In this document: positions 1 through 64,000 of the stretch, piece by piece
Layout: each line of letters begins with the position of its first letter
Numbering within the stretch: position 1 is the first letter of the stretch
Program-made: the position numbers and the translations under genes
Origin: Eledone cirrhosa
Lineage: Eukaryota
Assembly (NCBI GenBank): GCA_964016885.1
Contig: OZ024740.1
Span: 395,746,001 to 395,810,000 of the forward strand
Length of the DNA stretch: 64,000 nt
Direction of reading: 5' to 3'
The notes under the pieces: generated by a model
Databases searched by the model: none
The model's input: the letters and a program-made list of their open reading frames with translations, nothing else
What the model was told of the DNA's origin: nothing

Positions 1-1967
1 ATTTTTTTAGTTTCAGAAGATTCCGTTAAGGGTGAAAGCAGCGATACTTTGGTCCGTGAAGACGTTCCCTGGCATTGAACGGGAAAAAGCGAAGATAATA
101 CGTCATTATGTGGAGCGGTGAGAACAATTACACGCAAAGACAAAACCACGTTTATGGTATAAATGAAGTTGTAGACTAATATTCTATTTAGGAAACCGAG
201 TGATTCTCGGCTTCAGAGTTAAGAATAATGTAAAAAAATTAATAGAATGGAAATGACAGAGATTATTGAAATCAATAATTAAATATATACATACACGCAT
301 CCATATACGTACATACATATGCAAACGCGAACACACCCGCCATGCATGCATAAACAAGCACGTACACATAAACACGCGCACACATACATAAACCCGCGCG
401 ACATCTGTACCCGCACACATACGAACGTATACACCAAATACACATAAAAAATATATATATGTGTGCGTGTGTGTATACAAATAATTATATAAACGTATAT
501 AAATATACACACATAAATACACATATAACCCACGCACACACATACCTACAGGTAAATACACATATGTTCACTAAAACACAATCAAAACACAAAGTACACA
601 TATACACACACCAAACACAAAAAAAGCATATACACATAACTATATACACATGTTCCAGTATATATAATATGATATATACACCTATAATAAATACAAGCAA
701 ATATACGTACGATAAAGTATACGTACCTTCACAAAACATACGGGTAAGGTATACTTACCTATACAAATAAGTAATGGTATAAACATAAAATATACTTAGG
801 TACCACATCAAGACGTAAATTATCCGCGTATTGTTCGTACTATCCGTTAGGGTATAATGTGGGGCTGTAATACAGGAAAGTTTTATGCAATTTATGTTTA
901 CAAGCCGAAATTGCCTCCGATATTTTGTTCAAGATGTGGTCATTGGTGTATAGTATTTCTAGGGCTTCGGCGGTGCAAAGATCTCATGGTCTTTTATTTC
1001 CGTTATACCATCTAGCTTTAGCTAGGATCTCCCAGTGTAACCCATATTGGGTGTGGTTGTCTTTTAGACTCTAGATATAAGCTGAAAGTGACGTCATATT
1101 CCTTCTTAAAGAGTTAAGAAAAAAATGGGTAAGCATGTAAAGACGTTGCTTGAATCTATTGGCGGTTAACCCTATGTAGGCCCTACGGGACGTGGGTGTT
1201 TCGACCTTACATTTGTAGACAATGTTACTGGAGAGGCATTTCCTGAATAGAGGGCAGTCAATCCGATTCCTACAATTACAGTTAGTTCTAGCTACCAGGT
1301 AGCACGTGTTCCTATGGCTAGGTAATTTAGCTAAATTTGAAGCAGTGATGTTATGTGCTAGGTTAGGAGTCGTAGGGTAAGATATTTTAATGGTATTTCT
1401 ATTAAAAATGTTATTATATTTATGTGCTGAAGGGAAATGCTTCTTAATAAGGGAGAGACAGATCTTAGCTAATGGTGTGGCCACCTCCATATTATATGGT
1501 GGGTTATACCATATAATTCGTCGGGATCTATTTTTCCTAGGTCTATTCTCGTACTCTGTATATGCTACCTTATCGACAAATCCACTCTGAGCAAGAGCTT
1601 CATTGTAATATATGGAATGGTCGGTGAAAATATGCTCGTTTGTAGATAGACGGGAAAGCCTCAAGGAAACGTTTCGTACCAGGTTCTTGGTTATGCTGGC
1701 ACGATGGTTAGAATGCTTACTTATGTAATTAAGCGTATCATTCGGCTTTCTATACGGGTAGTGCAAGCCATTCGACAAATTGAAGGTAACGTCGAGGTAC
1801 TTAACGAGCGAGAGGTTGGCCTCAACCTGTATGGAGAGGTTGAAGCCTTTAAAGAAGGCTGTGAGTTCTTTTCTGAACCTGTCGCAAGTGCACGGGCCAC
1901 ATTTTGTCATGGTCAAAAGACCATCGTTACGGTACAAACCACCGCCCGCATTGGGGAATTCTTCCTT
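1..1967 (-). mobile_element. 5'-truncated Penelope-like element (Naiad-like RT plus GIY-YIG), decayed
   Basis: ORF 1071-1937 contains YRNDGL, YLDVTFNL, IIWYNPPY, CNCR-CPL-C and IVYKC..YIG. The frame continues past stops to about 845. Confidence 0.85.
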
Positions 1968-2331
1968 GATATATATATATATATATTATATATTATATAT
2001 ATATTATATATATATATATATATATTATATATATTATATATTATATATATTATAAATATATATATATTATATATATTATATATTATATATATTATATTAT
2101 ATATTATATATATATATTATATATTATATTAGAATTGGCGCTCTGAAATAGCGATATATATATGAATGTATATATAGTGTATTTTGCAATACACTGCATT
2201 TCGAAGACCTTACGCTATTGTTTTAGAGTAGTGACAGTCTCACTTATTTTAAATTTTCGGCAAACAAGGGAGATAAAGCTGACAGAGCTCTGTTTCGTAC
2301 TGATTGGTACTTATCAACAGGTGGAGTACTT

Positions 2332-2376
2332 GGCTTTGATAAGTACCAATCAGTACGAAACAGAGCTCTGTCAGCT
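2332..2376 (+). ncRNA. Hammerhead ribozyme, U3-A8 core variant, in fold-back element 2131-2506
   Basis: ggct-TTGATAA-gtac-caatca-gtac-GAAA-CAGAGCTCTG-TC-agct. Helix III is palindromic. The flanks are homologous to the 310-bp unit (gctctgaaatagcgatatata, gaagacc). Confidence 0.75.
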
Positions 2377-2544
2377 TTATCTCCCTTGTTTACTGAAAAT
2401 TTAAAGTAAGTAAGACTGTCACTACTCTAAAACAATAGCGTAAGGTCTTCGAAATGCTTTTAATTAAGCACACAGTGTATTGCAAAATACACTATATATA
2501 CATTCATATATATTATATATATATATATGATATATTATATATAT

Positions 2545-2638
<94 letters not shown>

Positions 2639-3119
2639 ATATATCATATATATTATATATATTATATATATATATATATTACTAAAACAGAGAATGTTTG
2701 TTTGTCTGTCTGTCTGTACAATCACTAAAACTCGAGAACCACCCAACCGATTGTTTTCAAACACATTAATACTTACGGTCCTATTGAGTGTTCTGAGCAA
2801 AATAAATTCAAATTTTCAATGCTCTAGGGACCGCATTAAGCGATTTAGTGATCTCTTTCTCTCTCTCTCTTAGTCTTTCTCTTTTTAGATAGATACATAG
2901 ATATTACGTCGCACCCTTATAATATGTCTGTATGCCTGACTATCTGCATTACGTCATTATGACGTGATCAGAGTGTGTGTGTGTGTATATGTATATATAT
3001 ATATATTCTTATGCCAGGGAACGTTTTCACGAACCAAAGTATCGTCTTCCGGTTTTCCTTCGGTTGTAACGTTTTTCGAAATATTTACATCTGCGTTCAC
3101 AGATTGATTTTTTAATTTT

Positions 3120-3170
3120 AGTTTCAGAAGATCCCGTTAACGGTGAAAGCAGCGATTCTTTGCTTAAACT
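3120..3170 (+). ncRNA. Hammerhead-like motif with CAGAAGA (U4A) core; copies at 9-45 (partial) and 29606-29656
   Basis: agttt-CAGAAGA-tc-ccg-ttaa-cgg-t-GAAA-GCA-gcgattctt-TGC-TT-aaact. All three helices pair. Confidence 0.6.
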
Positions 3171-3181
3171 TTAATCTGTTA

Positions 3182-3217
<36 letters not shown>

Positions 3218-3424
3218 ACGAACCCACAACATACACACGTCAACATACTTACCTACATCAGCATACATCTCTACCCACATATAAACACAATGACATACGC
3301 AAACACACATGTTCTATGGTGCAACACAAATATACACAAATTTACATACCTTTTGATGTCTATAGATATAAACGTGCCGACACGCACACATACATAAACG
3401 CACACATGCATTGCACACTGATGG

Positions 3425-3705
3425 GCACATACATATTTGTACACAAGTATTCCAATACGGCAAGGCCTAATGAATTCCCCTTGCAGTACGTACAATCTGG
3501 ACACACTCCAGATACATATTTGTGTACAGGTATATAATTTCTGGACACACTCCAGATACATGTGTACAATTTGTACACAAGTATACAACTTGTGCACGGG
3601 TATACAATTTCTGGACACACTCCAGATACATATTTGTGCACAGGTATTCCAATACAGCAAGGCCTTATGGATTCCCCTTGCAATACGTACAATATGGACA
3701 CATTC
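3425..3705. repeat. Imperfect tandem repeat
   Basis: Recurrent ctggacacactccagatacat. Confidence 0.7.
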
Positions 3706-4647
3706 ACACACACCTTGGTATTATGCCAATACTATATATCATTTCACACCTTTTATTATTAAGGTTTTTGATGTTCTATTGAGAGAATCGATTTTACTGA
3801 AAATATCGAATAATGTACACCATTTTACCAGAAATAAATACTGGTCCACCCACACACACACACACATTCTCACACACACACACACATATATACACACACA
3901 CATACACACGCGTACATTAACACACACAGAGACATATACACACACACACACACTTCTCCGTATAAGACAAGAGCTGAGAAATATCTTTTAACATGTTAAA
4001 ATATCCCCCACACACTTACAGACACATTCCTACTGACCATCCCTCTACCACGAATTACTCTGCTACACACACACACACACACACACACTTATCTTAATAG
4101 GCATTTGAACTGTCAACAGGCTGCGGGTCGCACACACATCCCTGTTGACTATTATCACAACAACGAACCTCTTTACTACTACTACACACACACACACACA
4201 CATATTTGTTTTGAAAGACTTATTTCTCAGTGACTTCTCAATCACCCGACACAAACCTACATTTGGCGCAAAATCAACTTTTAACATTCACATGACCTCT
4301 ACCGACCAATCAAAATTGTTTTGACCACAAGAATTTTTGAAACACGAATTGGCGCAAAACTTATTTTAATACCGCTGGAGCCACTTTTTTAACATAAAAA
4401 CAGGTAGAATTCCCAAAACTAATCAGATCAGAGCAAACATCACGGACGCTCTATCTCAAAATTATTTTTGAAAAGCATTAGAAATGCGCAACCGGTAAAA
4501 CTTAAAACCAAAACTGAATACTAACCAATTCTATTACTAATTCTCATTTATTCCTAATTAAACTATTTTTCACTGTGAACAATTTGTCAGTATTTTCTTT
4601 TCCGTTTACCAATATATCATAACTTGTGTGTTACACCTCTATTCTTT

Positions 4648-4734
<87 letters not shown>

Positions 4735-4934
4735 AGATAAATCTACCAAGAGTTTACGGTAGTGTCCAATCCGTATGAAGAACTCAATGTAATCCGGATA
4801 TCATGGAAAGAAGAGATGCATTCAAAAATCACTTTCGGTGAAAGATAAACGGAATACAGAGTCAAGATAAAGTATTAAAAAAATAATGAATAAAACAATG
4901 AAACAGTTCCTTATATTAAACAAAAAAAGTTCAT

Positions 4935-4996
4935 TATTTAACGATCGTTTCTAGGACATATATGTGTTAGAATTGGCATGCATATTCAACAGAATA
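4935..4996 (-). ncRNA. Degenerate hammerhead motif
   Basis: The minus strand reads tatt-CTGTTGA-...-GAAA-CGATCG-TT-aaata, with core A6 mutated. Confidence 0.4.
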
Positions 4997-5018
4997 TATA
5001 TATATATATATATATGTT

Positions 5019-5049
<31 letters not shown>

Positions 5050-5054
5050 CTATA

Positions 5055-5108
<54 letters not shown>

Positions 5109-5295
5109 ATCAAAAGATGGTTAAATGAGTTCCATTATTTTATTATGCGCATTTCAAAAACAAATATCATCATGCAATAACATTTGTGTTTTCATCAGAT
5201 AAAATAGGAGGACATGATATGAAGGTTAAAAACACTTGTGGATAGTGCAGTTTTAAATCAACATATAACCATTTAACCTTCATATCATGTCCTCC

Positions 5296-5366
5296 TATTT
5301 TATCTGATGAAAACACAAATGTTATTGCATGATGATATTTGTTTTTGAAATGCGCATAACAAAATA
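5296..5366 (+). ncRNA. Hammerhead ribozyme in a Penelope pseudo-LTR fold-back (5105-5492); inverted copy at 5136-5206 (-)
   Basis: tattttat-CTGATGA-long helix II-GAAA-TGCGCA-TA-a(c/t)aaaata. The same sequence forms the 3' end of the Penelope element at 41058-43390. Confidence 0.8.
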
Positions 5367-5489
5367 CATGGAACTCATTTAACCATCTTTTGATCTTATA
5401 TATTATGTATACTCCAGTCCTACAAACTGTAGAGTGCTTCTTATCCGATATCTGCATTGCTTTATTGTACTACAATAAAACTCACCTCC

Positions 5490-5526
<37 letters not shown>

Positions 5527-5813
5527 GTGTACAGATATTTGCGCATACACAATTACAAAATATAAACAAAAGTATTTATTTCACGATAAAGTATTGATTT
5601 CCTTCGCACGGAAAAAAACCCTGGTAATGTATGACGAAAATTATGTGTTGGATTCTTATAGAATTCCAGTAATAATCAGGAACTGATTATACAGAGCGGT
5701 CGCCGGTCCAGCAGAAATTGAAAATTAGAATTGGTGCTCTGAAATAGTTCCTGGTTATTACTGGAATTCTATAAGAATCCAACACACATAATTTTCAGCA
5801 AGCAGGGGTGGTT

Positions 5814-5864
5814 ATGAACTTTGATAAGTACCAAAAAGTACGAAACAGACCTCTGTCAGTTTAT
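5814..5864 (+). ncRNA. Hammerhead ribozyme, U3-A8 core variant, in element ~5637-5990
   Basis: atgaact-TTGATAA-gtac-caaaaa-gtac-GAAA-CAGACCTCTG-TC-agtttat. The upstream inverted piece (gagcggtcgccggtccagcagaaattg) matches the 310-bp unit. Confidence 0.75.
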
Positions 5865-6020
5865 CTACCCTGTTTGCTGAAAATTTAAATATGAAATTGT
5901 CACTATTTTAAAACAATAGCGTATGGTTTTCAAAATGCTTTTAATTAAGCATACAGTGTATTGCAAAATACACTATATATACATTCATATATATATATAA
6001 TATATATTATAAATATATAT

Positions 6021-6109
<89 letters not shown>

Positions 6110-6117
<8 letters not shown>

Positions 6118-8689
6118 AAAAAATGTGTGCGTAAGTACATACATGAGGGCAAGCATATCAGTGTATGTGTGACCACAAATACGTATATAATATATGTTGA
6201 AAAAAGAAATTGTAAGATAATAGAGTTAATGTACATACAGACTCAGGGACTAAGGATTGAAATATATACACATACAAGTATGAAAGCACGCGTATAAACA
6301 CACACGCGCAACCACATACATGCAAGTGATATATACAGGGAAGGGAGTGTATCAGTCAAAGCAGTGTCAGACTGAAGGTCGGTACATATATAAAAAATAT
6401 AAAATATGAAAATGAAAAAATGAAAAAATATATGAGAATAAAAAAAATTAAATCAAAGAGAAAGTAAGAGGGAGGGGTTATCAATTATAAAGTAACACTA
6501 GAAAAAATAGAAAACATACATAGGTTCGTACACACACATATATATATATAAAAATATATATATAAATACGTACAGACAAAAGCATATACATGCGTACATA
6601 CATACAAAAGCGTGCATATATACACACGAAGCACATATATATATGTAAAAAAACATAGATATAAAAACACACATACACACACACATATACACATACACGC
6701 GCACATACGAATGCATTCGTATACATATACAAACACGTATACACACACATGCACACTTACACGCATACATACAATATAAAAACCAGCCGTATGAATAAAT
6801 GAGTACAAATTATATGCAAGTAAACATACATAAAAGCGGCTGAGGGACAACAGAATATATCTGGAGTTGAAAACGCAAGTGACATGAGATATCAGGTAGT
6901 GAAAGAAAAGGGAGAAGTAAAATATGTAAAATTGTGAAGATATAAAGTAAGTGAATCAAAAAGCAGGGGTCACTGGTGGATGTGAAGTAAAAATAAAGTT
7001 AAAAATAAAAATAAAAGTAAATCAGAAAGAGAAGTCTGTAAAGAGGGTAATTTAAGGAAAGTGAAGAACAAGAGTTTATGGAGGATAAGTATCTGAAAGT
7101 TAGTTAAGTTTATATGAGCTGGAAAGCAAGTGTGATTTCATGTGTGGGCAACTGGTGAAAATTTCTGTTTTTGCATTTAGGCAGGTTTTTAGTGATTTAA
7201 GGTTCTGTAAAATCCAATATGTTTCACTTATGCAGAGTGCGCATCTTTTTGTTCCTCTTGCATATTCTTTAGATTGGTTCAAAATTGACCAATCTAATTT
7301 ATATTGGATACCTTGGTCTTTCAAATCCTATATTCTGCTAGCCAAAGCTGTTGTAAATCTTTTTTCAGGATGTCGGAAAGATGCGACATGTGAGTAATAA
7401 CGCGTTTTGAATTTGTCTTGTGTCATACCCACATATCGTTCGCTGGTAGGTTGTTGCAAGTGGTTGTCACTTTAGTCGCATATACAATGGCTTTGGTGTT
7501 GCATTTACCTTGTAATGGGCATTCACTTTTGACTCTACAGGAGTAATGTTGATGTTCTATGGGTATTTTCTTATTGAGGATATAAGATTTAATAGGGGGA
7601 CCGCAGGAGTAGCTGATTTTGACACAGTTGAAGATCTTATAGTATCTATGTGTTCTAGGGAAATGTTTATCTAAGAGCTCTAGGAATTTTTTGCCTACAT
7701 TAGTTTTAACTGCTAAAGAGTAGGGGGGTGTGAACCAGATTATTTTTCTTTTCCTATTATTATGTTTAAAGGAGTTAGTATTGTTGGGTATGTACTTAAT
7801 CGGTTCGCTAAATCCACTATTTTGAAGGGCTTTATTATAATAGGAGGATGCCTTATTGAAAATAGCTTCTGAGGAAGAGAGGGTGGAGATCCTACGGCTA
7901 ATATTAGGCATAAGATTTTTAAAAACTATAGGAGGATGGCAAGAGCCTTTATTTATATATTTTTAATTTTCATTAGGTTTATGGTACGGTTTATAAGAAG
8001 CAGTAGGCAAACCTAGGTTTATATCTAGAAAATTAACATTAGAAAGGTTAGTGTCAATAGTAATTTTAAGATTAAAACGAGCGAAGGTTTTTATTAAGTC
8101 TTTCCTGAATCTACCTAAGTTATGGCCTATAGTGGTATGGGAAAGTATTAGACCATCGTCGCGATAAAGCCCAAAGGTATGGTTAGGGAATTTCTCTTTA
8201 AGTGTGTGTAGGAGGAATAGGCCGACTAAATCACACACGTCAGCACTGTCAAAAGAACCCATTGAGACATCGAATGGGTTCTCTGGGTTAGATTTTTTAC
8301 CCAAGTGTCATTATTAGTAAGTAGTAAAGTGTTTCTAACATGCAAAATGACATTCTCTTCAATATTAGAAATATTGATAAACTTTCTAGCGAAATTTAAG
8401 GCTTTCGTTAAAAGAGGGTGAGTAATAGACGGGTAGCCGTCTACAATGTCAAATTGGGTGAATCTAGAACTATTTTTATCTTTAATATTATTAAACCAAT
8501 GTACTACGGAAGAGCTATTTATCCATTGGAGTAATTCAGACTTACTTCTAATATGTTTGTTTATATTATTTAATATTTTTTTGCTAGCAAGACCAATTTC
8601 AGTCTTAGCAGGGTTGATTAATCTACAACTAGGACGATTAATAAAATCAGGTTTGTGATCTTTGAGGGTGATATAGGCATTACGTTTGG

Positions 8690-8690
<1 letters not shown>
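6110..8690 (-). mobile_element. Penelope-like element (Naiad-like), frameshifted
   Basis: ORF pieces 7963-8304 (MGSFDSADVCDLVG, GLYRDDGL), 7423-7911 (IIWFTPPY, CPLQGKC) and 7100-7324 (CALC, CPH). The 3' boundary is approximate. Confidence 0.8.
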
Positions 8691-8742
<52 letters not shown>

Positions 8743-9346
8743 TAAAGTTAAATCTATTGAACATATTTCTGAATTTGAGATTGGTTATAGCACACACACA
8801 CTTTATCCTACATTATTTTTCACTTCTCCATATTCATTTTCATTACTTTTTCACCAATTTTTCATTTATTCTTTATTCTCTATTTATTTATTTTCAAATT
8901 ATACAAATTATATTAATTATTTTATTATATTATTTATTTTCTGTTTTCTTCATTTATTGCCTTATATTTCTTCATATACATGGAAGAATCCCCCCCCCCC
9001 CCCACCACCACCACCACCACCACCACCACAAACACCACTAAGATAGATGGTGGCAGGAGGGATGAAGAAAAAACATACACTGGATACTTCTAAATTGTTA
9101 GCAGCAGCAAGACATAAGCTGACCACAACACCAACAACACTACCAAAATAATGGTAGAGGTCAAATGTACTTAACAATAGCAAACACAAACACTACAGGG
9201 AGCCTCACCCCAGAAAGAATTCTATAGACTTCTGACTGAGGAATGCTCTGAGAACTGACCAATGGGAAGTTTGACACTTTTTTTGTTATTTTGTTCCTTT
9301 AACACCTTGTCCCTTCTACCATTTTATCAATTTTTTAAGCTAACTA

Positions 9347-9428
<82 letters not shown>

Positions 9429-9792
9429 AAGAACATAAGATGATTATTTCATTTACCAGTGGTTTCTTGAAAGCAAATAAATCTGCTTTCAGTCATGTAT
9501 GTAATTATATGTTACCATACATATCCCTTTTTCTTTGTTTTTACTATCATCTCTCTTTCCTTTTCTCTCTCTCCTCCTGTTAGCCCTCTCCATCTCTCAT
9601 TTGTTCCTTCTATAATAAGGAGGTATACATATTTTATTATTTAAATTCTTAACAGTTATGTAGTTTTATGTTTATATTTATTACATGCCTTTATATATAT
9701 TTATTATTATATATTTTTATACACATTTTCCTACGTACCCTCTTTATTATATGTAATTTTTCAGCACAGTTGAGGTATGTCAGACATCAATT

Positions 9793-9858
9793 TATTTTAT
9801 CTGATGAGGACGTACTGATGAAATAGCTCAGTACCTCTGAAATATGTATAATAAAATA
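9793..9858 (+). ncRNA. Hammerhead ribozyme 1 of element 9423-10210
   Basis: tattttat-CTGATGA-gga-c-gtactga-loop-tcagtac-c-tct-GAAA-TATGTA-TA-ataaaata. Confidence 0.75.
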
Positions 9859-10055
9859 TATTTGAACACATGAATGTCTATATTTATTAATATTTTGAAG
9901 TAATATATATGTATATGTGTGTGTGTGTGTGTGTGTTTATATACTTTTATATTTATTATCTTTTTCTCTTTATTTTCTTCTTCCTTCAGCCTCACTGTCA
10001 TATTTCTAATATTTTTGTTTTTCAAATCCACATTCAATAAAAACACCAGGATGTT

Positions 10056-10115
10056 TTTCATTCTGACGACTGAAAGCTGATTTATTTGCTTTCAAGAAAC
10101 CACTGGTAAATGAAA
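10056..10115 (+). ncRNA. Hammerhead ribozyme 2 of element 9423-10210
   Basis: tttcatt-CTGACGA-c-tgaaagc-loop-gctttca-a-GAAA-CCACTGG-TA-aatgaaa. An inverted partial copy lies at 9423-9494. Confidence 0.8.
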
Positions 10116-10332
10116 TAATCATCTTATGTTGTTTATTACATAAATAAGCTCTGTAACCTACATAGAGCACTCTTTTTTCCTGGACCTTTCCGACGGAATT
10201 ACTTCATTCACACATATATATATCATATATATATATTATATATTATATATATATATTATATATATTATATATATATATATTATATATATTATATATATAT
10301 ATTATATATTATGTGTATATATATATATATAT

Positions 10333-10374
<42 letters not shown>

Positions 10375-10402
10375 CTTTAAACTATCTCTGTTATTGTATT
10401 AA

Positions 10403-10440
<38 letters not shown>

Positions 10441-10446
<6 letters not shown>

Positions 10447-12045
10447 ATACTTTGGGAGGGTCATGTTGCCAATAAGAAACACACGCATCAGTTGCTTTCA
10501 CTCCAATTTATTATAAATTAAATTTATAAATTTAAGAAATTTGTAAATTTCCGGCTGGTTGGTTGGTTGGTTCCACAACCGGACGGTTGTTCATATATTG
10601 TCAAAGTTCTTTCGTCACACATTCTGTAAAATCTTCAGTGACTGGGGATTCTTTTCTTTGTTTTATGCCTCTCCTTTGTTCTGTCCTACGCCATCTTGTT
10701 TTTGTGTGTGTTGTGTGCTTAATTTGCGCATGTGTTACATCCGGGTGTCTGTGTGTGTTTTTATTTGTTTATTTATTTGTTTATTTACATGTTACTAGTT
10801 GGTTGTTTGTTCTATGTGTGTGTGTTTTCATTTTGTCCTTAATTGTAAGTTGTGATGTTGCTATTCCATTCATGTTTCTGGTTACAATCAGAGAGATAAA
10901 ATCAGAGTATATTGAGGAGCCAGAACCAAATGGGAAAAAATGGTAAATAATGATACAAATGTGACCTGCCCCTTGTATAGGACCACATTTTGGAATAGAA
11001 TAGAAAGAACTAGGAATAAGGTTAATAGAATAAACTCATGGTAAGATAGCAATAAATACCAGACTGTAATGTTCATCAATACAACCCCTAGAGGTGAACT
11101 AGCTTACAAATTTAGAAGGACCCTAGATAAACTTAAACTAAATATTAAGATAGTGGAAAGACCAGGTACCTCCATAAAAACACTTATTAGTAATACATAC
11201 CCTTTTCAAAGACCTCCCTGTATAGATAAGAAATGTATAATCTGTAAATTAAGCCCCCATATTAACTGCAAAACTAGAAACATAGTATATAGCATAAGAT
11301 GTACTGAGGGACAATGTAAAGATAAGAATATAGTGTACATAGGTGAGACAGCTCTTAGTATAGGAGAACGGTTAAATGAACACTGGCGAGAGCTTCAAGA
11401 TAGAAAAGAATCATCAGTACTCCACCAACATGATAAAATAGAACATAAGGGCAAATTAGAGAAAATAGAAATAAAAATAAAATCTACACACAGAAAAGAC
11501 GCAATGTTTAGACAAATCACAGAAACAATAAACATAAATGAACTCCAACCATAATTAAATAGAAAACATGAATGGAATAGCAACATCACAACTTACAATT
11601 AAGGACAAAATGAAAACACACACACATAGAACAAACAACCAACCAGTAACATGTAAATAAACAAATAAATAAACAAATAAAAACACACACATACACCCGG
11701 ATGTAACACATGCGCAAACTAAGCACACAATACACACAAAAACAAGATGGCGTAGGACAGATCAAAGGAGAGGCACAAAACAAAGAAAAGAATCCCCAGA
11801 CACTGAAGAGGTCACAGAATGTGTGACGAAAGAACTTTGACAATATATGAACAACCGTCCGTGTGGAACCAACCAACCAACCGGAAATTTACAAATTTAT
11901 AAATTTAATTTATAATAAATTGGAGTGAAAGCAACTGGTGCGTGTGTTTCTTATTGACAACATGACCCTCCCAAAGTATAACAATATCGGTTTCAACACA
12001 CGTTTTCAGATAAAGAATCTTGCTAAACAAATTCAGAAATGAAAT
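10441..12045 (+). mobile_element. Truncated Penelope-like element with inverted pseudo-LTR
   Basis: ORF 11069-11554 is a GIY-YIG domain (IVYSIRC, VYIGET). 10441-10875 is an inverted copy of ~11570-11986, and the 3' end extends about 60 nt further. Confidence 0.85.
11799..11841 (+). ncRNA. Minimal hammerhead in a Penelope pseudo-LTR (relatives on - strand at 10600-10642, 46743-46784, ~51433-51474)
   Basis: CTGAAGA-g-gtcaca-gaatg-tgtgac-GAAA-GAAC-TT-tgac. The relative at 51.4 kb shows covariation in helix II (gttgca/tgcaac). Confidence 0.65.
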
Positions 12046-12188
12046 ATATATATATATATAAGTTCATCCCGGGTTCAATCGGGGGTAACCACAGTAAGTA
12101 AGGTACTCAATACAAAGCAGAGTATAAATATTTAATATAGAATAGCTTCTACAAGACTAGAACTGTTTCATTCATGAGAATCATCATA

Positions 12189-12209
12189 TCTATAAATATA
12201 AAACTGAGG

Positions 12210-12297
<88 letters not shown>

Positions 12298-12665
12298 CCC
12301 GAAAACTCGAGAAGTACCCAACCGATTTTTTTCAAACATTACATGTGTATTACTTATGTTTCAGGGAGTGTTATGCACATAAAATTTTGATCCCCTAGGT
12401 TTTTAGGGCTTTTTTGAGGCGTTACGTCTAGCCGATTTTCCCGAAATTTCAAGGTATATTATGCACATAAAAAAAATTCATTTTCTTGATCCCCTAGAGG
12501 CCGCATTAGGTGAAAACCTGTATTTTTCCTGCTTCATCGAGGAAAATCTTAGAGATTATCCAGCCATCAGAGTATTCGGTTTATTTTCTTTACATATTGT
12601 CCAGGCATGCAGTTTTTCCACGATTAGATCTGTTGGCGGCCCGCGTTCCAAAATACCACTGCTAG
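12189..12665 (+). mobile_element. Non-autonomous Helitron
   Basis: 5' TC(tataaatataaaa) and 3' CTAG, inserted between A and T, with internal (GT)n. A second copy lies at 53152-53610. Confidence 0.7.
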
Positions 12666-12869
12666 TATATATATATAACTATATCTCTATCTAGGGCAGG
12701 TAAAATTCCCGAGATCCATGGACAAGTTCTCTCTAGCAGTCTCTGTCCCTCATCATCGCTGCCATATTCTGCGTCTCCAAGAGACCAGTGTCTGTCCTTA
12801 GGGCATCAACATATGTCAACCTCAGTCTCCTTCTTCCAGTGTTTCTTCATTGCTGTAGTGGAGTCTGTA

Positions 12870-13520
12870 CTCGGCCACATTACAGCCTGGACTGTGTTTT
12901 TTTTTTTGTCGTGACACCTACACGACCTCATTTATTTAGGACTGGATGTTGTGGTACCAACATAACTTTACATCGAAAGGGGTGGTGTGGATGGGGTGGG
13001 GGTAGTGGGACGGGGTGTGTTTTGGTAAGAGGTGCCTACTGACTGTAGGTTTCGCTTTGCACTTATGCAAGGCGGGTCTTCTGTATTGCTGCGTAGCGCC
13101 AAAGATCTCGGTCCAGTGACATTGTCTTGGAGAGGTGTAAGTGTGTGAGGTCGGAATTTATCAAGTCGTCCCAGGTTTTTCTGGGTCTGCCTACTCCGTG
13201 GCTACCGTCTATTTTGATCGCCCTGCACTTTTTTATACAGCTGTCGTCTTTCATGCGCATCACGTGACCATACAAACGTAGTCTTCTCTCGAGTAGACAA
13301 CATCTGATCCCTCTTATTCCTAATTTCTCACTTAGTTCATTTATGCTTTGCCGTTCACGTATATTACTATTACACATCCAACAGAGCATGCAAGCTTCGT
13401 TCCTCTCCAGTCTGCGTATATCCTCTGCACACAATGCCCAAGTGTCACTGCCATGTAACATTGCTGTTCGTATGCAGGCATCATACAGCCTGCCTTTCAT
13501 TTTTAGAGAAACCTTTAGCG
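12870..13520 (-). mobile_element. RTE-type LINE 3' fragment
   Basis: ORF 13063-13539 reads KGRLYDACIR...GRPRKTW. Confidence 0.85.
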
Positions 13521-13569
13521 ACACTATATATATATACATTATATTTTATATATATATTATATTTTATAA

Positions 13570-15140
13570 GAGGGTGTTAAAGTTTGCTTGAAGCATTGTG
13601 AAATATGTAGTTTAGAAAGCCACAACAATGCAGATGGGAAATCTCGAGGAAGGAAGTGAGTGAGAAATAGGAGAAAAGTGGAAAATGAGACAAAAAGGAA
13701 AACAAAACAAAGGTAGAAGGGTTACCGTAGTGGAGATTTAATCCCAATATTTCGGGCTCACGCCCATCAACGGGAGGAAAGTTCCAAAAGGGGGGGAACA
13801 GGCTAAGCCGGAGAAAGTTGTTGTATTGTCGTTAAAACATAGGAATGCCGTTATGGGGAAAATTCAAACGAGGGAAAGAATGCGCGTGCGCGTGATAGGC
13901 TGTGGCAAAAGCTACTGACCAATTGGGTTAAATCAATAGGGTGCGCTAGCGCGTGAAAGTCGTAAAATATGTGTGTGTAAATATATATGTGTGTGTAACT
14001 GTGTGTGTATATGTGTATGTGTGTATGTATGTGAGTGTGTGTGTGTGAAAGATAGTGGGCCGTAAAAGCTGGAATTCAAAGAGTGTGAAAGGTGGTAGGT
14101 TGTATAAACATGTGTGCGTGTATAAATATAGATGTGTGTGTGTGTGTGTGTATGGGCATACATATAAGTGCGTGTGTGTGAAAGATAGTAGGCCGTAGGG
14201 GCTGTTACTGGTCACTATGGTTAGATTAGCCATGTCAGTTCATTTCTCTCAGCCCGGTTGTTAAGTGGGGGTCTGAGATTCTTAATAACAAGTGCTTCCT
14301 TTATCCTTAAGGATCCGATGCTGCGTTCAGTCGCTAGGACTGTGACCAAGGGTCTGTCCTGTGGGTTTCCGCATTTAAGGATGTGTTTACGGAAGGAAGA
14401 TGCGTTGGTGTTGACATGTTCCTTGATACGAACATGTAGGGGTCGGATGGTGCTACCTATGTAAAACTTGTTACATTTATCGCATTGAATCTTATATACG
14501 ACATAGGTGCGTAGGCAATCTGCCCCCCGTATCGGGCAGTTGCTGAGAGAACACGTCCCATCTGACTCGTCGAGTTTGGTGGAGAGGCATCTTCGGAGGG
14601 AAGGTCCTGTGTGGGCCAAATGTATGTCAAGTCCCTCCCTCCGTATGGCCCTGCGGATGGCGTTCGTGGTATATTCACTCAGGTGAGGGATTTTAAAGAA
14701 GCACTTGTATTGATCTAAGTTTCTAGTGGGTGTCTGTCTATTGGGTCTGGGGTCTCTAATTCCGTTAATCAGTCGCTTGGAATATCCATTAGACTTGAGT
14801 AGATTGCGGAATTGCGTGGTATGGGTGAGACCACCCATCGGGTCGCTGCATCTATTAGTGATCCGTGTAAGTTCATTTAGGACATAGCCTCTCTTAGCGT
14901 TGTTGGGGAGGGCTGAGTTGTAATGCACAAATAAGTCCTTGCACGCTGCCTTGCGGTAGAAGGTGGTGTTTATGTCTTCTTCTTCCGAGATGTTGATACG
15001 GAAGTCGAGGAGGGCGAGTGACCCGTCTTCTTCAGGGTGTTCGATGGTGAAATCGACGTGATGATCAGTGTCGTTAAAGATTTGGTGAATTTCATTCGCC
15101 ATCTCCCGGGAAGAAGTGAGTATCAGTATGTCATCAACGT
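13570..15140 (-). mobile_element. Penelope-like element (RT C-terminus plus GIY-YIG)
   Basis: ORF 14221-15102 contains FTIE, LLDFRI, FYRK, VVYKIQC, FYIGST and EALVIKNLRPPLN. Confidence 0.88.
13742..13777 (-). ncRNA. Degenerate minimal hammerhead at the 3' end of Penelope element 13570-15140
   Basis: The minus strand reads CCGTTGA-t-gggc-gtga-gccc-GAAA-TA-TT-ggga, with two core mismatches. Confidence 0.4.
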
Positions 15141-15479
15141 ATCAGTATGTCATCAACGTATTATATTTTATATATATTTTATATATTATAGTTAAAACAA
15201 AAACAATAACGAAGAGTGCAGTACAAAGTGTTAGTATTAGGTTCACGCTTGAGAGTGGGGAGTGGATTATATATTATATATATATATTATATTATATACC
15301 ATCATCGTTTAACGTCTATCTTCCACGCTAGCATGGAATATTATATATTATATACATCTATTATATATATTATATATACATATATTATATATATTATAAC
15401 TTAACTTTGATAACTTTGATAAGTTTCAGCCACTATTGGCTCAAGCCATGTCTAACTTAATAGCACCACCTGGTGAAGT

Positions 15480-16382
15480 CTTTCAAATCAGGATTTGGGC
15501 ACCATGGCCCTCTCAAGTAGAGAGTTATTGTTTACGGAGGCATATCCGGGTCTAGGAGGTTTATATGGGATTTCTTAAAGGAATTTGTCCAAAGACTTCT
15601 TGAACTTTATGAGGTCCGTTTCCGTTTTAATGTGTTTTGGTGTTAAAGAGAGCGGGGCCAATTGAGGTGAAATAATTGTGCCTTAGGTGTACCTTAAATA
15701 TGATGCCAACATTATTTGGGCAATGCTGATGGAATATTTTCCACATCATGCAGATAATGTAGCGCTCATGGCGACGTTGGAGAGAATAAAGGTTGAGCTT
15801 TTCTAATCGACTCCAATAATCAAGGCTTGTCATGCCATCTATCTTTTTTGTAATTGACCTTTGACGTGCTTCAACTTTCATGATACTTTGTTTCGTGTGG
15901 GGAGACTACAGTGGACAACAGTATTCAAAGTGGGGTCGGGCAAAAGTGGAGAAGAGAAGGATAACAGTGTGGATATCTCTCGACTGGAAGGTTCTGAGAA
16001 TCCAGGAACACATTCTGCGGGCCATGTCAACTTTGCTGTTTATATGAGTGGCCCAGCTTATGTTGTTGTCCACAATTACTCCCAGGTCTCTGATGTTGTT
16101 GGATGCCACAAGAGTTTCACCTGAAGGAAGAGAGTATGGGAGTTTCAGGGCATCCTTTTTTCCAAAGTGGATTAACTCAAACTTATCCTCATTCAGCAGC
16201 ATATCGTTGTTTTCTGCCCATTGGATAACAGCCAGTAGGTCTGACTGAAGGCAAGTCCAGTCACCCACCTCATTGATGACCCTTTGGAGCTTGGAATCAT
16301 CTGCCAAGATTCTTATGTTGCTGTGCTTGATGATGTCAGTAATGTCATTAATGTAGATGATGAAAAGAAGTGGGCCCAACAC
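15480..16382 (-). mobile_element. CR1-like LINE 3' fragment
   Basis: Motifs LGPLLFIIYIND, LADDSKL, RDLGVIVD, RPHFEYC and LYSLQRR. Confidence 0.85.
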
Positions 16383-17015
16383 AGCAGATCAACTGATCAG
16401 TCAGATTTGCATATCAGCAGACTGGCCACTCAGTCTCCTGTATATGAGCGATTAATGGCTTTGCCAAATTCAAATTAAAGAAAAAATGTTTACTCTACAT
16501 GGCTGCTAATATGCAGATCTGATTAATCAACCAGTCTGCTAATATGCACATCAGGCCGATCAGTCACTGTATATTTTAGAGAATGTCATATATTTTCACT
16601 AGCTCTGACAGTTGGCAGGTAAACAGTGAACTGTACTGATGGAGGGTAATACCCAGAAACATTAGTGTCTGCAGTTCTGTTTACATGCCAACACAAGAGC
16701 AAGAATGATGGGCTCATTCTACTGATATGGCTTTAAAAATGAGGCGTGTTTGCATAATTGCAAATGAATCGAATATTATTATTAATATTTGAAAAACTCA
16801 GATTACATTTATTGTATTCAGCCATGTAGAGCGAAAAAAAATTTTTATTTGGATTTGGTAAGGCCGGCCATTAATTGCTCGTATACAGGAGACTAACTGG
16901 CTAGTCTGCTGATATGCAAATCTGGCTGATCAGTGGAGCTGCTAATATGCAGATCTGACTAATCAGCCAGTCTGCTAATATGCAATCAGGCTGATCAGTC
17001 ACTGAATATTTTAGA
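16383..17015 (+). mobile_element. Retrozyme-like element (~436-bp monomer, partial tandem plus inverted piece) with hammerhead at 16628-16677
   Basis: Direct repeat 16503-16580 / 16939-17015 and inverted repeat 16383-16505 / 16819-16943. Motif gaactgta-CTGATGG-a-gggt-aat-accc-a-GAAA-CATTAGTG-TC-tgcagttc with an extended helix I. Confidence 0.7.
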
Positions 17016-17215
17016 GGTCGGGTCTTCTGTATTACTGCAAGACACCAGAGGTCACAGTCCTGTGTCATCGCCATTGAGAGGTGCAATTGAGCAAGGTCCA
17101 CTTTTATCACCTCATCCCAGGTCTTCCTGGGTCTCCCCACTCCACGGCTTCTATCAACTTTTAGTAATCTGCTTTCTTGAACCATCCTATATATATGTAT
17201 ATATATTTGAACCAT

Positions 17216-17284
<69 letters not shown>

Positions 17285-17290
<6 letters not shown>

Positions 17291-18197
17291 AAGGTTTAGC
17301 AAATAATGAAAAAGTTTCAAAATAAATTTTAAAAAATTGACTTTACCTACTATAGTTACCTTTACCGATCGGTTTCGAATCCCAAAAATAAAACGGAGAC
17401 CATACGGCCTTCGTTGCAAAGAAAGATTCTCGTCAGAAGGTTCTTTTCATTCAAAGAATATAAAATTCCTGAATTTAAATCACAGACTAGCGCTATCAAA
17501 ACTGTTCCCGGGATGAGAGTGGATGATGTAGAAACAGGTTTATCAAGGGCCGAAGCAAAGATAGAGGTAGAAGGTGGTAGGTCAAACCAGCCACAGCTAT
17601 CGCTAGCAGCAGTCAGAACGACCAAATTTGTTCTCAACATTAGTGGAGGTAGTAGTAATAGGATATGGGTTCCTTCACGCACAAGGCGCTAGGGTACGCA
17701 TGTATTGTCCAACCAGATGTCAGTGTGGTTCAATGGCGGGTTAATAAATTAACGAGCCAGAACAAATATAAACAAGGTTTAGCAAATAATGAAAAAGTTT
17801 CAAAATAAATTTTAAAAAATTGACTTTACCTACTATAGTTACCTTTACCGATCGGTTTCGAATCCCAAAAATAAAACGGAGACCATACGGCCTTCGTTGC
17901 AAAGAAAGATTCTCGTCAGAAGGTTCTTTTCATTCAAAGAATATAAAATTCCTGAATTTAAATCACAGACTAGCGCTATCAAAACTGTTCCCGGGATGAG
18001 AGTGGATGATGTAGTTATAGTAGGTAAAGTCAATTTTTTAAAATTTATTTTGAAACTTTTTCATTATTTACTAAACCTTGTTTATATTTGTTCTGGCTCG
18101 TTAATTTATTAACCCGCCATTGAACCACACTGGCATCTGGTTGGACAATACATGCGTACCCTAGCGCCTTGTGCGTGAAGGAACTCATATCCTATTA
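17285..18197 (-). mobile_element. Retrozyme-like element (483-bp monomer, 1.5 tandem copies plus inverted piece) with hammerheads at 17358-17441 and 17841-17924
   Basis: ataaacaaggtttagc recurs at 17285 and 17768, with an inverted copy at 18014-18197. The minus strand reads acctt-CTGACGA-gaatctt...gggattc-GAAA-CCGATCGG-TA-aaggt. Confidence 0.82.
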
Positions 18198-18611
18198 TAT
18201 ATATATATATATATATTTGAACCATCCTATATATATATATATGTATAGGGATGGTTCAAGAAAGCAACGGCAGGTCCCTATCATTCCACTGCAAAGTGGT
18301 CGTGGAGTTGCCACGGAAAAAAAGCACCCAGCACTCACTGTAAATGAGGTTGGTGTTAGGAAGGGCATCCAGCTGTAGAAATCAAGCCAGAATCAGTTCC
18401 CATCCCACCCTTGCAAGCAAGGAAAAGCGGACGTAAAATGATGATGATGATGAGGATGATGATGATGATGATGATGATGTTGATATATGAGGATTTGTGC
18501 TCTAAAATAGTGATGTATACATGAATGTATGTATAGCATATTTGGCAATATACTGTATGTTTAATTAAAAACATTTAGAAGTCCATACACTATCAGTTTT
18601 AGAATTCTAGT

Positions 18612-18653
18612 GACTCTGATGAATGTCAACCAGCGTGAAACAGACTGTCAGCT
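18612..18653 (+). ncRNA. Hammerhead motif in fold-back element ~18514-18782 (310-bp-family relative, canonical core)
   Basis: CTGATGA-atgt-caacca-gcgt-GAAA-CAGACTG-TC-agct. The 5' strand of helix I is disrupted by the inversion. Confidence 0.6.
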
Positions 18654-19271
18654 TCTCTCCCTTCTTTCACCAAAAAGAAGTAAGTGACATAGTCACTACT
18701 TTAAAACTGATAGTGTATGGTCTTCTAAATGTTTTTAATTAAACATACGGCATATTGCCAAATATACTATACATACATTCATCATCATCATCACCGTTTT
18801 ACGTCCGTTCTTCCACGCTAGCATGGGTTAGACGGGTTGTCTTGTTGTGGGCAGTGTCCGGTCGGCTGACCATGCCTTGCTTATACAGGAACTGATTTTG
18901 GCTTGATTTCTACAGCTGGATGCCCTTCCTAACACCAACCTCATTTACAGTGAGTGTTGGGTGCTTTTTTTCCGTGGCGCCTACACGTCCACTTTACAGT
19001 GTGGGCTGGGTGCTTTTTTGCCGTGGCACCTCCACGACCACTTTGCAGTGGGAGGGTGTGGGGGCATATTGTCTATATGCTTCAGCTTCAGCTTGTACCC
19101 GTGGGGTGTCGGGTCTTCTCTATTACTGCGTGATGCCAGAAGTCATGGTCCTGTGTCATCGCCTTTGAGAGGTGTAATTGGGTAAGGTCGGCTTTTATCA
19201 CCTCATCCCAGGTGTTCTTGCGTCTCCCCACTACCACTGATGATGATGATGATGATATTCATATATATAAA

Positions 19272-20176
19272 CAGTAGACAGCTTCTGCTACCTAGGTAAC
19301 CGAATTAGCAACGGAGGTGGGTGTTCGGAAAGTACAATAAGGGTTTGAACGAGATGGAAGAAGTTCAGGGAGCAACTGCTACTACTAGCTGCAAAAAGCT
19401 TTTCCCTCAAAATGAAAGGCAGACTGTATGATGCGTTTATACCAACAACAATGTTACAAGGTAGTTGGACCTGGGCGCTGTCTGTGGAAGACTTGCGTAG
19501 ATTAGAAAGAAACAAAGCCTGCATGCTCCGATGGATGTGTAATAGTAATATACGCGAACGGCAAAGCATAAATGAATTGAGAGAGAGACTGAGCATAAGA
19601 GGAATCCAATGCTGTGTGCAGGAGAGGCGGTTGCGTTGGTATGGACATGTGATGCGTATGAAGGATGACAGCTGCATAAAAAGGTGCAGAGCACTAGAAG
19701 TCGATGGATGCCGCGGAGTGGGGAGACCCACGAAAACCTGGGATGGGGTGATAAAAGCCGACCTTACCCAATTACACCTCTCAAAGGCGATGTCACACGA
19801 CCGTGACCTCTGGCGTCACGCAGTAATACAGAAGACCCAATCCTCCACGGGTACAAGCCGAAGCTGAAGCATATAGACAATATGTCCCCACACCCTCCCA
19901 CTGCAAAGTGGTCATGGAGGTGCCACAGCAAAAAAGCACCCAGCCTACACTGTAAAGTGGACGTGTAGGCGCCATGGAAAAAAGCACCCAGCACTCACTG
20001 TAAATGAAGTTGGTGTTAGGAAGGGCATCCAGCTGTAGAAATCAAGCCAGAATCAGTTCCTGTATGAGCAAGACAAGGTCAGCTGACAGGACACTGCCCA
20101 CAACAGGACAACCCGTCTAACCCATGCTAGCGTGGAAGAACGGACATAAAACGGTGAGGATGATGATGATGATGAT
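19272..20176 (+). mobile_element. RTE-type LINE 3' fragment, with an inverted partner at 18780-19235 (-)
   Basis: ORF 19412-19867. The 3' UTR and (GAT)n tail are mirrored at 18780-19235. Confidence 0.85.
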
Positions 20177-20356
20177 ATGTGTATATATATATATATATAT
20201 AGGATGGTTCAAGAAAGGAGATTGAGAAAGACTGAAAGTTCTAATGGAATTGGAATGGAACAGTTAGGATGAGTGCTGTAAAACAATATTATTGTTCTAA
20301 ATTAAAACATTTTTCTCCCTTAATATCTTGGGATATTTTTGAACACACAAGACAGC

Positions 20357-20446
20357 CATATCTGAGGAACCTTCGAATGCAGAGTCAGGTTCGATCTGTA
20401 ACAGATCCTGCCTCGAGCTGATCGACGGGGAAACATATGTAATATG
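20357..20446 (+). ncRNA. Hammerhead ribozyme with a large helix II insert (element ~20200-20490)
   Basis: catat-CTGAGGA-accttcga...tcgacggg-GAAA-CATATG-TA-atatg. Confidence 0.7.
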
Positions 20447-21003
20447 TTAATAAAGTGTGGTTTGATGCATTACTGATTCCTCGTTATCTATAATATATAT
20501 AATTTTTTTTTTTGTTTTTTTAAATACTACAGGACGGTATTATACCCAATGACTGGCACAACAATAGCATTGTAAATTGTAACAAGGAGAAAAAAGTAAC
20601 TGATAGACAACCAGTTCATGAAAGTTACTGAAAGGGTTGTAACACAATTATTTAGGAACAGAATTAAGACAAGATGCTACTTGGCTTTATGTTAAGTAGT
20701 GGCAGTGGCAGACTGGCCAGGTTGCCAGGTTGCCCAAAGGCAAGTGGGCCCCAGTGAGGTCCCACAGTTGCATTGCAGGGGCTCACTGTAGTATTTTAGG
20801 GGCTAATCCTTTGCTTTCAAAAAATCTTTTTTAAAAAGTCTTAGAGAAAATGTAACAAATTTTCAAAAATGAATAAATAAACAAAGCATTCGGTCAAACA
20901 ATTCCCTAGGGAATTAATAAAAACCAAAATATATGATGGTGCTAACAGTTGGAATCACTGGTTGTCTAAATCTATAGCTTACTGTATTCATTCATGCATG
21001 CAT

Positions 21004-21046
21004 ACGATGCTGACGATAGCTAATAAGCATGAAACTAGTACATCGT
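21004..21046 (+). ncRNA. Minimal hammerhead ribozyme
   Basis: acgatg-CTGACGA-ta-gct-aata-agc-at-GAAA-CTAG-TA-catcgt. Helix I is a perfect 6 bp and helix III is palindromic. Confidence 0.78.
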
Positions 21047-21286
21047 TCCTGTGTCAGTGTTGAACAAAAAGGTGATGATGGTTGCCTGAACACTGTACAG
21101 TGTAATTCAGGCTGTTTGTTGTTTACAAACAAACCGAGCATTATAATAAATGTTCGGTAAACCCATACGTACATATATATATATGTGTGCATGTATGTAT
21201 ATATATACATACTACTGTACATCTGTATACATATATGTACCAGCCGTACTAAGAGTGAGAAATGAAATTTCGTTTCAATCTTTTCC

Positions 21287-21418
<132 letters not shown>

Positions 21419-21679
21419 GAGCTGCTGACCAAATATTTTTTTTATATCAGTGGGTTAAAGACATACGTAAGATCAATTAGTGGTCAATTCTTCAGTCTAA
21501 AGTCCCTAGGAAGAATGAGTCACCAAATAATTTTTGTACAAGTTGAAAACATGTATGTATACATATATATAAATCTATATATACACATGTACATGTACAC
21601 ATACACACACTCCCAGATATATATATTGAGAGAGAGTGTGAAAGATCAATGGTCATTATTGATCAAGGTACTTGATGAA

Positions 21680-21990
21680 GGCGGTGGATTGGCAGTATCG
21701 GTAGAGGGTCGGACGCCATGCTTTCCAGCATAGTTACGTCCCTTTACGATCTGAGTTCAAGGTTGACTTTGCCTTTCATCCTTACGGGGTCGATAAAATA
21801 AAGTACCAGTAATGCACTGGGTAATTGCTGGCCTTGTGCCAAAAGTAGAAACAATTATTGATCAAGGTACTTGAGTTCAAATCCCTCCGAGGTTAACTTT
21901 GCCTTTCATCCTTACGGGGTCGATAAAATAAAGTACCAGTAATGCACTGGGACAATTGCTGGCCTTGTGCCAAAAATAGAAACAATTATT
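21680..21990 (+). mobile_element. tRNA-derived SINE (partially duplicated)
   Basis: A-box tggcagtatcgg, B-box gagttcaa(atcc) and body gtcgataaaataaagtaccag. Copies lie at 28180-28370 and 54655-54845. Confidence 0.75.
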
Positions 21991-22137
21991 GATCAAGGTA
22001 CTTTATAATTTTTATTGGAGAAGGTAACGACTACTTGCATACTCTACTCTAAATAACAATATATCATACATTCACAATTATTTAAAAATTCAATTATAAC
22101 ATTATGTATTAACATTTAGTATTACTGTATACTGCCA

Positions 22138-22316
22138 GTAATATGTACAGTATACACACTATATGTAATATGTACAGTATACACACTATATGTAATATGT
22201 ACAGTATACACACTATATGTAATATGTACAGTATACACACTATATGTAATATGTACAGTATACACACTATATGTAATATGTACAGTATACACACTATATG
22301 TAATATGTACAGTATA
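22138..22316. repeat. 27-bp minisatellite, about 6.5 copies
   Basis: Unit gtaatatgtacagtatacacactatat. Confidence 0.9.
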
Positions 22317-23029
22317 TATAAACTATAATCAGTTAAAAAAATACACATTTTTTTCTACAAAATTTTGATTGCACTGTTTTGTTTTCACTTATGTATTTTT
22401 TGAAAATGTTATTTATTCATTATAAAAATTAAATTATAGCCTTCTATATGTGGCTGAGACCCCTTTATCTCCTGGCAACCAATATTTTTAGACCCAGTCT
22501 GCAACTGGGTAGTGGTACCCACCAACCCACCAATACCCTCTTCCTTGTGAAATAACTACAGAAGTGCTTAGCTAAGAGTAAACCTCTGTACCGAGTTTTT
22601 CGGAATCTACACACACACACACAGATACGCACGTGTGTGTGTACATACATACCTATCATATAAATACATATATGTATATATATATGTGTGTGTATATGTT
22701 CATATATACATATACACATACATATGCAAACATACAGATGTGTACATATGCATATATACATATACACATACCTATGCAAACATACAGATGTGTGCATATG
22801 CATATATACATATACACATACCTATGCAAACATACAGATGTGTGCATATATATATATATATATATGTGTGTGTGTTTGTGTATATATATATATGTGTGTG
22901 TGGGTGTGTATACATTAATATATATATTCAAACTGATACATAGATACATATACACAGATACATGTATAGATACATAGTTATATATTCTGAAGAAATATAT
23001 CTATACAATTGTACGACATATATCTATAT

Positions 23030-24695
23030 CATTGTACGACAACTACAGGAGAAGTACCTAGCTAAAGGTAAACCCCTCTACTTAGCTTTTGTCGACTTGA
23101 AGAAAGCCTTCGACAGAGTCCCCCGCTCCATTATCTGGTGGGCCCTTAGAAAACTAGGTGTTGACGAATGGCTTGTGAGAGCGATACAAGCCATGTATAA
23201 AGAAACAGTCAGCAAGGTTAGAATTAACAACGAACATAGTGAAGAGTTTAGCGTAAAAGTTGGCGTCCATCAGGGCTCTGTTCTCAGCCCCCTACTATTT
23301 ATTATTGCCCTTCAGGCTATAACAGAGGAGTTCAAGACCGGCTGCCCATGGGAACTCCTATACGCAGACGACCTGACACTCATAGCTGAATCAATGGCCG
23401 AGCTAGAGAAGAAATTCCAAACATGGAAGCATGGCCTAGAATCAAAAGGACTTAAAATTAACCTGGCTAAGACTAAAGTTCTAGTTTGTAGGAAAGAAAA
23501 TAAGGCGGCGGTCCCTTCTGGGAAATGGCCATGCTCAGTGTGTAGGAAAGGCATAGGTAGAAACTCCATTTTATGTCCCAAATGCAAAGTATGGGTGCAT
23601 AAAAGATGTAGTGGGATCACAGGTAAGCTAACTAAGAACATAGATTTTACATGTGGCCGGTGCTCTGGTGCAATAAGTAGCAGCAAGTGCCAACAAAATA
23701 CTAGCTCTTACAACTGCGCAGAGGGCTCTATAGAAATAGTGGACAGCTTCCGTTACCTGGGTGACAAAATCAGCAGTGGGGGAGGGTGCTCAGAAAGTAC
23801 AGTAGCTAGAGTCAGAACTGGATGGAAAAAGTTCAGAGAGCTTATACCACTATTAGCTGCTAAAGGGTTCTCCCTAAAAATGAAAGGCAGGTTGTATGAT
23901 GCCTGCATACGAACAGCAATGTTGCATGGCAGTGAGACCTGGGCATTGTGTGCAGAGGATATACGCAGACTAGAGAGGAATGAAGCTTGCATGCTCCGCT
24001 GGATGTGTAACAGTAATATACGTGAACGGCAAAGCATAAACGAGCTAAGGAAAAAAATTAGAAATAAGAGGGATCAGATGTTGTTTACTCGAGAGAAGGC
24101 TACATTGGTATGGACACGTGATGCGCATGAAAGTCGATAGCTGTATAACAAAGTGCAGGGCAATAAAGATAGACGGTAGCCACAGAATAGGCAGACCTAG
24201 AAAAACCTGGGACGAGCTGATAAACTCCGACCTCACACACTTACACCTCTCCAAGACAATGTCACTGGACCGAGACCTTTGGCGGTACTCAGTAACAGAG
24301 AAGACCCGCCTTACCTAAATACATAGTAAAACCTACTACAACCAGTAGGCATCTCTAACAAAATACACCACCCCCACCCCATCCACACCACCCCCTTCTA
24401 TGTAAAGTTATGTCGGTGCCACGTCATCCAGGCCGAAACAAATGAGATCGTGTAGGTGTCACGACAAAAAACACACAGTCCACGCTGTAATGTGGCCGTG
24501 TAGGCAACACGGTAAAAACCTCCCAGACCCACACTGTAAATGTGGTTGGTGTTAGGAAGGGCATCCAACTGTAGAAAACCTGCCAGACAGTCCTATGCGA
24601 GCAAGACAATCACTCTTGCCTCAAGTGGGACTACCCCCGTCCAAACCCATGCAAGCGTGGAACACGGACGTTAAACGTTGATGATGATGAAGATC
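23030..24695 (+). mobile_element. RTE-type LINE 3' part with a PHD finger inside the RT region
   Basis: ORF 22962-24140 contains FVDLKKAFD, GVHQGSVLSP, YADD and a C4HC3 motif. The element ends in a (GAT)n tail. Confidence 0.9.
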
Positions 24696-25758
24696 GATAT
24701 GGACTCTGTTAAACACTGAGAAGGCAACTCATCTAGGAAAGCAGACACTTTGAATGAATATGGCTGTACAGGGTAGACAAGGACTGTGGAAAACTTAGAG
24801 AAGGCAGCCCACCTAGGAGAGCAGTTACTCTTAATTAAAACAGAGATGGATTAGAGAGGACTGTTAAATCCTGATAAACTTCTCCAGTGCTGATGGCACA
24901 ATAAAATGTACCCAGTCCCCACTGTAAAGTGATTGGTTACAGGAAGGTTATCCAGCCAAAAATCTTCTGCCTTATAAATCATGACTAGCACAAAATACAG
25001 AATTACAAATAATTGCATACACAGGTCTAACTCTGATCATGTTAGTGCTGTACATGGTAGTGGGATGGCTAGCCTAGTCAAGTGTAAGTAACCCTTGATC
25101 ATCATCAAGTAGTCACATATTCCCTTTCAGGTACAGAAAGCTATTATCAAAATATAATCCAGGCAGCAAGAGATTCCCTTCTTTTTGTAGGGTAATCCAA
25201 CTCAGTGCTACCACACTTAATATTGGCACACTGAAAAGTAGAATAAATGAAATATTGAGATGCTTGAAATGAGATGAGTTGATGTGTGCAGTGTAAGAGA
25301 TGAGATGGAAAGGTGCATCAGCCTGACAGGTAAATAGCTACAAGTTCTGGGTAAGCGTAGGAGTAGTGGGCCTTTTACTAGTTGAAAAGTGGATAGACAA
25401 AGTAATTGAGGTCGTAAGAATAAATGACAGAATTATCAATCTCAGAATAGGAACAGTTATCAACATGTATGCACCACAATTACATTTAAGTAGATGACAG
25501 AAATATTTATTCTATGAGGACTTCTTACAGATGACAGTGACCTCATTATCTTAGCGGGTGATTTTAATGGGCATGTCGGTTAGCACCAAGATGCCTACAG
25601 TGTAATGCAGGGTGGCTCGCTTTATGATGAGCGAAATCTTACAACGCTCTCTGCTAAAAAGATTACCTATACAGGGAATCAATCCCAAACACCTAATAGT
25701 TTAATAAACACTAGCACACTTAATGAAATAAAACATTGAACATTTTTTCTTTCTTTAA

Positions 25759-25953
25759 CCTGTTGACGCCATGTATATTTTACACAGCTACAATTGCTGT
25801 GCCAGGTTTTTTTTTCTTCAGTAAAATGACTATTTTACTTGAGAAACATCATATCAATAAACTAATAGCCCCATCTAGCTTTCACGTTATGAACTGTTGG
25901 AAACGAGTTCAAACATGTTAGGATGAGTTATCTCATTTACGGCATTGAAGAGG
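25759..25953. mobile_element. Degenerate piggyBac-type MITE
   Basis: TTAA on both sides and an imperfect TIR cctgttgacgcc / ggcattgaagagg. Confidence 0.45.
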
Positions 25954-27320
25954 TTAATGGGTTGGATGCACCAATTAATTAACGTTGTAAATAAAGCATA
26001 CATGGGTAGTATAATTTGACATGTGACAGGCACAGTGACAATTCCAGACATGTTCTGGTTTTATTAGATTGCCTCAGTAAAGAATAGTAATCTACATATC
26101 TGCCAGATTAATGGAATTGTTCAGATTGCCTCCATACAAAATGTTTCTCAAACAGAGCTAAGTATGAACACACATTAACAACATAGCCTTAATTCATGGC
26201 TAAACTGTTTGTTGTTAAAACTAGTATCCAATTATGCAAACTGAATATTGAAAAAATTAAATTAAGTGTTCAATACAGATAATTTTTCATCTCAGAAAGA
26301 CAACCCAAAGTTGCCATATACTACTACAGTTATAAATCTTTGATCTATGCACTGGTAATCCAATACCACATCTGCTCAGCCAGAGAGAGAAAGAAAAAGA
26401 AGTCCAGTTTCCACCATCGTCATCATCTTCATTGTTTTTAAACTCATTTACCCATCCTTGCATGGGTTAGACAAGTCTTCTATAGTATAACAACACTCAA
26501 CTTGTTATTTCCATTAAGGAGAAAATTCCTTAAACCATTTCAACTCTGTTCTTATTCTAGTTGCTACACTGACTGAGGAACCTCCACTACAGCTAATTTT
26601 GTCATCTAGGAAACAAAAGCTATTGATTACATCTATAGAACCTTCCCTGGATTGGAAAAAATGTATTCCACTGGTGCTATTACTACTAACGATCGCAGTG
26701 CATGTGTCATATACAAAGTTTACCACCACTGTTAGCCTACCTTTGATCTCACTACACCTCTTGTTTTCACATATTTTACATTAAGTACACAGTATGGAAT
26801 TCCTACCTACTCTTTTTCTGCATATCGAGCACAACTATCTTACTTACAAAACCTGCGCTGACATATATTGGAGAGTTCTACACAACTCTCCTTCCACTTT
26901 TTTTATCTGCCCTTTATCATCAATGTTGGCAATGATTTCATTTCATTTATATTTCCAATAACTGTAATTAAGTTGAAATTAAAATTTTCTTAAATTAAAA
27001 TTCTCCTAAATCAATGTTGATCTCCATCCAACAGTTGGCAATGAAAGTAACATTTTAAAATAGTTATAAACGTGTCTTAATTCATTAAAGCTGATAAAAT
27101 CAAATATTTAATCATCTTTCATATCTAATTTTCTCCAAAATAAACATAAGCAGAGCTTAGATATTATCTAAATCACTGATATTCTAATAGATGATCTTGT
27201 TTCAAAAACTGAATTATTTACTGCCTTATTTAGAGTTGTTTCTAAATCCTCTTTCCTTCCTCTAATCCTTTCAAAGTTGATAAAAAATGTATCAGTCCAA
27301 CACTGGGAGTCGATTCTCTC

Positions 27321-27418
<98 letters not shown>

Positions 27419-28179
27419 ACCAACAATATTGATGACCAGCCCCATCACCACAAACACCCACATCATCACCATCATCAACCCCAATGCCACAAAAACCACC
27501 AACAACCGAAACAGAAACAAACCCACAACAAACGCAAACAAAACAAAGCAACCAAACCGATACCCACTACACAGCATTAAACTTGAACAATAAGCAATTA
27601 TTATACTACATCCAACACAACACCAGCATCACATAAAAAAACTATACAACACCCCAAAAATTCACACCACCCACACACATACAAATCACTTGTATCACAC
27701 TGAAAACATACACAACACTAAAATTAAAATTTCCCAAGGACATCGGAGACTTCTGGCAAACATTTTACCTCTTTGGTGATGCCCTGATTAACTTTTTCAA
27801 ATATCATTTGAAAAGGAAAATTAGGGTGGAGAATGAAGTGCTCTCTTCCCAGCAATTTGTTGAAAGATGGGTGAGAGAGGCAAGCATAGCCCGAGTGAAT
27901 GAGCCTACTCTGAGTATGCACCTGTAAATGGGAGGTGGAAAACTGGGAGAGGTCACTTGCTCTGGTGGTCAGGGTCACCGTGGCTTTTTTAATGGGCTTT
28001 CGGATGTCCCCCCCCCCCTCCATTCCTCATTGGGTAATTTTCCTTTGTTTCTTTTTTTTGTTATTTCCTTTGTTTTTTCTTTACACGCAGTCCTATACCG
28101 TCCTGGGCTGTCCTTAATATTCTACTTTATGTCAACCCTTGTGGTTAATAAAGAAAACATTATTATTATTACTACTTGG

Positions 28180-28370
28180 GCAGTGGATTGGCAGTATCGG
28201 CGGTAGAGGGTCAGACGCCATGCTTTCCAGCATAGTTACGTCCCTTTATGATCTGAGTTCAAATCCCGCCGAAGTTGACTTTGCCTTTCATCCTTACGGG
28301 GTCGATAAAATAAAGTACCAGTAATGCACTGGGTAATTGCTGGCCTTGTGCCTAAAAGTAGAAATAATAA
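28180..28370 (+). mobile_element. tRNA-derived SINE
   Basis: Same family as 21680, with A and B boxes intact. Confidence 0.78.
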
Positions 28371-28689
28371 TTACTAGTAGTAGTATTGGCGACCTACGTA
28401 TTATCGTGAGCTCCACAAAGGTTTGTTGTTTTCAGTTGTTTCAAATTGCCAGTTATGGAAAATGTTTGTTGTTAAGTGTTTATAAGTTCATATATATTGC
28501 TTTCTGAAAAGGACACTCAATAATATTGGGGCCTTGAGCCCAAAATTTAAACTTTATTTTGTCAAATAAACAAGTTAAAAAAGAATATGGACGGCATTCG
28601 CCTACTCAAATCTAGCAAGCTGTCTCATGACAACAGCTCTAACATACACACCACTCCCACCACCACCATCATAAGCCTTGCTACAGCTG

Positions 28690-29463
28690 CCAAGACCGAA
28701 AACGTTTTCGCAATATGAGGGACAAGGGTATGAGGGTAAGGACAAACAACAAAGGGGACAAACTATTTCCTTGGAAGATTCCTCTCTTGATCTTCACGCT
28801 GCCCAAGGATTCTCCACCTGATGTTAGCTCTGTTTCCCAGGACTTCATACTTTCACTTAATAGATGTCTGATGTTGTCTGCCACCTTGAAGCTCTCTAGG
28901 CTTTTGGTTATCCAAGAATGAGGTACCATGTCAAATGCCTTCTTGCAATCTATCCATACCATGGCAAGACCAGTATGCCTCCGCTTGCAATTCCTTATTT
29001 TCATCTTATCAATAAGTAACTGGTCTTTTGTACCACAGGACTTCTTTCAGCATCCTTTCTGTTCATCCGGTAATAGGTTGTTTATGTGGAGGTGATAATA
29101 TATTTCCCCAGACTCAATGTTTGTTAATAGTTTCCACATTATGGACAGACATGTGATAGGCCTATAGTTGGTAGCCTTGTTACCCTTGATTCGGTCTTTC
29201 ATTACCAGAACTGTGGTACCTTTTGTCAACCACTTTGTTACTTCACCCGACACCAAGCAGTCAATGAACATGGCTGTCAGTTTTGGGTGGAGGGATGCTA
29301 TATTTTTTATCCAATATCCTTGCACACCATCTGGACCTGGTGATTTCCAGTTGGTTAGTATTTTTGCCTGCTTTTTAAGCGTTTCAGCTGTGATACTCAA
29401 ATCAAGTTGTTGGTGTTCTTGTTCACTAATCTCCTTTTTAACTGTCTCAACTTTATTTGTCAA
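28690..29463 (-). mobile_element. R4/Dong-like non-LTR RT fragment
   Basis: Motifs [39 protein letters not shown] and [13 protein letters not shown]. Confidence 0.75.
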
Positions 29464-29692
29464 ACAAACAATTTTTTTTTTTTTTGGGGGGGGGGGGATA
29501 TGGACAGCATTCGCCTCCCCAAATCCTAAGTATCGTCTTCCTGTCTTCCTCCGGTTGCAACGTTTTTTAAAATATTCACTTCTGCGTTCACAGACTGACT
29601 TTGTTAGTTTCAGAAGATCCCGTTAAGGGTAAAAGCAGCGATTCTTTGCTTAAACTTTAATCTGTTATTTTAATAAATATATATATATATAT

Positions 29693-32276
29693 ATATAGAC
29701 ATAGAATATTCGAAAATATTCTGTATGTTTATAATAAACATTTTGAAGACCTAATCGCTATAGAATAGAATACGTCACGTATTACAATTAGATTCTCGAT
29801 AAAAGCAAGGGAAGTAATCTACGCGTTTCATTCTCGTTAGAAATCATCAGGACTACATATCCAGTGCTTTTATCGAGAATGACACAGCTAGAGACTTATA
29901 GAATACTTAGCTGTGTACAGGAACTGGTTTGAAAGAGCGGTTGCCGGTCCGGCAGAAATTGGAAATTGGAATAAATGCTCTGAAATAGCGATATATATGT
30001 GAATATAGACATAGAATATTCGAAAATATTCTGTATGTTTATAATAAACATTTTGAAGACCTAATCGCTATAGAATAGAATACGTCACGTATTACAATTA
30101 GATTCTCGATAAAAGCAAGGGAAGTAATCTACGCGTTTCATTCTCGTTAGAAATCATCAGGACTACATATCCAGTGCTTTTATCGAGAATGACACAGCTA
30201 GAGACTTATAGAATACTTAGCTGTGTACAGGAACTGGTTTGAAAGAGCGGTTGCCGGTCCGGCAGAAATTGGAAATTGGAATAAATGCTCTGAAATAGCG
30301 ATATATATGTGAATATAGACATAGAATATTCGAAAATATTCTGTATGTTTATAATAAACATTTTGAAGACCTAATCGCTATAGAATAGAATACGTCACGT
30401 ATTACAATTAGATTCTCGATAAAAGCAAGGGAAGTAATCTACGCGTTTCATTCTCGTTAGAAATCATCAGGACTACATATCCAGTGCTTTTATCGAGAAT
30501 GACACAGCTAGAGACTTATAGAATACTTAGCTGTGTACAGGAACTGGTTTGAAAGAGCGGTTGCCGGTCCGGCAGAAATTGGAAATTGGAATAAATGCTC
30601 TGAAATAGCGATATATATGTGAATATAGACATAGAATATTCGAAAATATTCTGTATGTTTATAATAAACATTTTGAAGACCTAATCGCTATAGAATAGAA
30701 TACGTCACGTATTACAATTAGATTCTCGATAAAAGCAAGGGAAGTAATCTACGCGTTTCATTCTCGTTAGAAATCATCAGGACTACATATCCAGTGCTTT
30801 TATCGAGAATGACACAGCTAGAGACTTATAGAATACTTAGCTGTGTACAGGAACTGGTTTGAAAGAGCGGTTGCCGGTCCGGCAGAAATTGGAAATTGGA
30901 ATAAATGCTCTGAAATAGCGATATATATGTGAATATAGACATAGAATATTCGAAAATATTCTGTATGTTTATAATATTTTCGAATATTCTATGTCTATAT
31001 TCACATATATATCGCTATTTCAGAGCATTTATTCCAATTTCCAATTTCTGCCGGACCGGCAACCGCTCTTTCAAACCAGTTCCTGTACACAGCTAAGTAT
31101 TCTATAAGTCTCTAGCTGTGTCATTCTCGATAAAAGCACTGGATATGTAGTCCTGATGATTTCTAACGAGAATGAAACGCGTAGATTACTTCCCTTGCTT
31201 TTATCGAGAATCTAATTGTAATACGTGACGTATTCTATTCTATAGCGATTAGGTCTTCAAAATGTTTATTATAAACATACAGAATATTTTCGAATATTCT
31301 ATGTCTATATTCACATATATATCGCTATTTCAGAGCATTTATTCCAATTTCCAATTTCTGCCGGACCGGCAACCGCTCTTTCAAACCAGTTCCTGTACAC
31401 AGCTAAGTATTCTATAAGTCTCTAGCTGTGTCATTCTCGATAAAAGCACTGGATATGTAGTCCTGATGATTTCTAACGAGAATGAAACGCGTAGATTACT
31501 TCCCTTGCTTTTATCGAGAATCTAATTGTAATACGTGACGTATTCTATTCTATAGCGATTAGGTCTTCAAAATGTTTATTATAAACATACAGAATATTTT
31601 CGAATATTCTATGTCTATATTCACATATATATCGCTATTTCAGAGCATTTATTCCAATTTCCAATTTCTGCCGGACCGGCAACCGCTCTTTCAAACCAGT
31701 TCCTGTACACAGCTAAGTATTCTATAAGTCTCTAGCTGTGTCATTCTCGATAAAAGCACTGGATATGTAGTCCTGATGATTTCTAACGAGAATGAAACGC
31801 GTAGATTACTTCCCTTGCTTTTATCGAGAATCTAATTGTAATACGTGACGTATTCTATTCTATAGCGATTAGGTCTTCAAAATGTTTATTATAAACATAC
31901 AGAATATTTTCGAATATTCTATGTCTATATTCACATATATATCGCTATTTCAGAGCATTTATTCCAATTTCCAATTTCTGCCGGACCGGCAACCGCTCTT
32001 TCAAACCAGTTCCTGTACACAGCTAAGTATTCTATAAGTCTCTAGCTGTGTCATTCTCGATAAAAGCACTGGATATGTAGTCCTGATGATTTCTAACGAG
32101 AATGAAACGCGTAGATTACTTCCCTTGCTTTTATCGAGAATCTAATTGTAATACGTGACGTATTCTATTCTATAGCGATTAGGTCTTCAAAATGTTTATT
32201 ATAAACATACAGAATATTTTCGAATATTCTATGTCTATATTCACATATATATCGCTATTTCAGAGCATTTATTCCA

Positions 32277-32282
<6 letters not shown>
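29693..32282. mobile_element. Palindromic tandem array of 310-bp hammerhead-containing units (retrozyme-like)
   Basis: Period is 310 (atagaatattcgaaaatatt at 29701, 30011, 30321, 30631, 30941). The array inverts around a 12-nt spacer (30961-30972), has about 4 units per arm, and is flanked by (TA)n. Confidence 0.92.
31147..31189 (+). ncRNA. Type I hammerhead ribozyme (copies: + 31457, 31767, 32077; - 29814, 30124, 30434, 30744)
   Basis: gtagtc-CTGATGA-t-ttct-aacg-agaa-t-GAAA-CGCG-TA-gattac. Helix I is gtagtc/gattac, helix III is the palindrome ACGCGT, cleavage triplet is GUA. An outer stem ttctcgataaaagca/tgcttttatcgagaa encloses it. Confidence 0.88.
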
Positions 32283-32324
<42 letters not shown>

Positions 32325-33094
32325 TATATATATATATGTATGTATATGTGTGTATATATATATGTATATATGTAGGTATAGGTGTGTATGTGTAGATATA
32401 GATATGTATGGATATGTGTGTATATGATTATGTGCATATGTGTAAATGTGTATTTAGGTTTGCATCTATTTGTGCGTATGTATATTTTTGGTTGGATATC
32501 AATATACCTGTACCTCTCTGTATATACTTTGTAATCTATGAAATTTATGTGTTTTAACTATGCCAACATGTATTTATCTGAGTTTGATTATTTATGCATA
32601 AACATACTTGATAGTATTTTAGAGCGTATCATATGCTGTATTATACTAAGTGCAATTTACCACACCGTACTATATTGTGTTGGTTAAGTTGTATATTATC
32701 GCATTACTGTATTTCATTATCTTATTATAATTTTCATCTTTTAATATACTATCCTTCCTAGCGATAACCTTAATTTATATTCACCTAAAAACTCAATACA
32801 ACACTAATCACCATTTATTTTGACATTCTTTTTAACTTCACTATACAAGATACATTCAACTATCGGTTTGACAATCTCTTTCCTCCTAATAGATTTTTAT
32901 GCCAAATCTACTATTAACACCATTCAACCGTTCCTTTCAAAGGGTCATGACCTCAACTAAAGTATATTACTTTTCATCTTAACACCATATGAAAAAAACA
33001 ATTTGATTCGTTAGTTCTTCAACTACCCCCAAATAAGGACATGATACTAACATACTACTAATTGTGAATAAAATTATTATTGAATAAAATTATT

Positions 33095-33234
33095 ATTGCT
33101 TTTGAAAACAGCTGGGGATATGCATGTAAGTAAATATTCTCTTTATGTGATATTTTGTAACTAACCTTACATAGATCAATAACGGAGTATAGCTACAATG
33201 TATTATCATCATCTAGAAACGATCGTAAAGCAGT
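33095..33234 (+). ncRNA. Degenerate hammerhead with TTGAAAA (U3-A8) core and long helix II
   Basis: attgctt-TTGAAAA-~107 nt-GAAA-CGATCG-TA-aagcagt. Confidence 0.5.
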
Positions 33235-33278
33235 GAAGTATATCTCTAAGGACTTGCTTTTTTATTTCATTGTTTTAA

Positions 33279-33345
<67 letters not shown>

Positions 33346-34551
33346 ATGTTCAAGACCTCGACGGCAGAGCTCAGGCCGCTTTGACAGCTATTTCTGACCG
33401 TTATGGTCCATTTGGTTCCTTACCACACTTCCTTTGTTATATATATATGTATATATATATATATGTGTGTGTGTGTATATATATATATCATCATCATCAT
33501 CATCATCATTTAACATCTATTTTCCACACTAGCATAGGTTAGATGGGTTGCCCTATTTGAGGCAAGTTTTTCTGGCTAGGTTTCTATAGCTGGATGCCCT
33601 TCCTAATGTCAACCATATTTACAGTGTGTGCTGGTTGCTTTTTGTCATGACTCCTACTCGACCACTTTATATATAAATATATATACATATATAAAATGTA
33701 ATATATATTTTATTACGATTTTTTTTTTAATTTATACATGATAAAACTTAAATAATGCATTTACAAAAGCAAATAATGATGGGTTAAAGAAAACAGAATG
33801 GCCTAGAATGTTCAACACAGACAAAGAAACCAGATGTTATTGCAAGAAAATCTTTTATTTAATTAATAGCTGTATACAATATGTGCTAAGGGAATTGTAA
33901 TTTTTCTTATGTAATGTCCTATATGCATTTGAAATTGTTGGTTATAGTTCTGATCCAGGAGACAGTTGATCCACATTCCATATATGGCCATCGATGCTTT
34001 TATTCAAACATAGTATATCTAATGTATAGAATGACTGTTAGTATTAGTGGCTATAGTTGTACTTGTAGTAGTTGTTTAGCTCCAGGTCAGTCTTGATTCA
34101 ACAAAACTATATTTAAAGATATTTTATTTATCACCATCCTAGTTTATATTCAGACATAATGTATCTAGGATTACACTATGTATAGTACTTTGTATTAATA
34201 GCTCTAGTTGTTGCTGTAGTTGTAGTAGTTGTTTAGTCATGTCAGCCTCAATCAATTACAGTAGTAAGATCCCCGTCGAGTATTCATTGATGTCTGCAAA
34301 ATAGGAGTGGAATAAATAATAAATAAACAAAAAACAAAAAGGTGAAACGTGGGATGGATGGGAGTAGTGGAACAACAGCTTTTTTTTTATTCAATGAAGA
34401 CTTTTCAGAGAAAAAGTCTGAAAAAAAAAGCAAAAGTAAAAGTATTGTAGTTGTTATTTAATCATAGGTTAGTCTTGATCCAGCAGAATATGATAAAAGA
34501 TGTTCCAGCTGAGACGATCTCATGATTTATTAACACATACACACATGCATA

Positions 34552-35510
34552 TATGAGGTGTGTCAGAAAAGTAACAGGACTTAGCATGCTGTGTGAGCTA
34601 TGAGTGGGGTAGGGTTTAGTGAATTACATCACTATGTGATGTAATAGCTGGGGAGTATGTAACTGCAATATCTGATCTCTGCAGCCATTATATGTGTTTT
34701 CACATGCTTTTGTTAACAGCTTCTCAATTTTATACCATTGAGCATTGGGCACAGAACAATGAACCAGCCTGAAGTTTCTAGTCTGGCTGTGGAACACTGT
34801 CAAACACTTGGAATACTGCAGCAAAAGTATGAAGATGAGACGATGTTGTGTTCACAAGTTTTTGAGTGACACAAAAGGTTCAAAGAGGGATAGGAGGATG
34901 TGGAAGATGACCCCAGGAGTGAAATGCCTTCAACAAGCAGGACTGAGGCCAACATTGAGTGTATGAGGTAGGTGGTGTATGACAATCTTCGGTTGACTGT
35001 TGAACTGATCAGAAGTGAGCTGGGCATGAACCGTGACAGCATTTGGAAGATTATCCCTGAAGATTTAGACATGCAGATGATCTGCGGAAAGATGGTGTCA
35101 AAGCTGCTGAAGGGTGATCAGGAGTGGCGAATGCAGGTTTGTCAGGTCATCATCGAGCACCTTGAAACTAAACTAGTCTTGCTGGGGAGAGTCATCACTA
35201 GTGATGAGTCGTGGATTTTCGAGTATGACCAGGGGACTAAGAGCCAGAGCCTTCAGTAGATGAGTCTGGAGTTTCTGAGGCTGAAGAAAACAAGACTGTT
35301 GAAGTCCAAAGTCAACTCATGTTGATTGCGTTCTTCTATGTGAGGGTAATCATCCACATATAGAATTCTTGCCACAGGGCCAGACAATCACCCAGCATGT
35401 CTACAAAGAGATCCTGTGGTGTTTGCTTTGTTCAGTGCATAAAGAGAGGTGAGAATTGTGACAGGACAACTGTGGCTGCTTCACTGTGACAATGCGCTGG
35501 CTCACAAAAT
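34552..35510 (+). pseudogene. Mariner transposase remnant
   Basis: Motifs VITSDESWIFEYD and WLLHCDNALAH, with a TIR-like start tatgaggtgtgtcagaaaagta and multiple stops. Confidence 0.8.
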
Positions 35511-35689
35511 GACAATTTGGACTTTGACAGTCCGAGACAAGCACGGTCGATTCCAGGCAGATGTGTGCAGCTTTTCACTAGGACTTTGCATGACTGTTCA
35601 GGGAGAGCGGGGAGACAGAGATAGTAGCAGACTTCATTTCCTACATCAACTGCCTGCTACAACTTTCACTGACTGTTGTGGAGTGCTGT

Positions 35690-36270
35690 GAAAAACTGTC
35701 CGGTTTAGATGGTCTGAACTATGATTTTTACATAAATATGCCAGGCTTGTTCTCTGATTTCCTTAAAGTTGTCTACTGGCAGCAGAACGGGAGTATTCCC
35801 AGTTCTGTGAGTCAGGGCATAGTAATGATGATGAGGAAAGATGAGAACAAGAGGGACATTTTAGACAATTTTAGGCCTATAACTTTGCTAAATACAGAGT
35901 TTAAGATTTGGACAAGCTGCAAGCAATGCATAGAGAGGGTAGGGAGTAAAACTGGTTATGGTGGGGCTCTGATCAATTCGGATCAATCGAAATTTTTCAT
36001 CAGAGTCAACCATAGATACCTGGATGTTGTCCTCAAGGCTGTCATCTTTGATCCTGTCTTCAGAGGCTGGATCACTGCAATGCACAATGGCATCTGCTCA
36101 GTGGTCAATGTCAACAGCCATTTATCAGAACCGTTCCAGATTGTACACTCAGTCCATCAAGGATTCCCTCTCTCCTCCCTTCCATATGTATCGACTCTTG
36201 AGCCACTACTGTGGCAGGGCATCCTGCTTGAACTGGGAGGTGGAAAGGCTGCATCTGCATCTGCAGACGC
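35690..36270 (+). mobile_element. L1/Tx1-like RT fragment
   Basis: Motifs SGLDGL, NFRPITLLNTEFKI and VHQGFPLSSL..LEPL. Confidence 0.65.
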
Positions 36271-36877
36271 CGTTAAATTTGTTTACATTCTTTGAATGCT
36301 TGGAATTAATTAATTTCCCCTTCTTCAATATATGAATATACTTAGTACTGGTATATCATTTTTTAACCTTGCAGAAATGAGGAGGGTCATTACGTCAGTC
36401 ACAAGAGAACGCCACACCACATTTCTTGTCTTTTCTCTCACAATACAAACAATCACATATAAGTTTGAACTTACCCTTAATCAATTATTTTAATGAAACA
36501 TTGGCATTAATATTATAACAAATATATAATATCTATATTTCACACAACAGATTTTCAACCTGAGGGAAGTTGTGCTGCTGAAAACGGCAGTGTATATGAG
36601 CTGACTGGATTTTGTGCAATGGACGTCGATAAGGGAGTCAACTCAAATTAGACTGATGAGAGGGAGACGATTTACGTTTGAGTTAGTTCATTCTGGGTAA
36701 GATTTATCCTGGGTCTTTATACTTATGTAACGTGTACTTCACAGCTGTTGTCCTTCACAAAGCTAGCAAGCCACATATGGTCACTCAAAAATGCAGACAT
36801 CGATTAAGCCATTCAATGGAGAGTTCTAAACTGGTCCCAGTCCCTTACCTTATCTACACAAGACACCAAGATAATAG

Positions 36878-36883
36878 TTTATT
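36878..36883 (-). terminator. Putative polyadenylation signal AATAAA
   Basis: Plus-strand tttatt just downstream of the exon 3 stop codon. Confidence 0.45.
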
Positions 36884-36917
36884 ATGTATCCTTACCTCTG
36901 CAGTCCGAAGAAGTGGG

Positions 36918-36951
36918 CTAATGCCAGCAACAGCTTACTGGATAATAATGG
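36918..36951 (-). CDS. Exon 3 (terminal coding exon) of the secreted cysteine-rich peptide gene
   Basis: Long pyrimidine tract ending ttctttatAG. In phase 2 it reads (Y)HYYPVSCCWH-TAG. AATAAA lies about 35 nt after the stop. Confidence 0.72.
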
Positions 36952-37559
36952 CTATAAAGAAGAATAGTAGAATAAGAAATAAAACAAACAGAACAATCAT
37001 AGCAATTCAGAGAATCACATACTTATTGACAAATAAATGCACACATAGACATACAAAATGTTGGCAGTGATTAAAGATTAAGACCTTGCTGTAATTGTAC
37101 CGACTCTCTGCTTTCTGAGTTCAAATCACTCTCAGCAATTTGGTTCTCTATTCTTTAGGATTCGATAAATTTAAGGACCAGTCCAGGGGAATGGATTGGC
37201 AGAATTGTTAGAGCATCAGAAGAAATGCTTTGTGGTATTAGTCCTTGTTCTTTGCATTCTGGGTTCAAATCCCACTTTGGCCTATATCAGTTGCTGACTT
37301 AATCTGTTGCCCAGCTTCATGTTCCTACCTTGCCCTTCTGTGCCTTTAATGAAGTCATCACTGCTGCAAGCATTGGGACTTTACACCCCAACTAAATGTT
37401 ACCATCAAAGTCAATGGGGCAAAAAAAAGGAAAGGTAGAACACTTGGAAGTTTTCTTTACTGTACGACAATGTTCAAAAGTGCCATTAGCTTAATATTTT
37501 CTTTATTCTGGATGCCATTATTTTAGAGCTTTATTGTATATGAATGTGTGACTACTTAC

Positions 37560-37619
37560 TAATGACACTGACACCAGTTGTGACAAATCCAATAGCGACG
37601 GTAACAATTGTGATAGTAT
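37560..37619 (-). CDS. Exon 2 of the secreted cysteine-rich peptide gene
   Basis: 60-nt phase 2-2 exon between acceptor tttttttattatttcAG and donor GTAAGT. In frame with exon 1 it reads (P)YYHNCYRRYWICHNWCQCH(Y). Confidence 0.75.
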
Positions 37620-37831
37620 CTGAAATAATAAAAAAAATTTATGCAGGTATATATATATAAGAAAATGAGGTTTTGAGGATTTGTGGTTTCTCTTGCACCA
37701 CAAACCTTCCATCTCAAATCTACTTTTGAAAAACATAAGAACAGTGAAATTGGTAAAGGAAATAGACAAATATTTTGAAAAAGACTCCAGTTGCATTTTA
37801 GATTTCTTTTCCTTATATATATATATATATA

Positions 37832-38984
37832 TCATAATCTATAAAGCTCAGTGTGTGGTCATGCTCCTTTCTTATAGAAATCTACGATATAGAATTTCTT
37901 CAATTGAAATTTACAATTCAGTATTCGAAATAGTTTCGATTGCGTCTTGGCACATCTCATTTTTTCAATTTCACCCACAATTACGCAAAAAATAGATAAA
38001 ACTCAATATTTTACGATTTTCCTGTCATTTAAACTGCTAAACTCTTTCCACTACCATTCAAAATCTATACAACTTCATACTTTCTGCTACTTTCTCTTTC
38101 CAAGCTTGATGGTGATACTGTCCGTTTTACTCTGTCATATCATCTGCTACCCTCTATCTACAACCCACACATTTTGCTACTTTCTCTTTTACACTTCAAA
38201 CTTACTGATTTAATTCTAAACGCATACAAACACACACTCCCAAAAAAGTAGAAACAATTATTACATTTCATACGAAACGACAATTATTCAAAAGCAACAG
38301 ATACATTTATTCAACAAGCGATAATTCTTTTTTAAAACCTCTTTTCCAAACGCATACAAACACACACTCACTTCAACAACAACAACAACAATCTGCCTTT
38401 TATAGATAATGATAAACAATAATATCCTCTATGAGGTCATTAAACCTGCTAGAAACAGCAGTTAACTCTCCCCCATATCACACCCCTCCCTACTGTCTTA
38501 AATTTAGAAAACATATCTTCTATGAGGTCACTAAACCTGCTAGAAACAGCAGCTAACTCTCCCCCATATCACACCACTCCCTACTGTCTTAAATTTAGAA
38601 AACACATATCCTCTATGAGGTCACTAAACCTGCTAGAAACAACAGCTAACTCTCCCTCATATCACAACCCTCCCTACTGTCTTAAATTTAGAAAACACAC
38701 AGACAACCATGCAGAACAACTCCATCGCAGCTCTGTTGTTCGGCTGGCATCGTCTAAGCGCGTGTTGCGCAAGTACTGTGAAACAATAAATTTCAACACT
38801 TTTTTGCACAGAGATAATATCCATAGGCGAAACTACAATTGTCACTGCTGGCGCAGCTCCTGCTTCCAGGTCTGCAATTCATTCACCCAGTGCCTGGCAG
38901 ACAAAAAGGTGCTGCCATAAAATGGGTGGTGCAACCTAACTTTGGTAACTTAATGACCCGAGCAACGCCGGGCTTTAATGCTAG
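37832..38984 (+). mobile_element. Probable non-autonomous Helitron containing a ~93-bp triplicated unit (38425-38700)
   Basis: 3' hairpin cccgagcaacgccggg followed by CTAG-T. The 5' TC end is inferred. Confidence 0.5.
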
Positions 38985-38999
38985 TATATATATAAATAT

Positions 39000-41057
<2,058 letters not shown>

Positions 41058-41060
<3 letters not shown>

Positions 41061-43390
41061 GGAGGTGAGTTTTATTGTAGTACAATAAAGCAATGCAGAT
41101 ATCGGATAAGAAGCACTCTACAGTTTGTAGGACTGGAGTATACATAATATATAAGAACAAAAGATGGTTAAAAGAGTTCCATGTATTTTATTATGCGCAT
41201 TTCAAAAACAAATATCATCATGCAATAATATTTGTGTTTTCATAAGATAAAATAGGAAGACATGATATGAAGGTTAAAAAACACTTGTGGATAGTGCAGT
41301 TTTAAATCAACATATGAAAAGTAGTTTTAGATTGATGTGTGATATTGGGAAAAATATATTTTTTAGGGGGGGGGGGGGTGAAAAAGAGTAGGAGATGAGA
41401 GTAAAAGGTGGAGAGGGAGGAGTATAATGAGGAAGGAGGAGATAGGAGGAGAGATGGCTGATAGAGAGAGAGAGATAGCTTTTATAACTGAGAGAAATAT
41501 ATTGTTTTACATAGAGAGGTTGAAAAACCGTTGGAAGATAATGTATAAATTAAAAGAATTTGAAAATTAACGAAGAGAAAAATAATGTAAAGTTAAGGTT
41601 TGTATATTGAAGGGTTTAATAATATGTGCGATGAAAAGAAAATGTTAATATGTATTAAGAATAATATTTAAGGGTTTAATAATATGTGCGATGGAAAGAA
41701 AATGTTAATATGTATTAAGAATAATATTTAAGGGTTTAATATGTGCGATGGAAAGAAAATGTTGATATGTATTATTAAAAAGAACAACAAGTAATTTAAG
41801 TAAGGATATATTGTGAGATGAGCATGAGTAAGTTAGATGAAAGGGAGAGAAAAATAATGAATTGAGGATGAATAATCTAACGTCAAAAAATGTTTATGTT
41901 TACGAAGGATTTTTGCAAGGTAATATAAAGTAAGAATGTATTGTATTGTGTAATAATTGTTTCTATGTTAGGCAACAGTGAGAAAAGGTACAGATTAGGG
42001 GTTAGACATTAAAAGAAAAAGAGAAGAAAGGGAAAATGAAGAAAGGGAAGTGATAAATAGGAGTGATATAGAATTAGTAACAAGTATTATATAATGTATA
42101 ATAAATAACTTTGAAATAAGGTAGAAAGATGGGTATATTTTTAAAGAAGTATATATATATGTGCCTTTGAGAAAAAGATTCTAAATTGATAAAGTTTTGG
42201 ATATTAGCTGTATACTTTGTGGAATGTTTTGTGGAATTTATGCAAGCAGAGAGAAAACAAGTCAGTGCGTCTACTTATAGAATCTAAATTAGATATAATG
42301 GTAAATTTTTCATTTAGACAGAGATTGCAAATCTTGGATAGAGAACTGTTCAAGTATAGAGACGCAGAAGAAACCTTTTTCCAAAAGATGCTCTATTTAA
42401 TATTTTTGTCTTTCAAGGACCATATGAGTTCTGAGAGAGCCATGTTGGTTCTTTTAAGTTTGTATTTAAAAGACGAATGATGGTTATAAAGACGAGCTTT
42501 AAAGGAGGTGGAAGTGGAGCCAAAATAGGTGAAGGAATTTGTGTCAGTTATAACTTTACATTCGTAAATTAAGTTTTTATAAAGACAATGGTTGTTAAGA
42601 GGACATTTATTTTTAACAGGGCAATTGCAATTGCGATTAGAGAGATTATTAACGAGTGACCTAGTGTTATCTATAGAAGGAATTGGATTGGAGAAGTTAT
42701 TTGCGATAGGAATAATAGTTTCTTGATTTAGAATGGGATTAAGAACATTTGGCGAAGTTGTGTTTGACGTTGTATTTGGGTTTGCAGAAATTAGCCTAGG
42801 GTTTACAATGACGTCGGGAGTACTATTATTATGATATTCAGTGTTGGAAAGAAGAGATTTAGTATTTAGTATTTTATTGTTGTGTTTAGAGATAATGTTG
42901 GAAATGTTGGAGGATGTTGAATAGGAAAATTTTATAGTGTGTTTGTTAAATATTTTACTATAGATATGTGAGGGAGGGAAGCATTTATTTAAGGCACTAA
43001 AGAATAATTTAGGAATATTATTATTAATAGAGATGGAGAAAGGAGCATTATACCAGATTATGTTTTTGTATCTATGTCTTTTATTAAAGTTATTGGAATG
43101 ATCATGATTAATTATTCTACTGTAAGATCTTCTAGAATTTGTTTCTTTACTATATTTGATTTTATCAGGATAGCCAGCTTTAGAAAGCGCGTTATTATAG
43201 TAATTGGCGTTAGCATCAAAGATGTTTTTATTAGAAGATAGGTTAAATATTCTTTTTCCAATATTACTAACTATAGCATTCTTGATATTAGTAGGATGGT
43301 TAGATTTAAAATTAACATAATTTAGGTTCTCATTGTTTTTATGGTAAGGGTAATATAGGCCAGTGTTAAGATTAAGAGATACATCCAAGA
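41058..43390 (-). mobile_element. 5'-truncated Penelope-like element (Naiad-like) with 3' UTR and hammerhead pseudo-LTR
   Basis: ORF 42393-43451 contains FLDVSLNL, IIWYNAPF, CNC-CPL-C and LIYEC..YFGST. Positions 41058-41315 match 5105-5492. Confidence 0.85.
41184..41254 (-). ncRNA. Hammerhead motif (core mutated G5U) in the 3' pseudo-LTR of a Penelope element
   Basis: Same family as 5296-5366, but the core reads CTTATGA. Confidence 0.7.
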
Positions 43391-44986
43391 AATTAGCTAG
43401 TTTGATGCAGACCTTTGAGTGGATGTATCTGCTTCCAAAGTGATCCCACACTACATATTCTGACTAAGGCCATATTTGATGAAGAAGAATAAATGTAAGA
43501 AAGACTACTTATCCAATTCTTACGGGAAAAGGACAACTGATTCATCCTTGCAGCTAACTATGGATGGTGGTGGTGGTGGTGAGGTTGATGTAGACATCGG
43601 TATTAGTAGCCTTATAGTTTTTTCTTCCTACCCTCTTTTTTATGTGGATGAAGTCAATTGCCTGCCTCTAACTGGTGTTATGAAGTGAGACTTGACTTCA
43701 TGCACATTGGCAAACATCACTTGGACTGTCAAATTTTTTGCCTTGGGTGATATGAATTTTGCCTTTTCACATGCATCCCAAGGCTTTGGGGATTTGAGTC
43801 TCAGAAGTCTGTTCAAAATGGTGTGACTTTGCTCCAATTGTACAGTATGTCAGTTTAAAATGGAGAGTATTTTCCATTATATCAGATGGAGGTTTGAGGC
43901 TCACCCAGTGACCAATCTGTTTTTTCTTCCCTTACTTCCTCCTCTGAGATATATCTTTTCAGGATATTTCTGTCGCAACCATGAAGGAAGCAAGTAACTG
44001 GGTGGACATTTTTTCTATATTGTTGGCAGCAGCTTCAGTTGGCTTGGAAACTGTGTCATTGCTCATGAGATGGCTTGTTAACTGGTTGGTTGACCAGTAA
44101 ACTGACTAGTTAATTTAGTGCTTGTTTGACTAGGTATATGGTTAGCTGGTTGACAGTTTTACTGTCTGTCATATTGTTGTTGTGGTTACTGTTGCTTTTT
44201 GTTGTTTTTTTTATTATTGATTTGGATGCACCCCACAAACAAAAGGTAGGTATGTTCTCTCAGTTCTTGCCACCAGCCCATTTATCAGCGCTATCCTTTT
44301 TTACACCACCAGCTTGGTATCTTTAGCTAAGTCTATTTAGCTTCTGTTTTTCCCCACTAGAGTGTAGTCAAATTTACCTTTCATTCTTTTGAGGGGTCAA
44401 TAAAATACAATGCCAGTCCAAAGTTGTTAAAACATCAGACGGAATGCCTTGCTGTACTTTTTCCTTTACATTCTCATGTTTTCTGTGATAGCTATACTGC
44501 ACCCATTGCACAGTTTAATATTGGGTGCCTAAATGGAGTTCACTCTGTTGCAATTATTCAGACAAGATTCCTGATTTGAAGATTCATTCCTTCCTTTCTC
44601 TGTTCAGCATCAGATGTCCTGAGAAATAAATGGTCATGGCAGCTGTCCTTCCCATTTTGACAAAAATGGTTTTAAAAACAAGTATTCAGATCTTTTGTCT
44701 GAGGATTACTTCCTTTCTTCCTCCCAGTTTGGGGGGCTTTAAAAAGGGTCACTTACAACGCTTGTCCCTATTGCCCTAGACAATTAAATAAAAATTCATA
44801 ATAATCACCATCATCATCTTCATCATTATCATCATCATCATTGTCAGTATAGTCAATGCTGGTTATAAGATTCAAAAGCACCTCCTTCTCTATGGAACAT
44901 TCATGTTACTCAATAGAAACAAATGAAACAAAAGATAAAAATTATATATTAAATATAAAATGAAAATATAAAAAAAGACTACTTAC

Positions 44987-45159
44987 GGGTGCTGGGAAGA
45001 TGGCATACCTGGTTGCATGAAAGGTGTCAAACCTGGTTGCATCAAAGAGCTCGAACCTGGTTGCATCAAAGAGCTTTGTTGCATCATGAAAGATGTCGAA
45101 ACTTCAAACAAACAAAAGGCCAAAACACAGGCAAGAATAATGATGGTGAGACTCTTCAT
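44987..45159 (-). CDS. Exon 1 of a secreted cysteine-rich peptide gene (signal peptide plus Met/Gln/Pro repeats)
   Basis: ATG at 45159 in aaagcaATG context. Encodes a signal-like MKSLTIIILACVLAFCLFEVSTS, then FMMQQSSLMQPGSSSLMQPGLTPFMQPGMPSSQH. Ends at a phase-2 donor GTAAGT (plus acttac 44981-44986). Confidence 0.8.
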
Positions 45160-45327
45160 TGCTTTCTTATTACTGACACGAGAACAACAGCTTGTAGTAG
45201 CAACAGTGCTAATAGATATGTTTAGCACAGAACACAGAATGGATAGCTAACTCTTCTTGTTGTTCTGTTTCTATTCATTAATTAACTGCCGCAGTTTGTT
45301 GTGTTGTATTGCAATACTGAGTCCTCA

Positions 45328-45369
45328 TTTATAACAGACTGCTAACATTCTCACCTACAATCTGATTGG
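45328..45369 (-). promoter_or_regulatory. TATA box (45328-45333) and CCAAT box (45365-45369) of the peptide gene
   Basis: The minus strand reads ggCCAATcag ... gtTATAAAtg, about 170-210 nt upstream of the ATG, in canonical order. Confidence 0.6.
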
Positions 45370-45617
45370 CCAGAAAAAGATGTGGTCTCACCAAACTAGA
45401 AAATCTGCACATGTCAGGCACATGACAAACAGCACTCCCCACAACCCCTAGTAAGCACCTAAATAACCCATACATATGCAAGTGTTAGAATTTTCCCATG
45501 TTTCATTTGTAGTGTTTCTCATCTATTTTTTAATTTCCCACATTTTGTAATCAGTCTGAATGATGGGATGAATTGTTTGGGTTGTCTACATGTATGTGTG
45601 TGTGAGTGTGTATATAT

Positions 45618-45648
<31 letters not shown>

Positions 45649-46569
45649 CCGTTTAATGTCCATCTTCCATGCTAGCATTGGTAGGACAGGCTGTCCCTTT
45701 GTGAGGGATCAGGTTGAGGGACCGTGATTTGCTCACACAGAACTGATTTGGCTTGGTTTCTATGACTGGATGCCTTCCTAACACCAACCAGATTTACAGT
45801 GTATGCTGGGTGCTTTTTGCTGTGTCACATACACGACCACTTTACAGAGTGAACTGGGTGCTTTTTTCGTGACACCCACACGACAACTTTACATTGTGGA
45901 CTGGGCACTCGCTTTTGTCACAACCACTATAGTGGGCTGGGATCTTTTGTCGTGGCTCTAGTGGGGTGGGATCATTTTATAGAAGAGTTGGAAACTTGGG
46001 AGGGGTGGGGGAGATTCTTTGGGAAATTGTGGATGTAGGAATAAGGGAGGTTTATGGGAGGATAGATGGTAGGGAATGGTCTTGCCTACCAGGTATATGC
46101 CTGAGCCCAAGAATAATAGAGGGTGGGTCTTCAGTAATATGAATTATATATATATATAGGTGTGTGTGTGTTAACTATTTCCGAAGACAAAGCAAACTAA
46201 AAAAGAGTGCTCTATATATAAAACAGAGCTATTTAATTAGAAAGTGAACAACACAATATATAACTACTCCATTACCAAAGGTTTCAGGACCCTAGACAAT
46301 ATTAATATATGTCAGACAGCAAGGTTATCTAACCTATATATACAGTATATACATGAAAAGATTCAGGATCCCGATGGCTGAGCTCCGGCCGCTTTGACAG
46401 CTAGATACAAACTGTTCAGATTTAGCTGTCGAAACTCAGCTGTCGGGGTCCTGAATCTTTTCATATTACCCACTCTACTACCTTAAGTATTCAGAACTCT
46501 GGTGGATTATGGCGCACTTGGTATTTTAATACACCCTTTCTTATATATATATATTTAATATATTTCGTT

Positions 46570-47160
46570 TTTGAATTTGTTTTGCAAGATTTCTTATCTG
46601 AAAACATGTGTTGAAACAGATATTGTTATACTTTGGGAGGGTCATGTTGCCAATAAAAACACATGCACCTGTTGGTTTTTACTTCAATTTATTATAAATT
46701 TCCAGTTAGTTGGTTCAATAATCAGATGGTTGTTTATATACTGTCAAATTCTTTCGTCACACATTCTGTGACCTCCTCAGTGACTAGGTTTTTATTTTGT
46801 TTCTCTCTTTTGTTCTGTCCTACACCATCTTGATTTTGTGTGATGTGTGTTGTGTGCTTAGTTTGCACATGTATTACATCTGGGTGTGTGTGTGTATTTT
46901 TATTTATTTATTTATGTGTTTATTTATTTGTCATTAGTTGGTTGTTTGTGTCTGATTTGTTTTGTTAGTCTTGTTTTATTGTGTGTCTTTTTGTCTTCTT
47001 TTTGTCCTTAATTACTAGTTGTGCTGTTGCTATTCCACTCATGTTTTCTGTTTAATTTTGGTTGGAGTTCATTTATGTTTGTCACCTCTGTGATTTGTCT
47101 GAGCACTGCATCTTTTCGGAAATTTATACAGTATGACCCTCCCAAAGTATAACAATATAA
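46570..47160 (-). mobile_element. Penelope 3' fragment (same family as 10441-12045) with a short inverted end
   Basis: Sequence similarity to 11490-12045. An inverted gaccctcccaaagtataacaat lies at ~47136-47157. Confidence 0.75.
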
Positions 47161-48002
47161 ATGCATATATATACATTAATATATATCATCATCATCATTG
47201 TTTAACATCTATTTTTCCATACTTGCATGGGTTAGACAGGTAGTCCATGTTATGATACATGTCTGGCCAGTTGGCCCTGCCATAATTTGCTCAAATGGAA
47301 CTATATTTTGGCTGGGATTTTTACAGCTGGATTCCCTTCCTAACATCAACCATGTTTACTGTGTGGTCCTGTTAGGAGAGAAGTCTGTCCAGTTGGGCAT
47401 GCTGTACCTTATATATATATGGGTTTATTTTTCAAGAGTCCCTGGACAGAAATAATGCAGTTATTAATAAGAAGAGTTGAAATTAATGCATCCTAGATTT
47501 CACATCTTTAGCATCACTCCTTCATAGTCAGCCATCTTCTCAGAAATCACGACAAACACTGTATTTTTTCTTGAATCACCAATCTGAGAAGCAGATCGAT
47601 AATGGAGTCATGTCAAGAACTTCATGTGTGACCCTAAACCAATCCACTGCGACCCATGCGTAGCAAGTCGATACACAATAAAAAAACTAAAAACATGTAA
47701 ACTAAATTTCATAATTTTTCTTAAAATAAACACTCTGCCTATGTATTGAGTACTTGTTTTGATAGCACCACCAGTAATTCGCTGAATCACATACACTACA
47801 TATATATATATATATATATAATCATCCTCATCATCATCATTACCATTTTATGTCAATGTTTCCACGCTACCATGGGTTATACACACATATATATATACAT
47901 ATATATACACACACACACACATATATATACATACACACACATATATATATATATATATACATATACATACACACTCATACACACACACACATATATAAAT
48001 AT

Positions 48003-48580
48003 TATCATCATCATCATCATCATTTTACGTCCTCTTTTCCCTACTTGCAAGGGTGGGACGGATCCTCTTGAACACAGCATTTCTCCATTTGTCATGGCTC
48101 TTCGTCATCTGCTCTATGAGCTTCAGTGATTTGAGGTCAGCTCTCACCACTTCTGCCCATATTTTGGGGGATCTTTCTCTACTGCATCTTCTTTCCACTT
48201 TGATTACTTGGCACTTCTTCGCTTAGCGGTCATTTTCTTGGTCGTTCATGTACATTGACATTGCACATCCATCAGAGCATGCTTGTTTCATTACTCTCCA
48301 ACCATTGCATATCCTCCACAGTTGCTGCCCATGTCTCACTTCCATGCAGGATCGCACGTCTCACACAGGCATCATATATCTGACCTTTCATTCATAGAGA
48401 GAAACCCTTCGTTGTCAACAGAGGAAGCAGCTCCCTAAACTTCTTCCATCCTGTCCTTATTCTAGATATTATGGCCTTGGAGCATCCTCCTCCCTTGCTA
48501 ATTTGATCACCTAGATATCAGACATATCAATCAAATCTATAGATCCTACTTGTGTTGGGAAAATGTGCCTACCACTGACA
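48003..48580 (-). mobile_element. Degenerate RTE 3' fragment
   Basis: Reverse complement similar to 52400-53058. Confidence 0.7.
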
Positions 48581-48599
48581 CTTTTACTATCACTTCTAC

Positions 48600-49260
48600 T
48601 TTTCTTTGACTTACTCTGTTTCCTTTTTCACTGAGCAAGTTCCCCATAAAAAAAGTTGCTTGAGGACATGCTCATCAGCCATGTGGACAATATGTCCAGA
48701 TCATGGCAGTTGTTTTTTCAAAATTATTGCCTGGATGGAACAAAGACCAGATACAGCAAGAACATCAGAGTCGGGAGAGAATGAATTCCATTTTATTTTC
48801 AGAATATGGCATAAGCATTTTTGATTGAATCATTCCAAGTGTCTAAAGTGATATTTGAAACACATCCAAGTTTCAGAAGAATAAAGAAGATAGGATTACA
48901 CAAAGGATCTATAAAAAGATATTTTTGTTTCAGTCTTGATATTTCTTTGTGATCAAGTCCAAGACTGTAAACTACCAAAAGTTTTTGCTACCTTTTGAAT
49001 CCTTAGAGATATTTCTGAATCTTTATTCACTGCACTCCCAAGTTATATGAAGGATTCAACAACATTAAGAAGATTATCTTTCACATATATTTTAGGTTGC
49101 TGTACAACTTATCTGCAGGTACAACAAGTGCAGGTTGACACAAAATTACTATTTTTTAAAAGTTTATAGTCAAACAAAAGATATCACAAGCCGAATCAAA
49201 TGAAGAAATCAACAATTGCAATCCATGCTCAGTATGACCATACAATAGGTCTCGTATTAG
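48600..49260 (-). mobile_element. Degenerate RTE/BovB-like LINE fragment
   Basis: The minus strand translates to GHIVHMADEHVLKQLFYGEL. Confidence 0.6.
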
Positions 49261-49464
49261 TGAGGTGAACACTTTGCTCTTAAATTTCATCCTTACTCAA
49301 TTAAACTTACATATATGATAAATTACTTATACCCTTTCATTGTTGTTTTGGAAAGCATGATAGAGTATGACAGCAAAATATATTGCAAAGAGAGTAGGTG
49401 CATTAAGTAGAATGAAAGAAATATGAGAGAACCACTACAAATGAGATATGCGGAAACTCTCACT

Positions 49465-49503
<39 letters not shown>

Positions 49504-49949
49504 TATATATATATCAAAATATACACACACACACATACATATATATGCATATATATATATATGTATGCTAGCGTGGAAAATATAGCCTTCTTTTATTGAG
49601 ATGTACTCACCTGTAAATAAAAAATGAAATGTATAAGAATTATTGAAACACAAAAATATAACAGAGTACAGATTAAATTAATCAAAACACATTACATAAG
49701 ATCTGAGAATGAAGCAAAATTTTCTTGAAAGTGAATTTTATGCTTAGAAACAAAATCTTATGAAAGCGGATCATCTCTATAAATTACACATATAGACACA
49801 CTCACTCACTCTATCTCTCACACACACATGCACACACTCACTCATTCACACACATTGTTATTATTCTTGTCCTATTCGTGTGAACTGTTTTGTGAAATCT
49901 CAGCCCTTTTGTATCTGAGATAAACATGGTTTAATGTTTCTATAAATTG

Positions 49950-51172
49950 TGTGGGGTGGGGGTGGAGTTGGGGTAGTGGCATGGGGGTGTATATTTGGTT
50001 AAGAGGTGCCTACTGACAGTAGGTTTTGTTTTGTACTTAGGCAAGGCAGGTCTTCTGTATTACTGCATGACGCCAAAGATCTCGGTCCAGTGACATTGTC
50101 TTAGAGAGGTGCAAGTGTGTAAGGTCGGAATTTATCAAATCATCCCAGGTTTTTCTGGGTCTACCTACTCCGTAACTTCCATCAATGTTGATCACCCTGC
50201 ACTTTTTTATACAGATGTCATCTTTCATGCGCATCATGTGACCATACTAACGTAGTCTTCTCTCGAGTAAACATCATCTGATTCCTCTTATTCCTAATTT
50301 CTCACTTAGTTCATTTATGCTTTGCCATTCACGTATATTACTATTACACATCCAACGGAGCATGCATGCTTCGTTCCTTTCCAGTCTATGCAGGTCCTCT
50401 GCACACAATGCCCATGTCTCACTGCTATGTAGCATTGCTGTTTGTATATAAGCATCATACAGTCTTCCTTTCATTTTTAGAGAGAAACCTTTTGTGGCCA
50501 ATAGTGGTATAAGCGCTCTGAACTTTTTCCATCCCGTTCTGACTCTGACTACTGTACTTTCAGAACACCCTCCACCACTGCTGATTTTGTCACCCAGGTA
50601 ATGGAAGATGTTCACTATTTCTATAGAACCATCTGGACAATAGAAGGAGCTAGTATCCTGTGGGCACTTGCTACTTATTGCACCTGAGCATCAGGTACAT
50701 ATAAAATCTATGTTCTTAGATAGCTTACCTGTGATCCCACTACATCTTTTATGTACCCATAGTTTGCATTTAGGACATAAAATGGAATTTCTGCCTACTC
50801 CTTTCCTACACATTGAGCATGGCCATTTCCCTGAGGACACCTGTGCCCTATTTTCCTTTCTATATACTAGAACTTTAGTCTTAAACAAGTTAACTTTAAG
50901 GCCTTTTGATTCTAGGCCATGCTTCCATGTTTGTAATTTCTTCTCTAGTTCAGCCATTGATTCAGCTATGAGAGTTAGATCATCTGTGTATAGAAGTTCC
51001 CATGGGCAGTCGGTCTTAAACTCCTCTGTTATAGCCTGAAGGGCAATAATAAATAGGAGGGGGCTAAGGACAGAGCCTTAATGAACACCAACTTTTACGC
51101 TAAATTCTTCACTATATTCATTGTTAATTCTAACTTTGCTGACTGTTTCTTTATACATGGCTTGTATAGCTC
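49950..51172 (-). mobile_element. RTE-type LINE fragment (same family)
   Basis: ORFs 50691-50957, 50274-50615 and 50037-50237. Confidence 0.88.
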
Positions 51173-51173
51173 T

Positions 51174-51222
<49 letters not shown>

Positions 51223-51228
<6 letters not shown>

Positions 51229-51630
51229 ATACTTGGGGAGGGTCATATTTGCGTAATATTGCCAGAATTAATAACAGAACACACTCACTGTTTGGTTGGT
51301 TTTCGCTTCTCGCTGTCTTTTATATCTGCGATCTAACTTACTCGGTCCTCAATGTTGCCATTGACTGACCGACGGTCAAAAATAATACAGATACAATATA
51401 GACACAAACACATATATATAGTTTACATAATTTACATAAATCTTTCGTTGCACATCTGCAACATCGTCAGTGGTGTTATATTCTTTGTTCCTCCTGTTGT
51501 GTTGTATGTCTACGCCATTTTTTATTCAGTCTGTCTATATATTTATTTATTTATTTGCTTGTTTGTTTATCCCCAAGTATAACAATATCTGTTTTGACAC
51601 ACGATTTCATATAAAAAACCTCGCTAAACT
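51223..51630. mobile_element. Penelope pseudo-LTR fold-back fragment
   Basis: Inverted ends attgttatacttgggga / tccccaagtataacaat plus tail, related to 10441-12045. Confidence 0.65.
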
Positions 51631-51649
51631 ATATATATATATATATATA

Positions 51650-53058
51650 GCGCAACTGATTAGAGAAAGGGTCAAATTAGATGAGATGCAGTTTAGTTTT
51701 GTGCCTCGGAAAAGTACAACAGATGCCCTCTTCTTAGTGAGGCAACTACAAGAGAGGTTCTTAGAGAAGAATAAGCCACTATACTTAGCTTTTTTTTACC
51801 TAGAGAAGGCCTTTGATAGGGTACCCCGATCTGTCATCTGGTGGTCCCTAAGGAAACTAGGTGTAGAGGAATGGCTTGTGAGGATAGTGCAAGCTATGTA
51901 CAGGGGTGTTGTCAGTAAAGTGAGAGTAGGAATGGAGTTTAGTGAGGAATTCCAGATACAAGTAGGTGTACATCAGTGTTTGGTCCTCAGCCCGCTTTTG
52001 TTCATTATAGTCTTCCAAGCCATAACAGAGGAGTTTAACACTGGATGCCCATAGGAACTATCCTATCCTGATGATCTGGTTCTTATAGCAGAATCAGTAG
52101 AGGAGCTAGAGAATAAATTCTGGCTATGGAAACAGCAGTTGGAATCAAGAGGACTAAAAGTGAACATAGCTAAGACAAAAGTGTTGATAAGTAGAAGAGA
52201 GGACAATACTCTGATTCCATCAGGGAAATGGCTATGTTCGATATGTAGGAAAGGAACTGGCATAAATTCCATAAAATGTATGCAATGCAGATCTCAGGTA
52301 CACAAGAGATGTAGTGGGATAGTAGGCAAACTAACAGGTAGGGAAAACTACGTATGCAGTAGATGTACAGGGAAAGTTGGCAGTAGTAATCGCAGTGATA
52401 GACACATTTTTCCAATGCAGGTGGGTTCTATAGAAGTGGTTGATAGCTTCCGGTACCTAGGTGATCAGATTAGCATGGGAGGGGGGGTGTTCCAAGGCCA
52501 TAGTATCTAGAATAAGGATGGGTTGGAAGAAGTTTAGGGAGCTGCTTCTTCTGTTGACAAAGAAGCGTTTCCTCTATGAACAAAAGGCCAGTTGTATGAT
52601 GCCTGTGTGAGATGCACGATGCTGCATGGTAGTGAAACACGGGGTAGCAACTGCAGAGGATATGCGATGGCTGGAGAGAAATGAAACAAGCATGCTCCAT
52701 TGGATGTGCAATGTTAATGTGCATGAACAACCAAGCATAGACGAGTTGAGAAAGAAACTGGGTATAAGAAGGATAAGTTGTGGTGTGCAGGAGAGAAGGC
52801 TGAGATGGTATGGACATGTGATGCGCATGGAGGATGACCGCTGGGTAAAGAAGTGCCAAGAAATCCCAGTAGAAGGAAGTCACAGTAGAGGTAGACCACA
52901 AAAACATGGGCAGAAGTGGTGAGAGCAGACCTCAGATCGCTGAAACTCACAGAGGAGATGACGAAGGACCGTGACAAGTGGAGAGATGCTGTGCTGAATA
53001 GGACCCGTCCCACCCTTGCAAGCAGAGAAAAGCGGACGTAAAATGATGATGATGATGA
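51650..53058 (+). mobile_element. RTE-type LINE fragment (related subfamily)
   Basis: ORFs 51470-52054, 52139-52510 and 52626-52922, followed by a (GAT)n tail. Confidence 0.88.
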
Positions 53059-53151
53059 TATATATATGAATAATTATATATATGTATATATGTAGCAAAT
53101 AAGAAATGTAGCAAAGTTGATTTTTAGTTTTAGAGACAAAATATAGACACA

Positions 53152-53610
53152 TCTATATATATAAAACTGAGGATGTCTGTGTGTGTGTGTGTGTGTGTCT
53201 GTGAGTTTGAATCCCTAAAACTTGAGAAGTACCCAACCGATTTTTTTCAAACTTTATGTTTCAGGGAGTGTTATGCACATAAAAAAATCCAACTTTTTGA
53301 TCCCCTAGGGCCCGCATTAGGTGAAAAACTGAGTTTTTTCAGTACGTCAGACCGATTTCCTTGAAATTGTAACTATGTATTAGTCAGTCTCTTCTTCATA
53401 CCGTGAGCAAAGAAAATCCAACTTTTTATAGCCTAGGGCCCACATTACATGAAAAACCTGCATTTTTCCTGCTTCATCGAGGAAAATCTTAAAGATTATC
53501 CAGCCATCAAAGTATTCAGTTTATTTTCTTTACATATTGTCCAGGCATGCAGTTTTTCCACGATTAGGTCTGTTGGCAGCCCGCGTTCCAACATCGGGTA
53601 CCACTGTTAG
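53152..53610 (+). mobile_element. Non-autonomous Helitron (same family as 12189-12665)
   Basis: 5' TCTATATATATAAAACTGAGG, with a subterminal cccg...cggg hairpin followed by TTAG. Confidence 0.7.
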
Positions 53611-54324
53611 TATATAATAAAATACAAAATTCTCAGTTATATTAAAATTTATGGATACGCCATTCATAATTGACTTGTTAAGACAGATTGGTTTTTGGCA
53701 ATGTTATTATTTTAGAGCAGTGATACCGAAGGTGGGGTATGGGACTTTAATGGAGTTTTAAATTATTTTAGAAAATTAAAACGTTTGTTTGAAAGAACAA
53801 ACACTTTATGTTGGTCAGACATGAGAATTTAATGATGTATATATATAGAAAATAATTAAAAAGTAAATGTGTGTATTTATTGGAACATTCACAAATTAAT
53901 TAATATGTGAATTAATACATTTTATTTACAGTTGTATAAATAACATTACAAATTGTTCACAATTCTATCAGAATGAAAATCATCATCAACATCATTTTTT
54001 ATGGCACCATTTTGTTGATTAGTAGTTGCTCTATACAACTCCACCCACAATTTACTCAGGTGTTATAATATCATTCATAGCACAATAATCTTGCAAGAAC
54101 AGGATGTAACTTTTTTTTGTGTATATTTTCTACATGATGTTATGACAGGCTATTATTGAGCTGTGATTTTTAGCTTAAACAGTTTGGCTTTTTTTTTTTC
54201 TTACTTAATAAAGTAATGGTAGTTGATAGTTTTGGATATGTTATCCTACTGGTGACATGGAAGAGGTAAACTGTGAAATAGAGATACTGTGAAAATACAG
54301 GAGTGTTGGATGTGGGAATACAGA

Positions 54325-54518
54325 TAGAGTGAAGTGGAGTTAATGTGGAGTAAAAGTACAGTGGAGTAGAGGTACAGTGAAGTAGAGGTACTGTAGAATA
54401 GAGGTAGTGGAGTAGAGATACAGTGAAATAGAGGTACAGTGGAGTACAGGTACAGTGAAGTCGAGGTACAGTGAAGTAGAGGTACAGGTGAGTAGAGGTA
54501 CAGTGAAATAGAGGTAGT
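54325..54518. repeat. Degenerate 16-bp minisatellite
   Basis: Recurrent gaggtacagtgaagta. Confidence 0.75.
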
Positions 54519-54654
54519 TTGGTGTTAAATATTCAGTTCTCAAGTGGTAACTGTATCACAAATTACTTAATACCATTATCTAGTGGCAGAAGAAATAATG
54601 TGTGAATTCAATTGAGCAGTTTTCTAATAAATAGTAAATGTAATATTAGCAAAT

Positions 54655-54845
54655 TGGTGGATTGGCAGTATCGATAGAGGATCAGATGCCATGCTTTGCA
54701 CCATAGAGTTGCGGCCCTTTACGATCTGAGTTCAAATCCCGCCGAGGTTAAGTTTGTCTTTCATCCTTACAGGGTCGATAAAATAAAGTACCAGTAATGC
54801 ACTGGGGTAACTACTGGCCTTGTGCCAAAAGTAGAAACAATTATT
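54655..54845 (+). mobile_element. tRNA-derived SINE
   Basis: Same family as 21680, with A and B boxes intact. Confidence 0.78.
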
Positions 54846-55083
54846 AGCAAAGTGCAACAATATTCAACAATGATGAGTAAACGTTATTGAAGAGAAAGAA
54901 AAATGTTGGAAGTGAAAGTAAGAGAAAGAAAGAAAGAAACAAGAAAATGGAGAAGCAAAGCATTTGGAACTATTTTAATACGTTTTGCCACACATTTCAT
55001 TTCTTTGCCACAAATTCCAAAATATTAAGAGGCTATCTTTGATAATTTAAAAAAGGGAATCTTAGATATTTCTCTCTCTCTCC

Positions 55084-55164
<81 letters not shown>

Positions 55165-55859
55165 TATCTATCTATCTATCTATCTCTCACTCTCTCTAAA
55201 CTTCCCCCCTTTGTATTTGTCCCCTTCTTTTGTGCCCCTGTGGCTAATAAAGAAATATATCTCTCACTCTCTCTCCCTCCCTCTCTCTCCCATTCTCTTT
55301 CTTCTTCCCTCCATTTTACTCCTCTCTTATTGTTATGTAATATTTTCTTTCTTCATCCTCTAAATCAATAATCCAAATTCTTTCATGGATTCTTCAGAGT
55401 TCTGTTATTTCTCAATAGACAGAGCCATTAACCAAAAATAAATTTATAAAATATAATATATATAATATAATATAAATTAATATAAAATACATAGAATAAA
55501 ATATAATAAATTAAAATATTACAAATAATTAAAAAAAAAAAAATATAGTTGAAATGAAAATATGAAAAAGCAGGTTGAATCAGGATGAAATGGTATTGAC
55601 AGCTGAAATATTGGATTAAAATAATATGCAGGTTATATTTTCATAATTTTAGACGGATTTAGAGCCAGGGCTTATTTTTACAAAATTCTGAATGATATTC
55701 TTGAATTTAGAACAAACTTGAGAAGTCATCATAAATCTAACTCTCTCTCTATATATATATATATATATTGGAATATCGTATTTCTAAAGAAATACGGTAT
55801 GTTTATAAATAAACATTTAGAAAGCCATCTTCTTGTGACGTTAAACTCTGCCAGTTGCA

Positions 55860-58800
55860 GACTGTGCATCAACATGAGATATTCTTCTCCACAAAGTTCG
55901 ATCACCAACAGTAGAGTTTAAAGAGCAAAGATCAAGTCCAGTCCATAAGTTGACATTATCAAGCCATCATTTTGGCTGCCGGCCTCTGCTTCTCTTACTA
56001 ACCAACTTACTCACACCACGAGTTGATCTTTTTATATGACAGTATAGTTGACTTGACAATTGATGTAATTGGTCTAAGTTTGGTAATGTTGAGCAGCTCA
56101 GATACAGATACAGTTCTGGAATGTAGAGAACTTCTGAAGTGACCTTGACGTCCAATTAACACAGTCAAGACCATATAACACAACTGGTAGGATGTAAGTA
56201 TCAAAGATCTTAGCCTTCAAATGATAGGAAACTCGTTTTGATGTTAGTACTTTCTTGTTCCTGTTGAAAGCTGCCCAACCAATTCAATATTGCGCAGCAA
56301 CCATCCCATTGTTGTTTGATGATAGTTTGTGACCGAGTTATATAAACTCCATAACTTGAGCAATTTGCTAGTTGTAGATTGTGAGTTGGAGATTGGCATT
56401 GTTTTTATCAGTTGTCATACATTTTGTTTTGGGGATGTTGATATGTAAGCCAGCCTCCAGCGAATGTTTGGCCAGTACATTCAGAAAGTCTTGCAGATCA
56501 GTTCTAGAGTAACTCATGATGGCCAGATCATCTGCATAGCTAAGGTTCAATAGGATTTTACTTCCTTTTTGATCGCCAGAGGAGTATTCCTCTTCAGTTT
56601 GGTAGATAAGTGCAGCTATAACTATACAGAAAAGAAGTGCTGCTAGTACATCCCCTTGCTTAATTCCCTTCAAAATCTCTATACAGTGTGTAGTTCCCAA
56701 GTCTGTTTTGATATATACTGCTGAGTTGGTGTAAGTTTCTTTCAATAGGTTGATGTATTTTTTGTTAATTGAGGTCTTGTTTAAGAGTTGCCACAAGCTG
56801 GGTAGTTTCATGTTGTCAAAAGCTTTTGTGAAATCAATGAAGGTGATGTGCACAGGGTTGTTGAATTCTATTGATTTCTCAAGGATTTGTTCAATAGCTA
56901 AGATCTGCTCAATGGTGCCTATTCCAAGTTGATACGGAGCTTGTGTTTCAGGAAATGAGATGTAAAGGTCTGATTTCATTTGTGCTGCAATGATACTCGT
57001 GAAAAGTTTGTAAACATGACTCAGTTAGCTGATAGGACGATAGTTCCCACAATCAAGTCTGCTACCTTTTTGGTAGAGTACAACTATCAATGCTTTCTTG
57101 AACATGTCTGGGCTTTTTTCTGTAGTGATAATACAGTTAAAGAGATGTTGAAGTGCTTTGATAATTGATTCACCTCCAGCTTTGATGAATTCTGAGTATA
57201 TGTTATCCAATCCAGGGTTTTTTCCTTGCTTCAAATTTTTTATGGCATGAGACATCTCGCTAGCTAAGATAGATGGAATGGCATCTGATGTCGAATCATA
57301 AATAGTTGTTTGTCCTGAGTTGCTGAAGTACAGTTCTTCATAGAATTTAGCCCAGTGTTCAAGGATATCATCTTTGGAAGTAAGGATAGTATCGTTTGAA
57401 TCTTTAATGCCCCAGCTAAGATTTCTTGGTTTAGTCTTTAGTTTCTTCAGAACAGCATGATATAACCTGTTTAGTGGTAGGTTATTCAGCTCCTCGATGT
57501 TGTTGTACATTTGCTTAAGTTTGTCTGATTTAACAAGTTTTGGGGTTCAGCCTTTGCTATTCTATATAGGGCAGAAGTGTGGCCACATTCTCTTCTGATT
57601 CTAGGTTTTTCAGATATTGCTTTCTTTGTTTGTTGTGACATCCATTGTGAGATGGAAAGGCTTTCCTTAGGTAAAACCGCTTTTATGTCTCTGCAGATAG
57701 TATCATAAATCTTGTCAGAGTCTTCATGAGATTGCAAAGCTGAAAAGCGGTTTTGCAACTCAAGTTTAAATCGGCTTGCTGTTTCATTACATGAGAGTTT
57801 GTCTAAGTTAACTTTCGATGGTATTTTAGCTCTTTGTGGCCAAACAAAGTTGATGCAAAATCTTGTGCGCACTATACGATGGTCAGATATATCAGGAGTG
57901 TTAAGAGCTGTGTTGTCTAATATGCTTAGTCTTGCTGAAGATTTTGTTGCTATTATAAAGTCTATTTGATTCTTAGTTATACTGTCTGGTGATATCCAAG
58001 TGAACAGGTTTTTCTTTTGAAATATTGTGTTGGTGATCTGCATATTGTTCCTCGTACAAAATTGGGCTAGAAGCCCGCCTCTCTAGTTAAATGTACCTGT
58101 GGTATATTTCCCAATACTTGATGGAAGTGATTCGTTCAGTTGCCCAATTTTGCAGTTAAAGTCACCCATCAGAAAGAGATGATCTCTCTTTGGTGTCTTA
58201 TCTATAATGGCCTGTATGTTGTCATATAACTCATTGATTTCTTCATCTGGATGTGTAGATGTGGGAAAGTAGCACTGGAGAAGTATGAGTTTACAAAACT
58301 TACCTTTCAAGCTCAGAACAGCTAGTCTGTCTAATATAGGTTGATAGTTGTGTATTAATGATGTGCACTTTCTGTACACGAAGAAACCCACTCCATTCAT
58401 GTGACGAGTCACATTGCTTGACAGATAAATATGGTATCCAGTATCTTGGTGTATCTTTATTTTGTTTTCGTTTGATTTAGTTTCTGATAGTCCAATAATA
58501 TCCCAGTTTACTTTCTCAAGTTCATACATCATTGTCTCAAGAGAGTTGGTATTACAGTCATTGATAGTACATGTATTGTATGTGCAAATATTAAAGGTCT
58601 TTTCTTTTGTCTGGGTGTTTCTTCTATTCGTATAAATCAAACCAGTACGAGGTTGCTGATGTGATCCCCTAGTCATAGCTGTCACATCAGTCTGGGGCTG
58701 CTGTTGTGCCCTCCTGTTCACTCTTTGGGAGTCTGGAGGTGGCCTCCTCTGTACAACGAATCTTTGAGGTGACCAGAAAGTCATAGCAGGATGATGCCTC
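55860..58800 (-). mobile_element. Near full-length LINE (APE endonuclease plus RT, RTE-like), frameshifted
   Basis: Motifs ICTYN, DIIGLSET, LMGDFN, NQIDFI, SDHR, YRPIS, FIDFTKAFD, GIKQGD and YADD across ORFs 58083-58784, 57486-58043, 57025-57510 and 56368-56979. Confidence 0.9.
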
Positions 58801-58898
58801 TCGCTCTTGTAACTGCTGGACTTTGAAAACAGGCAAGAATATATAGTTTTCTCGTCTGTGTAAATGAGTTGATTAATCTCCTCAACTTATATATATAA

Positions 58899-58986
<88 letters not shown>

Positions 58987-58999
58987 GTATATATATATG

Positions 59000-59034
<35 letters not shown>

Positions 59035-60959
59035 GTATCCTAAACGGACGGTAGTCCGTTTAGTAATATTGTTGTGGTCGTGTTTTCGTTGGCAATCGTC
59101 TGTTTACGACAGTACAGCGCGGCTCTACTTTATTTAACGGAGATAAAACTTATATGAGCATGAACAGTAGATCATTACGCATCTTTTGGCTTAAAAATCT
59201 AGAAATTTGGTCCAGCAGGAAAAAGTTTATAATCAAAGTTTGCTGATAAATCTTGTGTTCAAGTGAGTGAGTAGTAAGCGTGACGCTAGGGGAGGTAATC
59301 CAGAAATGACGAATTTTTTTTCGGCGGAACTCTTGTGATTGTGATTACGTTAGTCAAATGTAGTCAAATCGCCGAATCCCCTCCTCCTAATTGACTACGT
59401 CATTTCTGCACGGCCCTACTTGCGTCAGTGTGAAACATTACTTCACTTTTCACTGCTAAAATGCTTTTTAAATACTTCGTTAAAAATTTATGTTTATTAT
59501 CAAAGCTATTTTTTGTACCAATCTATCAATAGTTTGCGAAAATATAGGTAAACATGTGAGTTAAATTTTTTTTAATCGCATCGATCGCTTTGTTGCACCG
59601 ACTGTGACACTGTCTGACTGTCTGTCTGACTGACACCTTTGTCGGACCGACACCTTTGTTCAAGCGGACAACTTTGTGTCACTGACACCTTTGTTCGTGC
59701 CGGCATCTCTGCAAAACACCGATGACAACAACCAGACCAAAATTTCACTTCATTCTTCATTCTTCTTCAAGACCGATCGCACACCGATCGTATTGGTTGC
59801 TCTTCATATACCAGGTATTCAACAGATAGTTTGCACTTCTAGTATTATTAACAGTCGTGCGATTTTTTGTACCGATAGGTGCGAATAGTGCGCTATATTT
59901 GCGAATAGTGCGATAGGTGCGAATAGTGTACAATATTTTCTGAGATTTGCATCCACTAATTTCGCTTAATTAAAAATGATGTTTCGCAGCTTTTTGATCG
60001 GCTTATTCATTTTTTCCATGGCACGGAAATGGAGTATTTCCATTTCGAATCAAAACTTTTCACTAAAATCGGGCAATTGGACTGATCAAATTCACATTCA
60101 TGCCAGTTTTTACAAATCCATAATTAGAAATTAATTTCCTTAATTGTGCAGACCTTTCCCTAGAGGTTGTTGACAACTTCTGTTACCAAGGTGACCTAAT
60201 CAGCAGTGAGATGGTATGTTCAGAAAGCATAAGAACCAGAGTAAGAATAGGCTGAAAGAAATTTAGGGAGCTTCTACCTCTGATAATAACAAAGGGCTTC
60301 TCTTTTCTGAAGAGTAGATTGTGGTGTTACATGGCAGTGAGACATGAACCTTCTCTGAACAAGATTGGCAAAAGGCTAGAAAGAAATGAAGCAAATATGC
60401 TCTGGTGGATGCATAATGTTAGCATGCATGAATAAGGTCTATAAAGTCCTGTTTCAAATTATAGTGTTACATCTGTTTTAAAATTACTATGAATTATAAT
60501 GGAGAAATCATAATTCTTAAAAAACTATATGTAATCTTCTTTATTTTCTCCAGGCTAGGGTGACTAGTATTCTTATGAGTAAACAAAGCATCAACAAAAA
60601 AAAAATAGGCACAGGTTATTTTACTCAGCCATACCCAGATATATACACACCTGCAAACATGTGTCTACACACACATGTGAGCTATTGGCTTGTAACTCAT
60701 ATAAGGAACTGGTTATGCCACTCTCTGACAATTTCTTAAATAGAAGAAATAGAACTAGTTTTGCAAGGGTTACTTTTTAATAAATTAATGTAACTTCTCT
60801 ATTTGTTGTATTGAATAACTTAATTTTCATGTAGTTCTTTTCAGTTTTTAATTAAATACCTTCCAATAAGTGTGTGCATCTATGTGTATATATACATAAG
60901 ACACATACAAACACAAAACACAACAGAAAATTCTGAAATTAGTGAAAGATATGTGGGTA

Positions 60960-61870
60960 CGGTGCAAGGTTGTTTTAAAAAACAGTAATGCCCAGGTCAC
61001 GTTCACAAGAAAACTTCTTGATATTAGTGTTGTGGAGGGAGTATGTGGATGCTGGGTTTTTACTCCCAAAATGCATGGTGGTACACTTATCCACAGCCAG
61101 CTTCAGTTGCCAGTCCGTGATCCATTGTTGCATTGTGTCCAGGTCAGATTGCAGGCAATTAACCCTTTAGCATTTACATTACTCTATATTTACTATTATA
61201 TTTTCACAGTAAAGGCTTACCTCACATAGTTATCTCACATAGTATCAAATCTATGAGATTTTGATATTATTTATTTTGAGAACAATACCTTAACATCGGT
61301 ATGACCAGCCAATTACAGCTAGTTTGAACAGAAAGAGATGAGATAAGAGAATTCTGGCTGGTTATTGCTAGTTTGAACAGAAAGAGGTGAGATAATTCAG
61401 GCCAGTTATGGGTGGTTTAAATGCTAAAGGGTTAAACAATTCCTGTGAGCACTAATGTTGTCAGTTTAGATTTTAATGAAGTAGATTAGAGTTAGCTTTT
61501 GAAAAATAGCTGCTCCCATTAAGACAACCATTGGTTGATGTCATACACTTATATGTAAAAATAGGGAGTATATTATTGCTGTTGGATAAGTTTCTTGAAT
61601 TAAAATTAGTGATAGAAGAATGGCAGAAGAAAGAAAGGGAAGAGAATTGAAAAGAGGGCAGAAGGTAGACAGGCAAGTAAATAAATACTATAGTGGGAGC
61701 ACCTGGAGAACTGCTGAGATTTTGAATTCACTGTAATGTCAACACTAGTTGAATTCCTTTTGTAGGAAGAATTATTTGCAAAATCTACCATTCTACCTAC
61801 CAGATGGTAATGCAGCATTTACCTCACATCCACTTAACATGAACAAATCTATCTACCCTATGAATTGCTT
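60960..61870 (-). mobile_element. Degenerate CR1-like fragment interrupted by a piggyBac-type MITE
   Basis: The minus strand translates to QWITDWQLKLAVDKC..ERDLG. Boundaries are approximate. Confidence 0.55.
61163..61431. mobile_element. piggyBac-type MITE
   Basis: TTAA TSDs and TIR ccctttagcattta / taaatgctaaaggg. Confidence 0.8.
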
Positions 61871-62929
61871 TGTGATTTAGAAAGGGGTGAATTACTTAAA
61901 AAGATATGTTTGTTTATTTTATTATAGAAAATAATTGCACCTCTAATCCACCTACTTGAGACATCAATCTCTCCTCTTTACCCCTACTGTGTTTCTCAAA
62001 GGTTCTATAAAAGCAGCCAGTAGCCAATCCTTCTTCACCTTCCATAGAATACCACTCATTGGAATTCTATCTTTACCAGCATCATTCTTGAAGATCTTCA
62101 TATTGATGAGCAGGCATATCAATCTCACTAGCTTTGGAAAACCTGCTTCAAACATCATTGGTACTGTTCCTTCATTTAATGGCCTAAACCATTAAAAACC
62201 ATTAAAAAAATAAGTGTATGAAGGAACCTCTATGAGGCCACTCGAAGTAGAAATAGCCAAAACTGCAAAAAAATATCACCTTACCATCTGCCTGACCATA
62301 TATCATTTCTGTCCTTGAGTTAAACACTAACAACATTTTTTTTTTAAATCAAATTAATCAAGTTTTAAAAATAAGAGAAAAACATTTTTATTTACATAAT
62401 TTTAAAGTAAATACAAAGTAACAACCATAGTGAGCAACACAAACCAAATGGTTTTTTAAAAATAGAAATAATGTAAATCATAACAAGTGAATCCAATATC
62501 AATTTGTACTCAATTTGTTCAGTTACATTGGACATTTCAAACACTACAAGCATAACAAAAAAGGACAATTTTAAGCGTCCATATGCATGTACCATGTAGG
62601 GGGGGGGGGCACATGACCATGTACATGTGCAAAAGAAATATGAAAGAATGCAAATATATGCGGAACAAAACAATCATGAATGTTGTGGCATTTCCTCAGT
62701 CTTATGTGATATGTGTGTGTGTGTGTGTGTGCACGCACGAGTGTGCATATATGTATGTACATATACATATATTATAAATAATTTCTCAACCTATTTGTAT
62801 TCTACCTTTGTATGCTAGGTTTAAAAGCTTACTCTAACATAGGTCTGCTAGTGTTGCTCATCTTTCAGGCAATATATGTAAATTTTGAATAAATTTTTGA
62901 AATGAGAATTATCATCATTTTACACTGAT

Positions 62930-63013
62930 TTATTCAGACTAGTGTCATCATATTCAGACTAGTGTCATCATATTCAGACTAGTGTCATCATATTCAGACT
63001 AGTGTCATCATAT
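62930..63013. repeat. 20-bp minisatellite, about 4 copies
   Basis: Unit tattcagactagtgtcatca. Confidence 0.9.
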
Positions 63014-63405
63014 TAGTGATTATAATCACAATGTTTCAATCATTGTATATGCCACCCTTTTCAGGTGCATGTAATAAGACAGTCAAGAGAATAGCGCTAG
63101 AAGATGATTGAAATAATCAGATTAACTTCATTAACCCTCTCTATTGGCCTGCCATAGAATCAAATACTATATGGAAGCTTTTAATTAAGAAAGAGACAAA
63201 AAATTCAATTTAAAGCTCCTACTTTCCATCAAATAATTGCCAAGCTGTATTGGCCTTGACCAACATTGGTGCAGTGGGCAGGAGACTGGCATGCATGATC
63301 AACTGCTGGTCTTCCACAAAAATACCTTGCCTAGGATTGTACCTTGGAGAGAAACTTCTTCGGGGCAAATCCCCTGGTCATTTATGACTGAAAGGGATCT
63401 TTATC

Positions 63406-63457
<52 letters not shown>

Positions 63458-63782
63458 GATTAGCATATATATAGCATATTCAGCAAGCATTTTAAAATTA
63501 TTTTCTTTGTTAAAGTAGAGGTTAGCCTTGTTGTACCTATAACAGGCTTCATACTCATTGTGGGGTTCTTTTGGAGGCGATGATTTATGGTTGAATGCAC
63601 CAACCCTTTTAGTCCCTAAACCAGATACACACATACATATATTATATATGATTACACACATACATTATATATGTGTATATGTATTATTCTATATGTAATT
63701 AATAATAAAGAATGATTAACTAGCTAATAATTATATATATATATATATTATACATATATTTTATGTACTTCTATATATGATT

Positions 63783-63863
<81 letters not shown>

Positions 63864-64000
63864 TAAATAAATGAATGTACTACTTTAGTAACCAAGATTT
63901 GTATAATGTTTATCACAAACAGCATCATATACTATTTATGCTCCAGCCATATAAAACTGTTATAGAATTTCTTCACAACTTATGAGCAGCATCTGTATCT

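Follow-up and report, generated by a model that had tools for sequence, protein, structure and literature searches.

A two-armed array of 310-nt units in a (TA)n tract

The window, by which we mean the whole 64-kb stretch of Eledone cirrhosa DNA that was analysed, carries a head-to-head array of a 310-nt unit with the following features.

29524..29680, no strand: end piece of an abundant Penelope-like family, a neighbour outside the array, 91-97% identical to the ends of loci L115-L142
29677..29692, no strand: left (TA)n target tract, adjoining the left arm
29693..30976, minus strand: left arm of about 4.1 monomers (310 nt each); its 3' end points outward (left), stops at site A and merges into (AT)n
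29814..29856, minus strand: hammerhead type I motif, repeated at 30124, 30434 and 30744
30961..30976, no strand: centre, made of an unpaired 12-nt spacer (30961-30972) and a 4-nt microhomology (30973-30976) common to both arms
30973..32281, plus strand: right arm of about 4.2 monomers (310 nt each); its 3' end points outward (right) and stops at site B (monomer position 168)
31147..31189, plus strand: hammerhead type I motif with a predicted cut after 31183, repeated at 31457, 31767 and 32077
31184..31493, plus strand: cut-to-cut monomer of 310 nt, a predicted circular RNA; monomer positions count from its first base
32241..32281, plus strand: 41-nt extension at one outer end only, counterpart of the Penelope-like "tail" between two start sites
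32282..32371, no strand: right (TA)n target tract, adjoining the right arm

The arms form an inverted repeat of 1,268 bp without mismatch (29693-30960 and 30973-32240, spacer 12 nt), the 310-nt period is kept without mismatch within either arm, and TRF run on the window found 310 x 4.2 twice. An earlier note, written from the letters alone, had described eight identical units, four plus four inverted around a 12-nt spacer and lying inside (TA)n, and the perfect repeat and the TA tracts on both sides bear this out. Its layout stands with a true end at 32281 instead of 32282. The left arm reaches 30976, so that the arms overlap by a 4-nt microhomology, and the note overlooked the key feature of the locus, which is that the right arm has 41 nt more (32241-32281) without a left counterpart.

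The array was inserted into the (TA)n of the Penelope-like end piece, which itself splits a broken non-LTR retrotransposon (28681-29622, Pfam RVT_1), the whole being a three-layer nest. Elsewhere in the window, short tandem pairs of 47-49 nt lie beside the ends of RTE-like retrotransposons (18944-20004, 40748-40853 and 45806-45905), one pair being inverted.

The unit and its predicted hammerhead

The 310-nt unit has about 35% GC and its longest stop-free frame is 59 aa, in agreement with its earlier description as non-coding; the reverse transcriptase and GIY-YIG open reading frame of an autonomous Penelope-like element is absent from it. The circular monomer folds at z -4.3 compared with 100 shuffles. 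A scan of the unit sequence gave no Pol III A or B box and no octamer, the sole promoter-like feature being a TATA-like run at site A.

A 43-nt motif with the core, helix I and helix II of a type I hammerhead is present in all eight units, as had been proposed. Helix I has 6 bp and is firm in the monomer (pair probability 0.84-1.0), helix II opens on a U-U mismatch followed by 4 bp, and its pairing in the monomer is weak (probability about 0.15), and helix III is reduced to one pair with a palindromic tetraloop able to pair between two motifs. The duplex between two motifs is computed at -9.5 kcal/mol, and self-cleavage is a prediction. A one-pair helix III with a palindromic loop is the form of dimer-dependent metazoan hammerheads (PMC4209133), and the features of the unit point to the dimer type that the earlier note had favoured. 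The Rfam hammerhead scan suggested in that note gave no match in 28000-34000 at E<=1; on a 121-nt excerpt, the best model of clan CL00010 was Hammerhead_HH9 with 15.8 bits (E 0.12) against a gathering score of 52. By structure we count the motif as a predicted hammerhead, because its core aligns letter for letter despite the sub-threshold score. Rfam miRNA matches were dismissed as merely the central hairpin of the palindrome.

The distribution of variants suggests that the ribozyme is under selection and that only cleavage-competent units propagate, although the numbers are small. The 11 distinct locus-fixed variants within the motif spare all of its 16 core and helix III positions and sit at a free core position or in loop II, close the U-U pair, or preserve helix I pairing, whereas 4 of the 11 single-unit variants strike these 16 positions. 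The idea that 311-nt units insert a base at the ligation point was rejected, the extra base being 2 nt downstream, inside helix I.

Nearly every insertion ends once at site A and once at site B

In the family, outer 3' ends fall at site A (126-139) or at site B (163-172), counted from the cut and about 30 nt apart. The first 101 Mb of contig C1 hold 42 minus-plus end pairs within 20 kb and 21 unpaired ends. One A and one B make up 41 of the 42 pairs (binomial p 1e-11), and the remaining pair (L078) was also A+B when inspected. Seven unpaired ends were fetched (L064, L107-L112), of which four proved to be part of ordinary A+B arrays, two were single arms and one lay at an N run. Among 25 two-armed loci chosen by similarity or by hammerhead and not by their ends, a hand count gave A+B in 24, the exception being B+B (L047). 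Overall, 61 of 65 fetched two-armed loci are A+B, a count which is not independent because many of them were chosen by those ends.

The outer ends adjoin (AT)3+ in 116 of 130 cases, which corresponds to the AT-rich or (TA)n target of Penelope-like elements; target-site duplications are unreadable in (TA)n. The offset between A and B, one of each per insertion, matches the 30-40-bp tail that these elements carry at one end. The first 100 hammerhead matches represent 10 loci, nine of which are arranged minus-then-plus, like the inverted 5'-truncated head-to-head copy of Penelope-like insertions, and this layout is the normal form of the family. The link to Penelope drawn in the earlier note thus gains an inverted copy, a tail at one end and a (TA)n target bias. 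Complex insertions with four alternating arms and overall A and B ends were observed at L033 (C6:99365500-99375400) and L073.

A large and very young family

The exact 43-nt hammerhead has 4,033 matches in the 3.0-Gb assembly and the control has none, so that the motif is not due to chance. The end-pattern search counted 779 B ends for just the plus strand, minus-strand counts being inflated through overlapping matches, and the first 101 Mb of C1 contain 52 B ends and 53 A ends; scaled up, the family would comprise about 1,500-1,900 insertions. Two-armed loci have a mean of 9.8 units. Private substitutions within loci amount to 0.0006 per base (95 in 160,589), from which the family appears to be very young or still active. 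The earlier reading as a young non-LTR retrozyme-like element is upheld by its tandem non-coding units, each with a hammerhead, and by its many dispersed, near-identical copies. Judged by every testable sequence criterion, the family is a non-autonomous member of the retrozyme kind inserted in Penelope-like fashion.

The unit, its tandem joint, and the A end with AT repeats are also present in public short-read contigs (run X3, perhaps from the same sample). A near-identical unit was found in runs X1, X2 and X6, which carry three other organism codes, with summed depths of about 365, 14 and 4 compared with about 500,000 in X3; contamination, diet or true sharing may explain it. In X1 and X2 the unit forms a single, clean, self-closing 340-nt contig with 0 variants.

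Both arms are probably copies of one monomer

Variants are nearly always fixed throughout all units of both arms. Differences per full unit average 0.40 within loci and 3.5 between them (518 units, 62 loci). The haplotypes of the two arms were compared in 45 loci with at least two units in each arm, leaving out L044, L072, L082 and L089 (contig-end, overlapping or duplicated). The arms are identical in 44 of the 45, for 7 expected by chance pairing, and subfamily markers are mosaic in just one. These loci carry 21 haplotypes, 19 of them seen once, while the two common ones cover 26 loci. In the 47 loci with at least six units, 134 variant events are fixed and 83 rare, with 4 at intermediate frequency. 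Six of these loci have fixed variants that are strictly private, and private variants are fixed in 22/22, 19/19 and 17/17 units. In 645 passes across the cut site, 5 substitutions and no indel occurred at 308-1, which speaks against jumps from end to end of cut monomers. Most simply, one monomer template, that is a circle, would have been copied repeatedly for each insertion.

Some loci depart from this pattern. A minority variant is present in both arms or mosaic in seven loci (L031, L039, L068, L083, L098, L100 and L111), and in L068 and L100 the outermost unit of one arm shares it with the innermost unit of the opposite arm, the pattern predicted by twin priming on a linear multimer. Single-unit variants recur, one in three loci (L038, L070 and L105) and one in two, and rare variants reappear in the same arm at distances of 3, 5 or 7 units, which means that block duplications occur.

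Arm lengths and centres

Arms range from less than 1 to 27 units and their lengths are weakly correlated (rho 0.26). Arm A is longer by more than one unit in 19 of 61 loci and arm B in 24, only 11 having arms within half a unit of each other; extreme pairs occur in both directions (0.9 vs 8.3, 3.2 vs 19 and 1.2 vs 27 units). Short two-armed copies also exist (L065, L074 and L075).

The centre was resolved at 57 loci, three others having failed to anchor. Nine joints are blunt, nine share 1 nt, 25 share 2-5 nt, one shares 16 nt and 13 contain inserts; among the 44 insert-free joints, 26 overlap by at least 2 nt, compared with 18% for random joining. A 296-nt foreign piece was captured at the centre of L084. 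Inner ends are scattered around the unit, and none of the 114 lies at positions 298-11 flanking the cut site, a gap noted post hoc, which argues against run-off of the enzyme at the ribozyme cut. Inner ends seemed to be overrepresented close to site B, but the excess disappeared without the similarity-selected loci L031-L050 (10 of about 82, 7 expected; hand count). By hand count, 19 of the 57 centres are near-symmetric (at most 31 nt off) for about 12 expected, so that fold-back or joining aided by hairpins may take place locally in some cases. The window locus is among them, which accounts for the fold-back proposed in the earlier note.

Penelope-like elements and sister repeats

The genome is rich in Penelope-like elements that keep long open frames, up to 879 and 809 aa. 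In 50 loci belonging to two Penelope-like families of the window, nothing matched the unit sequence apart from chance neighbours, and no autonomous partner was found beside 43 loci carrying the shared core of the unit. As candidates for the ORF-linked ends of a partner, 1,037 shared-core matches were rejected, since they are an older sister repeat family; of 79 variant-core matches, the 12 examined were variants of the two repeat families.

In this older family (L051-L061, L143-L162; e.g. L056:3450-4522) the unit is about 320 nt long and 70-80% like monomer positions 59-235, and its two end sites and head-to-head layout match those of the 310-nt family. Almost all copies have U3-A8 in place of the C3-G8 core pair of the hammerhead; helix II covaries and helix III is palindromic. 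It has at least 817 B-type ends; of 61 examined, 11 face an A-type match head-to-head and in no case is the partner another B, the A pattern also matching internal units. Short palindromic stumps in (TA)n are abundant (L043, L050, L056, L108, L111, L114, L119, L136, L146 and L166). Their hammerhead has a long loop 3 and a helix II resembling that of the 310-nt unit, and they end about 20 and 87 nt past the cut; this stump family is a possible source of the ribozyme of the unit.

The window itself holds at least eight other hammerhead-like motifs of several families, at 5198(-), 9801(+), 10063(+), 10638(-), 17436(-), 17919(-), 21010(+) and 46780(-). It also holds Penelope-like fragments with a Pfam GIY-YIG match (11045-11554, plus strand; 14221-15141, minus strand) and others without a Pfam match (1071-1985, 7423-8741 and 42393-43463, minus strand), whose relatives have frames of 709-771 aa resembling a reverse transcriptase and an endonuclease. 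These fragments are putatively Hydra-like. The motif at 5198(-) is also found downstream of the ORF family of 42393-43463.

Probable priming at two sites on a shared RNA

The insertions are best explained, on balance probably, as products of a young hammerhead family for which a Penelope-like protein primes reverse transcription at A and at B on the same RNA, likely the 310-nt circle. Priming of two strands at two fixed sites is the well supported part of this explanation and we consider it very likely; among the remaining options for the template, a circle is the likely one. That a dimeric Penelope-like retrotransposase would perform two simultaneous rolling reverse transcriptions on one ribozyme-made circle, from fixed starts and on both strands of one break, is a tentative extension.

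By analogy with known retrozymes, transcripts of the units would be cleaved by dimeric hammerheads and closed into circles by ligation. The earlier note expected transcription of either strand to give four cleaving sense units, which is doubtful: a read-through transcript would meet the antisense arm first and likely fold into a 1.27-kb duplex, so that productive RNA probably stems from single-arm loci or from transcription that begins within an arm. A Penelope-like protein with reverse transcriptase and GIY-YIG domains might bind the conserved region at about 59-235 and would nick both strands of the (TA)n tract. The nicked target strands would then prime inside the RNA, one at 126-139 and the other at 163-172, where the outer ends are observed. 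Each enzyme would circle the template a variable number of times, as the variable, unequal and clonal arms suggest. The two cDNA ends would be joined at any phase through the 0-5 nt of microhomology or the short inserts seen at the centres, and later duplications or conversions among units, visible in a few loci, would add slight noise.

Several observations sit uneasily with this circle-based explanation. The partner search gave no autonomous element with the sequence of the unit, either in the two Penelope-like families or at the shared-core loci; 8 of 9 Xenopus retrozyme dimers failed to cleave in vitro according to the available text of a preprint (bioRxiv 2026.07.22.740005); and the lizard element used uncut RNA in vitro, its hammerhead not being needed (PMC11167929). 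The variant placement in L068 and L100, the seven loci with shared or mosaic minority variants, the recurrent single-unit variants, the private fixed variants in only 6 of 47 loci and the two haplotypes in 26 of 45 also weigh against it. Many of these would suit the same two-strand, two-site priming on long, uncut, linear multimer transcripts of existing arrays: uncut RNA is the main in vitro substrate of the lizard element (PMC11167929), L068 and L100 show the expected arrangement, one rare variant is common to L038, L070 and L105, and a few master arrays would leave many loci on two haplotypes. With a linear template, however, a private variant would hardly become fixed across both arms in every one of 17-22 units, nor would subfamily markers be mosaic in just 1 of 45 loci, and transcripts of 6-9 kb are needed in which up to 27 hammerheads stay uncut, yet the motif looks selected for function. 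We therefore consider a linear template unlikely. Less likely still is a short two-armed Penelope-type insertion of 1-2 units that grew by unequal crossover or slippage with gene conversion. Tandem growth by local amplification is already in print (bioRxiv 2026.07.22.740005), and the block duplications and the short two-armed copies are in its favour; but arrays of 10-28 units that differ by so few private substitutions need a near-simultaneous expansion of both arms, and ongoing homogenisation predicts many intermediate-frequency variants where 4 were found in 47 loci.

The earlier note had proposed rolling copying followed by a fold-back switch. Here a cDNA rolls off a circle, self-primes and copies itself, the second end being cut by an endonuclease at an AT-rich site; self-priming has been proposed or favoured for Penelope inversions (Arkhipova et al. 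2013, PMC3846280). Clonal arms are what such a process would likewise yield, and they agree with the rolling part of the claim; the near-equal arms and 12-nt loop of the window locus and the mild near-symmetric excess, which also weighs against the circle-based explanation, fit the switch. A self-copied arm should, however, stop at the starting point of the first arm and not exceed it in length, whereas the ends are A versus B, neither end type lies steadily on the longer arm, the extremes go both ways and two thirds of the centres are far from symmetry. As a general rule fold-back is largely refuted, and as the origin of the family it is very improbable. Long palindromes are known to arise as read artefacts, from fold-back chimeric reads in the assembly or library. 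Against this, dozens of fetched loci obey the end rule with differing left and right flanks and scattered centres, and the short-read contigs of X3 contain the unit, its tandem joint and an A end with AT repeats; an artefact is so improbable as to be negligible, and the window array is real.

Implications of the proposed two-site priming

The retrozyme class is known; what is new is the fixed outer ends, one A and one B per insertion. Together with the inverted arms, they are the Penelope-like signature of an inverted copy plus tail, on a retrozyme. Retrozymes are thereby tied to the Penelope machinery through insertion anatomy, not through co-occurrence. The origin of tandem and inverted Penelope-like insertions and of their tails is stated as unresolved (PMC8557442, PMC11167929), and retrozyme circles as templates with Penelope proteins as helpers are a hypothesis (PMC7229834; bioRxiv 2026.07.22.740005). 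With some 1,500-1,900 very young insertions, the family is a natural experiment in which ends, arm lengths, joints and haplotypes are readable, and besides a strict rule of one A and one B it offers a 310-nt substrate on which the start sites are mapped. By implication, the genome contains several megabases of long, perfect palindromes, from which dsRNA and instability would likely arise. If two reverse transcriptases do work on one circle, the arrays are a genomic record of circRNA-templated retrotransposition, and double target priming would account for the inverted-copy-plus-tail structure of all Penelope-like insertions.

Comparison with known systems

Metazoan non-LTR retrozymes (PMC7229834) resemble the family in their non-coding tandem units of 170-400 nt with GC below 45%, their type I hammerhead and the Penelope-like elements in the same genome; axolotl HHR_Amex1 shares the one-pair helix III with palindromic tetraloop and HHR_Amex2 the U-U at the base of helix II. 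They are described as head-to-tail and their circles were experimentally shown, whereas almost all insertions of the present family have two arms with fixed A and B ends, and its circles are predicted. The main text of PMC7229834 has no "head-to" wording, and its "invert" passages are all "invertebrate" in the 12 of 13 places covered. Circle-templated tandem cDNA synthesis by Penelope proteins is the hypothesis of Cervera and de la Pena 2020 (PMC7229834). Li, Clavereau and Pollet linked retrozymes to Penelope-like elements via co-occurrence and pLTR homology (bioRxiv 10.64898/2026.07.22.740005); the dependence on Penelope-like elements agrees with our reading, unlike their preference for local amplification into tandems, and "palindrom", "tail" and "head-to" are absent from the available text of their preprint. 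Chlamys elements such as MRC1 are likewise multicopy, non-autonomous Penelope-like insertions, described as head-to-tail, unlike the two-armed family here (PMC8557442). In the open-access literature we found no two-armed retrozyme arrays with an A/B end rule; subscription journals and supplements may show such arrays.

The purified Anolis Poseidon protein cuts and extends both strands in vitro, is predicted to dimerise, and starts at two adjacent internal RNA sites bounding the tail (Frangieh et al. 2024, PMC11167929). The AT-rich target and the two adjacent starts downstream of the hammerhead cut are those of the 310-nt family, whereas the Poseidon template is linear, its hammerhead dispensable, its later steps unvalidated, and a one-site-per-arm rule is not stated in the available text (PMC11167929). 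The inverted 5'-truncated copy, the 30-40-bp tail at one end and the (TA)n bias are Penelope-like hallmarks of unresolved mechanism (Craig et al. 2021, PMC8557442). The EN+ elements, especially the (TA)n-targeting Hydra, Naiad and Neptune clades, share with the family the head-to-head copy, the one-end tail, the hammerhead in the terminal region and a microsatellite target without readable duplication (PMC8557442, PMC3846280). Unlike them, the 310-nt family has no ORF, both of its arms are multi-unit (up to 27), and it has no sequence link to the two window Penelope-like families compared. In L1 twin priming, a head-to-head inversion is also joined by microhomology, and the second primer lands anywhere, whereas both starts are fixed here.
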